Part shown: positions 1 through 64,000 of the stretch, one piece after another | Numbering within the stretch: the first letter of the stretch is position 1 | Layout: each line of letters opens with the position of its first letter | Notes under the pieces: generated by a model | What the model was told of the DNA's origin: nothing | What the model saw: only the letters and a program-made list of their open reading frames with translations | Database searches by the model: none | Program-made: the position numbers and the translations under genes | Origin: a virus | Direction: 5' to 3' (one strand) | DNA length: 64,000 nucleotides | Virus record (IMG/VR): IMGVR_UViG_3300045988_183612

Positions 1-8613: not shown

Positions 8614-8646
8614 TTATTGTGTAAATAAATATAAAGGAGAATAATT

Positions 8647-10980
8647 ATGAGTTCTAAAAAACAACCACTTTATAATGATGATAAAAATATTCCACTAAAA
8701 AAAAGGAAAAATCATCTTTTAACCATATTTAAAATTTTTATATTGATTATTATGATAGTCATATTATTATCTTTAATATCATTATCAGTATTTTATATTA
8801 AATTTTACAGTAAATTCAAATTGGCACAGGAAAATGCATATGAGTCATTACAAAATATGAATCAAGATGAATTTAATAAAGAACTGAATACATATTTTTA
8901 TTATGATGATGGCACATTAATGGCAGCTAATATTAACGGCTCTTATGAATATGTTAATATCAGCGATGTCAGTGATTATATAATACAAGGATATATTGCT
9001 GTGGAAGATAAGAATTTCTATATTCATAAAGGTATTGATGCTAAAGCATTGTTACGAGCTTCTTTGGCTTATATAAAGAATAAAGGAAAAATAACTCAGG
9101 GCGGCAGTACAATTACACAACAGGTTGTAAAAAATATTGTTATAAAAAATTCAGACAAAACAATAGATAGAAAACTTACTGAAATGATAGCATCACTTGA
9201 AATGGAAAAATCATATTCTAAAGAACAAATACTTGAAATGTATTTAAACTCTAATTTCTATGGCAGCAATTGTTACGGAATTCAGGCAGCTTGTAAATAT
9301 TATTTTGGATGTGATGCATCTGATGTAACAATATCTCAGGCCGCAATGTTAATAGGTATTTCAAATGCCCCTACAAAATATAATCCTGAAACAAATTATG
9401 AATTAGCAATATGTAAAAGAAATCAAGTCCTTAATACAATGTATAATCAGAAAATAATTACAGAAAAACAATACAATGAAGCATTAGAAGATCCTCTTGA
9501 TTTAATTTTATATAAAGAAACATCTGATTTACCAACATCTTATGAATTTTCATATACACTTAAATGTTCTATTGAATATCTTATGGAAATAAATGGATTT
9601 AATTTTAAATACCTTTTTGATTCTTCAGAAGATGAGCAAGATTATATTAATCAATATAATAAAATATACTCTAAGTACAAAGAAGAAATATTAACTGGAG
9701 GATACAGGATATATACTTCAATAGATAAAGATAAGCAGCTTGAGCTATTACAAATTTCAAAAAATGTTTTATCACAATATGATAACAGCTTATCCGAGGA
9801 TGGGCGGCATCTTCTTCAAACATCATCCATGTGTATTGATAATGAAACTGGATATGTTAGAGCAATTATAGGTGGACAAGAAGATAATGAATATATAAAT
9901 AGAGCATATCAATCTCCTAGACAACCAGGCTCTTCCATTAAACCAATATTAGATTATGCTCCGGCTTTTGATATTTTAGACTATCATCCATCATCTATGA
10001 TTTTGGATTCTCCACTTGAGGGTAAATATCAGCCTAAAAATCATGATGGATATTACAGAGGCAATATTTCAGTAAGAACAGCTTTATTACAATCAGTCAA
10101 TACAACGGCTGTTAAAACATTAATGAATGTTGGAATAAATAATTGTTTAGAGTATTTAAATAAAATGCACTTTTATAATATTTCATATGAAGATAATAAT
10201 AATGCTGCAATTGCCATAGGTGGTTTTACAAATGGTGTAACAGTAGAAAACATGACTAAAGCATACAATGCATTAGCTAATAATGGTAAATACAATAATA
10301 ATACATGCATCAAACATATGTTGCGTCAAAATGAAGAAATATATCAAAATAAAGAAGATATTCAAGTATATAAAAAAGGCACCGCTTATATGATGACAGA
10401 TTGTTTAATTTCAAATTTTACAGAAGGATACGTCAAAAATTATCAAATAGATAATCAGATTTGTGCAGGAAAAACAGGAACTACAAATGATAATAAGGAT
10501 TCCTGGTTATGTGCTTATACACCATATTATACAACATGTGTATGGACCGGATATGATATTCCTAAAAATTTTGATAATGGTTCAGCAATATGTGGAGAAA
10601 TATGGGAGCAGTTTAATGAATATTTGCACCAGAATTTAGATAATAAGGAATTTGAGAAACCTGAAACTATTTATGAGCATTATATTGACTGGGAAGGGAA
10701 AAAATGTAATTATAATTCTGGTAAAAAAGATTTTTTTCAAATCGATTTTCCTAATTATGAAAATGCCAGTTTTTGTTACAAAAAAGCATATGATGCTTTA
10801 AAAGAAGCTGAGAATACTAATATTTCAGATTATAAAACTGCTAATACTGTTATAAAAAGTCTTGATGATGTTATTATCGATAAGAATGCATTAACTGATC
10901 AACAAGAAATTGATGCTATAAATAAATACTGGGATGAAATATATAATAATATTTTAATAAAAAGACAACAGTTTGGATAA
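8647..10980 (+). CDS. class A penicillin-binding protein (GT51 transglycosylase + transpeptidase)
   Basis: N-terminal TM anchor. GT51 motifs [29 protein letters not shown]...ILEMYLN. Transpeptidase motifs SSIK (SxxK), SVN, KTGTT. Confidence 0.85.
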
Positions 10981-11001
10981 ATCTTTAACATATACTGTTT
11001 T

Positions 11002-11012
11002 TTCTGTCATAT
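11002..11012 (+). promoter_or_regulatory. TTCTGTCATAT-family motif
   Basis: TTCTGTCATAT, 62 bp before ATG 11066. Confidence 0.55.
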
Positions 11013-11065
11013 ATTTTTTATCAATAAATTTAATGGAGAATAACTCCAAGAAGGGAGTCTTATAT

Positions 11066-11353
11066 ATGAGACATTTTAAGAAAGCAAAGGAAGAATTAAT
11101 TCCTTATATCAACAAAATTCTTGAAAGAAAGAATATTGATTATTTCTATAGAGATAACGAAATAATTGTAGATTTATCTGGTAATCAGTTTCATAAGATT
11201 GTTACACGAGCTAAGTGCGAAATGCTTAATGAAAAGGATGGGTTGGATAACAGACATACATATTATGTATCCAAAGCAGAAAATATTGCCCGCTTAATGA
11301 GCGACAATCCGGAATATGAATTCTTTATAGAATATCCATATAATCCAGATTAA
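11066..11353 (+). CDS. hypothetical protein
   Basis: ATG with an AAGAAGGGAG RBS. The upstream extension to 10973 in the ORF track overlaps the PBP gene end. Confidence 0.45.
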   Translation: MRHFKKAKEELIPYINKILERKNIDYFYRDNEIIVDLSGNQFHKIVTRAKCEMLNEKDGLDNRHTYYVSKAENIARLMSDNPEYEFFIEYPYNPD

Positions 11354-11383
11354 ATAATTTTGAAAATTAGAACTATTTGTTTA

Positions 11384-11429
11384 GCTACCTTAAAATGTCT
11401 TTATAGACTTTTTAGGGTAGCTTTTTTTG
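11384..11429 (+). terminator. rho-independent terminator
   Basis: GCTACCTTAAAA...TTTTTAGGGTAGC stem plus TTTTTTT. Confidence 0.55.
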
Positions 11430-11461
11430 TTCGCACATTGCGAAGAAAGGAACGCTGCACT

Positions 11462-12109
11462 ATGGCAGAATTAAATGAAATTATGTCAGACAAAAAGGCT
11501 GGCACATATAAAAAGGATTTTTTTAATGTAGCATCATATATCGAAAAATTTTATGATGCAGAAGAATATCTTTTCAATTTCGAAGCTAATGATTTGGTTG
11601 AAACCAGATCAGGAGCAAATGATTATGTTGAGGAACATACTCCTCATGTGCTACAACATATAGCTCCAGAAATTTCATGGGCTATAAATAAAATTTCTGA
11701 AGCTACAAAAGAAAAGAAAGGAATTAAAGGCGCTAAGAATGGTACCTTTCATCCTACATGGTTTGATTCATTAGAAAGTGCATCTGAAGCATTAGAGAGA
11801 GTTTTAATTGCTTCAAATAATACTTCTATTATTTCTAAAATTCAGAACTGGTGTGAGGATAGAGATATTTATTACAACGACAAAAGACATAATCGTTTAG
11901 TTATAGATATAGTATCTAATACGGTTATAGGAAAAGGAATTGTAAAAGGTACAAATTATGATATTCCTTTTGACTGTCATGGACTTCATATTGTTTTAGA
12001 ATATACAATTTCTAAAAAAGATGGAGAATTTGCAGTCTATGATATGTACCCATATTTCACAGAAGAGGATTGGAGCATAATTAAAAAAGCTAAAAATAAA
12101 AAATCTTAA
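11462..12109 (+). CDS. hypothetical protein
   Basis: Start chosen at MAELNEIM after a hairpin terminator at 11384..11429 (AAAGGAAC RBS). The ORF track extension from 11360 runs through the terminator. Confidence 0.5.
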   Translation: MAELNEIMSDKKAGTYKKDFFNVASYIEKFYDAEEYLFNFEANDLVETRSGANDYVEEHTPHVLQHIAPEISWAINKISEATKEKKGIKGAKNGTFHPTWFDSLESASEALERVLIASNNTSIISKIQNWCEDRDIYYNDKRHNRLVIDIVSNTVIGKGIVKGTNYDIPFDCHGLHIVLEYTISKKDGEFAVYDMYPYFTEEDWSIIKKAKNKKS

Positions 12110-12170
12110 GCAAAAGCAGTCATCATTTGATGGCTGTTTTTTATATTGTTTTTCGAAAAATATTTTTTTA

Positions 12171-12181
12171 AACTGTCATAT
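12171..12181 (+). promoter_or_regulatory. TTCTGTCATAT-family motif
   Basis: AACTGTCATAT, 52 bp before ATG 12225. Confidence 0.55.
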
Positions 12182-12224
12182 ATTTATTAATTAAGATTTT
12201 AATTTAAGGAGTTAAATAGATATT

Positions 12225-12839
12225 ATGTTTATTAATATACCATGTATTGAAAATACCAAAAAAGAAAATGGGCTGTATTCATATGAATTAAAATTCCCAG
12301 ATATCATACAAGAAAACAAAAAGCATATAATACAAAATTCAAGACTTTCTGAAAATAACAAAATTGATTTAAGTGGAACACTTGCATATAACAATAATTA
12401 TTATAATTTATTTTCAGATAAAAACAGATTATTCGTTTTTAATTTTCAATCAAGTGATCTTTATATTATTGATCAGGGAGAAAGTTATTATGAACGAAAA
12501 AAATATTTCTATAGAACAATTAGAGATGGAGAAAACGTCTATTCATTATATGAATCAAAATTATTTAATAAAAACCTTATGTGTATTAAAAAAAATAATG
12601 AAATTATTGTTGTTGTATTACAGTCAATTAATCATGAAACAGAAATATACAATAAATTCTTTTGCTTAGAAAAGAATAAAAGAAATATATCTTATAATTG
12701 CAAAATTAGTAACGATGAAAATAATTTTATTATTTATGCGCTAATCACAATAGGGCACTATGATTGCGTAAAATATTCTAGTAAATTCATAGAATTACAA
12801 GACACAAGTAAATGGATAGAATGGTTTTCTAAACACTAA
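12225..12839 (+). CDS. hypothetical protein
   Basis: AAGGAG RBS, motif at 12171. Confidence 0.5.
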   Translation: MFINIPCIENTKKENGLYSYELKFPDIIQENKKHIIQNSRLSENNKIDLSGTLAYNNNYYNLFSDKNRLFVFNFQSSDLYIIDQGESYYERKKYFYRTIRDGENVYSLYESKLFNKNLMCIKKNNEIIVVVLQSINHETEIYNKFFCLEKNKRNISYNCKISNDENNFIIYALITIGHYDCVKYSSKFIELQDTSKWIEWFSKH

Positions 12840-12908
12840 TTTAAAAAATCACAGCATTTAAGATTTTAATTTAAGAAACAGTATCATAATTTTCATCTTA
12901 TTTTATAT

Positions 12909-12919
12909 TTCTGTCATTC
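12909..12919 (+). promoter_or_regulatory. TTCTGTCATAT-family motif
   Basis: TTCTGTCATTC, 42 bp before ATG 12953. Confidence 0.55.
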
Positions 12920-12952
12920 AATATATATAATAACAAAGCCAAAGGAGAAAAA

Positions 12953-13168
12953 ATGAAGAAGAGATATCAAAAAATGATAGGTGACAGAAAAATATTAATG
13001 CCAATTGCAGATGCACAACAATTAATGGTAATAGCAGATGATTTTTGTGTATTAAATGATAACAGAACTCAGGATTCTATTATTAATATTATTTGCGGAA
13101 GCAAAACATATAATGATGGATTAAGAAAAGTAATCGATATTATTGATACAACTGTACTGGCATCTTAA
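12953..13168 (+). CDS. hypothetical protein (71 aa)
   Basis: AAAGGAGAAAAAATG, motif at 12909. Confidence 0.5.
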   Translation: MKKRYQKMIGDRKILMPIADAQQLMVIADDFCVLNDNRTQDSIINIICGSKTYNDGLRKVIDIIDTTVLAS

Positions 13169-13180
13169 GGAGGTAAATTT

Positions 13181-13693
13181 ATGTATAAATATTATGCTTT
13201 AAAGGATACTATAGAGGAAATCCCGGATTCAATTGAGCCAATAGCTTTTCAAAATTTTAATGAAGCTAAAGATATCATTATAAAGAAGCATGAATCTGAA
13301 AATTCAGAAAGAATAACTGCATTTGGATTTTTATTATCCAAAACTATTATTTCTAAGGCTGATTTAGAAAAGTATAACTGGTATGATGCAGGTATAGTAG
13401 ACCGTCATACATGTGTATCAGAGCTTCCGAGTATAATACAAGAAGCTTTAAGAAGAGAAATAAATCAATTTTATAAAAACTCTAATAGCAATTATAGTAT
13501 GAATCGTGAGAATTTTCTGAGTTTTTACGGAAGTTTTAAACTTGAAGATTTACATAGAATGATGCCAAGAATTGCTAATAAATATAATCTGATTTCAGAC
13601 AAAGATAAATCACCAATAGAAAAATTATTTGATGATAATATAAGAATTGAAAATATTGAACATACAATTACTTCTTCGAATTCATCAATTTAA
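13181..13693 (+). CDS. hypothetical protein
   Basis: AAGGAGG RBS. Co-transcribed with the previous gene. Confidence 0.5.
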   Translation: MYKYYALKDTIEEIPDSIEPIAFQNFNEAKDIIIKKHESENSERITAFGFLLSKTIISKADLEKYNWYDAGIVDRHTCVSELPSIIQEALRREINQFYKNSNSNYSMNRENFLSFYGSFKLEDLHRMMPRIANKYNLISDKDKSPIEKLFDDNIRIENIEHTITSSNSSI

Positions 13694-13723
13694 AAAACAA
13701 CTAGAAAAAAGGAGAATACAATA

Positions 13724-14092
13724 ATGGTAACAACAGCAACAGTGTCAACAAATGCAATAAATAAGACAAATAAGACAATAAAGGTAGGACTCAAAAGATG
13801 TCCATTTTGTAGAAAGTGGGACTCAATGAGTATTATCCCTATTAAAACTAATGGCTTTAAGATTACTTGCGATTACGCAAAAGGAGGCTGTGGAGCCAGC
13901 GGTGGAATGGGTAAGACTAAAGATGAAGCAATAAAAATGTGGAATCTAAGAGTTCCTATTGATCATTTACGTCATGATGTTTCTGAAAAATCATATCATA
14001 ATAGTTTAATGAATTGTGAAGTAATTCCTTCTACGGAAATATATGATGCATTAAATGATGAACAAGAAAAATATTTAGAAATGAATATTTAA
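13724..14092 (+). CDS. Lar-like restriction-alleviation zinc-ribbon protein
   Basis: Zinc-ribbon motif CPFC...C..C, followed by DEAIKMWNLR, which matches the Lar-family C-terminal AIxAWNxR signature. Confidence 0.45.
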   Translation: MVTTATVSTNAINKTNKTIKVGLKRCPFCRKWDSMSIIPIKTNGFKITCDYAKGGCGASGGMGKTKDEAIKMWNLRVPIDHLRHDVSEKSYHNSLMNCEVIPSTEIYDALNDEQEKYLEMNI

Positions 14093-14111
14093 AATGTAAA
14101 TTAATGATTTA

Positions 14112-14140
14112 AAACAGGGTATATATTGCCCTGTTTTTTA
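14112..14140 (+). terminator. rho-independent terminator
   Basis: AAAACAGGGTATATATTGCCCTGTTTTTT. Confidence 0.7.
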
Positions 14141-14145
14141 TTTTG

Positions 14146-14156
14146 TTCTGTCATAT
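14146..14156 (+). promoter_or_regulatory. TTCTGTCATAT-family motif
   Basis: TTCTGTCATAT, 71 bp before ATG 14219. Confidence 0.55.
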
Positions 14157-14218
14157 ATATTATATAGAATTAATTTTCTATCAAACAATATAAGATTAAT
14201 ATATTTTGGAGGATTTAT

Positions 14219-15538
14219 ATGATAACAAAAGTTGAATTTAAGGAAAATAGTAATAAAAACAATAATGTAAAAAAAAGAGCAAATAGGAAATATCCTAAAG
14301 AAATTTTAAAAGCATTTAAATATGATTATAACAAATGTGATATTTTTTATAAAACAATGTATGGATATATGTGCGGCAGGCATATATTAGAATTATCACC
14401 ATTACATATTTATAATTTACAAAATGGATATAATGCAAAAAAGAATGCACTTATTAATTTATTTAAATATGATGATGTTGTTAAATTAAATATTGAAAAT
14501 TTACCTACACGCTCTATTATCGAATTAGCTGACTTAGCTTATGGAATGATTTATAAGGGGTTGGTATTTAAATTAAAAGGATTAGATTTAAATTATTTTA
14601 TGACTCCTGACAAAATTATTAATGCCGGTAATGTTATAAAAAATCATAACGGCACTGAAATTTATGGAGGAAATACAATAAGAGATTTCTTAGCTCATTA
14701 TAGTGTTAATGAGAAAAAATCAAATCTTACAGAAGATAAATTAAATAATATAACAAATTTTTTAAATGAAAGAATAAATATGTATAAAAATTACGGTTCA
14801 ATAAAAAGTATCCCTTTTTCTGTGTTCAGATATTCTTTATATATAAAGACTGATGAAAACAAAAACATTATTGTCCCTGATATAGAAGCAAAACATAATT
14901 TACAAAAAATATTAGGTGTGGAATTATATGAAAAATATCATATTAAGGAACTTAGTATGATAAAAGCGACATATTTTGAAGCAAAAATTATTAAACAGAT
15001 AAAGAAAACATTAACAAAAGAAATGAATTCTGTAGCAAATAATCTTTTAATTGATATTCCAGAGGGAAAATTAAAGGAACACGCTATTTTAGCATCGTCA
15101 ATTGATAATGTAACAGCAATAACTGGTAGTGGAATTATTTGTAATATTCTTGAATTTATGTCAAATAATATTATAAATATTAAAAAATTGTATGCTGAGC
15201 CTGAAAGATTATTTACCGCTGAAGAACAGAAGTCATTATTCCAAATTGAATATACAGCTTTGCGTATGAATCAATTTGAAGCAGGACATAATGTTTTATG
15301 GATTAATGATATTTCAAAGGCTATTAAAGGTAAATATGCAAATTTAAAGTCATTGCAATTATGCATAGAATATAATTTTGCCCCTGTTATTAATGATAAG
15401 TCAATTTTAGATTACAAAATCAGTTATGATGTCCTTTATAATTTTTATGTTCAGTACATAATTGGCTTTGATAAAAACCAAATAATAGAAAATAATGAAG
15501 AAATTATGACTGCATTATCTAATATTATTACTCATTAA
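14219..15538 (+). CDS. hypothetical protein (439 aa)
   Basis: GGAGG RBS, motif at 14146. Confidence 0.5.
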   Translation: MITKVEFKENSNKNNNVKKRANRKYPKEILKAFKYDYNKCDIFYKTMYGYMCGRHILELSPLHIYNLQNGYNAKKNALINLFKYDDVVKLNIENLPTRSIIELADLAYGMIYKGLVFKLKGLDLNYFMTPDKIINAGNVIKNHNGTEIYGGNTIRDFLAHYSVNEKKSNLTEDKLNNITNFLNERINMYKNYGSIKSIPFSVFRYSLYIKTDENKNIIVPDIEAKHNLQKILGVELYEKYHIKELSMIKATYFEAKIIKQIKKTLTKEMNSVANNLLIDIPEGKLKEHAILASSIDNVTAITGSGIICNILEFMSNNIINIKKLYAEPERLFTAEEQKSLFQIEYTALRMNQFEAGHNVLWINDISKAIKGKYANLKSLQLCIEYNFAPVINDKSILDYKISYDVLYNFYVQYIIGFDKNQIIENNEEIMTALSNIITH

Positions 15539-15560
15539 AACCAATTTTTTAGGAGGCCGT

Positions 15561-16181
15561 ATGAAAATAAAATGTTATGCAAATAACTATATGAATATTC
15601 CTGAATATATGGAAATAAAACTTAAAAATAATCAATCTGTTTTAATAAATATTAGTGATTCTGAAACTCAAGATGAAGAATACTTTGAATGTTCAGAAGC
15701 TGAAATTTTAGGAGATGCAGCAGATGAATATGATAGCGACACAAGATTTTTAGATGAAGAACTGAATATTATAGTAAATGATTTTGATTGTGGATTATTT
15801 TGGGAAAAAGTAATATTTGAAGATAATGAAGGTACTGTGATCTATACAATTAATGATGATGAAATCAATATAAGTTCACAATGGAATAATAAAATTGATT
15901 CTGAAGCTGTTAATAAAGATGATAATTTAAATAATAATAAATCTGAAATAAAACAAAATATAAACAATAATGTATTCGATTTATTAAAAGAGGATGAAGG
16001 ATATATTGAAAAAGGAGATATTATGATAATTAACGGTCAGGAGTATTGTTCTTTTAAAAAGCTTGCTGAATTATCACAAAGCCTGTCCCCAGATGATAGA
16101 ATTAAAATTATTAAATCTATTCAAAAAACACAAAATAAACAATTAAATATAAAAAATATGGAAGAAGATATATCCAGATAA
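15561..16181 (+). CDS. acidic hypothetical protein
   Basis: AGGAGG RBS. Asp/Glu/Asn-rich. Confidence 0.5.
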   Translation: MKIKCYANNYMNIPEYMEIKLKNNQSVLINISDSETQDEEYFECSEAEILGDAADEYDSDTRFLDEELNIIVNDFDCGLFWEKVIFEDNEGTVIYTINDDEINISSQWNNKIDSEAVNKDDNLNNNKSEIKQNINNNVFDLLKEDEGYIEKGDIMIINGQEYCSFKKLAELSQSLSPDDRIKIIKSIQKTQNKQLNIKNMEEDISR

Positions 16182-16205
16182 TACTTTACTTTATCAAACT
16201 ATTGT

Positions 16206-16243
16206 AAAAGTCTTTATGTTTAATCGCATAAAGACTTTTTTTC
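16206..16243 (+). terminator. rho-independent terminator
   Basis: AAAGTCTTTATG...CATAAAGACTTTTTTT. Confidence 0.7.
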
Positions 16244-16253
16244 TCTGTCATAT
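16243..16253 (+). promoter_or_regulatory. TTCTGTCATAT-family motif
   Basis: CTCTGTCATAT, 42 bp before ATG 16287. Confidence 0.6.
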
Positions 16254-16286
16254 ATATAATGAACAATATATTAATGGAGAAACATT

Positions 16287-17030
16287 ATGAAAAAATTTTT
16301 AAAACAATTCAATGTTACTTTAAGTTTATTTTTATTTTCACTGTGTATTTGCTTATGTAATTTTAAGCCATATGTGTATGCGGCTGAAAACAAAAAATGT
16401 TCTAATTTTACAAACCATACAATAAAGCCTAATCAATCAGCTTTTTTTACAACAATTCAAAAGAAAATATCAGATAATTCATTAGATGATGATGTTAATT
16501 GTCAAACAATTGAAGAAGTTGAAGTTAATGAAGATAATTCAGATTTAAAATCCGATTCGGATAAAAACGATATTCCTAATATTTATTTATCTGAATATGA
16601 ATTATATGATACTCCTGATAATTGCCATTTCAAATCCTTTATGGATTATAGAACAATTACAGATAAAACATCTAAGCAATTTGATATGCAAGATAATGAA
16701 GCTTATACAGATGTTAATACCGGTCTTAGAATGGTAAATGATAGATATTGTATAGCAGTAGGTTCATTTTATACAAAGACTATAGGTAAAAAAATTGATG
16801 TGGTTTTAGAAAACGGAACTATTATCCCCTGTATTTTTGCTGAAGCTAAATCTGATGAACATACAGATAAACTGACGCATAGGCAGAATCCAAATGGATC
16901 TGTAATAGAATTCATTGTAGATACTCCATTATTGGATAATAGAGTAATCCATACAGGGAACATTGAATCTGTTGATGATTATTTCAAAGGTGAGATTATT
17001 GAAATAAGAGTTGAAAAAGAGGAGCAATAA
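16287..17030 (+). CDS. secreted hypothetical protein (signal peptide)
   Basis: N-terminal hydrophobic signal-like segment ending ...YVYAA. Motif at 16243. Confidence 0.5.
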   Translation: MKKFLKQFNVTLSLFLFSLCICLCNFKPYVYAAENKKCSNFTNHTIKPNQSAFFTTIQKKISDNSLDDDVNCQTIEEVEVNEDNSDLKSDSDKNDIPNIYLSEYELYDTPDNCHFKSFMDYRTITDKTSKQFDMQDNEAYTDVNTGLRMVNDRYCIAVGSFYTKTIGKKIDVVLENGTIIPCIFAEAKSDEHTDKLTHRQNPNGSVIEFIVDTPLLDNRVIHTGNIESVDDYFKGEIIEIRVEKEEQ

Positions 17031-17065
17031 GCTTCTCTTTTTTATGTAAGAAAAATTCACTATAA

Positions 17066-17076
17066 ATCTGTCATAT
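17066..17076 (+). promoter_or_regulatory. TTCTGTCATAT-family motif
   Basis: ATCTGTCATAT. The 55-bp repeat lies between it and the helicase ATG 17181. TTTTTATGTAAG sits 24 nt upstream. Confidence 0.55.
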
Positions 17077-17094
17077 TTTAAATAAAAGATTTTA

Positions 17095-17147
17095 TCGAAG
17101 AATAGTAAGAAAACTCCATCCGACAATAGTCAGTTGCGAGTAGTTCA
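17095..17147 (+). repeat. 55-bp structured intergenic repeat, copy 2
   Basis: ATCGAAGAATAGTAAGAAAACTCCATCCGACAATAGTCAGTTGCGAGTAGTTCA, in the 5' leader of the UvrD helicase gene. Confidence 0.7.
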
Positions 17148-17180
17148 TAAATTTAATAATGGAAAGGATTGTAATAATTT

Positions 17181-19106
17181 ATGATTGATTATAAAGCTGT
17201 TTTAAATGAGCAGCAATATGAAGCTGCTACAACAATTGATGGGCCATTACTTATTATTGCAGGAGCAGGTACAGGTAAAACAGCAACATTAATACATAGA
17301 GTTGCATATATGATAGAAAATGGAATTCCACCTCAGAGTATTCTGCTTTTAACATTCACTAATAAGGCAGCTAATGAAATGAGTGAAAGAGCTGCACAAA
17401 TATTAGATGAAAGATGCAATAAGATTACTGCATGTACATATCATTCTTTTTGTGCCAAAATGTTAAGGATATATGGGGTTTTAGTTGGTCTAAGAAAAAA
17501 CTTTACTATACTTTCTGAGAGCGATGTTGTAAATACAATTAAACTTCTTATAGCTGAAAATCCAGAAAAATATAAAATAAAAAGCGGCTTCTCTGTATCT
17601 GAAATCGCCAAAATATTTAGCATGTCAATTAATCAAGATTTACCATTAGAAACAGTTATTGGGCTTAAAGATAGTAACTTGGCATTTTTATCATATATAT
17701 ATACTGAGCTGTTTGAAAAATACAAAAATTATAAAAAGGAAAATAATCTGGTAGATTATGATGATTTGTTAATATACTTTAACGAATTATTAGATAATAA
17801 AGCTGTCAGAAATCAAATTTCAAGCAGTTATAAATATATTATGGTAGATGAGTATCAAGATACCAATAATCTGCAGGAAAGAATTATATTTAAAATGGCT
17901 CAGAAATATGAGAATCTAGCAGTTGTAGGAGATGATTATCAAAGTATTTATGCTTTCAGAGGAAGCAATGTGTCTAACTTTATTAATTTCCCTAAAAAGC
18001 ATAAAAATTGCAAAGTAATAAAACTTGAAAAGAATTATCGTTCCACTACAGAAATACTTAATTTAGCAAATTCAGTTATGAACCGGTATGCTAATTTTGG
18101 ATATCCTAAGAATATGACAAGTAATAATAAACAAGGAACTATGCCTGAAGTCATAAGCCTTCAAAATCAGGCAGAAGAGGCAACCTGCATTTTAAATAGA
18201 ATAATTAAACTGCATAATAAAAATGTCCCATATAAGGATATAGCAGTGCTAGAGAAGTATTCCAGAGATTCAGCTATATTGGAAACATTGTTAATGAATA
18301 ATAATATTCCATACAAAAAAGTTGGCGGCCCTAAATTTTTTGAAAGAGAAGCTGTCCAGGATATCTTAGCCTATTTAAGAGTTATTGCTAATCCGATTGA
18401 CACATTAGCGTGGTTTAGAATATTGCAATTAATATATGGAATTGGTGATACATATGCAAGAAATATTGTAGAACATGTAACAGAAAAAGATTTCTTGCTG
18501 CATGAGTATCCAACAAAAAAATTTCATCAAGACATGGAAAAATTGCATAATACAATTTTGAATTTTAGAATCAAGTATTATAGGAACCAGTTGAGTATTC
18601 CTGATCTTGTACTAAAAATAAATGAATATTATATTGAACAAAGAAAAGAATTATTGGAAAATGCTAAATTAAATGAAGAGCAAAAAATAAACGAACAGGA
18701 TAAATTAGATGATGATAAAAATATTTTAAAACAGTTGTATGAATTATGTACAGTGTTTAATAATCACAAATCTTTAAACGCTTTTCTTGATAATTTAACT
18801 TTAGGGATGGATAGCAAAGATGAAGAAGAGGGCTTGGTTATTTCAACAGTACATTCAGCAAAAGGTTTGGAATGGGAATATGTATTTGTACTTGATTGTG
18901 TTACAGGAGTTTACCCAGGATTTAATGCTATGAGCATGGCTGAAGAAGAAAGACAGGAAAATCTAAGAGTATTCTATGTTGCTATTACAAGAGCAAAAAA
19001 ACAAATGTACTTATGTGTCCCAGAAATATATCATGAACGTAAAGTATATCTTACCCCATATTTAAAACATTTAAATAATCATATGTCATTTTCGTATAAT
19101 TACTAA
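17181..19106 (+). CDS. UvrD/PcrA/Rep-family SF1 DNA helicase
   Basis: Walker A GAGTGKT, motif II VDEYQDTN, and typical UvrD C-terminal motifs (VHSAKGLEWEYVF, VAITRAK). Confidence 0.9.
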   Translation: MIDYKAVLNEQQYEAATTIDGPLLIIAGAGTGKTATLIHRVAYMIENGIPPQSILLLTFTNKAANEMSERAAQILDERCNKITACTYHSFCAKMLRIYGVLVGLRKNFTILSESDVVNTIKLLIAENPEKYKIKSGFSVSEIAKIFSMSINQDLPLETVIGLKDSNLAFLSYIYTELFEKYKNYKKENNLVDYDDLLIYFNELLDNKAVRNQISSSYKYIMVDEYQDTNNLQERIIFKMAQKYENLAVVGDDYQSIYAFRGSNVSNFINFPKKHKNCKVIKLEKNYRSTTEILNLANSVMNRYANFGYPKNMTSNNKQGTMPEVISLQNQAEEATCILNRIIKLHNKNVPYKDIAVLEKYSRDSAILETLLMNNNIPYKKVGGPKFFEREAVQDILAYLRVIANPIDTLAWFRILQLIYGIGDTYARNIVEHVTEKDFLLHEYPTKKFHQDMEKLHNTILNFRIKYYRNQLSIPDLVLKINEYYIEQRKELLENAKLNEEQKINEQDKLDDDKNILKQLYELCTVFNNHKSLNAFLDNLTLGMDSKDEEEGLVISTVHSAKGLEWEYVFVLDCVTGVYPGFNAMSMAEEERQENLRVFYVAITRAKKQMYLCVPEIYHERKVYLTPYLKHLNNHMSFSYNY

Positions 19107-19180
19107 TATATCCAAGTTTTAATAGTGTCAGAAATGGCACTATTTTTTTTGTGTAAGAAAAAAAATTTTTTTGTCTGTCA

Positions 19181-19191
19181 TAAAGATATAT
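19181..19191 (+). promoter_or_regulatory. TTCTGTCATAT-family motif
   Basis: GTCTGTCATAA, 35 bp before ATG 19218. GTGTAAG sits 24 nt upstream. Confidence 0.55.
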
Positions 19192-19217
19192 ATAAGATTT
19201 TCATAGCGAGGTTATTT

Positions 19218-20984
19218 ATGACAAAACAAAAATTTTTAAATTGTGCAGATAAAAATGAGAAGAGAGCTATTAAATTTATAACAGAACAAGAGAATAAGCA
19301 GTATCAATGCCATTATCAATTTGTTGCATTAAATGTTAATGATTCATCTAAGACAGCAGTTTTTAGGTCTAATGCAGAAGATGTGCTTTCTAATCTCAAT
19401 AAGGATTATTTGAACGAAGAATATAATAGATATATGTGCATTAACCCATTAAAGACATCTGTTGTTTCAGATAAAGAATTCTACGACAAAATTGAAATAG
19501 GTTTTTCTACTTCAGGGTATAGTACTGGTAAGACACCACATAGTAGAATACAAAAGCGAATGGCTAGGTGTGAAAAAAATATATTCTGTCTAAAAGCTAT
19601 ATGTGTAAGAATAATATGGCCAGAAGAAGATTATAAAGACAATATTCAATATTTCCTCAATAACTATGATTGTATTTTAGGAGATGCCCCAAAGCCTAAT
19701 ATTATTAACGCTATATATAATGAAGTTGAATTAATATATGGCATTGAAGAATTATCAAAGGATCTCTTGTGGAAATATAATCTGGTAGGAAAGGTATTGT
19801 CACAGGTTATAAATAAACAAATAGACATGAATGGAATTTCATTAGGTTTCCCTGAAGTAGATAAAGAGTCAGTAAAATGTGACTCTTTAATTCGTGTACC
19901 TGGAACTTATGATGCAATAAATTTTGAGACTCCAACATTATTATTTATTAATAAGAATAAAACAACTGTACATGATTTATATAACACATTACATCCTTTA
20001 TATTTTATAAAGAATAATGATAGATTGCATGATATTGTAAACTATGAAGATTCAGACAGCAAAAACAGCAATAAATTAAACCTTCCTTCATATTTACAGG
20101 ATAATTTAATAAACAGAATAGAATTCCTTAATAATTTTGCTAAGGATGCTGTTCCTAAGTATGTTGATAAATTAGATTTTGCCTATTACGCATATAATAC
20201 TTTAAGAGCAGCATATGATGATGAAACTGCCAAAAAGGAAATGCTGAAGCTAACAAATAAAACTTCAGAGCCATTATCAATTGATGAATTAGAATTATTT
20301 ACATTCAAAGATTTTAATAATGTTAATAATGTGAATTGGTGTAAATTTAAAACAACGACCTTCATAAAAGGGTTAGGATTGGATCCACTTACAGCAAGAA
20401 GAGAATATGGCCTTAAAAATCTTGAAGGCTATAGAATGGAAGAAAAGTTAAAGAAAAAAGAACAGGTAGAAAGAAACAAAAAACGAAGAGAATTTAAATA
20501 TAATAAAATTGTAGAATTATATGCAATGGGTAAAACATATAAGGAAATAATGAAAGAATTGCATGTATCTTCAAATGTAATTTCACGAAAGCTTACTGAA
20601 GATGCTGACAGACTTGAACAGATAAAAAATAATATCAAAGAGGTTAATAAAAGAAAAATTGTTAGCGCTACACGGAGGAATCCCATAGTAGACAAACAAA
20701 AGCTTGTAAAAAAATATAAAGAAAAGTTAGATACAATAAAAAAATATGCAAACAAATATAGAATACTTAAAAAGAAAATAAAGGAATTTATTTTAAATTC
20801 AAGCTTTTTTAATTTATTTGAAAAAATATATTATCAGGATAAAAAATGGGGACTATGGAAAGATGATGTTGACGATATCATCTTTAAACTTGATGCCTGC
20901 GGATTTATGAATAAACATAGCTTAAGTCATAATGACGTAAGTATTGCTCTTAATGCAAATTACAGGCTAGTATTTGATTTATAA
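19218..20984 (+). CDS. hypothetical protein with C-terminal HTH-like segment
   Basis: Start at MTKQK with an RBS. Motif at 19181 lies 35 bp upstream. C-terminal KIVELYAMGKTYKEIMKELHVSSNVISRKL resembles a sigma region-4/LuxR-type helix-turn-helix. Confidence 0.5.
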   Translation: MTKQKFLNCADKNEKRAIKFITEQENKQYQCHYQFVALNVNDSSKTAVFRSNAEDVLSNLNKDYLNEEYNRYMCINPLKTSVVSDKEFYDKIEIGFSTSGYSTGKTPHSRIQKRMARCEKNIFCLKAICVRIIWPEEDYKDNIQYFLNNYDCILGDAPKPNIINAIYNEVELIYGIEELSKDLLWKYNLVGKVLSQVINKQIDMNGISLGFPEVDKESVKCDSLIRVPGTYDAINFETPTLLFINKNKTTVHDLYNTLHPLYFIKNNDRLHDIVNYEDSDSKNSNKLNLPSYLQDNLINRIEFLNNFAKDAVPKYVDKLDFAYYAYNTLRAAYDDETAKKEMLKLTNKTSEPLSIDELELFTFKDFNNVNNVNWCKFKTTTFIKGLGLDPLTARREYGLKNLEGYRMEEKLKKKEQVERNKKRREFKYNKIVELYAMGKTYKEIMKELHVSSNVISRKLTEDADRLEQIKNNIKEVNKRKIVSATRRNPIVDKQKLVKKYKEKLDTIKKYANKYRILKKKIKEFILNSSFFNLFEKIYYQDKKWGLWKDDVDDIIFKLDACGFMNKHSLSHNDVSIALNANYRLVFDL

Positions 20985-21343
20985 AAAAATAATTTCAATA
21001 TTTTAGGATTTTGAATAGCGTATACACGGTATTCCTATTAAAGTTACCCTAAAAGCAAATGAATCATTTCATATATTATTTTTATGAATTTTAAAAATAT
21101 CAACAGCACCCAGAATTATATTTTTGAATATTTTTGATATACAAATTAATCTATTAATAAGCTGATTTATATTTTAGTAATTATTTGTTTTCTAAAATGT
21201 AATTTTATAAAAATTATAGTAAAACTCCATACTCTATTATTAATAAATTTGATATTTTCATATTAATTAAATTAAGTCTAAAAATTACTTTATCATTTAT
21301 TGTAATAAGGGAATAAAAATTATATACATACTCCTATTAATTT

Positions 21344-21354
21344 TTCTGTCATAT
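21344..21354 (+). promoter_or_regulatory. TTCTGTCATAT-family motif
   Basis: TTCTGTCATAT, 45 bp before ATG 21391. Confidence 0.6.
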
Positions 21355-21390
21355 ATCTATCAGAATATAATTAATAAAGGAGAAGAAATA

Positions 21391-21777
21391 ATGAATAAAA
21401 ATATATTAAATCATTTTTTCTTAAAGAAATATAACTCTGTTGCTGCAGGTTATACAACTTATTGGCGTGATATTGAAAAATATACAGCTATGCAGCAGAC
21501 AAAGTTATGTGTAACTTTGTTAATTTCTATTTTTACAAATTTGAATTTATTAACTACAGGTTTAATACATATTATATTAAGTATAATAAGTATTTTGTCT
21601 TATGTTATATTCTTTACTTTTCTTATAGGATTTATAAATGATGTACATTATTTTAAATCTGATGTAAGAAGAGTAAAACAATATTCTTTTTTAGTGGATG
21701 AAAGAATTATTCAAATTTGTAAAGAGATAGATAAACTTCCTAAGTATTATTATTCAGGGTTGTTTTTCTATTTATGA
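21391..21777 (+). CDS. hypothetical membrane protein
   Basis: AAAGGAG RBS. Hydrophobic core. Confidence 0.5.
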   Translation: MNKNILNHFFLKKYNSVAAGYTTYWRDIEKYTAMQQTKLCVTLLISIFTNLNLLTTGLIHIILSIISILSYVIFFTFLIGFINDVHYFKSDVRRVKQYSFLVDERIIQICKEIDKLPKYYYSGLFFYL

Positions 21778-21835
21778 TTCAGAAGTATACATTGTATTGC
21801 ATAAAACAATATAATGTATGCTTTTTATTTTATTT

Positions 21836-21846
21836 TTCTGTCATTA
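21836..21846 (+). promoter_or_regulatory. TTCTGTCATAT-family motif
   Basis: TTCTGTCATTA, 45 bp before the RecJ-like ATG 21883. Confidence 0.6.
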
Positions 21847-21882
21847 ATTTGTTAAATAATATTGAAAAGGAGAACAAATTAT

Positions 21883-23637
21883 ATGTGTATAACATGGAAG
21901 AAGAAAAATACTGATGAGGTAAATTTTATTGAAAAAGCAAATAAATATTTTGCTGATTTTAATAATGGTAGAGAAACATCTGAATATTATAAAATTTCCG
22001 ATTTTGACAAGGCGTTTAATTTACTTAGTTTATTTAAATATAAGCCAGTTAGAATAATAGGAGATTATGATACCGATGGAATATGTTCAACATCTGAATT
22101 AAATCTTATGTTATTAGACCTTAAATTCTCAGATGTAAAATGGTATATACCAGATAGAGAATTAGATGGATATGGAGCTTCTGCAAATATTGTAGAATAT
22201 TTATGTAACGAAATATCAATTCATGGTTTACCAGTTATAAAAAATTATGATACAGGATTATTAATAACTGTAGATAATGGTATCGCAGCTCTTGATGCAA
22301 TAACAAAGGCAAAAGAATTAGGTTGGAGTGTTCTTATTTTAGATCATCACCTTCCAGTTATTGACGAAACCAATAAAAAAAAAATATTGCCACCTGCAGA
22401 TGTAATTATTGATCCTCATGCAGTTGATTGTGGTGCAAAATTCTCAGATTATTGTGGTGCAGGGCTTGTATATAAATTTGCTCAGCATATTAAGCAATTA
22501 AATTTGCCAGAATGGTATATTAAAGATGAAACAATAGATAAGATAAACGGTCTTGCTGCTATTGCAACTGTTGGTGATAGTGTTAATTTAATTGAAAATA
22601 TTAATGGAGTATATGGATATGATAATTATTTAATACTCAAGAACGGGCTATTCACATTAACACAGAATTCTGGACGTACAACCGGAATGTTCTGCTTACT
22701 TGTAGGTCTTAAACCTGATCTTGAAACTGTTGTAACAACTGATGATTTAGCTTATTTAATAAGTCCTACCATTAACGCTATTTCAAGACTGGAAACTTTT
22801 GGTTCTAATCAGGTAGTAGACCTTTTCCTTCAGAATGACAATGACTTTGTTACAGCAATTGCAAAAGCAAAGGTTCTAGTAGAAGCAAACGAAAAAAGAA
22901 AGGCATATACTAATGACCTTTTACCTGTTTTAAAACAGCGTATAGAGGAAGCTCATATGGAAAATGACTATCCTATTGTTATATGTGGTAAGGAAGGAGA
23001 AATACATCCGGGAGTTATTGGCTTAATTGCCGGTAAGTTACAGGAAGAATACAATACTTCTGTTATTGTATTTGCTCCAATAAATAATGGTACCGCCTAT
23101 AAAGGTTCTGCAAGAGCACCAGAAATTGAAGGGGCAAATGTTAATATGAAGTTATTATTAGATCAGGTTAAGCAGTATATGGGTAATTATGGAGGACATC
23201 CGTATGCAGCAGGTATTTCAGAAGTTAAAGCTGAAAATATGGATAAGTTTATTGAAGCTATACATGAAGCTGCAGGAGAAAAGCCAAAAGAGTTCAATTA
23301 CAAGTATTATGATTACGATATTACAGTAGAGCAGGTAAAGGAAGAGCAGGAAGCCTTTCATAATTACATTTTTGGAAAAGGATTTGAAGAGCCAAGATAT
23401 AAAATTTCTTATATGACAGAACTAAGAAAAGGTGTATATTATCAGCTTTTGGGTGCTGAAAAAAAGGTTTTAAAACTCTTTAATAATCAGGCTAACGCAA
23501 TTAATTTTGGCGGGTTAGTTGAAAAATTTGAAAAGCTTGGAGAACCAACTGTTTTAACTTTATATGGAAGATTAAGTGAAAATACATGGAATGGCGTAAC
23601 AACTCCACAGATTATTTTCGAAGATATTGATTATTAA
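21883..23637 (+). CDS. RecJ-like DHH/DHHA1 phosphoesterase (ssDNA exonuclease)
   Basis: DHH motifs IIGDYDTDGI, ILDHHLP. DHHA1 motif GGHPYAAG. Start chosen at the ATG after an AAAAGGAGAAC RBS. Confidence 0.75.
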   Translation: MCITWKKKNTDEVNFIEKANKYFADFNNGRETSEYYKISDFDKAFNLLSLFKYKPVRIIGDYDTDGICSTSELNLMLLDLKFSDVKWYIPDRELDGYGASANIVEYLCNEISIHGLPVIKNYDTGLLITVDNGIAALDAITKAKELGWSVLILDHHLPVIDETNKKKILPPADVIIDPHAVDCGAKFSDYCGAGLVYKFAQHIKQLNLPEWYIKDETIDKINGLAAIATVGDSVNLIENINGVYGYDNYLILKNGLFTLTQNSGRTTGMFCLLVGLKPDLETVVTTDDLAYLISPTINAISRLETFGSNQVVDLFLQNDNDFVTAIAKAKVLVEANEKRKAYTNDLLPVLKQRIEEAHMENDYPIVICGKEGEIHPGVIGLIAGKLQEEYNTSVIVFAPINNGTAYKGSARAPEIEGANVNMKLLLDQVKQYMGNYGGHPYAAGISEVKAENMDKFIEAIHEAAGEKPKEFNYKYYDYDITVEQVKEEQEAFHNYIFGKGFEEPRYKISYMTELRKGVYYQLLGAEKKVLKLFNNQANAINFGGLVEKFEKLGEPTVLTLYGRLSENTWNGVTTPQIIFEDIDY

Positions 23638-23721
23638 TATCTGAATACACAACACAGCAACTAAATATTTTAATAAATAAGGCAATTTCATTGATTTGAG
23701 ATTGTCTTATTTTTCTTTTTA

Positions 23722-23732
23722 AGCTGTCATAT
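23722..23732 (+). promoter_or_regulatory. TTCTGTCATAT-family motif
   Basis: AGCTGTCATAT, 44 bp before ATG 23768. Confidence 0.55.
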
Positions 23733-23767
23733 TTTTAATATAAAGTTATATATATTGGAGGAAAAAT

Positions 23768-24259
23768 ATGGAAAATAATAGACAGATTATATTAGCAATA
23801 GATCCAGGAGATGTTAAATCGGCTTATTCATTATTAGATAGTAATTATCATATATTGGACAAAGGATTATTAGATAATAATGAATTATTAAAATTAATGA
23901 ATAAAATTGATTTTGATATTTTAGCAATAGAAATGATAGCTTCATATGGTATGGCAGTAGGAAAAACTGTATTTGATACATGTGTATGGATTGGCAGATT
24001 CATTCAAGTAACTGAAAGCAGAAATATTAAATGGACGCAAATATACAGAATAGAAGAAAAACAATTTATTTGCCATGATTCGAGAGCAAAGGATGCGAAT
24101 ATAAGGCAAGCATTAATAGATAGATTTGGAATTGTAGGAACTAAAAAGAATCCGGGATGGTTTTATGGCTTTAAAAAAGATATCTGGGCTTCATATGCTG
24201 TTGGTGTAGTCTATTTAGATAAAAAGAGAGAAGAGTTGCTTAAACAAAATGTCTCTTAA
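23768..24259 (+). CDS. RuvC/YqgF-like RNase H-fold resolvase
   Basis: N-terminal IILAIDPGDVKSAY matches the RuvC/YqgF catalytic Asp motif. Sits between the RecJ-like gene and recA. Confidence 0.5.
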   Translation: MENNRQIILAIDPGDVKSAYSLLDSNYHILDKGLLDNNELLKLMNKIDFDILAIEMIASYGMAVGKTVFDTCVWIGRFIQVTESRNIKWTQIYRIEEKQFICHDSRAKDANIRQALIDRFGIVGTKKNPGWFYGFKKDIWASYAVGVVYLDKKREELLKQNVS

Positions 24260-24300
24260 ATATAAATTAAATTAATTTATGTAAAAAATTGTTCAACAAA

Positions 24301-24311
24301 AACTGTCATAT
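24301..24311 (+). promoter_or_regulatory. TTCTGTCATAT-family motif
   Basis: AACTGTCATAT, 47 bp before the recA ATG 24350. Confidence 0.6.
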
Positions 24312-24349
24312 ATATCAATGTATAAATCATTTTTTAGGAGGAATTAAAT

Positions 24350-25444
24350 ATGGGAAGACCACCAAAGAATATTAATGCCGAAACACAGGGTAACGAATCA
24401 ATTTCAAATGACAAATTAAAAGCACTTGATGCTGCAATGTTAGAAATTGAAAAGACTTATGGTAAAGGTTCTGTTTTTAAATTAGGTGATACAAAGAAAT
24501 TAAATGTTGAAACATTTTCATCAGGTTCCTTAGCACTGGATCAGGCTTTAGGCGGAGGAATTCCAAAAGGAAGAATTATAGAAGTATTTGGCCCGGAATC
24601 AAGTGGTAAAACAACTTTAACCTTGCATATGATTGCAGAAATACAAAAAAATGGTGGAATTGCCGGGTTTATTGATGCTGAACATGCATTAGATCCTGTT
24701 TATGCTTCTAATTTAGGTGTGGATATAAATAATTTATATATTTCACAGCCAGACAGCGGAGAACAGGCTTTAGAAATAGCAGAAACAATGGTAAGATCCG
24801 GAGCTTTAGATTTGGTTGTAATAGATTCTGTAGCAGCTCTTGTACCTAAGGCAGAAATTGATGGAGAAATGGGGGATTCACATGTTGGATTACAAGCAAG
24901 ACTTATGTCGCAGGCTTTAAGGAAACTGACTCCCGTTGTAAGTAAAAGTAATTGTTCAGTTATTTTTATTAATCAGTTAAGAGAAAAGGTTGGAATTATG
25001 TTTGGCAACCCAGAAACAACAACTGGGGGACGAGCATTAAAGTTTTACTCTTCTGTAAGAATTGATGTACGAAGAATTGAGTCAATTAAGGAAGGCGGAG
25101 CCATTGTTGCTAACAGAACAAAAGCAAAGGTAGTTAAAAATAAAATAGCTCCTCCATTTAAGGAGGCAACATTTGAAATTTCATTTGGTAAAGGTATAGA
25201 CAAGAATGGTGAAATAATTGATTTAGCTGTTGAACATGGATTTATCAATAAAACTGGAGCTTGGTTTACAGATGTAGAAGATTCTAGTTTAAGATGGCAG
25301 GGCAGAGCAAATGCTAAATTATATATAGAAGAGCACTCGGAATATAAAGATAAATTAGAAACTTTAATCAGAAAAAGACTTAAGGGAGAAGAAAATATTA
25401 CATCCTTTACCGAAAAAAATATAAAAAATGTAATTGATGAGTAA
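24350..25444 (+). CDS. recA: RecA recombinase
   Basis: Canonical RecA along the whole length: [39 protein letters not shown], and loops L1/L2. Confidence 0.95.
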
Positions 25445-25466
25445 AAATCATCATATTATTTTTTAT

Positions 25467-25477
25467 TTCTGTCATAT
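25467..25477 (+). promoter_or_regulatory. TTCTGTCATAT-family motif (no ORF downstream)
   Basis: TTCTGTCATAT heading the ORF-free unit 25467..25891. Confidence 0.55.
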
Positions 25478-25524
25478 TATATATGCTTTCAAATTAATGG
25501 AGTATTTTTGAGTATTATTTACAA

Positions 25525-25800
25525 CATCCTACTTTTTAAAATAAAAAACAATTTGGTTATTATATTTGTTGTAAGCTGACTCAGATTTATATTTTAAGGC
25601 ATAATATATATAGCATCCTACTTTTTAATATTCTGATAGTAAGTATGATTATATCAGGTTTTCTTTTGAGACATCCTGCGGGATTAAATAAAGAATAAAC
25701 TTGTTATAATCATAGATCCTTTTGCTATATGCTGATGTATTAAAATATAAAAAATATATAATAATATTTATGCTAAACATCCTACTTTTATTTCAAATTA
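25525..25800 (+). repeat. three dispersed copies of CATCCTACTTTT plus one CATCCTGCGGG variant in a non-coding unit
   Basis: Copies at ~25525, 25624 and 25788, variant at 25670. They sit between promoter motif 25467 and terminator 25844..25891, with no ORF in between. Confidence 0.6.
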
Positions 25801-25843
25801 TGGAAAATTATTTTTTTGTTTAACGCTGATTATTATATTATTT

Positions 25844-25891
25844 GAGTCTTAATGTCATAGTAAATAAACTATGATATTAAGACTTTTTTTG
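25844..25891 (+). terminator. rho-independent terminator
   Basis: GAGTCTTAATGTCATAG...CTATGATATTAAGACTTTTTTT. Confidence 0.65.
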
Positions 25892-25928
25892 TAAGAACTA
25901 TTGTGTTTATTTTTTTGGAGGTTATATT

Positions 25929-28463
25929 ATGAATAAATCTATTAATTCTATTTTATTTAACAATCTATCTAAGTTTTCAATCCCACAAAATCCCATTGAT
26001 ATTGAATATGAAAACATTAATATGGCTTTATCAGTTAATAGAAATTTGGAAAGTTATGGTTATACATTAAGCACGGATGCTATATCCGCATTAGCTAAAT
26101 TGCCTGCACAAGAAATATGTGGGGTATATAATGATTTGACAGATATTATTAAAGAATATAAAGGGATTGATGAATTTAATTCTGTTGAGTTATTCTATCC
26201 TAATTTCCCGGAAGAAGTCATGGATAAATCTGAGGAAGCATTATATATTAATTCGTTATTATATTATACATTTTCTCAGACAGATGATGAAAGATGTAAA
26301 ACGATAGCACAGATGATAAGAGATTCTGTAACTGAGGAAAAAGTTAATAGACTCCCATTATTGGAAAACTTCCCTGACAAATTAAAGGTAATTAATAATA
26401 CAAATATAAAAGAATTAGATGAATTAATGATAAACAGAATTCATGCGCCAAAAGGTATGAATGAAGAAAACTTGAAAGATGTTGAAACATATTTTCGTGA
26501 ATATCCGTTTAAAATTGATCAAATTGTTTCAACCGAGACATCTTATCAGAGTAAAGAAAATTTAGTTAAAACAGCTAGTCTATTATATAAACTGGGTGCA
26601 AGAAATTCAGCAGTTAATATGATAAAGGATTCTAAAGATGTATTAAGATTTGCAGCAGAACTTTCAAATCAGAATTTTGGAAGCAAAGTTAATGATATAT
26701 CATTAAATACTAAGAAAACAGTTTCAAATAAGAACGGCAAAGTTAAATATAAGTTAACCAATTCAGACAAAAGGTTAATAAAGGATATGTTAAATAACTG
26801 TCCAAATCTTTACTATGATATCTGGAAGGATGAAGGATTATATAAGAGATTAATGAATAGAATTGATTCACATACTGGTCCTGAAAGAGTAGTAAAGGCA
26901 TTCGATAATCTTGCTAATAAAATAAAAAAGGATGAAAATGGTAAGGATATTATTCCAGTCCCAAGACAGTTTGAAAAAGCGATAGATAATCTTATTAAAG
27001 TTTCATCATTTGAAAATGTACAAAAATTTAATAAGCTTGCGGATAATTTTCCTGGGTATTTTGTTCAGCATTATATTCAGTATGTTGATGAAGCAGCAAA
27101 AAAAGGCAATGCTTTAGCTTTAACTTCAATTGCAAACAAAATTATGTATTGTAATGTTCCTGTGCAATCAATGCTTACTATGTATAATTCGTTTGAATTA
27201 AGAAATAAAGAACATGAGAATAGAATTTATAAGAATAAAAATGGAAAATTATTAGTTTCAGACAATAAACCATTACATCTTTCAGATGCTCAAATGAATA
27301 ATATAAGAAATATTATTAGACAGACTATTGTTCATAACATTTCAGATACAAAACAGTTGGGTAAAGTATATATTGACCCTAAATTAGAAGATATTAAAAT
27401 TCCTTTAAGAGATATGAGAGATTGTTCTGCAGGTAATATTATTACTCCATATAGTAGATTATCAGGTGATCAGAATAAAAACTTATTAGCTTATGGAATA
27501 TACTGGAAAAATTATAAGGATAATAATGGACATGAAGTAAGAGGGGACATTGATTTAAGTGTTAAGTTTTATAATGATAAAAACATAGTAGTTGATACTC
27601 TGTATTATTATAATTTAAAATCCGGAAAATTTGGTGTACATAGTGGTGATTATACAGATGCCCCAAATGGTGCTACTGAAATGGTTTTATTAGATAAAAA
27701 AGCTATGAAAGATGCCGGTATTAAATATGCTGTTGTAGAAATTCATGGATTCTCAGTGCCATTTAATAAAGCTGAAGGACTTAAATTTATTGAAATGGAA
27801 AAAGAGGGTTCTTTAGGTGAGTATATGGATACAAGAAAAGCATGTCATAGGGATCATGATGCTGAATATGATGATTATGATGAGACTATTGATTTTACTA
27901 AAGATGAACGATCTGTTATTTTCCTTGGAAAACAGTTCGAAATATCACAGATTGAGCATCCAATTAAAATAAATGCAGCATCAACCATGGCAACTCCATG
28001 TGTTTATGATGTAGAAAACGATGTGACATATTGGATTGACCATGTAGACAGTTTAAATTTAGGTCAGAATGTTGTTTCAAATGATTTAAATAAACAGACA
28101 TCAGTTGAATTAGGATATATATTAAATAACGCTATTCCAGATATGAAACAATTATTTGATTTATATGCCGAAGGCTGCGGAGAGCTTACAGCTGATATAA
28201 AAGAGGCTGATACAGTGTTCTCATTATATCCACTAGATGTTCAAAAAGAAGGTCTGAAAGAGAATGCAAAGGTAGTATCATCGTATGACCTTGATTATAT
28301 TTCTAATGAATTTTGCGGTAAATCTGAAAAATTAGATAATCCTGTTGCAAATAAGGAATTAGAAAAAGAAACAGTAAAGGCAGCAGATGAATTAGATTTA
28401 AAGAATTTATCTAAAGTAAAACATAAGGAAAATAGAATATTTGATGACGAATTAGAATTATAG
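25929..28463 (+). CDS. large hypothetical protein (844 aa), possible TerD-like domain
   Basis: Segment GDIDLSVKF...VHSGDYTDAPNGATEMVLLD resembles the TerD calcium-binding core. Ends in TAG followed by terminator 28483..28513. Confidence 0.5.
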   Translation: MNKSINSILFNNLSKFSIPQNPIDIEYENINMALSVNRNLESYGYTLSTDAISALAKLPAQEICGVYNDLTDIIKEYKGIDEFNSVELFYPNFPEEVMDKSEEALYINSLLYYTFSQTDDERCKTIAQMIRDSVTEEKVNRLPLLENFPDKLKVINNTNIKELDELMINRIHAPKGMNEENLKDVETYFREYPFKIDQIVSTETSYQSKENLVKTASLLYKLGARNSAVNMIKDSKDVLRFAAELSNQNFGSKVNDISLNTKKTVSNKNGKVKYKLTNSDKRLIKDMLNNCPNLYYDIWKDEGLYKRLMNRIDSHTGPERVVKAFDNLANKIKKDENGKDIIPVPRQFEKAIDNLIKVSSFENVQKFNKLADNFPGYFVQHYIQYVDEAAKKGNALALTSIANKIMYCNVPVQSMLTMYNSFELRNKEHENRIYKNKNGKLLVSDNKPLHLSDAQMNNIRNIIRQTIVHNISDTKQLGKVYIDPKLEDIKIPLRDMRDCSAGNIITPYSRLSGDQNKNLLAYGIYWKNYKDNNGHEVRGDIDLSVKFYNDKNIVVDTLYYYNLKSGKFGVHSGDYTDAPNGATEMVLLDKKAMKDAGIKYAVVEIHGFSVPFNKAEGLKFIEMEKEGSLGEYMDTRKACHRDHDAEYDDYDETIDFTKDERSVIFLGKQFEISQIEHPIKINAASTMATPCVYDVENDVTYWIDHVDSLNLGQNVVSNDLNKQTSVELGYILNNAIPDMKQLFDLYAEGCGELTADIKEADTVFSLYPLDVQKEGLKENAKVVSSYDLDYISNEFCGKSEKLDNPVANKELEKETVKAADELDLKNLSKVKHKENRIFDDELEL

Positions 28464-28482
28464 TTTATTATTTCACAATTAA

Positions 28483-28513
28483 ACTGTCAGGACGATTCCT
28501 GACAGTTTTTTTT
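28483..28513 (+). terminator. rho-independent terminator
   Basis: AACTGTCAGGACGATTCCTGACAGTTTTTTTT. Confidence 0.75.
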
Positions 28514-28518
28514 ATTTC

Positions 28519-28529
28519 CTCTGTCATAT
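28519..28529 (+). promoter_or_regulatory. TTCTGTCATAT-family motif
   Basis: CTCTGTCATAT, 46 bp before ATG 28567. Confidence 0.6.
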
Positions 28530-28566
28530 TAAAAATATAATATATTTTTTAATTATGGAGGACTTT

Positions 28567-28989
28567 ATGTTTAAAATTATGAGAAAAACAAAACAAAAAC
28601 AAGTGTCAAGACAAAAAATTAGATATGAATTAAACCAGATAATCAATAATTTCATTTCAGAAATTAATTATGAATATATTTTTAGTTATAATTTTAATAT
28701 ATACAATGGAATTTCTGCATTTACAATTTCGGAAGACAGAATAAGATTTAATGCTAAAGATAAGAAGGTTCATATTATTCAAAATGATCACAAAGATAAA
28801 TTCATAATGAATTATGATAAGTTAAGAAATTTACTAATTAAATATTATGATCTGGATAAATCAGTATTAGAAAATCCAGTATTAACATATACATTCGTGG
28901 ATAACAAAAGCAACATTATAAAAATAGTTTTAATAGAAAACTTTGTAGCAGATGCGGATTCTAATTTAATTAGAATTTTGATTAAATGA
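28567..28989 (+). CDS. hypothetical protein
   Basis: ATGGAGG RBS then ATG. Motif at 28519. Confidence 0.5.
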   Translation: MFKIMRKTKQKQVSRQKIRYELNQIINNFISEINYEYIFSYNFNIYNGISAFTISEDRIRFNAKDKKVHIIQNDHKDKFIMNYDKLRNLLIKYYDLDKSVLENPVLTYTFVDNKSNIIKIVLIENFVADADSNLIRILIK

Positions 28990-29050
28990 TATTTTATGTC
29001 ATATATAAAATATTCAATTAAAAAGGAAAAATCAATTATATTTCTATATT

Positions 29051-29105
29051 ATCGAAGAATAGCAAGAAAATTCCATTCGACAATAGTCGGTTATGAATAG
29101 TTCAT
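29051..29105 (+). repeat. 55-bp structured intergenic repeat, copy 3
   Basis: ATCGAAGAATAGCAAGAAAATTCCATTCGACAATAGTCGGTTATGAATAGTTCA, followed by terminator 29131..29162. Confidence 0.7.
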
Positions 29106-29130
29106 AAAACAATTTAGAAATTAATATTTT

Positions 29131-29162
29131 AGCAGGAGATAAGCAAGTATCTCCTGCTTTTG
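29131..29162 (+). terminator. rho-independent terminator
   Basis: AGCAGGAGATAAGCAAGTATCTCCTGCTTTT. Confidence 0.75.
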
Positions 29163-29207
29163 TTATATCATAATGAATTTAGAATCTCCTTTCATTCATG
29201 ATTTTTT

Positions 29208-29218
29208 TTCTGTCATAT
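29208..29218 (+). promoter_or_regulatory. TTCTGTCATAT-family motif
   Basis: TTCTGTCATAT, 43 bp before ATG 29253. Confidence 0.6.
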
Positions 29219-29252
29219 CCTTTATATCAAAAATTTAAAGGAGGAATTTGTT

Positions 29253-29525
29253 ATGAATAAATTTGATTTTACGCCATGGAGAAAGGCTTTAGCAGTAGAA
29301 GTTAACAAAAATAAAGAGGATAATTATCCATATGTATGCAAAAATGTTTCTTCATCAGAAGGCATTGAATTAATAAACAGTGAAGAAAATGTTTTTTATT
29401 TAGCTCCTGGAGATCATTTATATGCTACAAAGGATCTAGTTGTTGAATCCCTTAAAGCAATTGGCGGATATTGCAGCAATGCGCATATTGAAGGTAATGA
29501 AGTTGTTGTGGAGGCAGTTGCATGA
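29253..29525 (+). CDS. hypothetical protein (90 aa)
   Basis: AAAGGAGG RBS, motif at 29208. Confidence 0.5.
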   Translation: MNKFDFTPWRKALAVEVNKNKEDNYPYVCKNVSSSEGIELINSEENVFYLAPGDHLYATKDLVVESLKAIGGYCSNAHIEGNEVVVEAVA

Positions 29526-30460
29526 AATATGATAGACAAGCTATTGTAGATAGTATTAATATGCTAGATGTTATAAACAAGCTTAATATTAAAGTTTCAA
29601 ATGCTACTGCAGGGACAGATATAGTTACTGGGAATAAACGAGAAATTTTATGTCCGTTTCATAATGATAAACATTTTGGTTCAGCAAGTATATATGTGGA
29701 TTCAAAAAAGCATTTTAAGGGAATCCATTGCTTTGCTTGTGGAGAAAGTTGGAATGTAATTAAACTGGTCCAATTAAAAACAGGGCTAAATTATGGACAG
29801 ACATTAAATTGGCTTGCTGAATTATGTCCTGGAGATAAGTCAAATTACGCATTAGAAGAAGCAAATAATAAATCATCTTGGGGTATTGTTTCTATAGATT
29901 CTTCAGGAAAGTTATCTGTTAAAAATAATAATTCTAATGAAGAAAAATCTAAAGCCATTGACAATCCTATCAAAAATATATTTACATCTGAAGACTTAAA
30001 ATTAATAGGAATTCAGGATTATCCATTAAATATATTTGATAAAAATGGTTCTATAATAGATTGTTTGCAATATGAACCGTCTATAATTGATATACCGGAT
30101 AATTGTGTTGCAGAAAAGGATTATGTTTATAGTACAGATAAGAAAGCTTCAAATGTAAAATTTGACGAAACTCTTGAAGCCGTTTGGTTAATAAAAAAAA
30201 ATGGCATTAACTCAAGATTTACATTCAATGATTTGATTCAGGAAAATCCAGATTGTGCAGTAAATTTGGCTTGTACACGAATTGTTTATCTAATTAAAGA
30301 TAAACAGGTTATCTTGAATAAATTAGCAGGTTCTTCAAATAAAGTCTTAGTTAATGTTGTTCATTTAACGAAGAAAGAAATAAAGCGACTTAAAGAATTA
30401 TATAACAAAATCATGAATGCATGGCTTAAAACTGAAGAATTAAAAATTGAATATATTTAA
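29522..30460 (+). CDS. CHC2 primase-type zinc-finger protein
   Basis: CPFHNDKHFGSASIYVD...HCFACGESWNVIKL matches the DnaG-type CHC2 zinc finger. No TOPRIM domain recognised. ATGA overlap with the upstream gene. Confidence 0.55.
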   Translation: MKYDRQAIVDSINMLDVINKLNIKVSNATAGTDIVTGNKREILCPFHNDKHFGSASIYVDSKKHFKGIHCFACGESWNVIKLVQLKTGLNYGQTLNWLAELCPGDKSNYALEEANNKSSWGIVSIDSSGKLSVKNNNSNEEKSKAIDNPIKNIFTSEDLKLIGIQDYPLNIFDKNGSIIDCLQYEPSIIDIPDNCVAEKDYVYSTDKKASNVKFDETLEAVWLIKKNGINSRFTFNDLIQENPDCAVNLACTRIVYLIKDKQVILNKLAGSSNKVLVNVVHLTKKEIKRLKELYNKIMNAWLKTEELKIEYI

Positions 30461-30467
30461 TTGTGTT

Positions 30468-30507
30468 AAATGCATTTCTATTTATTAATATAGAAATGCA
30501 TTTTTTG
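30468..30507 (+). terminator. rho-independent terminator
   Basis: 14-bp perfect stem AAATGCATTTCTAT/ATAGAAATGCATTT plus TTTT. Confidence 0.7.
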
Positions 30508-30524
30508 TTTATCTTATTTTATTT

Positions 30525-30535
30525 TTCAGTCATAT
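30525..30535 (+). promoter_or_regulatory. TTCTGTCATAT-family motif (CAGTCAT variant)
   Basis: TTCAGTCATAT, 44 bp before ATG 30571. Confidence 0.5.
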
Positions 30536-30570
30536 AAAAGATAAATCAATTTAAAAGGAGGACATACAGT

Positions 30571-31005
30571 ATGTTAGATTTATTTGATGTATTTGACGTA
30601 AAAGAAGAGGATATCGATGTGTTTGAAAATAACATGTTCGATGAATCAATTGGAGAAAAAGAGGTCTATATAGATGAAGATGAATCTTACATTTATATGG
30701 ATAAAAAATTAGTGTTTGGTGAAGGTAAATATGTGCTTTTTATGGGTAGCGATTGCTATTATACAGATGACGGAATGCCTGAACCAGATTGCAATGTTGT
30801 CAGTATTTTTATTAATTCTGATAATATTGACATGAGAAATGATTGCGTATATTCAGAATTGCAGTCATCAATTGAAAGCTGTTTACATAACTTCCAGAAT
30901 ATTGTTAAGTCTTACGAAAAAAGAATTAACAAAGAATTTATTCAAAGAGATATTGCGGCAGCAAAAAGTTTGACTCATAAGCATACCTATGCACTGTATG
31001 CTTGA
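30571..31005 (+). CDS. acidic hypothetical protein
   Basis: AAAGGAGG RBS, motif variant at 30525. Confidence 0.5.
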   Translation: MLDLFDVFDVKEEDIDVFENNMFDESIGEKEVYIDEDESYIYMDKKLVFGEGKYVLFMGSDCYYTDDGMPEPDCNVVSIFINSDNIDMRNDCVYSELQSSIESCLHNFQNIVKSYEKRINKEFIQRDIAAAKSLTHKHTYALYA

Positions 31006-31029
31006 CAATAAATTTTAAACCTCCCTCCT

Positions 31030-31062
31030 GAATGGCTATGTGAAAACATAGCCATTTTTTTA
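31030..31062 (+). terminator. rho-independent terminator
   Basis: ATGGCTATGTGAAAACATAGCCATTTTTTT. Confidence 0.7.
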
Positions 31063-31083
31063 TGTAAAAAAAATAAATTAAAT

Positions 31084-31094
31084 ATCTGTCATAT
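31084..31094 (+). promoter_or_regulatory. TTCTGTCATAT-family motif
   Basis: ATCTGTCATAT. The 55-bp repeat lies between it and the flotillin ATG. TTTTTTTATGTAAAAAAAA sits 24 nt upstream. Confidence 0.55.
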
Positions 31095-31135
31095 TATTAA
31101 TGACTGGCGTAAACAAAATAATTTAAAAGATGTTT

Positions 31136-31190
31136 ATCGCAATCAAGCAAGAAAGCTCCACCCGACTAATGTCGTTTGTGAGTAGTTCAT
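31136..31190 (+). repeat. 55-bp structured intergenic repeat, copy 4
   Basis: ATCGCAATCAAGCAAGAAAGCTCCACCCGACTAATGTCGTTTGTGAGTAGTTCA, in the 5' leader of the flotillin gene. Confidence 0.7.
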
Positions 31191-31223
31191 GCTTATTTTT
31201 ACTAAAAGAAAGGAATAAAATTT

Positions 31224-32798
31224 ATGGGAATTGAAGTAACGATTGGAATTGTAGTAGCGGTGGTTGTAGTATTAATTGCATTATTATTTGCAAGTTATAT
31301 TAAGGCCCCGACAGACAAGGCACTTATTGTATCAGGACTTAGAAAGACACCTAAGTATGTAATTGGAAGGTCATCACTTAAGATACCATTTTTACAGAGA
31401 GTTGATAAACTTGATTTAAAGATGATTTCTGTTGATGTCAAGACAAAGGAATCAGTACCAACAAATGAGTATATCAATGTTAATATTGATTCTGCTGTAA
31501 AGATTAAGATTGGTTCATCACCTGAAATGCTTGGAAAAGCGGCAAGTAACTTCCTTAATAAAAATTCAGATTATATCAGAGAATCAGTTGTAGATGTACT
31601 TGAAGGTAATGTCCGTGAAATTATAGGACAGATGAAGCTTGAGGATATTGTACAGGACAGAAAGTTATTTGCTGAAAAGGTACAGGAGAATGCTGCTCCT
31701 GATATGGAAAGAATGGGTCTTGAAATTGTAAGCTTTAATGTTCAGAATGTTACAGATGAAGGTAATGTTATTGAAAATCTTGGTATTGACAGGGTTGTAA
31801 GTATCAGTAAGTCAGCACAGATATCAAGAGCTGAGTCTGAAAGAGATATTGCAGTTGCAAAGGCTAATGCTGAAAAGCAGGCAAATGATGCAAGGATTGA
31901 AGCTGAGACAGCTATTGCAGAAAGAAATAATGAACTTGAGATAAAGAAGCAGGAATTAAAGAGAGCAGCAGATGTCAAGAAGGCTGAAGCTGATGCGGCA
32001 TATGAAATTCAGCAGCAGGAACAGAGAAAGACAATTGAAATTACAACTGCCAATGCTAATATTGCAAAGCAGGAAAAGGAAATTGAATTAAGAGAAAAGG
32101 AAATCACTGTTAAGGAAAAGACACTTGATGCCGATATCCGTAAGCAGGCTGAAGCTGAAAAGTATGCAGCACAGCAGAAGGCAGATGCAGAACTTTATCA
32201 GAGACAGAAGGAAGCAGAAGCAAAGCAGTTTGAAATTCAGAAGCAGGCTGAAGCTAAGAAATCACAGGCAGAAGCAGACAGATTTGCTAAGGAACAGGAA
32301 GCTGAAGCAGTAAAGGCACAGGGCTTTGCAGAAGCAGAGAGTATTAAGGCAAAAGGTGTTGCTGATGCTGAAAGTATTAAGGCAAGGGGATTAGCTGAAG
32401 CTGAAGCTATGGAGAAGAAAGCAGATGCAATGGCTAAGTATGGTAAGGCTGCCATGACTGAAATGATTATCAAAGTACTTCCAGAGATGGCAGGAGCTAT
32501 TGCAAAGCCATTAGAAGCCATTGATAAGGTAACAATTATTGACAGCGGTAATGGAGAAACCGGAGTAGGTTCATTTAGCAGTAATGTACCATCAGTACTT
32601 GCAAAGACAATTGAATCTGTTAAGGAAACAACCGGTTTTGATCTTACAGAAGTAATGAAGGCTAATACATATGATGCCAAGACAACAAAGAATGTGAACT
32701 TTACAGGTATTCCAGAAGATGCTGACCCGGAGATTAAGGTAACTGTAAAGAATGTTCCTGAAAAAGTGTCTAAGTCAGAAAAGAATTCTACTAAGTAA
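31224..32798 (+). CDS. flotillin-like SPFH/band-7 protein (YqiK-like)
   Basis: N-terminal TM helix, an SPFH core, and a long A/E/K-rich flotillin-type coiled-coil repeat region. Confidence 0.8.
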   Translation: MGIEVTIGIVVAVVVVLIALLFASYIKAPTDKALIVSGLRKTPKYVIGRSSLKIPFLQRVDKLDLKMISVDVKTKESVPTNEYINVNIDSAVKIKIGSSPEMLGKAASNFLNKNSDYIRESVVDVLEGNVREIIGQMKLEDIVQDRKLFAEKVQENAAPDMERMGLEIVSFNVQNVTDEGNVIENLGIDRVVSISKSAQISRAESERDIAVAKANAEKQANDARIEAETAIAERNNELEIKKQELKRAADVKKAEADAAYEIQQQEQRKTIEITTANANIAKQEKEIELREKEITVKEKTLDADIRKQAEAEKYAAQQKADAELYQRQKEAEAKQFEIQKQAEAKKSQAEADRFAKEQEAEAVKAQGFAEAESIKAKGVADAESIKARGLAEAEAMEKKADAMAKYGKAAMTEMIIKVLPEMAGAIAKPLEAIDKVTIIDSGNGETGVGSFSSNVPSVLAKTIESVKETTGFDLTEVMKANTYDAKTTKNVNFTGIPEDADPEIKVTVKNVPEKVSKSEKNSTK

Positions 32799-32812
32799 AA
32801 ATATATAATTTT

Positions 32813-32848
32813 AAGGACAGGTTGAAGTATAATCAGCCTGTCCTTTTT
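32813..32848 (+). terminator. rho-independent terminator
   Basis: AGGACAGGTTGAAGTATAATCAGCCTGTCCTTTTT. Confidence 0.7.
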
Positions 32849-32980
32849 ATAATAAAAGCTTTGGAAATAAAGCAATATTGTATAAAGAAACTAATTTAAA
32901 GCTAAGTTAATGAAATAAGAAGTGCTATGGATATTGATATTAAATTTCAAGATGGAATTATTGTTACTCTTAAATATTTT

Positions 32981-32991
32981 TTCTGTCATAT
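32981..32991 (+). promoter_or_regulatory. TTCTGTCATAT-family motif
   Basis: TTCTGTCATAT, 41 bp before ATG 33024. Confidence 0.6.
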
Positions 32992-33023
32992 TTTCTTTAT
33001 CAAAATAATAAAGGAGATATTTT

Positions 33024-35945
33024 ATGAAAGTATTAAAATCAGAAGAGTTAAGAGGCAAATATCATTGTCGTCTTATGAAGAACTTAAAAAAGGAAATTGA
33101 AGTTACTACAAAGAAAAATGACAATTATGATAATGCTATTATCATTAAGCAGATTATTATGGGTTATTTAAAAGGTGAATTTCAAATTAATGAATTTCAC
33201 GATTTAGTGTCTGAAGGTGTTGAAGAGAATAATTTACCCGTGGAAACTAATGAAGGAAGAATTAAGCGTCTTACAGAAATTCTTACAAGATATGCGTCTT
33301 GTGAAAAAAGAAAACTTGAAGTTGAAGTTGATGCTAAGGATATTCCTGTAAGTCAGGATTATGCAATTCATATTAGACCTGATGCTGTTTCTGTTAATAA
33401 AAATGAAATTGAAGCAATCAAGTTTTTTGCTTCAAAGCCCGTGGTAACTGTCTCAGGTAAGAAACAGGATTTATCTGTTTTAAAGTGTCCGGAAATATAT
33501 GCATTATATTTATATGCAAAATCATTACTTAAACCAGGTGAAAAAAAGATTATTAAAGGATCTTATTATTACTTAAGAAAAAGCACAGATACTTCTAAAT
33601 GTATGACTGATGCTGATTTCTTTTCAGGTTATGGCGGTAATGTTGTTTCATTTGAAAAAGAAGTTGAATGGGGTAAAGATAGCCTTTGTGGAGAAGAATT
33701 AGATTATATCAAGCAGATCAATTTATCTGAGCAGGGTCATATTCAGTGTACAGAAGATGATTGTAAAACATGTTCTTATAATATGCTTTGCCATTATGCA
33801 AAAACTCCTGCACATTTCGAAAAGAAAACGCTTAAGAAGAGAGATAAAATTATTTTATCAGACGAACAGCAGCAGATAGTTGATTTTAGAAAAGGAATTG
33901 CAAGGGTAATTGCTACAGCCGGTGCAGGTAAAACAGAATGTGTTACTGAAAGAGGAGCACAAATGTTTGTTGAAGGTGTCAAGCCGGAAGAAATGTTATT
34001 TATAACATTTACAGACGCAGGTGCAGCAGAAATGAAAACAAGGATTGCAAGTAAGTGTTTAACTTATGGACTTTCTGTAAGTCCTGACGATATTCAGGCA
34101 ATGACTTTTAACAGTTTTGCTTATAATATTGTTAAATTTGAGTATAAGGAATTGGGATTTACAAATCCTCCTGTTGTAATTGATGATGTAAGAAATCGTA
34201 AGATTATTACTCAATTATTAACTGATAATCATATTAACGGAATCGATTACTTGAACTTTATGACAGATACACCTAACTTAAGAGGCGCATTAGCTTGTGC
34301 TGAAAAATGCTTTGAGTTGATTAAAACTGAACATGTTGACATTACACTTCCAGATGCAAATAATCAGCTTACAGAACTTTTAAGAGATAAGGGTTATTCA
34401 AGATTTATGGGCTCTGGTATTGCTGTTACACAGTTAATGGATTTATATTCTGAATACCAGAAACAGCTACTTGAAGATTCACTTATTACATTTGCTGATC
34501 AGGAACCAATGATGTTTAACATTATCAATGCGCATCCGGGTTATTTAGAAAGATTAGGTTTTAAGCATATTATAGTAGATGAGTTTCAGGATTCTAATGA
34601 TATTCAGATGGATACAATAAAGGAGCTATGTAATTGTAAATGTTTTGAGTCTTTAATGGTTGTAGGTGATGATTCTCAGAGTATTTATGGGTTCAGACAT
34701 ACATCTCCGGAAAACATGATTCATTTCTTCCATAAGTTAGGCATAAAAGGTATAGATATTAATCTATCAGTTAATAGAAGAAGTACTCCTGAAATACTTA
34801 AGGTCGCAACTGATATAGAAGCACTTAATAAGGAAAGACTTATTAAAGCTATGAATCCATGTAAGGATCATGGTGCACCTGTAACAGTAAAGGGCTTTTA
34901 TAGCAAAGATGAAGAAATTGAGTATATTGTAGATACAATTAAAGAGATGTTGGATTTAAACGAACATATTCCAGAAGACATTGCAGTGCTTACATATACA
35001 AAGGCTGAACTTGTTTCTATTGGAGCCGCATTATCAAAAGCAAATATTCCTTGGGTAATGATGAATCCAATGCCATTAGCTGAAAATGGAAAGGTTAAAG
35101 CTGCATTATCTTTAGCTGATGCATTTTATCAGCCTGAAGCAGATAAGCTTTATTTAGATTATCTGGCTGCGAAATATAATGGAGAAATATTAAATCTTTT
35201 ATCATTTAATGATATTAATGAGGAAATTTCTAAATTAAAGCAGCAGTTTATGAATATGGATATGATAGCAATTCCGTCTCAGAGACAAATCTTCCATAAT
35301 ATGCTTGATGCACTTAAGGGAGATGAAGGAGATGAAATCTATGAATATTTCTTAGATTTAGTATATGCAAATGAGGATTTACAGTCTGAATTGGAATATA
35401 TTCAGGATTTCAAAGTATTTGGAACTAATTGCTGTAAGAAAATGGAACAGACTTACGAAGGTGTTGTACTTACAACAGCTCACTCATCAAAAGGACTTGA
35501 ATGGCCGGTTATATTTAACAGTGTTACAAAGTATGATAGCAAGCATTTGCATAGCATCCGTAATAAAGTTAATCATGAAAAAGAAATTGAGGAAATGAGA
35601 AGATTATTATTTGTTTCCTTAACCAGAGCAAAGGATGAATTATTTATAACAGGTCAATATGTTTGTTATTCAGATAAGGAACATGGAGAAATATATAATA
35701 CATTCCTTAAGGAAGTATTTGATGTAACTAATACTAATTATGTTCCTATTGACCCAAACAAGGCATTAAAAGAAGCTGCTAAGTTAAGAGAACAGGATGC
35801 TAAGATTAAAAAGGTAAGAGCTAATTCTCATGCATCTTCTTCTGTTAAAGCTAAGAAGAATTCATCAGCACTTGCAAAAATTGATACAAAAAAAATTGCT
35901 GCTGCATATAGTACTAAGCCTAAAAATAAGAAGTCAGTATCTTAA
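33024..35945 (+). CDS. PD-(D/E)XK (Cas4/RecB-like, 4-Cys) nuclease fused to UvrD-type helicase
   Basis: N-terminal nuclease-like motifs IRPDAV...EIEAIKF plus a Cys cluster C..C..C.....C. C-terminal helicase motifs ATAGAGKTE, IIVDEFQDSN, VLTTAHSSKGLEWPVIF. Confidence 0.7.
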   Translation: MKVLKSEELRGKYHCRLMKNLKKEIEVTTKKNDNYDNAIIIKQIIMGYLKGEFQINEFHDLVSEGVEENNLPVETNEGRIKRLTEILTRYASCEKRKLEVEVDAKDIPVSQDYAIHIRPDAVSVNKNEIEAIKFFASKPVVTVSGKKQDLSVLKCPEIYALYLYAKSLLKPGEKKIIKGSYYYLRKSTDTSKCMTDADFFSGYGGNVVSFEKEVEWGKDSLCGEELDYIKQINLSEQGHIQCTEDDCKTCSYNMLCHYAKTPAHFEKKTLKKRDKIILSDEQQQIVDFRKGIARVIATAGAGKTECVTERGAQMFVEGVKPEEMLFITFTDAGAAEMKTRIASKCLTYGLSVSPDDIQAMTFNSFAYNIVKFEYKELGFTNPPVVIDDVRNRKIITQLLTDNHINGIDYLNFMTDTPNLRGALACAEKCFELIKTEHVDITLPDANNQLTELLRDKGYSRFMGSGIAVTQLMDLYSEYQKQLLEDSLITFADQEPMMFNIINAHPGYLERLGFKHIIVDEFQDSNDIQMDTIKELCNCKCFESLMVVGDDSQSIYGFRHTSPENMIHFFHKLGIKGIDINLSVNRRSTPEILKVATDIEALNKERLIKAMNPCKDHGAPVTVKGFYSKDEEIEYIVDTIKEMLDLNEHIPEDIAVLTYTKAELVSIGAALSKANIPWVMMNPMPLAENGKVKAALSLADAFYQPEADKLYLDYLAAKYNGEILNLLSFNDINEEISKLKQQFMNMDMIAIPSQRQIFHNMLDALKGDEGDEIYEYFLDLVYANEDLQSELEYIQDFKVFGTNCCKKMEQTYEGVVLTTAHSSKGLEWPVIFNSVTKYDSKHLHSIRNKVNHEKEIEEMRRLLFVSLTRAKDELFITGQYVCYSDKEHGEIYNTFLKEVFDVTNTNYVPIDPNKALKEAAKLREQDAKIKKVRANSHASSSVKAKKNSSALAKIDTKKIAAAYSTKPKNKKSVS

Positions 35946-35973
35946 TTAATTTAATACAATTGAATATAATAAA

Positions 35974-36004
35974 AATAGCAGGTTAATTCCTGCTATTTTT
36001 TTTG
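35974..36004 (+). terminator. rho-independent terminator
   Basis: AATAGCAGGTTAATTCCTGCTATTTTTTTT. Confidence 0.75.
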
Positions 36005-36009
36005 TTTCA

Positions 36010-36020
36010 CTCCGTCATAT
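36010..36020 (+). promoter_or_regulatory. TTCTGTCATAT-family motif (CCGTCAT variant)
   Basis: CTCCGTCATAT, 114 bp before ATG 36126. Confidence 0.4.
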
Positions 36021-36125
36021 TAATATATATAAACTTTTTTAAGAAGGAATTATAATAATAGACTTAATAGAAATTAAAAAATCATATCAAAATAAAAATA
36101 AAGCAATTTGGAGGTCAACAAAATA

Positions 36126-36992
36126 ATGATTAAACAAATTACAAAGATTATTGGAATAGTATTTGCCTTTCTTATTACTCAAATTGTATGTACATTGGGC
36201 GTATTTATTTTTAAATTGTTTTCTGATTCACAATGGTATGATAATTTATATGTATGTATAGAAACAGGTAATTTACTTTCATATAGTTATCTTAGTATGC
36301 TCAGTGAATTAATTATGCCTGCATTATTTGTTTCTGACATTATAATACTTGAGTTTGTTGTGCTTAAAGAATATAAAGTTAATAAATCAATCATATTTAT
36401 TTCAAAATTATCATTAAAAGATGTCAAGACATTTATTTTAACAGGCATTATTATGAATTTTTTAGCTTCTGTGGTAATAGATTCCTTACCTAATAATTTA
36501 GTTTCTAACTCATATAATTCTTTGATGAATGTTGCTGTAACCGGAAATTGGCTTCAAGTACTCTTAATAACAGGTGTTATTACGCCAGTTGTTGAAGAAT
36601 TAATATTTAGATACGGTATTACAAAAATAATAAAGCAAAACAAATTCTTTAAGAAACCAGATGTAAGCTCAATTTATATATCAGCTTTCGTTTTTGGATT
36701 AGTGCATTTTAATATTATTCAAAGCACTTATGCATTTATTTTCGGTATTATATTAGCCTATGTATATATAAAAACAGATAATTTATTGCCCTCTATTTTA
36801 ATTCATATTGGAGTTAATGCAAGTAGTGTATTGTATTCATTTATGCCTGTTATGTTGCAAAATATTTGTTTAATCGTAATGAGTATTATATTTTTCATAA
36901 TTGTTATAAGAAATATTTTAGTAATAAGAAATAACAATTTAAATTCTAATGTAAATAATTTTCTGTCATATCTTCTTTATCAAACAAAATAA
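36126..36992 (+). CDS. CPBP-family intramembrane metalloprotease (CAAX protease/Abi)
   Basis: Multipass membrane protein with EELIFRYGI, FGLVHF and HIGVN motifs. GGAGG RBS. Confidence 0.75.
   Translation: MIKQITKIIGIVFAFLITQIVCTLGVFIFKLFSDSQWYDNLYVCIETGNLLSYSYLSMLSELIMPALFVSDIIILEFVVLKEYKVNKSIIFISKLSLKDVKTFILTGIIMNFLASVVIDSLPNNLVSNSYNSLMNVAVTGNWLQVLLITGVITPVVEELIFRYGITKIIKQNKFFKKPDVSSIYISAFVFGLVHFNIIQSTYAFIFGIILAYVYIKTDNLLPSILIHIGVNASSVLYSFMPVMLQNICLIVMSIIFFIIVIRNILVIRNNNLNSNVNNFLSYLLYQTK
36961..36971 (+). promoter_or_regulatory. TTCTGTCATAT-family motif
   Basis: TTCTGTCATAT, 43 bp before the methyltransferase ATG 37006. It lies inside the 3' end of the CPBP gene. Confidence 0.55.
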
Positions 36993-37005
36993 AGGAGAAT
37001 ATAAT

Positions 37006-37902
37006 ATGAGTATTTTATCAAACCTATTAGCGGCTTTTAAACCAGGACAGCAGTTTACATTAAAAGAAGCATATGCTGTTAATCTTTCATATCAAAAAGA
37101 GTCAGTCAGAGCAAGAATTTATGAAAATTTAGGTAAAGAATTTAAGAAACTATCAAAAGGACTATATGTAACAGATGATGTAGTTCTTATTGAAGGCGAT
37201 GGAAGAGATTTATCTGTTTTTGAAAGTGAATCTATGGATTGCATAATTACTGATCATCCATGGGATGATAAGAAATCTAATAATGGTGGAACAAGACATT
37301 TAGCTCAGTATGATTGTTTTAAATATACCTTATCAGATTTTATGGAAAAAGCTAGGGTATTAAAGGAAGGTAGTTTTTTAGTAGAAATTTTACCTGCAGA
37401 AAATGAAAATAATTTTGATTATTTATATGAGATTAAGAAGATGGCAGAACAGGCAGGATTTAAGTATTATGCAAAAGTTGCATGGAAAAAAGGTACATTT
37501 GTAAGTAATACAGGAAGAAAAGCTAAAAATACAGAAGACATAATGATTTTTAGTAAAGGTAAGCCAAGAGCATTAAGACCAGATAAGCAAAGAGGCGTTA
37601 TAAATGGAGTACCTACCAGATTTATGAGTGGAGCTAATGGAATGCTGCCTACTGAATTTAATGTGCAGGCCATTCCTAATAAATTAAAGAATGTCCAGAC
37701 AGAAAAACCAGTTGCTTTATTTGAACAGTTGTTAGAATATTTTACTTTACCTGGTGAATTAGTTTTAGATCAATTTGCAGGTAGTGGTGTTACAGGAGAA
37801 GCATGTCTTAATAAAAAAAGGAAATGTATTTTAATTGAAAAATGTAAGGAGCATGTAGCAAGTATAATAACCCGGTTAAATTTGCAATGTGCAGTAATTT
37901 AA
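37006..37902 (+). CDS. DNA methyltransferase (N6-adenine/N4-cytosine, beta-class)
   Basis: Motif IV-like IITDHPW precedes motif I FAGSGVTGEA, which is the beta-class order. AAAGGAG RBS. Confidence 0.65.
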   Translation: MSILSNLLAAFKPGQQFTLKEAYAVNLSYQKESVRARIYENLGKEFKKLSKGLYVTDDVVLIEGDGRDLSVFESESMDCIITDHPWDDKKSNNGGTRHLAQYDCFKYTLSDFMEKARVLKEGSFLVEILPAENENNFDYLYEIKKMAEQAGFKYYAKVAWKKGTFVSNTGRKAKNTEDIMIFSKGKPRALRPDKQRGVINGVPTRFMSGANGMLPTEFNVQAIPNKLKNVQTEKPVALFEQLLEYFTLPGELVLDQFAGSGVTGEACLNKKRKCILIEKCKEHVASIITRLNLQCAVI

Positions 37903-37928
37903 TATGGAAAGAAAAAAAGGAGAACATC

Positions 37929-38183
37929 ATGGATAAATATATAGTAGGCATAAGAAAAGGAATAGATAGTGTAATATTTTCTTGTATAATTGAAGCTTTT
38001 ATGTTCATTCCTGATATTGCTTTTGATGTTATTAAGCACTTTAATAACATAATCCCAGGAGTTATTTTAATTGTAGTTAACGCTTTATTTATTGCAAAAA
38101 TAATATCATCTTATATAATAATAGCTGATAAAAATGATGTCATTAATATTGATAATATTAATGAAAATATGGATGATAAATAG
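37929..38183 (+). CDS. small hypothetical membrane protein
   Basis: AAAAAGGAGAAC RBS. Ends in TAG followed by terminator 38215..38237. Confidence 0.45.
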   Translation: MDKYIVGIRKGIDSVIFSCIIEAFMFIPDIAFDVIKHFNNIIPGVILIVVNALFIAKIISSYIIIADKNDVINIDNINENMDDK

Positions 38184-38214
38184 CATTAATTCATAAAAAT
38201 AATTTTTAGTCCCA

Positions 38215-38237
38215 TTTAATTAAATGGGACTTTTTTT
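38215..38237 (+). terminator. rho-independent terminator
   Basis: TAGTCCCATTTAATTAAATGGGACTTTTTTT. Confidence 0.75.
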
Positions 38238-38246
38238 CTGTCATAT
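38236..38246 (+). promoter_or_regulatory. TTCTGTCATAT-family motif
   Basis: TTCTGTCATAT, 43 bp before ATG 38281. Confidence 0.6.
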
Positions 38247-38280
38247 ATTTAATAAATTTTAAGATAAAAGGAGTTAATAT

Positions 38281-38430
38281 ATGAAAGAAAATGGTAAATA
38301 TACAAGAATAAAAAAAGAAATTCAAAATTGGGAAATTAAAAGGGACCAGTATTCGGAATCCGGTAATGAATTAGAAGCTGACAGATGCCAGAACCGCATT
38401 GATGAATTATATAATTGCTTATGGCATTAG
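38281..38430 (+). CDS. small hypothetical protein (49 aa)
   Basis: AAAGGAG RBS, motif at 38236. Confidence 0.4.
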   Translation: MKENGKYTRIKKEIQNWEIKRDQYSESGNELEADRCQNRIDELYNCLWH

Positions 38431-38456
38431 TTATTAATTATTAGGAGAATTTCAAT

Positions 38457-39020
38457 ATGGATAAAAAGACAATAATTGCAGTTATAGGGAAAACATCAAG
38501 TAGCAAAGATACAGTCGCAAAGGTATTAAATGAAAAGTATGGAATTCCTTCAGTTGTTTCAATGACAACAAGGCCCAAAAGAGAATATGAGACAAATGGT
38601 GTGGAACATGTATTTATTTCAAAGGAAGAAATGAGCAATGTTTTAAAAGAAAAAACAATCATAGCTTATACAAAAAATAATAAAACTGGAATAGAATATT
38701 GTGCTGCATTAGAAGCTTTACCTTCAAATATATGCGTATACATTATAAATCCCGATGGCGTTAAATGGTTAAAAGAGCATAATAAACGTAATTTATTTAA
38801 TTTGATTTGTGTATATGTTGATTTGGCTGAAAATAAAATAATTAAAAGAGGGCTTCTGAGAGGAGATAATCCTGATACTTTGCGAATACGCTTAGAGAGT
38901 GAAAGAGAGGAATTTGATACATATAAAAATTCAAAAGAATATGATTTTTTAATAACTAACGATAAAGATTTGCAATATTTGTATCATCAGGTTGATTTAT
39001 TTTATTCGAAATATTTTTAA
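38457..39020 (+). CDS. guanylate kinase-like P-loop protein
   Basis: P-loop IGKTSSSKDT. MTTRPKREYETNGVEHVFISKEEM matches the guanylate kinase TTRPPRxGE..G.DY.F block. Confidence 0.5.
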   Translation: MDKKTIIAVIGKTSSSKDTVAKVLNEKYGIPSVVSMTTRPKREYETNGVEHVFISKEEMSNVLKEKTIIAYTKNNKTGIEYCAALEALPSNICVYIINPDGVKWLKEHNKRNLFNLICVYVDLAENKIIKRGLLRGDNPDTLRIRLESEREEFDTYKNSKEYDFLITNDKDLQYLYHQVDLFYSKYF

Positions 39021-39031
39021 ATGATTTTAGA

Positions 39032-39062
39032 AAAGAGGTGGCAAAAACCATCTCTTTTTTTA
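39032..39062 (+). terminator. rho-independent terminator
   Basis: AAAGAGGTGGCAAAAACCATCTCTTTTTTT. Confidence 0.7.
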
Positions 39063-39083
39063 TGTAAAAAAATGAGTAATTAA

Positions 39084-39094
39084 ATCTGTCATAT
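39084..39094 (+). promoter_or_regulatory. TTCTGTCATAT-family motif
   Basis: ATCTGTCATAT, 55 bp before ATG 39141. TTTTTTTATGTAAAAAAA sits 24 nt upstream. Confidence 0.55.
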
Positions 39095-39140
39095 ATTAAA
39101 TGTCTTTAAAAAATATTTTAATTAAGAAAGGATTTAACAA

Positions 39141-39254
39141 ATGGGAATTACAGCAAAGCCTTTTGGCAAGAAGAAATCAATTTTTGTAAAGATGGAGAAT
39201 AGTCTTTTAAAGGAAAAGGAAGAAAACAAGAAGAAAAATAATAAGGCAGAATAA
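39141..39254 (+). CDS. small basic hypothetical protein (37 aa)
   Basis: RBS, motif at 39084. Confidence 0.35.
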   Translation: MGITAKPFGKKKSIFVKMENSLLKEKEENKKKNNKAE

Positions 39255-39401
39255 TTTATTATTCAGCTTTAACATTTTCCTTTATTGTTTTTCAATAAAA
39301 GTAAATAGTGAAACTCAACCTAAGCATTTTGCTTACCTGTAAAAGGCAGGATTTTAATAATAAAGATTAGAGAAGAAGAAATAAAATGGGAGGAACAGAT
39401 T

Positions 39402-39569
39402 ATGTTAGATTTTTTGCATGATTGTGGCATTTATGTTGTGATGATAGCTATTATTTGGATCAGTGCAATAATGTTTGTGGTAGGCTATGGCATTAGAAAT
39501 ACAGCTAAGAATACGAATGTTGAAACACAGCAGACAGAAGCTGCAGTAGAGAACTATGCAAATGAATAG
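39402..39569 (+). CDS. small membrane protein (55 aa)
   Basis: AAATGGGAGG RBS. Single hydrophobic helix. Confidence 0.4.
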   Translation: MLDFLHDCGIYVVMIAIIWISAIMFVVGYGIRNTAKNTNVETQQTEAAVENYANE

Positions 39570-39830
39570 CAATTAATGTGTGATGTGTTTTGAGTAGTGT
39601 TGATCGATAATAAAGTTATGACTATAGCTGGTATTTTGAGCAATAAAATGAGGTGAATAAGACGCTCATCGATGGAATACATGCCATTGCCAGTGAAATA
39701 TCTGAAGATGGGATTTCAGTCGATGTTTATTTGTATATGATGATATTGAAGTATTAAAAATGCTATTTTAAAACTCTAAGTTAATTTTTAAATTATAGTT
39801 TTAGAGTATATTTAAATGTAAGGAGATTTT

Positions 39831-40427
39831 ATGTTAAATGTAATAAGCACATGTTTAGGCTGCTTAGGGGTTATCATTGTTGTTATAGGTTTTTTTAATA
39901 TACTTGGATCGATTTTAAATGATGATGAGTCAGGAGTATCTAGTGGAGTTGGTAACTGTATAGTGGGGACAATCTTGATTTCTTCAAGATTTATATTTTC
40001 TATTTTAATTTCAATTTTAAGAACCGAATATAATACTTCACAAACAGATTCGGAAAGTACTACAGAAGCTACAGAAAATATTGGAAATAGCGTATCAGAT
40101 GTTTTAACTAATATTCCGGTTAAGGGTATATTAATTGGTTTAGGTATTTTTATAGTTATTGTTATTGCGATAATAGTTATCGGTAATATAATTCGTAAGA
40201 ATAATGAAAAAAGAAAAACTGAAAAGGAAAAAATGGAGCATGTTCTTAAGACATCACTATCAGATCTTGTAAATGAAGAATTAGAAAAAGCTGATTATGC
40301 TAATAATAATTCTCAGAATTTAAGAACTGATTTTGATGAATATGTAGATTCTTTGGCAAAAAAGTATGATACAGAAAAGCAAAAATCATATAAAATAAAT
40401 GATAAAATCAGCAATCAATTAATTTAA
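39831..40427 (+). CDS. hypothetical membrane protein
   Basis: AAGGAG RBS. Two hydrophobic helices and a K/E-rich C-terminus. Confidence 0.5.
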   Translation: MLNVISTCLGCLGVIIVVIGFFNILGSILNDDESGVSSGVGNCIVGTILISSRFIFSILISILRTEYNTSQTDSESTTEATENIGNSVSDVLTNIPVKGILIGLGIFIVIVIAIIVIGNIIRKNNEKRKTEKEKMEHVLKTSLSDLVNEELEKADYANNNSQNLRTDFDEYVDSLAKKYDTEKQKSYKINDKISNQLI

Positions 40428-40497
40428 ATAAATTTTAATAATTAATAAAAAATAGGATTTACAAAAAACAAGTCCCATTTTTTGTTTATTTTTATTT

Positions 40498-40508
40498 TTC
40501 TGTCATAT
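40498..40508 (+). promoter_or_regulatory. TTCTGTCATAT-family motif
   Basis: TTCTGTCATAT, 49 bp before ATG 40549. Confidence 0.6.
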
Positions 40509-40548
40509 GTAATTTGTATTAAATAAAAAATAAAAGGAGGACTTAATC

Positions 40549-41598
40549 ATGAGAATAAACAAGATTAAGACTAATGTAACAGTATTAAACAAGGTAGACC
40601 GTAAGAATTATCAGATAATTAATGTTGATGGTTCAGGTGATTCCATTAAAGGAACAGCCAAGTTAATTAAGGAGGATGGTTCACTTGATGATTCGGTTAC
40701 TGCAGTAATTACAGCTAATAATGCAATAGCTTACAAGTTGATTGATGATCCTAATATTCCAGATGTTCCAACTGGATATACTGTAGAAAACGGAATTTTG
40801 CTTAAGAATGGAGTCCCTGCTACAGAACAGGGTTCACTGGTAATTAATAGTATTATTACAGGTGTTGCAGGAAGACTTATTTTATCTGTTGAACCAAGAG
40901 AATCAAGAGAAGGTTATTTCGATATTATGTCATATACAGTTGAGTCAGATAAGTTTAATAAGCTTATCAGAAGATCTATTCCAGAAGTTACAATCATTGC
41001 TTCTTCTGAGAATAAGATGCAGTTATATATGACATATTCAAGAACTTATACTAAGGATAAGAAGCTTGAAGATGGAACTATTGAAACAGATAATATCTTT
41101 GATGCTGCAGCAATCATGTTATATGATGTAATGTCTGATGCAGTTGTTGATCATGTTTCTTTTGCGGAGCCAATTAAGGCTGTAGATTCTGTTAAGGCAC
41201 CTAATGAAACAATTTTCGCAATTGAAGCAGATACAGTAGTCGATTCTGACGGAATTATCAAGGAAGATGATTATATTACATTAAGATTTGTTGCTTCTGA
41301 AGGCCATTCATTAAGTTTTTATAAGACAACAGCAATTGACAGTGTTCCAGAATCAATTTCAAAGGGATATAACGCAAGTCTTATTAAAGCTTCTTCAGGC
41401 AAGTGGTATATTAATGATATCACATATAAGATCCCAGATAAGATAGTTGCTGAGCTTGCAGGTTATAATGTAATTGTGGATATTACATCTAAGGATCATG
41501 TTACAAGAATTTCTCTTGCTAATACAAATACTATGGAGATAAAGACTCTTGTTATTTCTGAAACAAGAGATAGAGGAGACATTATAACCATAGAGTAA
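40549..41598 (+). CDS. paralog family protein A (possible virion/structural protein)
   Basis: Shares N- and C-terminal blocks (NVTVLNKVD..., VTRISLANTN.EIK..VI.ET.DRGD) with the next gene. AAAAGGAGG RBS. Confidence 0.55.
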   Translation: MRINKIKTNVTVLNKVDRKNYQIINVDGSGDSIKGTAKLIKEDGSLDDSVTAVITANNAIAYKLIDDPNIPDVPTGYTVENGILLKNGVPATEQGSLVINSIITGVAGRLILSVEPRESREGYFDIMSYTVESDKFNKLIRRSIPEVTIIASSENKMQLYMTYSRTYTKDKKLEDGTIETDNIFDAAAIMLYDVMSDAVVDHVSFAEPIKAVDSVKAPNETIFAIEADTVVDSDGIIKEDDYITLRFVASEGHSLSFYKTTAIDSVPESISKGYNASLIKASSGKWYINDITYKIPDKIVAELAGYNVIVDITSKDHVTRISLANTNTMEIKTLVISETRDRGDIITIE

Positions 41599-41682
41599 TT
41601 GATATTAACGGAATTCTCTATAATTAATTTAAAAAGTAGGGTTAAGGCATGTATATGCTTTAATCCTATTTTGTTTTATTTT

Positions 41683-41693
41683 TTCTGTCATAT
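41683..41693 (+). promoter_or_regulatory. TTCTGTCATAT-family motif
   Basis: TTCTGTCATAT, 45 bp before ATG 41730. Confidence 0.6.
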
Positions 41694-41729
41694 TTTATTT
41701 GAATAAAATAAAAAAGGAGATTTTTCATT

Positions 41730-42881
41730 ATGAGAGAAAACAAAATTTTAGAAAATGTAACAGTATTAAACAAGGTTGACAACAGACAGTATTTAATTAC
41801 ATCTGTTACCGATGGCGTAGGAACGGCTTGTCTTTTAGAAAATGGTGAAGTAAACGAGGATATATCTGTTATGATATCATCATCTAACGTAATTGCTTTT
41901 AGACTTATCAGCAATCCTAATATTCCAGATATTCCAGATGGATATTCAGTAGAAGACGGAATTTTACTTAAGGATGGTGTTGCTGCTACACAGCAGGGTT
42001 CACTGGTAATTAAGAGTATCGTTACATCTGTTCCAGGTAAGCTTTTATTAGCTGTATTGCCTAGAGAAAACACAACAGAACATGATGATTATATTGATTT
42101 ATTTGCTTATAAGCCGGATGAGGATAAGTTTAAGAAACTTATTCCAGTTTCAATTCCAATGCCGGAAGTTATAGGTGTATGTGACAAATATGTGATACTA
42201 AAGACTTCCTATACACACTTTGAAACAAAGAAGGATTGTAATGGAAAAGATATTTTCGCTGAATATTTTGATAATGCTGAAATTATCGTTTATGATGGTG
42301 CAAAGAATTATATTTCAAGTTATTTAATGCTTGACGCACCAATAAATAATGTCATTACTGTAAGAAATTCAATGAATGTACCTACATGGGTCATTGAATA
42401 TACAGAGCAGGTATGTAATAATAATTATTATAATCCTAATTGTGATTGTGGTTATGACTGCGAAAATGATTGTGGAGATTATGATGAATGCAATAATTGT
42501 GACTATCATTTAGATACAATTACTAATACTAAGGAATTAATCGAGATGGATCATATTAAAGCAGAAATGATTGCTCTTAATGGTGGTACATTAATGAGGC
42601 TCAATAGCATTAATATCCCTTCACATATTAAATCTGTTTCAATTGGTTGGAATAGTGCTGATTTTATCAGACTTGAAGACAGAATTATGATTGGAGAGTA
42701 TGTTGATAAAATCATTACTGATTCAAAGATAATGTCTGCAGTTGAAGGATATGATTGGATTGTCGATACAAGTAAGGAAGATAATGTAACAAGAATTGCT
42801 CTTGCAAACGACAATATGGAAATCAAGTATATTGTTATTACTGAAACATCAGATAGAGGAGACGTTGTTAAGGTAAAATAA
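41730..42881 (+). CDS. paralog family protein B with Cys-rich insert
   Basis: Homologous end-to-end to 40549..41598, with an inserted Cys/Asp/Asn-rich segment CNNNYYNPNCDCGYDCENDCGDYDECNNC. Confidence 0.55.
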   Translation: MRENKILENVTVLNKVDNRQYLITSVTDGVGTACLLENGEVNEDISVMISSSNVIAFRLISNPNIPDIPDGYSVEDGILLKDGVAATQQGSLVIKSIVTSVPGKLLLAVLPRENTTEHDDYIDLFAYKPDEDKFKKLIPVSIPMPEVIGVCDKYVILKTSYTHFETKKDCNGKDIFAEYFDNAEIIVYDGAKNYISSYLMLDAPINNVITVRNSMNVPTWVIEYTEQVCNNNYYNPNCDCGYDCENDCGDYDECNNCDYHLDTITNTKELIEMDHIKAEMIALNGGTLMRLNSINIPSHIKSVSIGWNSADFIRLEDRIMIGEYVDKIITDSKIMSAVEGYDWIVDTSKEDNVTRIALANDNMEIKYIVITETSDRGDVVKVK

Positions 42882-42912
42882 TAAAATAATTAACAATTAA
42901 ATAATGTGCATT

Positions 42913-42950
42913 TATACACCAGTTGACTAATCTCAACTGGTGTATTTTTT
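42913..42950 (+). terminator. rho-independent terminator
   Basis: TACACCAGTTGACTAATCTCAACTGGTGTATTTTTT. Confidence 0.75.
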
Positions 42951-42959
42951 CTGTCATGT
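42949..42959 (+). promoter_or_regulatory. TTCTGTCATAT-family motif
   Basis: TTCTGTCATGT, 42 bp before the dnaE exon-1 ATG 42993. Confidence 0.6.
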
Positions 42960-42992
42960 ATTAATTATAAAATTTATAAAGGAGGAAATTTA

Positions 42993-44786
42993 ATGTCAAT
43001 GTTTGAACATGTAAAAATTGGAGAATTAACAAAAAAGGTTATTGAGTCAGGAGTTACAGTGTGTGAACATAACCATCCAGGAGGCTCTTTGTTTGATGCC
43101 GTAGATGAACCTAAACGTTATTTAGATGCTGCATTTAATGCAGGATATACTAAATTTGCTGTTACGGACCATGCATCATTTTCAGCAATGCAAACATGTA
43201 TTGATTACGCTAAGAAAATAAGTACTGAGGAACATCCATTTAATATCATTTATGGCGTAGAGGCTTATATTGAAGTGCCACCATTTAAGATAAATGAACA
43301 GATTGGCCATATGATTATGTTAGCCACTTCAGAAAGAGGCAAGCATATTATTGATAAGTTAAATTCTAAGGCTTCTGAAAAAAGAATGGGAAAGCCTGTT
43401 ATTACAATATCAGATTTAAAGAAATATAACTTTAACGGTGATATAATAGCAACTTCAGCTTGCGTTTCGGGTGCACCAGCTCTGCAATTATTATCAGATG
43501 ATGTTTTGGATAAAATGATTAACAGAGAAAGAAAAGCACAGCAGCATACTACTGAAAAAGACGAGCTAGTTATACATGATTGTATAAGTCCTGATGATAA
43601 AGAATATCTTTCAGCTAAAGATGAATTTGAAAGGGTATCGGCAGATTTAGATGAATTGATTAATATTCGTGATTCCAAGGAACTTAAATCAGAAAGAACA
43701 CAGATTTCAAGAAAATTAAGAGATGCAAGAAAGTGTTTAAATGATGATGATCCAGAGCTTATTAAACTGATTAACGAATATGAGGAGATAAATAATAAAA
43801 TTCTGGAAGCTAAAGATAAAATTCCTAATGTCAGAAAATTAGTTAATGCTAAGAAAGCCGAGTTGAAGGATATAAGTCTTAAGGTAGAGGAATACATTAA
43901 TCATGAAAATAAGATACAGCATTATGAATCATTAAAGAAAAGCCCAATAGAATTAATGTCTGAAGCAGAAAAGACAATGCTTTTTTATCAGGAAATTTTT
44001 GGAGCAGGTAATTATTACATTGAAGTTCAGAATCATGGGCTTGAAATGGAAAGCAGAACATATCCTGTGTTAGCTCAGTTAGCAAGGAAGCATAATATTC
44101 CATTAGTTGCTGCTAATGATGCACATATGGCAGATAATTCTGATAGAAGTATTGATATGCGTAATGTAGCTAAATTTTTAAGATTTATTAAGATAAGTGA
44201 GTCGGAATCAGATAAAGAGTTATATGTAAAGACACCTTATGAACTTGCTCAGGCCTTATCAGCTATATTAACAGATGATCAGGTTGCAGAAGCACTCAAT
44301 AACTTAAATGTAATTGGAAAAAGATGTGCTTATATTCCAGAAAAATCTAATCATTATCCAGTATTTGATAAGAATAAGGATTCAAACGAATTATTAAGAT
44401 CTGAAGCAATTAAGGGAATTAATTGGAGATATCCTAACGGAAAAGGATGGGATGAAGAACATCAGAAACGAATGGAATACGAACTTAATATTATCATTCA
44501 GATGGGCTTTGCCGATTATCATTTAATTGTAAAGGACTTCCTGGAATATGGAAGAATTTGTGGATTAGTACCTATGGATAAACTATCAGAAGTACCTTTA
44601 ACAATTGAAGGTGCAAAAGAGTATGTTAAGGCTCACAATTATAATACCGGAATTGGAATAGGCATTGGAAGAGGTTCAGGTGCCGGTTCATTGGTTACAT
44701 ATTTACTTGGTATTACCGGAATTGATCCATTTAAGTATAATCTGATTTTTGAACGATTCTTAAATCCAGAAAGAGTAAGTATGCCT
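42993..44786 (+). CDS. dnaE: DNA polymerase III alpha (DnaE-type) exon 1: PHP domain with coiled-coil insertion
   Basis: PHP motifs [33 protein letters not shown]...[10 protein letters not shown]. Exon ends ...[13 protein letters not shown] at the conserved DnaE SMP|DIDIDF junction. Read-through into the intron gives a spurious tail to 44834. Confidence 0.8.
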
Positions 44787-45211
44787 AAATATATTGGGCG
44801 TTCAGCGTGGACTCTAACTCAGAGGTGTGCTTAATATTTTATTATTAAGTGCTAACGGTAGAAGTTGAATAAGACTGCTATATAAAGTGTCACAACAGGA
44901 TATATAGCTTAACCCATAGACGAAGCAGCTTCGTAAGAGAACCTACGGTCCTAATATTTTTATATAAAAGATATTGAAGGATAGCAGGCGATACCGTGCT
45001 AAGATTATAAATAATATTATATAAATAAAAAATTGTTCGTATATAATATTATTTATTTTAAAGTGTAACGACTATCCTTTTTAAGGAGTACAACTGAGAA
45101 TGGTTACAGTTGGAAGTGCGTTGAAATATAATATTAATAATATTATATTGAGATATAGTCTAATCCCACTTATACAAGTGTTAAAGTACTACGAAAGTAG
45201 GGGTATATTTG
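44787..45211 (+). other. group I self-splicing intron (no ORF) in dnaE
   Basis: 5' exon ends in U and the intron ends in G. Conserved core elements AACGACTATCC (R, P7 5' strand) and GAGATATAGTCTAA (S, P7 3' strand) are in the right order. Flanking exons join into the continuous conserved DnaE sequence. Confidence 0.75.
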
Positions 45212-45967
45212 GATATCGATAGTGATCTTGCTCTTGGAGTAAGAGAAAAGACAATTGAGTATGTAAGAGCTAAATATGGTAGTGAAGCTGTTGTTGGAAT
45301 TATTACAGAATCAAGACAGCAGGCTAAAGGTGCTATCAGAGATGCTGCAAGATATTATGGAAAGAAAGCCTATGATGATGAAAAGAAATTCTTATCTTTA
45401 GGAGATCAGATTCGTAAGAAAGTGCCTGCTAAAGCAACTAATTTTGAAGATATTGTTGGCATGAAAGATACTAATAGGGTTGATGAATTAGGCATTAATA
45501 TTCAGGACAGCGTTTCTTTGTTAGATTTTTTAAAGGATGAATATAATAGTAATCCAGATGCTATTTCTATTCTTAATATTGCAGCTCATTGCGAAGGTAT
45601 GCTTACGACATACGGACAACATGCCGCAGGTGTTATTATTTATGATAGTAATGATGTTACTGATTATATTCCTATTAGAGATGGAAAAAAGGGAATTAAA
45701 ACTACAGAAATGGACATGATTCAGTGCGAAGCTAATGGATTATTAAAAATGGATTTTCTTGGATTAAAAACTCTTACAATTATTACTGACACACTCAGAA
45801 TGATTCAGAGAGATACAGGAGAAGTAATTGATGTAATGAATATTCCATTAGAGGGTCCTAAAGCTGATAAGGTATACAAAGAAGTATATGCAAAAGGAAG
45901 AACTAAGAATGTTTTCCAGTTTGAGTCAGCCGGTATGAGGAATAACCTTAAGAAGTTATGCTCATAG
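45212..45967 (+). CDS. dnaE: DNA polymerase III alpha exon 2 (palm region)
   Basis: DIDSDLALGVREKTIEYVRAKYG...AIRDAARYYG, MDFLGLKTL and VFQFESAGMRNNLKKL match the DnaE palm region. Ends in TAG-TGA, followed by a terminator. Confidence 0.8.
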   Translation, partial: DIDSDLALGVREKTIEYVRAKYGSEAVVGIITESRQQAKGAIRDAARYYGKKAYDDEKKFLSLGDQIRKKVPAKATNFEDIVGMKDTNRVDELGINIQDSVSLLDFLKDEYNSNPDAISILNIAAHCEGMLTTYGQHAAGVIIYDSNDVTDYIPIRDGKKGIKTTEMDMIQCEANGLLKMDFLGLKTLTIITDTLRMIQRDTGEVIDVMNIPLEGPKADKVYKEVYAKGRTKNVFQFESAGMRNNLKKLCS

Positions 45968-45996
45968 TGAATAGTTAATTGAATATTTTGTATTAA

Positions 45997-46026
45997 AACG
46001 CATGTCATTATGATGTGCGTTTTTTC
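45997..46026 (+). terminator. rho-independent terminator after dnaE exon 2
   Basis: ACGCATGTCATTATGATGTGCGTTTTTT (stem includes G-U pairs). Confidence 0.6.
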
Positions 46027-46034
46027 TGTCATAT
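46024..46034 (+). promoter_or_regulatory. TTCTGTCATAT-family motif
   Basis: TTCTGTCATAT, 46 bp before ATG 46072. Confidence 0.6.
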
Positions 46035-46071
46035 TTCTTTTAAATTATAATAAATAAAGGAGAACAATATT

Positions 46072-46308
46072 ATGGAGAAAAATAATAAAACTCTTATGCA
46101 ACGGTTTATTGAGGCTGGATATTCTGCAAAAGATATATTTCACCATGAATCAGATTTATATGTATTTGTCACACCAATTACTACTAGAGTTATTAATGAA
46201 TGGTGTAAGGAAACAGGATTTGATAAGGATTGGCATTGCCCTATATTCACAGATCAGATAACTGAGAAACAAATGTATGATTGTGCATTCCAATACTATA
46301 CTGAATAA
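46072..46308 (+). CDS. hypothetical protein (78 aa)
   Basis: AAAGGAGAAC RBS, motif at 46024. Confidence 0.5.
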   Translation: MEKNNKTLMQRFIEAGYSAKDIFHHESDLYVFVTPITTRVINEWCKETGFDKDWHCPIFTDQITEKQMYDCAFQYYTE

Positions 46309-46335
46309 AAATAAATAAAGTTTAAGGAGAAAAAT

Positions 46336-46968
46336 ATGGCAATATTTCATGAACATTTACAATACCATCCAGACACAGTAGAGAAACATAAAATTACAGA
46401 TAAAGAAATCAAATTTTTGTCTGATTTGCAGCATGAATTAAATACACAGGACCATGTAGGACAAGCTGATCCTCGATTTTGGGTTATTATGGGAAAAGAA
46501 AAGTGTATTGTTCCAGAAGGATATGAAGACGGTGTAACATTAATAGATAATGAGGCAGTCGAAGAAATTGCTGATAATATTGATGATGCAATTGTATTTT
46601 TTAATAAGGAATTTGAAGAAAACGGTGATGCTTGGGTTATTTCAAAAGAATATGATGGATATTATGTTACATCAAAAGAAGATAATGATTACGAGGAATG
46701 TTTAGCTGATCTTGATGATTTAAAGACTTGGTTGAATGAGCATAATTATGGCAGATATACTTTCACCTGTTATGCATATAGAGATAAAATTTATGAAAAC
46801 ACAATGTTTTTAACAGAAAAGGCAGCCGCTGAACATCTAAAGGCAAATCGTTATCATTACGATGAGTACGCTCATACCTATGCTATGACTGCATGGAGAA
46901 GTCCTGAAGTAGAAGATATCATTAAGATTTTACAGTCAGTAGATTTTTCTGCTATTGTTAGAAAATAA
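46336..46968 (+). CDS. acidic hypothetical protein
   Basis: AAGGAG RBS. Confidence 0.5.
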   Translation: MAIFHEHLQYHPDTVEKHKITDKEIKFLSDLQHELNTQDHVGQADPRFWVIMGKEKCIVPEGYEDGVTLIDNEAVEEIADNIDDAIVFFNKEFEENGDAWVISKEYDGYYVTSKEDNDYEECLADLDDLKTWLNEHNYGRYTFTCYAYRDKIYENTMFLTEKAAAEHLKANRYHYDEYAHTYAMTAWRSPEVEDIIKILQSVDFSAIVRK

Positions 46969-46980
46969 AAGAATGATATT

Positions 46981-47034
46981 ATCGCAATTAAGCAAAAAAC
47001 CCCAACCGACAATAGCCGGTTGTGGGTAGTTCAA
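46981..47034 (+). repeat. 55-bp structured intergenic repeat, copy 5
   Basis: ATCGCAATTAAGCAAAAAACCCCAACCGACAATAGCCGGTTGTGGGTAGTTCA, in the leader of the nucleotidyltransferase gene. Base changes in the stem are partly compensatory. Confidence 0.7.
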
Positions 47035-47056
47035 TTACAAGGATAGGAAAGAGAAT

Positions 47057-48046
47057 ATGATAAATAAAAATATATTAAATATGCCTGAGTATTCATTTTT
47101 AAAGGAAAATCAAAATTTAGATAAGAATATTTGTATACTTGGATTAGGTGGTAGCAGAGCATATGGGACAAATCTTCCAGAAAGCGATATTGATATAAGA
47201 GGAGTTGCTGTTAGAAGAAAAGAAGATATCTTGTTAGGTAATGATTTTGAAAATTTTGTAGATGTTAATACAGATACAACTATTTATAGTTTTGACAAAA
47301 TTATTGAATTATTAACTAAATGCAATCCAAATACTATTGAATTTTTAGGATTAGATGCAGATGATTATATTTATAAAAATGAAATTGGGGAATTATTATT
47401 AAAAAATAAAGATATTTTTTTATCAAATAGATGTATCAATACATTTAGTGAATATGCATTGCAACAGTTATATCGTATGCAGCAGAAGACCAATGCTGCT
47501 TTAACGGAAAAAGAATTAAATAGACACATTTCTGGAGTGCTTAATAATATGTCCAAGAAAATGAATGATAAGTACAATTTAGATGAAAATAATGTGTCTT
47601 TTTATTTGGTTGATGGCAAAATCAAATGTAATATTATTGCAACACAGTGTTCAATGGAAGATTTGTCAGGAATGCTTTCAGAATTTAATAACACTTTAAG
47701 AGATTACCGGAAAACAAGTAAAAGGAATGAACATGCATTAAATCATGGTAAAATAGCAAAACATAGTATGCATTTACTTAGATTATATATGATGGGAATT
47801 GATTTAGTTTCTGAAGGGAAAATTCAAACGAAAAGAATTAAAGAACATGATTTGTTGATGGACATTAGAAATGGTGTATATCTTGATGAAAATGGAATCC
47901 CTAATAAACATTTTTTCAAAATAGTAGATGAATACAAGAATAAGTTTGAAAATGCATGTAAAAACTCTGTATTGCCAGATGAGCCGGATATAGACAAAAT
48001 CAATAAATTTAGAATGGAAATCAATGAGAAAATTGTAAAGTTATAA
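47057..48046 (+). CDS. Pol-beta superfamily nucleotidyltransferase (GS...DxD motif)
   Basis: LGLGGSRAYGTNLPESDIDIRG is a G[GS]x9-13[DE]h[DE]h nucleotidyltransferase signature. The 329-aa size is compatible with the MNT-like or CD-NTase-like classes. Preceded by 55-bp repeat copy 5. Confidence 0.55.
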   Translation: MINKNILNMPEYSFLKENQNLDKNICILGLGGSRAYGTNLPESDIDIRGVAVRRKEDILLGNDFENFVDVNTDTTIYSFDKIIELLTKCNPNTIEFLGLDADDYIYKNEIGELLLKNKDIFLSNRCINTFSEYALQQLYRMQQKTNAALTEKELNRHISGVLNNMSKKMNDKYNLDENNVSFYLVDGKIKCNIIATQCSMEDLSGMLSEFNNTLRDYRKTSKRNEHALNHGKIAKHSMHLLRLYMMGIDLVSEGKIQTKRIKEHDLLMDIRNGVYLDENGIPNKHFFKIVDEYKNKFENACKNSVLPDEPDIDKINKFRMEINEKIVKL

Positions 48047-48051
48047 AATTA

Positions 48052-48079
48052 AACTGGTTACTATTAGTAGCCAGTTTTT
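48052..48079 (+). terminator. rho-independent terminator
   Basis: AACTGGTTACTATTAGTAGCCAGTTTTTTT. Confidence 0.65.
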
Positions 48080-48085
48080 TTATTT

Positions 48086-48096
48086 TTCTGTCATTG
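48086..48096 (+). promoter_or_regulatory. TTCTGTCATAT-family motif
   Basis: TTCTGTCATTG, 43 bp before ATG 48131. Confidence 0.55.
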
Positions 48097-48130
48097 TATT
48101 ATTATAAAATTTAAAAAGGAGAATAAAATT

Positions 48131-48589
48131 ATGAAAACTAATGCATTTGAAATTAAGGAAAACAACTTAGAAACAGTAAATGATATGATAGAGGCACTAT
48201 TGGAAGTGCCTAAGAATTATTTACTGCATCCATTAGGACAGAAATGCGCAATTGCAGTTGATAATTACCATAAATGTGTATATTTAGACGATCCTAATAT
48301 GATGAGCGAGTTTAAATATGAATTAGAAGAAGATATAAAAGAAAATGATGATTGGGATGGAGAAATCCCTGACGACAGTGATAGCCTTGAAAGATTTTCA
48401 TTTTATTATGTTTGGATAGGATATGAGTCAGATTGCGGAGACAATTCAGGAGAATATTCATATTTTTTAAATGAGGATATGGCAAATGATTTCTTTGAAT
48501 CTTCTAAAAATACTGATAAAACATTAGGAACTGCTTCATTTATAAACGGCAGATTAGAACCTGTTAAAGTTATAAAAAGTACATTGTAA
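48131..48589 (+). CDS. acidic hypothetical protein
   Basis: AAAAGGAG RBS, motif at 48086. Confidence 0.5.
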   Translation: MKTNAFEIKENNLETVNDMIEALLEVPKNYLLHPLGQKCAIAVDNYHKCVYLDDPNMMSEFKYELEEDIKENDDWDGEIPDDSDSLERFSFYYVWIGYESDCGDNSGEYSYFLNEDMANDFFESSKNTDKTLGTASFINGRLEPVKVIKSTL

Positions 48590-48604
48590 AAAGAAAGGAA
48601 TTTT

Positions 48605-48874
48605 ATGAAAACTTTAAATATTATAAATAACTTTATTAAAACTTCAGAATCAGAAACAGAAAATAATATGTTGAATATCATTAAAAATACTTTAATAAAT
48701 GAGATTTCAGAAGCTTCTAAAGAAGTTTCTGAGGCGAGTTGGTTGACTGAAAGTACATATGATGACGATGGATATTCTAACGATGATGGCGAGGAAGTTA
48801 TTTATGCAGATACAGCAGTTAATATAATTGAAAGCGTCATATATGATAATTCTGATGAAAATAATAACAACTAA
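48605..48874 (+). CDS. acidic hypothetical protein
   Basis: AAGGAA RBS. Confidence 0.45.
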   Translation: MKTLNIINNFIKTSESETENNMLNIIKNTLINEISEASKEVSEASWLTESTYDDDGYSNDDGEEVIYADTAVNIIESVIYDNSDENNNN

Positions 48875-48886
48875 GGAGAATAAATA

Positions 48887-49144
48887 ATGATAATAATAAG
48901 AAATGGTAAGGAAATAAAATTAACAGATGATGAGATTTATAAGGCTCATAAGGAATTTGTTTCAACATGGATGATTAATACAGCTAAAGAAATTATTCAG
49001 CCTCAGTATCATTCTGATATTACTGAGAATGATTATATTGATATTGGTGAAGCAGCTTATGATACTTACGCAGAAGGTAATGGACTTACTGAATATGAAG
49101 CTGTTGAAGATGCTGTGGAAAAATTCTTAAGTGAAAGAAATTGA
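48887..49144 (+). CDS. hypothetical protein
   Basis: AAGGAG RBS. Confidence 0.45.
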   Translation: MIIIRNGKEIKLTDDEIYKAHKEFVSTWMINTAKEIIQPQYHSDITENDYIDIGEAAYDTYAEGNGLTEYEAVEDAVEKFLSERN

Positions 49145-49205
49145 ATATTTTTCATAACTGAATAAGATTTTTTGAAAGCGGGAGACTTATGTTTTCTGCT
49201 TTTTT

Positions 49206-49216
49206 TTCTGTCATAA
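49206..49216 (+). promoter_or_regulatory. TTCTGTCATAT-family motif
   Basis: TTCTGTCATAA, 40 bp before the flap-exonuclease ATG 49248. Confidence 0.6.
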
Positions 49217-49247
49217 ATATATTAAAAATTATAAAGGAGAAAAATTA

Positions 49248-50129
49248 ATGAAAAATATTATGATTTTTGATGGGAATTACATTCTCAGAAGATCTTTTTA
49301 CGGTGTTCCAGAATTAAAAACCTCAAAGGGATTTCCGACTAATGCAATTAAAGGAGCTTTAAATACAATTCTATATATGAAAGAAAAGTATAGTCCTGAT
49401 GAATTAATTGTTGCATTTGATACTGCAAAGCCAACTTTCAGGCATTTAATGTATAATGGGTACAAGGCAACTAGAGATCCTGCACCGGAAGAATTTAAGA
49501 TTCAGAGACAGGCTATTGTCCCTATTCTTAAAACAATGAATATATGTGTTATTGAAAAAGAAGGATATGAAGCAGATGATATTATAGGGACAATTTCAAC
49601 TATTGAAAGTAAAGCAGGTAATAAAGTAAATATCATATCTGCGGATCATGATTTGTTGCAATTATGTAATGATTTAGTATCATTAATTGTTCCAAACAAC
49701 CCGGAAGATATTTGGACTCCGGCAGAAATTATGAATGAATATTCCGTTACTCCTAAACAGTTTATTGATGTAAAAGCATTAATGGGAGATAAATCGGATA
49801 ATATTCCTGGAGCTGCAGGTATTGGACCTAAAACTGCAAGTAAACTAATACATAAGTATGGAAATTTGTTTAACATATATATGAATATTTCAGATATTGA
49901 ATCTAATATGTCTAAAGGAAAAAGTATTTCAACTTGTTTGATAAATAGTGAAGATAATATTTTGTTGTCAAAAATTTTAGCAACAATAAAAACAGATGTA
50001 GAACTTGATGCTTATAACGCTAATGTATCAGATAATATGTTAAATGAAATTAGTGAGCAGATATTAGGTTTGTATGAACTTAACAGTATTATAAGTATAC
50101 TTAAAAATGGTAACATTGTTTGCCTATAA
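49248..50129 (+). CDS. 5'-3' exonuclease / flap endonuclease (Pol I N-terminal domain family)
   Basis: MIFDGNYILRRSFYG, FDTAKPTFRHLMYNGYKATR, EADDIIGT, SADHDLLQL and the H3TH motif LMGDKSDNIPGAAGIGPKTASKLI. Confidence 0.9.
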   Translation: MKNIMIFDGNYILRRSFYGVPELKTSKGFPTNAIKGALNTILYMKEKYSPDELIVAFDTAKPTFRHLMYNGYKATRDPAPEEFKIQRQAIVPILKTMNICVIEKEGYEADDIIGTISTIESKAGNKVNIISADHDLLQLCNDLVSLIVPNNPEDIWTPAEIMNEYSVTPKQFIDVKALMGDKSDNIPGAAGIGPKTASKLIHKYGNLFNIYMNISDIESNMSKGKSISTCLINSEDNILLSKILATIKTDVELDAYNANVSDNMLNEISEQILGLYELNSIISILKNGNIVCL

Positions 50130-50257
50130 TTATATTTAAGGAGAAAATCATGATAATTGAAATTTTAACAAATGGTTAGTGTAATATTAAATTCGAAAAG
50201 ACAAATTGTAGAGTAAACGCTTCATATTTAACCGATGTCCAAAATGACTTATTAAAT

Positions 50258-50566
50258 ATGTGCATTAATTATTATAACAATAATACGGCATCCTGTTATT
50301 TTGATTCTGAAGGCTCTACAGCAACGCTAGTTTTGACACCGGATACAGCTTTCATAATTCATGAATGGGAGCATTTAGGCTTAATTAAACTATTGGAATT
50401 ACCAAAGGAAATCATTGATTGTATAGTAAAGGAAATTGTAAAACAAATTGATTCTGTTGCAAGTTTTTTATCATGTGAATGTGATGATTTATTTCAGTAT
50501 GAAAAAAGAAAATCTGAATTAATACAAAAATTATATTTTGTACATGATAAGAGTAATTCAAATTAA
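50258..50566 (+). CDS. hypothetical protein (possibly 50150..50566 with an in-frame TAG)
   Basis: ATG at 50258 has a weak RBS. A strong AAGGAGAAAATCATG at 50150 is in the same frame but hits a TAG at 50175. Confidence 0.4.
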   Translation: MCINYYNNNTASCYFDSEGSTATLVLTPDTAFIIHEWEHLGLIKLLELPKEIIDCIVKEIVKQIDSVASFLSCECDDLFQYEKRKSELIQKLYFVHDKSNSN

Positions 50567-50617
50567 AACAAATGCTTAATAACAAGTACCCATTAATAGG
50601 TACTTGTTATTTTATTT

Positions 50618-50628
50618 TTCTGTCATTT
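50618..50628 (+). promoter_or_regulatory. TTCTGTCATAT-family motif
   Basis: TTCTGTCATTT, 46 bp before ATG 50666. Confidence 0.55.
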
Positions 50629-50665
50629 ATTTATTATAACAATAAATGGAAGGAGAGTAAAAAAT

Positions 50666-51247
50666 ATGATTAAAGAATTTAAGGAATTAGTAAATGCAAT
50701 AAATTCGCCAGATAATGAATATAGAGAGAATGATTTAGATATGTTAAATTACAATATGGCCGCATTTGGAGAATATGTACAGATTGTTTATCATCAAAAC
50801 TATTCAACTCCAATTAAATATGCTACACTTGAGGGAGAAGAATTACGAGAAGCTATTCAGTCTATGGATAAAAATCGGAGAATTAAACATGAAGCTGCAA
50901 TAGCTGCGTGTTCCCAAATCAATAGAGATTGTGAATATTATAATGTTCCTAAGTTTTGCCCTGAAACAACTGATAGACATATAATCGCAGATTTTTGCGC
51001 TCAGGTAACGGCTGCTTTTTATCTTGACGGAATCGGTAGAGATGCTAAAACTATAGATGATGTTATAAAGGCAATGACTCAAAATTGTAAAAGTGTTAAT
51101 ATTAGTAATATAACAAACAATATTGACACAAATGAACTATCAGATATTGATTTAGATTTAGGCGGAGAAGATGATGAAGATAAAATTATGCCAGATGTAA
51201 TTCATACTGAAATTAATAAAGATAACAGAGAGGAAGAAGTAAGATAA
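50666..51247 (+). CDS. hypothetical protein
   Basis: GGAAGGAG RBS, motif at 50618. Confidence 0.5.
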   Translation: MIKEFKELVNAINSPDNEYRENDLDMLNYNMAAFGEYVQIVYHQNYSTPIKYATLEGEELREAIQSMDKNRRIKHEAAIAACSQINRDCEYYNVPKFCPETTDRHIIADFCAQVTAAFYLDGIGRDAKTIDDVIKAMTQNCKSVNISNITNNIDTNELSDIDLDLGGEDDEDKIMPDVIHTEINKDNREEEVR

Positions 51248-51552
51248 TGGTAACTTTTATTAGAACATATGAATCCGGTCCATGGATAATAGATGAATAC
51301 GATAATAAAACATATAGAATTCTATTAAGAAGAGATTTAAGAACAGGTAAAGTCATAAGATTCTTTTTTACTCCAAAGATTCCATATTATGATATTGAAA
51401 TTAAAACCATAAAAGATGATTTTTATATTAGTATTACTGGTAATGTTTCATATGATATTAATGATATTGATAAATTAAAAGGCAGAATAGATTATGCTAA
51501 AAATTTGATAACTTATATAAAAGAAAATATATGTAACAAGTATTCTTTTTAA
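51247..51552 (+). CDS. hypothetical protein
   Basis: ATAATGG overlap with the upstream gene (translational coupling). Confidence 0.45.
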   Translation: MVTFIRTYESGPWIIDEYDNKTYRILLRRDLRTGKVIRFFFTPKIPYYDIEIKTIKDDFYISITGNVSYDINDIDKLKGRIDYAKNLITYIKENICNKYSF

Positions 51553-51561
51553 TATTCATGC

Positions 51562-51588
51562 AAGCGTCCAAAATTGGACGCTTTTTTT
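51562..51588 (+). terminator. rho-independent terminator before the DnaE C-terminal piece
   Basis: AAGCGTCCAAAATTGGACGCTTTTTTT. Confidence 0.75.
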
Positions 51589-51592
51589 AATT

Positions 51593-51603
51593 TTCTGTCA
51601 TAA
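51593..51603 (+). promoter_or_regulatory. TTCTGTCATAT-family motif
   Basis: TTCTGTCATAA, 44 bp before ATG 51639 of the DnaE C-terminal piece. Confidence 0.6.
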
Positions 51604-51638
51604 ATTATATAGTTATGAATTGAAAGGAGAAATTTAAA

Positions 51639-53324
51639 ATGAATAAAACAGGTATTGAAGATTTAATAGCAATGAATGCTTTATATCGTCCTGGTCCTGA
51701 AAAGTTTATACCTGATTTCATAGAAGGTAAAAAGGATGCATCTAAGATTAAATATTTATGTCCTCAATTAGAGCCAATTTTGTCAACTACTTATGGACAG
51801 ATAGTTTATCAGGAACAGGTAATGCAGATTGTTCGTGATTTAGCAGGATATACATGGGGGCGTTCTGATTTAGTCCGTAGAGCTATGTCAAAAAAACATC
51901 AGGATGAAATTGATGCTGAAAGACACACTTTTGTATATGGCAATGCTGATACTAAAAAAGAAAATGAAGCATTAGTACCAGGTTGTATTTCAAATGGAAT
52001 ACCAGAAGAAATTGCTCATAAAATCTGGGATGCGATGGTTGATTTTGCTAAGTATGCTTTTAATAAGTCACATGCCTCTGCTTATGCTGTTACATCATAT
52101 TGGACTGCTTTTCTTAAGTATTATTATCCGGCTTATTATCTTACAAATGTAATAAATCATACTGATAAGATTGATGAAGTCGCTGATGATATTAGTGATG
52201 CTCTTGATTTTGGAGTAAAGGTATTGCCTCCGGACATTAATGCTTCAAATTTACATTGTGATGTTGTAGATGGAAATATTTTGTATGGTCTGAGTAATAT
52301 TAAGAATGTTGGAGCAGAAGCAGCTAAAATTATTGAAGATAGAAATGTTAATGGAGAATATTCTGATATTAAGGATTTTATCAAACGAACAAATATTAAT
52401 GCAGAAGCATTAAGTTCCTTAATTAAAGCAGGTGCTTTTGATTGCCTTGGTTATACAAGAACAATGATATCATTAGATATGATTTGTATGAAAGAAATTC
52501 AGGATACAATCAAGAAAATCAGAGAGAAGAGTAAGTTTATTGAAAACGCAAGTAAAGTTATTGAATTTGTGGAAGATTATATTGATCTTGATGAGTTTAA
52601 GGAAAAAATTTCAGAAGAAAATATTTCCTTTCAAGTTACTTCAAAAAAGATGCCAACTAAGGATTCCATAATTAAACGTATCAATTCAGCTAAGACAGTT
52701 ATAGAAAGCTTAGAAGATGATCTTGAAAATATAGATATTGATTATGTAGAAGATGATTTAGGTCAGATTCTAAATGATGAAAAAGAAGTGTTAGGTGTTT
52801 ATATTACAGGGCATCCAATTGATGAGTATAATATTTATACAGATCCCATTTCTGATATTTCAACAGAAGTTAATGATGTATCTGGTATAATTAAAAATCT
52901 TGTTATAAGAAAGGACAGAAATGGATACGAATGGGTAACTTTTGAGGTAGAAGATAAAACAGGTTCTATTAATGGTGTATGTTTTTCTAAGGATTATGCA
53001 AATATTAGAGACTTACTTGTTAATGATGCTAAATTATGTTTATCAGGGAAAATTCAAGTAGATGATTTTAGATCTTCAGATGACGAAACTGTATATCAGA
53101 TTATTGTTAAATCTGTTAAACCTTTAAAGAAAAATAAGTCTTCATATAGATTTATTTGTACTGTTTCCGAAGTAAACGATGTTCTTGATTCTATTAATGA
53201 ATATCTGGTGGACGTTGATGGAGATTATTTATATTGGCTTGATTCAACAACTGGAATTGAACATTTATGTAAGAAATTCATTAACCCTGATATGTCAGCC
53301 CCTTCAATAGTACGCAAATGCTAA
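51639..53324 (+). CDS. dnaE: DNA polymerase III alpha C-terminal piece (fingers, HhH, OB) as a separate ORF
   Basis: ALYRPGP and NKSHASAYAVTSYWTAFLKYYYP are DnaE motifs. Has its own motif (51593), AAAGGAGA RBS and ATG. The N-terminus abuts the end of exon 2 in the DnaE alignment. Confidence 0.8.
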   Translation: MNKTGIEDLIAMNALYRPGPEKFIPDFIEGKKDASKIKYLCPQLEPILSTTYGQIVYQEQVMQIVRDLAGYTWGRSDLVRRAMSKKHQDEIDAERHTFVYGNADTKKENEALVPGCISNGIPEEIAHKIWDAMVDFAKYAFNKSHASAYAVTSYWTAFLKYYYPAYYLTNVINHTDKIDEVADDISDALDFGVKVLPPDINASNLHCDVVDGNILYGLSNIKNVGAEAAKIIEDRNVNGEYSDIKDFIKRTNINAEALSSLIKAGAFDCLGYTRTMISLDMICMKEIQDTIKKIREKSKFIENASKVIEFVEDYIDLDEFKEKISEENISFQVTSKKMPTKDSIIKRINSAKTVIESLEDDLENIDIDYVEDDLGQILNDEKEVLGVYITGHPIDEYNIYTDPISDISTEVNDVSGIIKNLVIRKDRNGYEWVTFEVEDKTGSINGVCFSKDYANIRDLLVNDAKLCLSGKIQVDDFRSSDDETVYQIIVKSVKPLKKNKSSYRFICTVSEVNDVLDSINEYLVDVDGDYLYWLDSTTGIEHLCKKFINPDMSAPSIVRKC

Positions 53325-53345
53325 TTTAATATTTATTTTATGTTT

Positions 53346-53375
53346 TACCGCTGTTTATTGCAGCGGTATTTTTTT
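53346..53375 (+). terminator. rho-independent terminator
   Basis: TACCGCTGTTTATTGCAGCGGTATTTTTTT. Confidence 0.75.
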
Positions 53376-53397
53376 ATGTAAAGATTTTTAAAATTGT

Positions 53398-53408
53398 ATC
53401 TGTCATAT
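53398..53408 (+). promoter_or_regulatory. TTCTGTCATAT-family motif
   Basis: ATCTGTCATAT, 37 bp before ATG 53437. It heads the CPBP/sigma-factor operon. TTTTTTTATGTAAAG sits 24 nt upstream. Confidence 0.55.
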
Positions 53409-53436
53409 ATATATTAGAAAGGTTGGAGGAAAATAT

Positions 53437-54348
53437 ATGATACTTAGTAACAACAACAGTAATATTAAGGAATTAAGAAATAAAAAAAATAAGCATGATT
53501 TAAATTCTTATATGGATTTTATGGCAAAAAACAAAATGAAAAGTAATTCTTTCTTTTCAAAATCAAAACAGTATATAAAGATTTTTATTCCATTTATTAT
53601 TTCTGTTTTTATAATTTTATTTTCTATGTTTATTGCAACATTTATAGACAGTCTATTAAATATGTATATGAATGATGCAGGAGGAATTTCAACTAAAATA
53701 GATTATGAAGGATTTCGATTAATTTACACAATATCAACATATACATTAATGTTTGTTATGTGCATTATTTGTATAAAAAGCTCATTTTACAATTATAAAA
53801 AAGATTTGTTTATGAAAAATAAATTAGTAGTAAATTGGAATTTTGTATTTTGTTTCATATTAACTTCTGTAATATTGCAGCTTATTTCAGGAATTCAAAT
53901 GCATTTTGTAAATGTATCAAATATTGATTATGGAAGTTTAGGAATAAAAACAATTATATCTACAATAATAGCAACTTTTGTGGCACCTATTATTGAGGAA
54001 TTGACTTTTAGATATATAATTTATGGCTATGCATATAAAGCAAGCAACAATAAATTATGTGCAAATATAATCCAAGCAGTTTTATTTGGAATAATTCATT
54101 TTAATTTTATTTTATTCCCTATATATGCTTTTGGCGGATATTTGTTAGGTGCTGTAAGAGATAAATATGGTATTAAACTTAGCAGCTTATATCATATTCT
54201 AATAAACTGTGTGGCATTAATACCATTTACGTTTTTTATAACAAATATATATTTACAGGTATGCATTTTAATAGTCTGCATAATGAGTTTAATTTATTTT
54301 GTAATTAAGTGTTTTGAAAATATCAATATAGAAATTAAGGAGCAATAA
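53437..54348 (+). CDS. CPBP-family intramembrane metalloprotease (second copy)
   Basis: IEELTFRYIIYG, FGIIHF. Multipass membrane protein. GGAGG RBS. Confidence 0.75.
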   Translation: MILSNNNSNIKELRNKKNKHDLNSYMDFMAKNKMKSNSFFSKSKQYIKIFIPFIISVFIILFSMFIATFIDSLLNMYMNDAGGISTKIDYEGFRLIYTISTYTLMFVMCIICIKSSFYNYKKDLFMKNKLVVNWNFVFCFILTSVILQLISGIQMHFVNVSNIDYGSLGIKTIISTIIATFVAPIIEELTFRYIIYGYAYKASNNKLCANIIQAVLFGIIHFNFILFPIYAFGGYLLGAVRDKYGIKLSSLYHILINCVALIPFTFFITNIYLQVCILIVCIMSLIYFVIKCFENINIEIKEQ

Positions 54349-54351
54349 TTT

Positions 54352-54747
54352 ATGGAAACAAATATGAATAATGAATTAAAAAATAAGTCTATAAGTGATA
54401 TCCTTGAAGCTTCTTCAACGGATTTATATGAATGGTATTTAATTAATTTTAAGAAAGAAATTCCTAGATCAGATGAAATAGATTTATTGGAAATAGGAAA
54501 TTTATTGAGTGAAGTAGGAAATTATTTTACCTATTTTTCCTCAATGCATTCTATTTTAGATTCAATGGTAAAAGAAATGAAATTACACAAAGAGTCTTCA
54601 GATAAATGTAAAGAGCTTATGATTAAACGAGATATATTAGGAACCTTTGAAGAGCAATCTAAATTTACATATAATGCAATTAGTAGAATATGTACAATGA
54701 AAATAGAAGCAAATAATGAATTAAAAATGCTAGGACATCAATGTTAA
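54352..54747 (+). CDS. hypothetical protein
   Basis: AAGGAG RBS. Immediately follows the CPBP gene. Confidence 0.45.
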   Translation: METNMNNELKNKSISDILEASSTDLYEWYLINFKKEIPRSDEIDLLEIGNLLSEVGNYFTYFSSMHSILDSMVKEMKLHKESSDKCKELMIKRDILGTFEEQSKFTYNAISRICTMKIEANNELKMLGHQC

Positions 54748-54759
54748 GAGGAGATTTTT

Positions 54760-55788
54760 ATGGCAGATAAGAATTTATTATTAAATAAAAAAAACAATAA
54801 AGATGAATATGTTGATGAATTATTTGATACAAATAAACCAATAGAAAACATAAATATTTTATCAGAGGATAATTATACCGATATTTTAAATGATAAAGAG
54901 ATTTTAAATGAAAAAGAGAAACTATTATTAGAAAATAATATAACTTATTATATTAAATCATTCGCTGATTATCCGGTTTTATCCAAAGATGAAACTCTTA
55001 AATTATTTGAAGAGATAAAAAAACATCCTAAAAAGAAAAAAGAAATAACCGAAAAATTGATTTTATCTAATATGCGTTTAGTCATCAGTATTGCTAAAGC
55101 CGTTACAGCTAAAACGCAAAGTTTTGAAATGGATGATTTATGTCAGGCCGGTATTTTCGGATTATACAGAGCTATACAAATGTTTGATTATAAATTAGGA
55201 TATGCATTTTCAACTTATGCAACTCATTGGATTAGACAGAGTATATATAGAGAATTAGCCAATTATGATTTATTAGTTAGATTCCCTGTACATGTAAGAG
55301 AACAGGATTCTTTTGTTAAGACTACATTTGTGGATTTAACTAATAAACTTCAAAGAAAACCTACAATTGATGAATTATATGATGTAGTAAAACAAAGATA
55401 TCCTCTTTTAACTAAAGAAATGCTTGTACATATTCAGAGCTTTAATGAATTGGTTTCATTAGATGCACCTATTCAAAGTGATGAAGGCCATGACGATTCG
55501 TGTTTGGCTGATTATATAGAAGCTCCTGAACCTAAAGTTGAAGATACGATTATTCAAAAAGAAATGAATGAACTGCTTTGGAAAGAAGTTGAAGATTGTC
55601 TCACTCCTAGAGAATTATATGTAATTAAGAGTAGAATGGGATATGGTTCAAAGGTTAAAACTTTAAAAGATATAGGTACTGAATGGAATGTTTCCAGAGA
55701 ACGAATCAGACAAATTGAATCAAAAGCAATAAAAAAGATTAGAGTTCGTTTCAGACGGAAAGGATATAGTATACAATCTTTTATGTAA
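54760..55788 (+). CDS. sigma-70 family RNA polymerase sigma factor
   Basis: Region 2 ILSNMRLVISIAKAV and FSTYATHWIRQSIYRELAN. Region 3 RFPVHVREQD...KPTIDEL. Region 4 LTPRELYVIKSRMGYG..KTLKDIGTEWNVSRERIRQIESKAIKKIR. Confidence 0.85.
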   Translation: MADKNLLLNKKNNKDEYVDELFDTNKPIENINILSEDNYTDILNDKEILNEKEKLLLENNITYYIKSFADYPVLSKDETLKLFEEIKKHPKKKKEITEKLILSNMRLVISIAKAVTAKTQSFEMDDLCQAGIFGLYRAIQMFDYKLGYAFSTYATHWIRQSIYRELANYDLLVRFPVHVREQDSFVKTTFVDLTNKLQRKPTIDELYDVVKQRYPLLTKEMLVHIQSFNELVSLDAPIQSDEGHDDSCLADYIEAPEPKVEDTIIQKEMNELLWKEVEDCLTPRELYVIKSRMGYGSKVKTLKDIGTEWNVSRERIRQIESKAIKKIRVRFRRKGYSIQSFM

Positions 55789-56628
55789 TATATAAATAAA
55801 ATGCAGTTATCAATAGGTAGCTGTATTTTTTTATGATTACACTTCCTTTAAGTGTAATATGTCATACACCTTCTTCAAAGCCCTTCTATTATTTTCTTTT
55901 TCATTGATACGCTTTTTATTATTAAAATATAAAAATTAGAGCCTTATATAATACATTTGATTATTCCTTAATAGCGTTTTAAGACTTAATATAATAACCG
56001 CCAGAATATTATTAAGGATTAAAAGCGTATAACTATTATTGTTATATCCTTATACAATATCATTTATCAGCTTAATACATTTTGTGTTTATTTCCCTGGC
56101 AATTCCTTACCTGTCTCTAGCAAGCACTTCATTTATCCCAATTAATGCCTTTAATATACCAATAAATCATATAATTTTCTTATATATAATATATGATAAT
56201 TACAAAAATTATGATTACTAGATTCCTGTAAATCTATTCTTCGCCCTGCAAATGCCTTAGTAAGCCCAATAATCCCATTTCTGTCTCAATAGATGCATTC
56301 ATATACACTAATTCTTTCTTATTTGCTCTTAGATCTATTTCCTTTACTCTATCATTTCTATATATGTTCCCAGTAATTCCATTAATTAACTTTAGTAAAT
56401 AATAATTATATCCCATTAATCAGTTATATTTATTTTTCTCACTAATTATACAGTTTATTGTACCCAATTAATCCATATATAATTGCTAATATTACCAATT
56501 ACATGTTATCAAATTAACATTTTTTATCTCTTAAATCAGCATATAATAACTACATCATGGTATTATTCTGACACATATAAGGCATTTTATTGGCTATGCA
56601 ACGGATAATACATTACTACATATTGTTA

Positions 56629-56872
56629 TCATTATTACATTTATGTATTAAATATTTAGCTATATATTGTTAATTTTATTGCACAAATTTTTCTATTCTA
56701 TAACATAATGTTGTTAGTTTTAATGTATATTAAATCATATTTTATATCTATATATTGTTATTATTTTTGTATCTTAGCTATATTTTAATAAATCTTAAAT
56801 AACTATATATTGTTAATAAAGTTAACATATTAAACTAATATACAACAATAAACGTACAATATATTGTTATTA
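56629..56872 (+). repeat. iteron-like direct repeats TATATATTGTTA x5
   Basis: Copies at ~56629, 56665, 56752, 56807 and 56861. They lie inside a 1.2-kb ORF-free AT-rich region that also carries CCCAATTAAT repeats (56132, 56421, 56466) and TTATCCCA DnaA-box-like words. Confidence 0.6.
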
Positions 56873-57021
56873 TTTTTCCCAAGTAAAGGCATAGTATACC
56901 CAATAAAGTGCTTAGAAGAACACAAAAACGGGATATTTTAATAAATAAAAGGCATTTACATTTAGTTACTGACTTATTTTGATACACATCAATTATTTTA
57001 TGTAAAATAATAATTCATTTT

Positions 57022-57032
57022 TTCTGTCATAT
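57022..57032 (+). promoter_or_regulatory. TTCTGTCATAT-family motif
   Basis: TTCTGTCATAT, 44 bp before ATG 57068. Confidence 0.6.
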
Positions 57033-57067
57033 TAAAAATATAACTAAATAAAAGGAGAACTAATTAT

Positions 57068-58003
57068 ATGCAAAAAATGAATTACGAAGATTTTCTTAAA
57101 CATCTTAAATTCGAATTACTTCAAAATATTGAAGATATTACACCAACAGATATAGTTTACACATCAGATAAGCTTATTTTTCATTCTAAAAATCAGTTTA
57201 TGCGTCCCTTAGAATTTAAATTAAATCAATTATATAAACAATATTTAAATAATTCGTCAATAGAAGAAATTGCATTGTCAATATCTGAAGCATTTTATAG
57301 AAACAAAAATTCTAATGGTAGTGAATATAAACTTAATAATTTAGCTCCAGAAATTAATTCAAATGATATAAAACACTATATTATGCCTCAATTAATACAA
57401 AAGCCGGACAATATGGAAGATTTAAGCGGCATTCCTCATAAGCCATTTTATGAGTTCGAAATAATTTATAATGTGATCATACCTAAAGAAAATTCAGAAG
57501 GTACAATGTTTGTAATTGATAATAACTATATGAGGGACATACTGAAAATTAATGAAAACGAATTGTACAATCTTGCAATTCATTCAATATATTCCAACAA
57601 ATATTTTATCAGTGTATTAGGTGATTATTTTTTGACGCAACTGGCAGATGATGATAATTATGAAAAGACAAAGAAAGAATTATCTTTTCTAAGTAATTCT
57701 GGTGGGTTTGAGAGCAAATGTATTAAAGGAATATATGCAATTCAAAATGTAATCGACTTTTATAATACAAGTGCTATTCTGAACAATAATTTGCTTAAGA
57801 ATATTTCAGAGAAACTGAAAACAAATTTATACATTATTCCTGTTACAGCACATATTCTGTTGATATGTAAATACAGTGAATTTACTCCTGAAGAAATTCA
57901 AATGGCATTAAAGATATTTGGTATTCAGGAAGAAGAAGATTATCTGAGTTCAGATATATTTATATTTAACAAAGAATCAGGTGAATTAAATAAAATAGAA
58001 TAA
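57068..58003 (+). CDS. hypothetical protein (311 aa)
   Basis: AAAAGGAGAAC RBS, motif at 57022. Confidence 0.5.
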   Translation: MQKMNYEDFLKHLKFELLQNIEDITPTDIVYTSDKLIFHSKNQFMRPLEFKLNQLYKQYLNNSSIEEIALSISEAFYRNKNSNGSEYKLNNLAPEINSNDIKHYIMPQLIQKPDNMEDLSGIPHKPFYEFEIIYNVIIPKENSEGTMFVIDNNYMRDILKINENELYNLAIHSIYSNKYFISVLGDYFLTQLADDDNYEKTKKELSFLSNSGGFESKCIKGIYAIQNVIDFYNTSAILNNNLLKNISEKLKTNLYIIPVTAHILLICKYSEFTPEEIQMALKIFGIQEEEDYLSSDIFIFNKESGELNKIE

Positions 58004-58042
58004 ATAATACAATATAATTTAAAACAGAAAGGAAAGAGAAAA

Positions 58043-58585
58043 ATGATTATAACTATATTAATAAATGTAGTCTTTGTTGTTTCATTGATTATGTTTAGTT
58101 TTTATTTTGTGACTGCAATCAAATACGATATAACTCTTATTGATAAGGCATATATGAGCTTACTTATAGGAGTATTCCCGGGAATTGTTAATGTAAGTTT
58201 TAAAAATTCTATAGCTACTGTGATAGTTTTATTAATTAGTGTAACGGCTCTTATATGGATAGCTTTTACAAAATTTTTTGAGAAAGAACATAAAAAAGAA
58301 ATTCTTTATGATTGTTTGCTTTATGATATATCACAGGATGATTTAAAGAAATTCAGACATATGAGCCGTAATAAACAGATTGCTTTTCTAAAGTCTGTTA
58401 TTACAACTGTAGAATCAGCAGAAAAAGAAGAGTCCACTGATGAGAACGGTAATAAGGTTATTACAACCAAGACAGTAATACAGCAAGTACCTTTAATTGA
58501 AAATGACGAAGAATTAGCAGAGTATGAACCAATTCTTAGAAAAAATAAAGTATGGAGCATTTATTATGACGCTTACAGGAAATGA
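58043..58585 (+). CDS. small membrane protein (AFLKS...YEPIL family)
   Basis: Two N-terminal TM helices. Shares QIAFLKS and YEPILR with 59147..59437. Confidence 0.5.
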   Translation: MIITILINVVFVVSLIMFSFYFVTAIKYDITLIDKAYMSLLIGVFPGIVNVSFKNSIATVIVLLISVTALIWIAFTKFFEKEHKKEILYDCLLYDISQDDLKKFRHMSRNKQIAFLKSVITTVESAEKEESTDENGNKVITTKTVIQQVPLIENDEELAEYEPILRKNKVWSIYYDAYRK

Positions 58586-58739
58586 TGCTGTTGATTTTTT
58601 TTGAATCAATGCAGCACCCAGACGAAAGGCAGCAGGAAATATTATCTAAGATTAAAAGCAATATAACCTTAAGGAATATTCCTAATGGGTATGAAGCTGA
58701 TATAAAGAATTTGGACATGTCTTTTTTAGGAGAAAAATA

Positions 58740-59015
58740 ATGACATTTAAAGAAGCTAGAAAAGAAGCAAGAAAAATAGCACAGCAAACTGGATATTGGG
58801 GATATATTTTTAAGGATAAATCCGGGGAATGGTTTACATCAGACTGTAATAATTTTACTTCTGATAATTCATTCTATGTAAATAAGGATGGTAAGATCCT
58901 TAACATGCAAAAATATGAGAAGATAAAAAAGAAGCTTGATAAGCAGGGAATTAAAGGACTGTGTTTATTTTCACCCGAATTAATGAAATATATTGAACAG
59001 CATGGTGATTATTAG
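58740..59015 (+). CDS. hypothetical protein
   Basis: GGAGAAAAATAATG RBS. Confidence 0.45.
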   Translation: MTFKEARKEARKIAQQTGYWGYIFKDKSGEWFTSDCNNFTSDNSFYVNKDGKILNMQKYEKIKKKLDKQGIKGLCLFSPELMKYIEQHGDY

Positions 59016-59146
59016 AAATATGATAAAAAAATTACAATATATAGTGATTTTTCTTTAATTTAAGTTAGTACATTTACACTACTTAAATATAAAATAGTGT
59101 GGATTTTACACTATTTAGATAGAAGATAATAAATGGGGGGCTATTT

Positions 59147-59437
59147 ATGAAGATTATTATACTTTCGTTTGTTATAACTTTTATGGTAATAATGCTGTTT
59201 AAATCAACTATTGATTTAATTGACAGAGTAAAAGAGAAGTCATTTCTATATAGTCTTATTGAGCAATGCACTGATTGCAGCCATGATGAGATTATTACCT
59301 TTAAGAAGCAGTTATCAAGGGAAGAGCAGATGGCATTTTTAAAGTCACTTAAGTATAAGGAGTCTTATAAGAATGGATTTCTTATTACAGAAGAGATAGA
59401 TTTAAAAATATATGAACCAATACTAAAAAGGAGATAA
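59147..59437 (+). CDS. small membrane protein (AFLKS...YEPIL family)
   Basis: TM helix plus QMAFLKSL...YEPILKRR. Paralog of 58043..58585. Confidence 0.5.
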   Translation: MKIIILSFVITFMVIMLFKSTIDLIDRVKEKSFLYSLIEQCTDCSHDEIITFKKQLSREEQMAFLKSLKYKESYKNGFLITEEIDLKIYEPILKRR

Positions 59438-59440
59438 GTT

Positions 59441-60118
59441 ATGAAATTTAAGAAAAAGAAATCATTTTGGAAAGAATTTTTTAATGAGTGTATAGGAGTA
59501 ATATTAGTCGGGGCAATTATAATATATATTGCCTTATCTGCCATTATAGGAAATCTGATATTGCCATACATAAATAATGGAAAAGAAATAAATCCGTATA
59601 TAGAAGATGTAAGCAGTAAGTTTACAATATTTTTAATAAAAACAATCATAGGTGCTATATATCTATTTGGCGCAATTTTCATGCTGTTAATTGCTTTTGC
59701 TATTATAAGCATAATTGTAATAGCAATAGTAACCGGAATAACACATATAACAGCCGTAAAACGATATACATATTTGCCTCTTACAGTAGATGAAGTAAGA
59801 GAAGCTATAAATGCAGGATTATTTAAAGATACTCCTGAAAGCTATACAGATTATCTTACAAAACAGATGAAGTATTTTGATGGCAGTATAACCTTTTCAG
59901 TTGATGATATGAAAATAATAACAAAAACAATAAAAGAAATATGGGATGAATCATTTAAACTTAATAAAGATTATCTTATCAGGAATAAAATAGAAAGTTA
60001 TGATTATCTCCCATTTGAATTTAGGGATGACAGAGATGATTTATTTTGCCAGTTAAAGAAAGGCAAAACAGTAACTTTTGATATGGATGAAGGGTCTTTG
60101 ATTCAGACTATTAAATAA
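59441..60118 (+). CDS. hypothetical membrane protein
   Basis: AAAAAGGAG RBS. Two hydrophobic helices. Its last ~90 bp are duplicated at 60517..60605. Confidence 0.5.
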   Translation: MKFKKKKSFWKEFFNECIGVILVGAIIIYIALSAIIGNLILPYINNGKEINPYIEDVSSKFTIFLIKTIIGAIYLFGAIFMLLIAFAIISIIVIAIVTGITHITAVKRYTYLPLTVDEVREAINAGLFKDTPESYTDYLTKQMKYFDGSITFSVDDMKIITKTIKEIWDESFKLNKDYLIRNKIESYDYLPFEFRDDRDDLFCQLKKGKTVTFDMDEGSLIQTIK

Positions 60119-60134
60119 AAGAGAGAGGCATGGA

Positions 60135-60497
60135 ATGAAAAAAATTGGGACTATAATATTATATTTTATAATCGGAGTTACAGTCATAGCAGTTATGAAA
60201 GAAACCACAGAAGAAGTCCAGCTTTACAGTATCAGTACGGATAAGGAATATGAAGGTTCATTTGTATTAGGTTCAGGAAGTATTGATTCACAGGAATATA
60301 TAACTGCTTATCAAATTACAGAAGATGGTGGTAAGAAGTATTTCAAAATGAATAGAGATAAAGTAACAATCTATGAGACATTAAACAATAATGAACAGGC
60401 TTATGCCGTGATAAAAAAGGCTTTATTAGGTATTGAAGAAATTAAATTGTATGTTCCAAAAAATACAATAGAAAAGGAAATTAATCTTAATTTATAG
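60135..60497 (+). CDS. membrane-anchored hypothetical protein
   Basis: N-terminal signal or TM helix. GAGAGAGG RBS. Confidence 0.45.
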   Translation: MKKIGTIILYFIIGVTVIAVMKETTEEVQLYSISTDKEYEGSFVLGSGSIDSQEYITAYQITEDGGKKYFKMNRDKVTIYETLNNNEQAYAVIKKALLGIEEIKLYVPKNTIEKEINLNL

Positions 60498-60516
60498 TAG
60501 GGATAAATTTTGGATT

Positions 60517-60605
60517 GACAGATATGATTTATTTTGCCAGTTAGAGAGAAACAAAACAGTTGCTTTTGATATTGATGGTTGTTCTTTAATTCAAAATGTC
60601 AAATA
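60517..60605 (+). pseudogene. duplicated 3' fragment of gene 59441..60118 (no start codon)
   Basis: ~75% nucleotide identity to 60029..60118. It encodes DRYDLFCQLERNKTVAFDIDGCSLIQNVK*, compared with DRDDLFCQLKKGKTVTFDMDEGSLIQTIK*. Confidence 0.6.
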
Positions 60606-60702
60606 AAGAAAAAGGAAAAATTTTGATACATTTGATGATACTGATATAAAAAATCAAAAAGACAAAATTAATAAAGAATCATTAATAGTAGGAGAATAAG
60701 GT

Positions 60703-61224
60703 ATGAATTTAAAATTAAAAACACATAACGAATATTTGAATATTAATTTTGATAATGCGACTGATGAAAATATTAATAAATCTTTATCAAAAAAACGAAT
60801 AGCTAAAATTGTTTTAGCAGGTATTCTTATATGTTTTATTTTAAGAATTATAAGTTTGATTATAAAACTTACATTTATTTCAATAATTGCGTTAATAGGT
60901 TTTAGTGTTTTTATATATTTAAGTTTATTTATATTTATCAGTAAAGACATTGATTCCACTGTTATAGGTATTAAAAATTTAAAATATTGGGATAAAATAA
61001 TAGCTTTAAAAAAGGTTATTCAAGAAATAGACATGAATAAAGAAGTATATTTTCAATCAGATTTTACAGAGCTTCTTTATTTTAAAAAAAATAGCAGCAT
61101 ATATTCTGAATATAAGTTACCTTTAAGTGAAATAAAATATTCTGAATCAGATAACTTTGATTTAACTTATGACAAAAATACATTAAATATAATTTTGTAT
61201 GTTCCTATAAAATACATGTATTGA
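60703..61224 (+). CDS. hypothetical membrane protein
   Basis: AGGAGAATAAGG RBS. Central double TM segment. Confidence 0.5.
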   Translation: MNLKLKTHNEYLNINFDNATDENINKSLSKKRIAKIVLAGILICFILRIISLIIKLTFISIIALIGFSVFIYLSLFIFISKDIDSTVIGIKNLKYWDKIIALKKVIQEIDMNKEVYFQSDFTELLYFKKNSSIYSEYKLPLSEIKYSESDNFDLTYDKNTLNIILYVPIKYMY

Positions 61225-61274
61225 AAAAGCAACAAATGATTTTATTCTTAATTCTAAAAGAAAGGATGATCGTT

Positions 61275-61565
61275 ATGACAGATAAAGAATTTCATGATTT
61301 GAATAATTATAAAAAAGAAATAGGAAAAATGAGTGTTGAAATGGCAAATGCAAAATTCCATAAAGGATATTCTGATGATTCTGATGGATATAGTTTTGAA
61401 GATTCAATAGCTGATTTAGAATTTAAGCGAGATATTCTAAGAGGAGTTGATCCTATTGACGCATTATGTGACCTACAAGAGAAAACACTTGTATATCAAT
61501 TATTAAATCCTAATCCAAATATTTATGAGCAGGAAGAAATTTTTGATTACGATGAGGATTATTAA
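61275..61565 (+). CDS. hypothetical protein
   Basis: AAAGGA RBS, start MTDKEFHDL. Confidence 0.45.
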   Translation: MTDKEFHDLNNYKKEIGKMSVEMANAKFHKGYSDDSDGYSFEDSIADLEFKRDILRGVDPIDALCDLQEKTLVYQLLNPNPNIYEQEEIFDYDEDY

Positions 61566-62147
61566 TTACAGTAAAATAAAATCTACCATAGGAGCAGGAA
61601 CGAATTTCTTCTCAAAGAAAGCAAGAAAAGAACAATCGAAAATATTGAAACTAATGGCTTTGAAGAATATGACATTGAAACTGAAGAAGAATGGAAAGTT
61701 ATTAAAAATGAAATTTTAGATATTTGTATTGAATGTATTAAGAAGCTAAACCTTTGGAGACCCACTTATACCTTGTACTCAGCATAATTTTATCAGCTAT
61801 CCAATATAGTATTAAATTTGCACTTTAGAATTTATATCCTGACATACCACATTAAAACTAAATACAATCTGATTTTTGTATAGAAGATGATTGAAGCCAT
61901 ACCCTGTTATATTAAACTGCTAAACACATGTATAGCTCTTAATGTTAACAGGGTATTTTATGTTTTTCTCTGACATTCAGATACTTCTGTTTGGATATCA
62001 GATCATATGCTTATTTTTACATATAGGTTCCCCATCAAACCATAAATTAGTAACTTAAAGCTTCGGCAGGATTACTGATATTACTTGAAAATATAAACGG
62101 CACACTTAATGATATATGCTTTTTATGTCAAAAATTTAATTTAAAAT

Positions 62148-62158
62148 TCTGCCATATT
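62148..62158 (+). promoter_or_regulatory. TTCTGTCATAT-family motif (CTGCCAT variant)
   Basis: TTCTGCCATAT, 60 bp upstream of the next copy. Confidence 0.35.
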
Positions 62159-62205
62159 AACTTTAGCAATTTAAATTTCTGAATAAAAAATTTAAATATT
62201 ATTTA

Positions 62206-62216
62206 TTCTGTCATAT
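62206..62216 (+). promoter_or_regulatory. TTCTGTCATAT-family motif
   Basis: TTCTGTCATAT, 46 bp before ATG 62254. Confidence 0.6.
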
Positions 62217-62253
62217 TAATAAATAAAAAATATAAATAAGAAAGGAAATAAAA

Positions 62254-62601
62254 ATGAGTAAAATACAATTATTAAAAAGAAGCAAAAAAATGTTTTATTG
62301 TTTCCCGGCAATTTGTCTGTTGTTATCAGGATGTGGATTATTTAATAATAGTGTGCAACCAATTAATATAGTTACAGAGGAAAGTACTGTTTCAAACAAT
62401 AATCAGACTTATATTGATAACAAAGAATATGACAAAATAGTTATAAACAGTGAAGAAGAAGCTGAAGCTTTATTAAATGCCAATACATTACCGGTAACAA
62501 TCAATACTGAATCAATTTCTTATGATGGTCCTATAGACCCTGAAACTATTAATCAAGAAGTAAAAGAAAAATATGGAGAAAATGCTGAATTTGACATGTA
62601 G
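62254..62601 (+). CDS. lipoprotein (lipobox LSGC)
   Basis: Signal peptide with LLSGCGLF lipobox. Motif at 62206. Ends at TAG, but the frame stays open and protein-like for 63 more codons to 62790. Confidence 0.55.
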   Translation: MSKIQLLKRSKKMFYCFPAICLLLSGCGLFNNSVQPINIVTEESTVSNNNQTYIDNKEYDKIVINSEEEAEALLNANTLPVTINTESISYDGPIDPETINQEVKEKYGENAEFDM

Positions 62602-62842
62602 GAATGGAATATCAAAATAACTACATACACATTACCGGATGGAACAAAACTTCAAACAAGTAATGAAACTTCTTTTAATTCAGGAAGCAGTTTTATATTT
62701 AATGATAATAACAATAATGAGTATCGTTTTTATAATTTTATGGAAAACCAAGAGGGTTTTTATGTAATTCCCAGCAAATTATATCAGCTATAAAAGAGCA
62801 GATTAATTAATGAAAATCAAAAAATAAGAAAGGAAACATAAA

Positions 62843-63106
62843 ATGATAAAAAATTCTGATACTTTCAAAAATTGTACAAATTTAACAGAAATTGTAGGTA
62901 TTAATAATTGTACAAGTTTAACAGAGATAACAATACCAGATAGTGTAAAAACTATAAGTATGTACGCATTTAATAAATGTACTAATTTAACAAGTGTAAT
63001 ATATAAAGGAACTACATATACAACTAAAAGTAGCTTATCCAGTGCTTTAAAAGCTAATGGTGTAAAATGTGATTCAGATGCATTTAATAATGCAGGATTA
63101 AAATAA
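62843..63106 (+). CDS. BspA-type leucine-rich repeat fragment protein
   Basis: Two CTNLTEI...IPDSVKTI...AFNKCTNLTSV repeats. Followed by terminator 63122..63149. Confidence 0.5.
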   Translation: MIKNSDTFKNCTNLTEIVGINNCTSLTEITIPDSVKTISMYAFNKCTNLTSVIYKGTTYTTKSSLSSALKANGVKCDSDAFNNAGLK

Positions 63107-63121
63107 AATATAAATATCTTT

Positions 63122-63149
63122 AAGCCGGTTACTTTTGTAGCCGGCTTTT
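63122..63149 (+). terminator. rho-independent terminator
   Basis: AAGCCGGTTACTTTTGTAGCCGGCTTTT. Confidence 0.7.
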
Positions 63150-63283
63150 CTGATGCGTTTTTAAATCATTTAATACTATAAAAATTGTTAGCATTGTATA
63201 TAATTAAATGACAAAAACAAATACAAGAACCATTAAAAAAGATATTGAAAACAAATATTTTGTGTCAAATAATTTATTTAATT

Positions 63284-63294
63284 TTCTGTCATAT
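63284..63294 (+). promoter_or_regulatory. TTCTGTCATAT-family motif
   Basis: TTCTGTCATAT, 46 bp before ATG 63332. Confidence 0.6.
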
Positions 63295-63331
63295 AGTATA
63301 GGAAAATATATTATATAAAGGAGAATTCACT

Positions 63332-63769
63332 ATGTTAATTGATGATTTAAGAAACAATATTAAAATTTCTTTAAAGGAGAAGATTGAAACAAGAAATAGT
63401 ATTAATTATTCTGTATACAAGAATATATTAGACAAGGCTCAGAAAGATGCAAAAGAAAATAAATGTGATGTAATTGCTGATGAATATATAATAAGAGCAG
63501 CAAGAAAGGAATTAAAGCAGCTTGAGGATACTCTTTCATATATTACAAACGAGAGTGATCCAAAGAGATTTTCAGAGCTTACAGAAAGCATTGCAGTTGT
63601 AAATAATTTCTTACCTAAGTCTGTATCAAAGCAGGAAATTGCTGAATATTTATTAGACTCTCATATTGAAAAGAATATGGGAATATGTATGAAATCACTT
63701 AAGCTCAAGTTTGGAGCATTGTTAGACAGTAAAATTGCATCAGAAGTTGTAAAGGAATATATTAAATAA
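63332..63769 (+). CDS. hypothetical protein
   Basis: AAAGGAGAA RBS, motif at 63284. Confidence 0.5.
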   Translation: MLIDDLRNNIKISLKEKIETRNSINYSVYKNILDKAQKDAKENKCDVIADEYIIRAARKELKQLEDTLSYITNESDPKRFSELTESIAVVNNFLPKSVSKQEIAEYLLDSHIEKNMGICMKSLKLKFGALLDSKIASEVVKEYIK

Positions 63770-63799
63770 TATGAATAAAAGAAAAGAGAGGTATTAAAT

Positions 63800-63997
63800 A
63801 TGCTTGGTTGCCCATTTTGCGGTCATTCTGATGGGAATGATGATGAAATCATTGAGAAAGAAATTAATTATATGAATAATGAAGAATGCCAGATTGATAT
63901 TATAAAAGAATGTGATATATGTGGAAAAAAGTATAAGGTTGAAAAGACATTCACTAAATCCTATGAAAAGTATTCTTATGATTATGATTGTAATTAA
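63800..63997 (+). CDS. small zinc-ribbon protein
   Basis: CPFCGH...CDICGKKY four-Cys arrangement. RBS GAGAGG. Confidence 0.45.
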   Translation: MLGCPFCGHSDGNDDEIIEKEINYMNNEECQIDIIKECDICGKKYKVEKTFTKSYEKYSYDYDCN

Positions 63998-64000
63998 ATA

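Follow-up and report, generated by a model that had tools for sequence, protein, structure and literature searches.

Comparison of the window (the whole stretch of 64,000 nucleotides analyzed here) with its relatives indicates that its longest gene-free region is one conserved module, in which a three-arm inverted-repeat block, a G-depleted spacer and an array of phased palindromes follow each other, and which resides on a ~0.59 Mb conjugative element of human-gut Lachnospira-like bacteria. The module is suggested to be an origin-of-transfer (oriT) region, with an accessory or regulatory protein bound at its phased array much as at the stbDRs beside the oriT of R388, a reading to which we assign about an even chance of being correct. 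The comparison set comprised five diverged relatives next to the lineage of the window (six lineages), and the relatives possess the block, a spacer of 580-915 nt that is G-depleted on one strand and 6-9 phased palindromes. The coordinates of all features are compiled in Table 1.

The gene-free region spans 55789-57067 (1279 nt), and nowhere else in the window are ORFs of at least 80 aa so far apart, the runner-up amounting to ~810 nt. Each of its six frames holds 29-48 stop codons, mostly TAA, which confirms the original prediction of a largest non-coding stretch without real ORFs and rules out both an alternative genetic code and a hidden gene; the longest stop-free stretch is 59-117 codons across all six lineages. 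No tRNA or tmRNA was found, and Rfam 15 yielded no match at E <=1 in 54000-59000, none at gathering score in the whole window and none at E <=0.1 in the relatives L076, L078 and L079. Other properties from which an iteron-type origin or a partition site had been derived did not hold on closer inspection. The GC content of 0.23, described as AT-rich, is not unusual, as several other 1-kb bins in the window lie at 0.20-0.22; in place of the DnaA-box-like words reported, zero matches to TTATCCACA at <=1 mismatch occur in the region; and the word CCCAATTAAT, said to be repeated, has two exact copies there and a window count at chance level (13 matches at <=1 mismatch vs 11.8 expected). Within the window, the DNA to the left and to the right of the region has positive GC skew and + strand genes alike, with a local dip inside the region only, whereby the change of sign that an origin had been expected to show is absent. 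Inside the region GC skew is strongly inverted (-0.31 vs positive values elsewhere in the window), an observation that had been overlooked earlier. The module is bounded on the left by the terminator of a sigma-factor gene and on the right by a promoter-like element, made up of TTATGTAAAA at 56998-57007 and TTCTGTCATAT at 57022-57032, ahead of a DUF5688 gene. For this DUF5688 neighbor neither a PDB relative nor literature was found, and the AF2 model built from the single sequence (pLDDT 45) could not be used. Among strains the identity of the region is 96.8-100%, comparable to that of the flanking genes.

Table 1. Features of the module and of associated loci, in window coordinates
Feature	Position	Strand	Basis or remark
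MOBV (Mob_Pre, PF01076) relaxase gene	1..1206	-	Pfam E = 3.8e-30; tblastn matches on genes annotated mobV
Perfect palindrome AAGTGTATATATACACTT, arms as in block	1262..1279		0.03 expected by chance
Intrinsic terminator of sigma-factor gene (54760-55788)	55798..55829	+	14-pair stem then T-run; fold z = -5.0
IR1-type hairpin TTACACTT - CCTTT - AAGTGTAA	55837..55857	+	Pattern match (0.03 expected by chance) and folds
IR2-type repeat AAGTGTA - ATATGTCA - TACAC(C)TT	55850..55872	+	Invariant alignment columns; pMV158-like layout
Pyrimidine-rich, G-depleted non-coding spacer	55873..56545	+	G 7%, C 18% on + strand
Phased palindromic site 1, ATAACTACATCATGGTAT	56546..56563		
Phased palindromic site 2, ATTACTACATATTGTTAT	56612..56629		
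Phased palindromic site 3, TTAGCTATATATTGTTAA	56656..56673		
Phased palindromic site 4 (weak), ATAACATAATGTTGTTAG	56700..56717		Assigned from exact 44-bp register
Phased palindromic site 5, ATATCTATATATTGTTAT	56744..56761		
Phased palindromic site 6, ATAACTATATATTGTTAA	56799..56816		
Phased palindromic site 7, CGTACAATATATTGTTAT	56853..56870		
Promoter-like element and RBS of DUF5688 gene (57068-58003)	56998..57067	+	Element-wide motif; block common to L022
Satellite sites upstream of ORF 59147-59437	59031..59113		Palindrome 59031-59048; third TACACT arm cluster 59075-59113

The inverted-repeat block consists of three arms, TACACTT, AAGTGTA and TACAC(C)TT, which are separated by loops of 5 and 8 nt and form overlapping, mutually exclusive inverted repeats in nine contexts, the left arm of IR2 being shared with IR1. 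A perfect 8-bp inverted repeat had been predicted here, and it exists as TTACACTT/AAGTGTAA, but is located at 55837-55857 and not at 55846-55866. The IR1 arm pair is kept in 9/9 aligned contexts with co-varying stem extensions (TTTT with AAAA), and the columns that are invariant across the nine contexts read AAGTGTAA.A.GTCATACAC. The core 19-mer of the block (55851-55869) is present as a single copy in the window even at <=3 mismatches; lineage B and the chromosomal contexts were retrieved via the exact 19-mer, hence the identity of the core in these is partly given by construction. In the alignment, the flank 3' of IR1 is invariant on the + strand only, as expected of a nick region, and by analogy a nick is predicted near 55864/55865 on the + strand, 8 nt 3' of IR1. 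Pairs of the arms AGTGTA/TACACT lying <=14 nt apart occur at two sites in 64 kb, each with 0.03 expected by chance, of which one is the block while the other is a palindrome that precedes the relaxase promoter, TTCTGTCATAT on the minus strand at 1242-1252, by 9 nt.

The MOBV relaxase is the presumed trans-acting partner of the block. Relaxase homologues with 52-56% identity were retrieved via the protein alone, and in L076, L078 and L079 the module is located directly upstream of the MOBV gene, overlapping the mob promoter, in 0.8-1.5 kb of non-coding DNA with the order mob promoter, block, G-poor spacer, palindrome array and divergent-gene promoter. In the window 54.6 kb separate the module from the relaxase gene, at whose promoter only the palindrome with the same arms is retained, and this distance counts against the oriT reading; in its favor, a gene for a T4 coupling protein is found close to mob, with three small genes between. 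Since the divergent gene of L078 is a homologue of window ORF 1313-2194, the window's first gene beside mob, the module has been moved as one unit. As no gene other than that of the MOBV relaxase accompanies the module consistently, origin of transfer is the better label for its inverted-repeat end. That the three parts travel together could be the simple result of selection against break-points inside genes.

The G-poor bias of the spacer recurs in 6/6 lineages without alignable sequence among them, and its + strand is the weakest single-stranded DNA folder in the window, with -4.5 to -9.4 kcal per 200 nt as compared to a window mean of -14.5 kcal per 200 nt (sd 4.0). A search for a discrete motif common to the spacers gave weak signals only (CCATT, ATTCC). 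R-loop-forming G-clusters were rejected, the enrichment of CCC/GGG being inconsistent across lineages, and the stable secondary structure that defines a single-strand initiation element is absent from the + strand of the spacer.

The array was identified to comprise seven near-palindromic 18-mers with the consensus ATAACWATATATWGTTAT, whose spacings are all multiples of ~11 bp; the start-to-start spacings measured (66, 44, 44, 44, 55 and 54) replace those of 36-87 bp given earlier. The five direct repeats recognized at that time correspond to TATATATTGTTA, which at <=1 mismatch occurs on one strand at 56617, 56661, 56749, 56804 and 56858, and as the 64 kb contain no more than three further matches, this clustering is far beyond chance; the actual unit, however, is the 18-bp near-palindrome in seven phased copies, 44-66 bp apart, rather than the contiguous direct repeats of a classic iteron-type origin. 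Arrays of 6-9 phased sites are present in six lineages, with spacings of 44, 55, 66 or 88 bp in every one of them and an altered site sequence in lineages E and F. In the 12 strain haplotypes, 3/126 positions vary in the sites vs 13/199 between the sites. Isolated copies of the palindrome were found in other promoter-type intergenic regions, and the third arm cluster, upstream of ORF 59147, suits a transcription-factor operator equally well as a relaxase site. Tandem host-type promoters were considered on account of an extended -10 likeness and rejected: the consensus TGTTAT(W)AAA carries A at the essential -7 T position, hence the sites are expected to be poor promoters, and a promoter scan performed no better than on shuffles. 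The palindrome core CWATATATWG resembles the NrdR consensus, the outer ACAC/GTGT positions being unmatched. No candidate for an array-binding protein was identified.

Considering this anatomy, the following course of transfer is suggested. The block (55837-55872) would serve as recognition and nick site of the relaxase, whereby the IR1 hairpin is followed by an invariant stretch, A.A.GTCATACAC, that is presumably single-stranded and is bracketed by IR2 with one arm common to IR1. The MOBV relaxase would bind the hairpin, cut the + strand ~8 nt downstream and lead the cut strand, 5' end first, into the recipient, in which case the genes for relaxase and coupling protein would enter last. The spacer would then be the first 0.6-0.9 kb to enter, and its G-depletion on the strand assumed to be transferred would render it nearly structure-free. 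The seven 18-bp near-palindromes, lying on one helix face (n x 11 bp) at 0.7-1.0 kb from the predicted nick, may be the sites of an element-encoded dimeric protein that assembles a phased nucleoprotein complex next to oriT; such a complex might act in the relaxosome or in positioning, or as gatekeeper of leading-region genes, as StbA bound to the stbDRs does at the oriT of R388. That the array is located much farther from the putative nick than known accessory sites speaks against the oriT reading.

Two well-described systems bear on this reading. In PMC5863519, the prototype MOBV origin of pMV158 is described with overlapping, mutually exclusive inverted repeats that overlap the mob promoter; IR1 lies 8 nt 5' of the nick, the arms of IR2 span the nick, the outer arms form a direct repeat, and the transferred strand is the mob coding strand. 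The module shares with pMV158 the Pfam family of the relaxase (Mob_Pre), the site upstream of mob and over its promoter (in the sister lineages), the overlapping exclusive repeats with a short IR1, ~8 conserved nt and a spanning IR2, and the outer-arm direct repeat; autoregulation could be the role of the palindrome that lies at the mob promoter. In a comparison by eye with the quoted fragments, the layout alone is common and no sequence similarity exists; the relaxase of the element is <=33% identical to plasmid MobV proteins. In contrast to the pMV158 arrangement as described there, the nick-side flank of the module is antisense to mob, and mob would therefore enter last, and an oriT of ~43 nt on a 5.5-kb rolling-circle plasmid faces a 1.2-kb module on a 0.59-Mb element. 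By blastn, module DNA had no match in PLSDB or phage records. The stbDRs of R388 are contiguous 9-bp direct repeats with an 11-bp period (2 x 5), located upstream of stbA near nic; StbA, a small DNA-binding protein, serves both to position the plasmid and to gate conjugation, and single copies of its motif are found in further establishment-region promoters (PMC3098194). Like these, and like the TraK sites of RP4 and the TraM sbm sites of F, the module presents arrayed short repeats that follow an 11-bp periodicity beside oriT, on its leading or establishment side, and isolated copies of its palindrome in promoters, whereas its sites are 18-bp near-palindromes 44-66 bp apart and at 0.7-1.0 kb from the putative nick, and no StbA-like gene was identified in the element. 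The spacer resembles Frpo/ssi and ssoA/ssoU in being strand-specific non-coding DNA next to oriT that would act single-stranded (PMC11541004), but extensive hairpins are formed there, whereas the module offers the least foldable strand.

Among the alternatives, a vegetative origin (oriV) is unlikely, though deserving of serious weight. Here an initiator encoded elsewhere would bind the phased repeats, with unwinding or transcript priming in the strand-biased spacer; the hairpin block would be a primosome or single-strand initiation site, the origin lying beside oriT as in ColE1 or IncQ. The 6-9 phased repeats conserved in six lineages would suit such a function, as would the purine-rich strand of the spacer, from which a G-rich transcript over a C-rich template would favor RNA-DNA hybrids; G-clusters, on the other hand, are not consistently enriched in the spacer. 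The module also ends a replication and recombination gene block with DnaE, a DnaG-type zinc ribbon, RecA, RecJ, UvrD and a 5'-3' exonuclease. pLS20 reportedly possesses a ~1.1 kb non-coding replicon without a Rep of its own, which counts for this possibility. What weighs against it is that Rep families went undetected both in the window and in the flanking DNA of every lineage, and that the neighboring genes change from lineage to lineage; a scan of window ORFs with Pfam, PHROGs and NCBIfam detected no Rep, DnaA, ParA or ParB family, hence the initiator that the original prediction anticipated nearby is missing among them. Furthermore, DnaA boxes are absent from the region, several other 1-kb bins are just as AT-rich, neither GC skew nor gene orientation changes sign across the region within the window, and near-palindromes 44-66 bp apart are unlike classic direct iterons of 17-22 bp. 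With the iteron origins of P1, F, R6K and RK2, and likewise with sopC of F, the module has phased sites of ~18-20 bp in non-coding DNA of a large low-copy replicon in common; it differs from them in lacking a rep or par gene next to it, DnaA boxes and an AT-rich unwinding element that stands out, and in that conservation is limited to the 18-bp core of each unit.

A centromere-like partition site without a role in transfer is distinctly improbable. It would be bound across the array by an adaptor of the ParB, ParR or omega type, comparable to sopC of F, and would leave block and spacer as separate features. The centromere repeat of F sopC measures 43 bp, to which the 44-bp register of the module is similar, and the palindromes keep a fixed register of 44 or 66 bp on one helix face; a low-copy replicon of 0.59 Mb needs active partition, and the shift of site sequence in lineages E and F is as expected for plasmid-borne specificity determinants. 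Yet ParA/ParB, ParM/ParR and TubZ/TubR were detected neither in the window nor within the +-4-10 kb that flank the module in the other lineages, the order of array, block and spacer is constant, and the isolated copies in promoter regions suggest a regulator. What is left of the initial reading as origin or partition site is accordingly a cis-acting, protein-binding, non-coding site with phased repeats on a mobile replicon, the specific labels being unsupported; the array may still act in a partition-like or regulatory way, for which the stbDRs of R388 offer a precedent beside an oriT.

Only a slim chance is given to transcriptional control as the function of the region. According to this explanation the block is an operator-controlled rightward promoter with the core TGTCATAC between repressor half-sites, its long untranslated leader, C-rich and G-poor, is a Rho-type attenuator or insulator, and the palindromes are operators at which a second repressor controls the downstream operon. 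Indeed, in TGTCATAC the promoter core used element-wide, TGTCATA(T), recurs in variant form, and hence the block may (also) be a regulated promoter, which tells against the oriT reading; its arms are seen again both near the mob promoter and ahead of ORF 59147, palindromes stand isolated in promoter regions, and unstructured C-rich, G-poor RNA is the classical Rho substrate. Against this, the module is intact although what follows downstream, be it DUF5688, small ORFs or a homologue of ORF 1313, varies among lineages; in most of them 150-250 nt separate the end of the array from the next promoter, the array consensus with A at -7 makes poor promoters, and an operator would not usually keep a 20-nt core exactly in chromosomal contexts that are unrelated. 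Finally, a decayed minus-strand gene without present function, whose former coding composition would survive as the inverted skew, merits next to no credence, for although GC and AT skew of the spacer minus strand resemble coding strands of the element, stops are dense in all frames (longest stop-free stretch 59-117 codons in six lineages), length, order and composition are retained without alignable sequence, the repeats are phased, and strain identity (96.8-100%) is like that of the flanking genes.

For the sigma-factor protein of the element, the index of public gut assemblies lists 470 blocks; in three samples contigs attain 586.5 kb, examples of that length being ERZ28614212 QUAN23-1 scaffold_6 and JGI 3300029517 Ga0244792_100002. 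By DNA, no close relative was found among annotated plasmid and phage records, and by protein distant MobV and DnaE matches only; the Hodor megaplasmids, with 45-47% GC and 211-389 kb, are a different element (PMC12934698). Exact copies of the core also occur in host-like (Lachnospira/Eubacterium) chromosomal contexts, which retain ~130 nt of spacer; the isolates Eubacterium sp. AM49-13BH and AF22-9 are carriers of such a copy. An attP/attB core was considered for these, and no adjacent integrase was found; tblastn revealed no relaxase remnants beside the chromosomal copies, and the 19-mer was found in IMG/VR in the same contig only, plus two chance matches in an unrelated phage. A REP- or MITE-like high-copy repeat was rejected, since 880 kb of retrieved loci contained none at 1-3 mismatches and each GTDB genome gave one match, and so was a dif/cer-type or terminus site, with skew and gene direction unchanged across the core in the chromosomal contexts.

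A further-reaching version of the oriT reading, in which MOBV nick site, G-free leader and distant array form a new composite oriT acting as one cis unit and the chromosomal orphan cores are functional, is regarded as doubtful. Were it true, the orphan cores would let a 0.59-Mb plasmid mobilize, or recombine with, chromosomal DNA of its host in the human gut, and with such orphan nick cores it can be tested directly whether the chromosome of a dominant gut commensal is mobilized. If they are part of transfer, the G-free leader and phased array would be design features undescribed for oriT regions and would bear on how very large plasmids become established in recipients. As the element is widespread, a pinned-down oriT would provide a handle for host assignment, for the tracking of transfer and for vectors for Lachnospiraceae.

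The region is 1279 nt long and lies between the genes for an RpoD-type sigma factor and a DUF5688 protein. It had been proposed to be non-coding and the largest such stretch of the window, which was borne out by 29-48 stop codons per frame in all six frames, mostly TAA, and by the finding that nowhere else in the window are neighbouring ORFs of ≥80 aa so far apart. The original prediction of an iteron-type replication origin or partition site had further relied on five direct repeats: TATATATTGTTA does occur five times at up to one mismatch on one strand inside 250 bp (three further matches across the whole 64 kb), but the true unit is a near-palindromic 18-mer with seven sites. Likewise, the 8-bp inverted repeat exists, but at another position than proposed (55837-55857). 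Three grounds were lost, as CCCAATTAAT has two exact copies and totals 13 in the window at up to one mismatch versus 11.8 expected, no DnaA box is present in the region, and the AT-richness (GC 0.23) is matched by several other 1-kb bins of the window. What had been missed is the GC skew, strongly inverted in the region (-0.31) as compared to positive values everywhere else.

Comparison of strains and relatives revealed a three-part module, whose inverted-repeat block, spacer and palindrome array follow in the same order in all six lineages, i.e., the window's own (A) and five diverged ones (B-F). Lineage C (L022) was reached via a sigma homologue of 51% identity, lineages D, E and F (L078, L079, L076) via relaxase homologues of 52-56% identity and lineage B (L046 and others) via an exact 19-mer search. 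Detection of further strains of A and of C to F was independent of the core sequence, which was itself the probe for lineage B and the chromosomal contexts. Within lineage A, 12 haplotypes share 96.8-100% identity over the region, the flanking genes being comparable, and the 1.27-kb unit is intact in all strains with an insert between sigma terminator and inverted repeat. In some strains (L011, L013, L016, L020), a further 1.4 kb containing small ORFs is inserted between sigma gene and block; structural variation around the module was noted at L020 13505-17544 and, in L001 and L003, at 19218-20324. An IS3-type transposase was also seen in one 1.4-kb-insert strain, a tyrosine recombinase trio downstream in another and an IS605/TnpB insertion in two strains.

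The block reads TTACACTT-CCTTT-AAGTGTAA-TATGTCA-TACACCTT, in which IR1 is a short hairpin of arms 1 and 2, IR2 pairs arms 2 and 3 around an 8-nt loop, and arm 3 repeats arm 1 in direct orientation; as arm 2 is common to IR1 and IR2, the two hairpins are mutually exclusive. Alignment of nine contexts identified the columns AAGTGTAA.A.GTCATACAC as invariant, while changes were seen in the IR1 loop and in the stem extensions, TTTT being paired with AAAA, and the flank 3' of IR1 is conserved on the plus strand only. This architecture is that published for the oriT of pMV158, the MOBV prototype, which possesses three overlapping inverted repeats with mutually exclusive hairpins, IR1 being located 8 nt 5' of the nick (minimal oriT, IR1+8), the IR2 arms spanning the nick, the outer arms forming a direct repeat and the whole overlapping the mob promoters (PMC5863519). 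By analogy, the nick is predicted near 55864/55865 on the plus strand, from where transfer would proceed rightward with mob and the coupling protein entering last.

A link to the MOBV relaxase gene (mob) came from lineages D, E and F, where the module takes up the non-coding DNA immediately upstream of mob in the order mob, TTCTGTCATAT-type mob promoter, block, spacer, array and promoter of the divergent gene. As the divergent gene of L078 is a homologue of window ORF 1313-2194, which adjoins mob in the window, the module has been relocated as a unit in the window lineage, now residing 54.6 kb from mob. A perfect palindrome made of the block's arms (AAGTGTATATATACACTT) is located 9 nt upstream of the window's mob promoter, and pairs of AGTGTA/TACACT arms within 14 nt occur just twice in 64 kb, in the block and at the mob promoter (0.03 expected each). 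A looser third TACACT arm cluster and, next to it, an isolated palindrome of the array type (ATTACAATATATAGTGAT) lie upstream of ORF 59147-59437; lineage E has one isolated palindrome between the coupling-protein and NERD genes (L079 6601-6618). Isolated palindromes and third cluster look like candidate operators for the same binding proteins. The region is suggested, at about even chances, to be a composite oriT comprising a MOBV core, a G-poor leader and a phased array.

The element itself is present in hundreds of human-gut assemblies, and near-equal contigs of 586,600, 586,536 and 586,522 bp from three samples suggest a complete genome of ~0.59 Mb. No close relative was found in PLSDB or phage records, and the element is distinct from the Hodor megaplasmids (GC 45-47%, as compared to ~28% in the window). 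Genes are nearly all on the plus strand; they include HD-GYP and GGDEF proteins, a class A PBP, two UvrD helicases, RecJ, RecA, a split DnaE and a 5'-3' exonuclease, and a VirD4-type coupling protein and a NERD protein are encoded directly left of the window. The gene set right of the relaxase gene (1313-38000), nearly all on one strand, resembles a leading/establishment region, with PARP-like, Lar-like, methyltransferase, DnaG-type zinc-ribbon, RecA, RecJ and two UvrD proteins. A 619-aa ORF, which weakly matches a sigma-70/ECF superfamily model (E = 4e-4), may encode another sigma-like protein of divergent sequence. DNA polymerase III alpha is encoded by a gene divided into three ORFs, of which the first two are fused as one 849-aa ORF in some strains and separated by an HNH_3 endonuclease ORF in others (loci: window, L001, L009, L010; L002, L003, L022); this variability suggests insertion of a mobile element, which might be of the homing-endonuclease type or intron-like, with no Rfam intron match.

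Coordinates of features of the window and loci of orphan block cores
Feature	Position or locus	Strand
Mob_Pre/MOBV relaxase	1-1206	-
TTCTGTCATAT motif, mob promoter	1242-1252	-
Palindrome AAGTGTATATATACACTT	1262-1279	
PARP-like ADP-ribosyltransferase	4217-5503	
Lar-like restriction-alleviation protein	13724-14092	
619-aa sigma-like ORF (weak match)	19125-20984	
DnaG-type zinc-ribbon protein	29522-30460	
Orphan N6/N4 DNA methyltransferase	37006-37902	
DNA polymerase III alpha, three ORFs	42993-44834, 45209-45967, 51639-53324	
RpoD-type sigma factor	54760-55788	
Window array, seven site starts	56546, 56612, 56656, 56700, 56744, 56799, 56853	
TTCTGTCATAT-type promoter of DUF5688 gene	56998-57032	
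DUF5688 gene	57068-58003	
Isolated palindrome ATTACAATATATAGTGAT	59031-59048	
Third TACACT arm cluster	59075-59113	
TTCTGTCATAT motif, examples	5709, 8603, 16243, 21344, 29208, 32981, 40498, 41683, 51593, 57022, 62206, 63284	+
Orphan core loci	L031, L032 (Eubacterium sp. AM49-13BH / AF22-9), L029 (Lachnospira MAG), L033-L072	

Phased repeats, replication genes in the neighbourhood and a possible G-rich transcript would fit a vegetative replication origin; this reading is nonetheless unlikely, given that the ORFs scanned in the window yielded no Rep, ParA or ParB family and that the region possesses neither DnaA boxes, nor, as judged within the window, a skew switch, nor a neighbour gene constant across lineages.

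The spacer measures 580-915 nt across the six lineages and is unalignable yet shares its composition, with 7-13% G, 17-24% C and 55-62% pyrimidine on the block strand. Due to this extreme G-poverty, its putative transferred strand shows the weakest predicted ssDNA folding of the window (-4.5 to -9.4 kcal per 200 nt; window mean -14.5, sd 4.0; least stable sampled outside the spacer -5.4), which is the opposite of Frpo, ssi and sso elements. Neither a discrete common motif nor a consistent G-cluster signal was found in the six spacers; what is conserved is composition rather than sequence. For the region as a whole, ColE1, IncQ, pLS20, F sopC and NrdR boxes served as further comparisons. The array comprises 6-9 near-palindromic 18-mers per lineage (consensus ATAACWATATATWGTTAT, drifting to ATAACTAAGTACTGTTAT and ATACC..GGTAT in lineages E and F), spaced by 43-45, 53-56, 65-67, 77 or 88 bp, i.e., multiples of ~11; in the window, start-to-start spacings are 66, 44, 44, 44, 55 and 54. 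Among strains, 3 of 126 site positions vary versus 13 of 199 between sites, a suggestive but not significant difference. Such an array would fit a plain centromere, a reading rendered rather improbable by the absence of par genes nearby in every lineage.

Across the element, a T-run followed by TTCTGTCATAT occurs in 36 plus-strand copies in the window at up to one mismatch, almost all of them preceding a start codon by 40-50 nt (131 matches versus 56 expected at up to two mismatches); in a subset, TTATGTAAAA is located upstream at a distance of exactly 27 nt. The motif resembles an extended -10 element whose position -12 is C and may be recognised by the RpoD-type sigma factor; one copy, kept in one diverged relative, forms the region's right edge. 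The exact 19-mer of the block core is not confined to the element: two cultured Eubacterium sp. genomes and a Lachnospira MAG contain a single copy each, and it is found in many metagenome contigs with a GC of 35-39%. These copies keep hairpin and invariant flank, and the DNA around them looks like ordinary chromosome, their positions being downstream of def, ptsI, fruA and fruK, upstream of an exonuclease III-like gene or beside variable methyltransferase and chemotaxis genes, often with variable gene content at the border. Near them neither a relaxase gene nor a skew switch was found, and 880 kb of fetched DNA held no copy with 1-3 mismatches; one chromosomal group keeps, as judged by eye, ~130 nt of G-poor spacer related to that of lineage E. 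They look like orphan oriT cores and point to Lachnospira-like bacteria as putative hosts of the element. A purely transcriptional region, i.e., an operator-controlled promoter, a Rho-type C-rich leader and operators, would explain why arm clusters sit at promoters, but with the core exactly conserved in unrelated contexts and the downstream gene changing, it is as improbable as the centromere. A decayed gene is hardly conceivable, as the architecture is conserved.

The best-matching precedent for a composite oriT is R388, where StbA, a protein controlling both segregation and conjugation, binds two sets of five 9-bp repeats (11-bp period) next to oriT, and where the StbA motif is also found as single copies in other establishment-region promoters (PMC3098194); isolated palindromes of the present element are likewise found in other promoter-type regions. 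The element's MOBV relaxase would use the block as its oriT core, and the palindrome still present at the mob promoter would maintain autoregulation. The G-poor leader would be the first part to reach the recipient, single-stranded and unstructured, and the phased palindromes may be bound on one helix face by a dimeric element protein, building a higher-order complex beside oriT.
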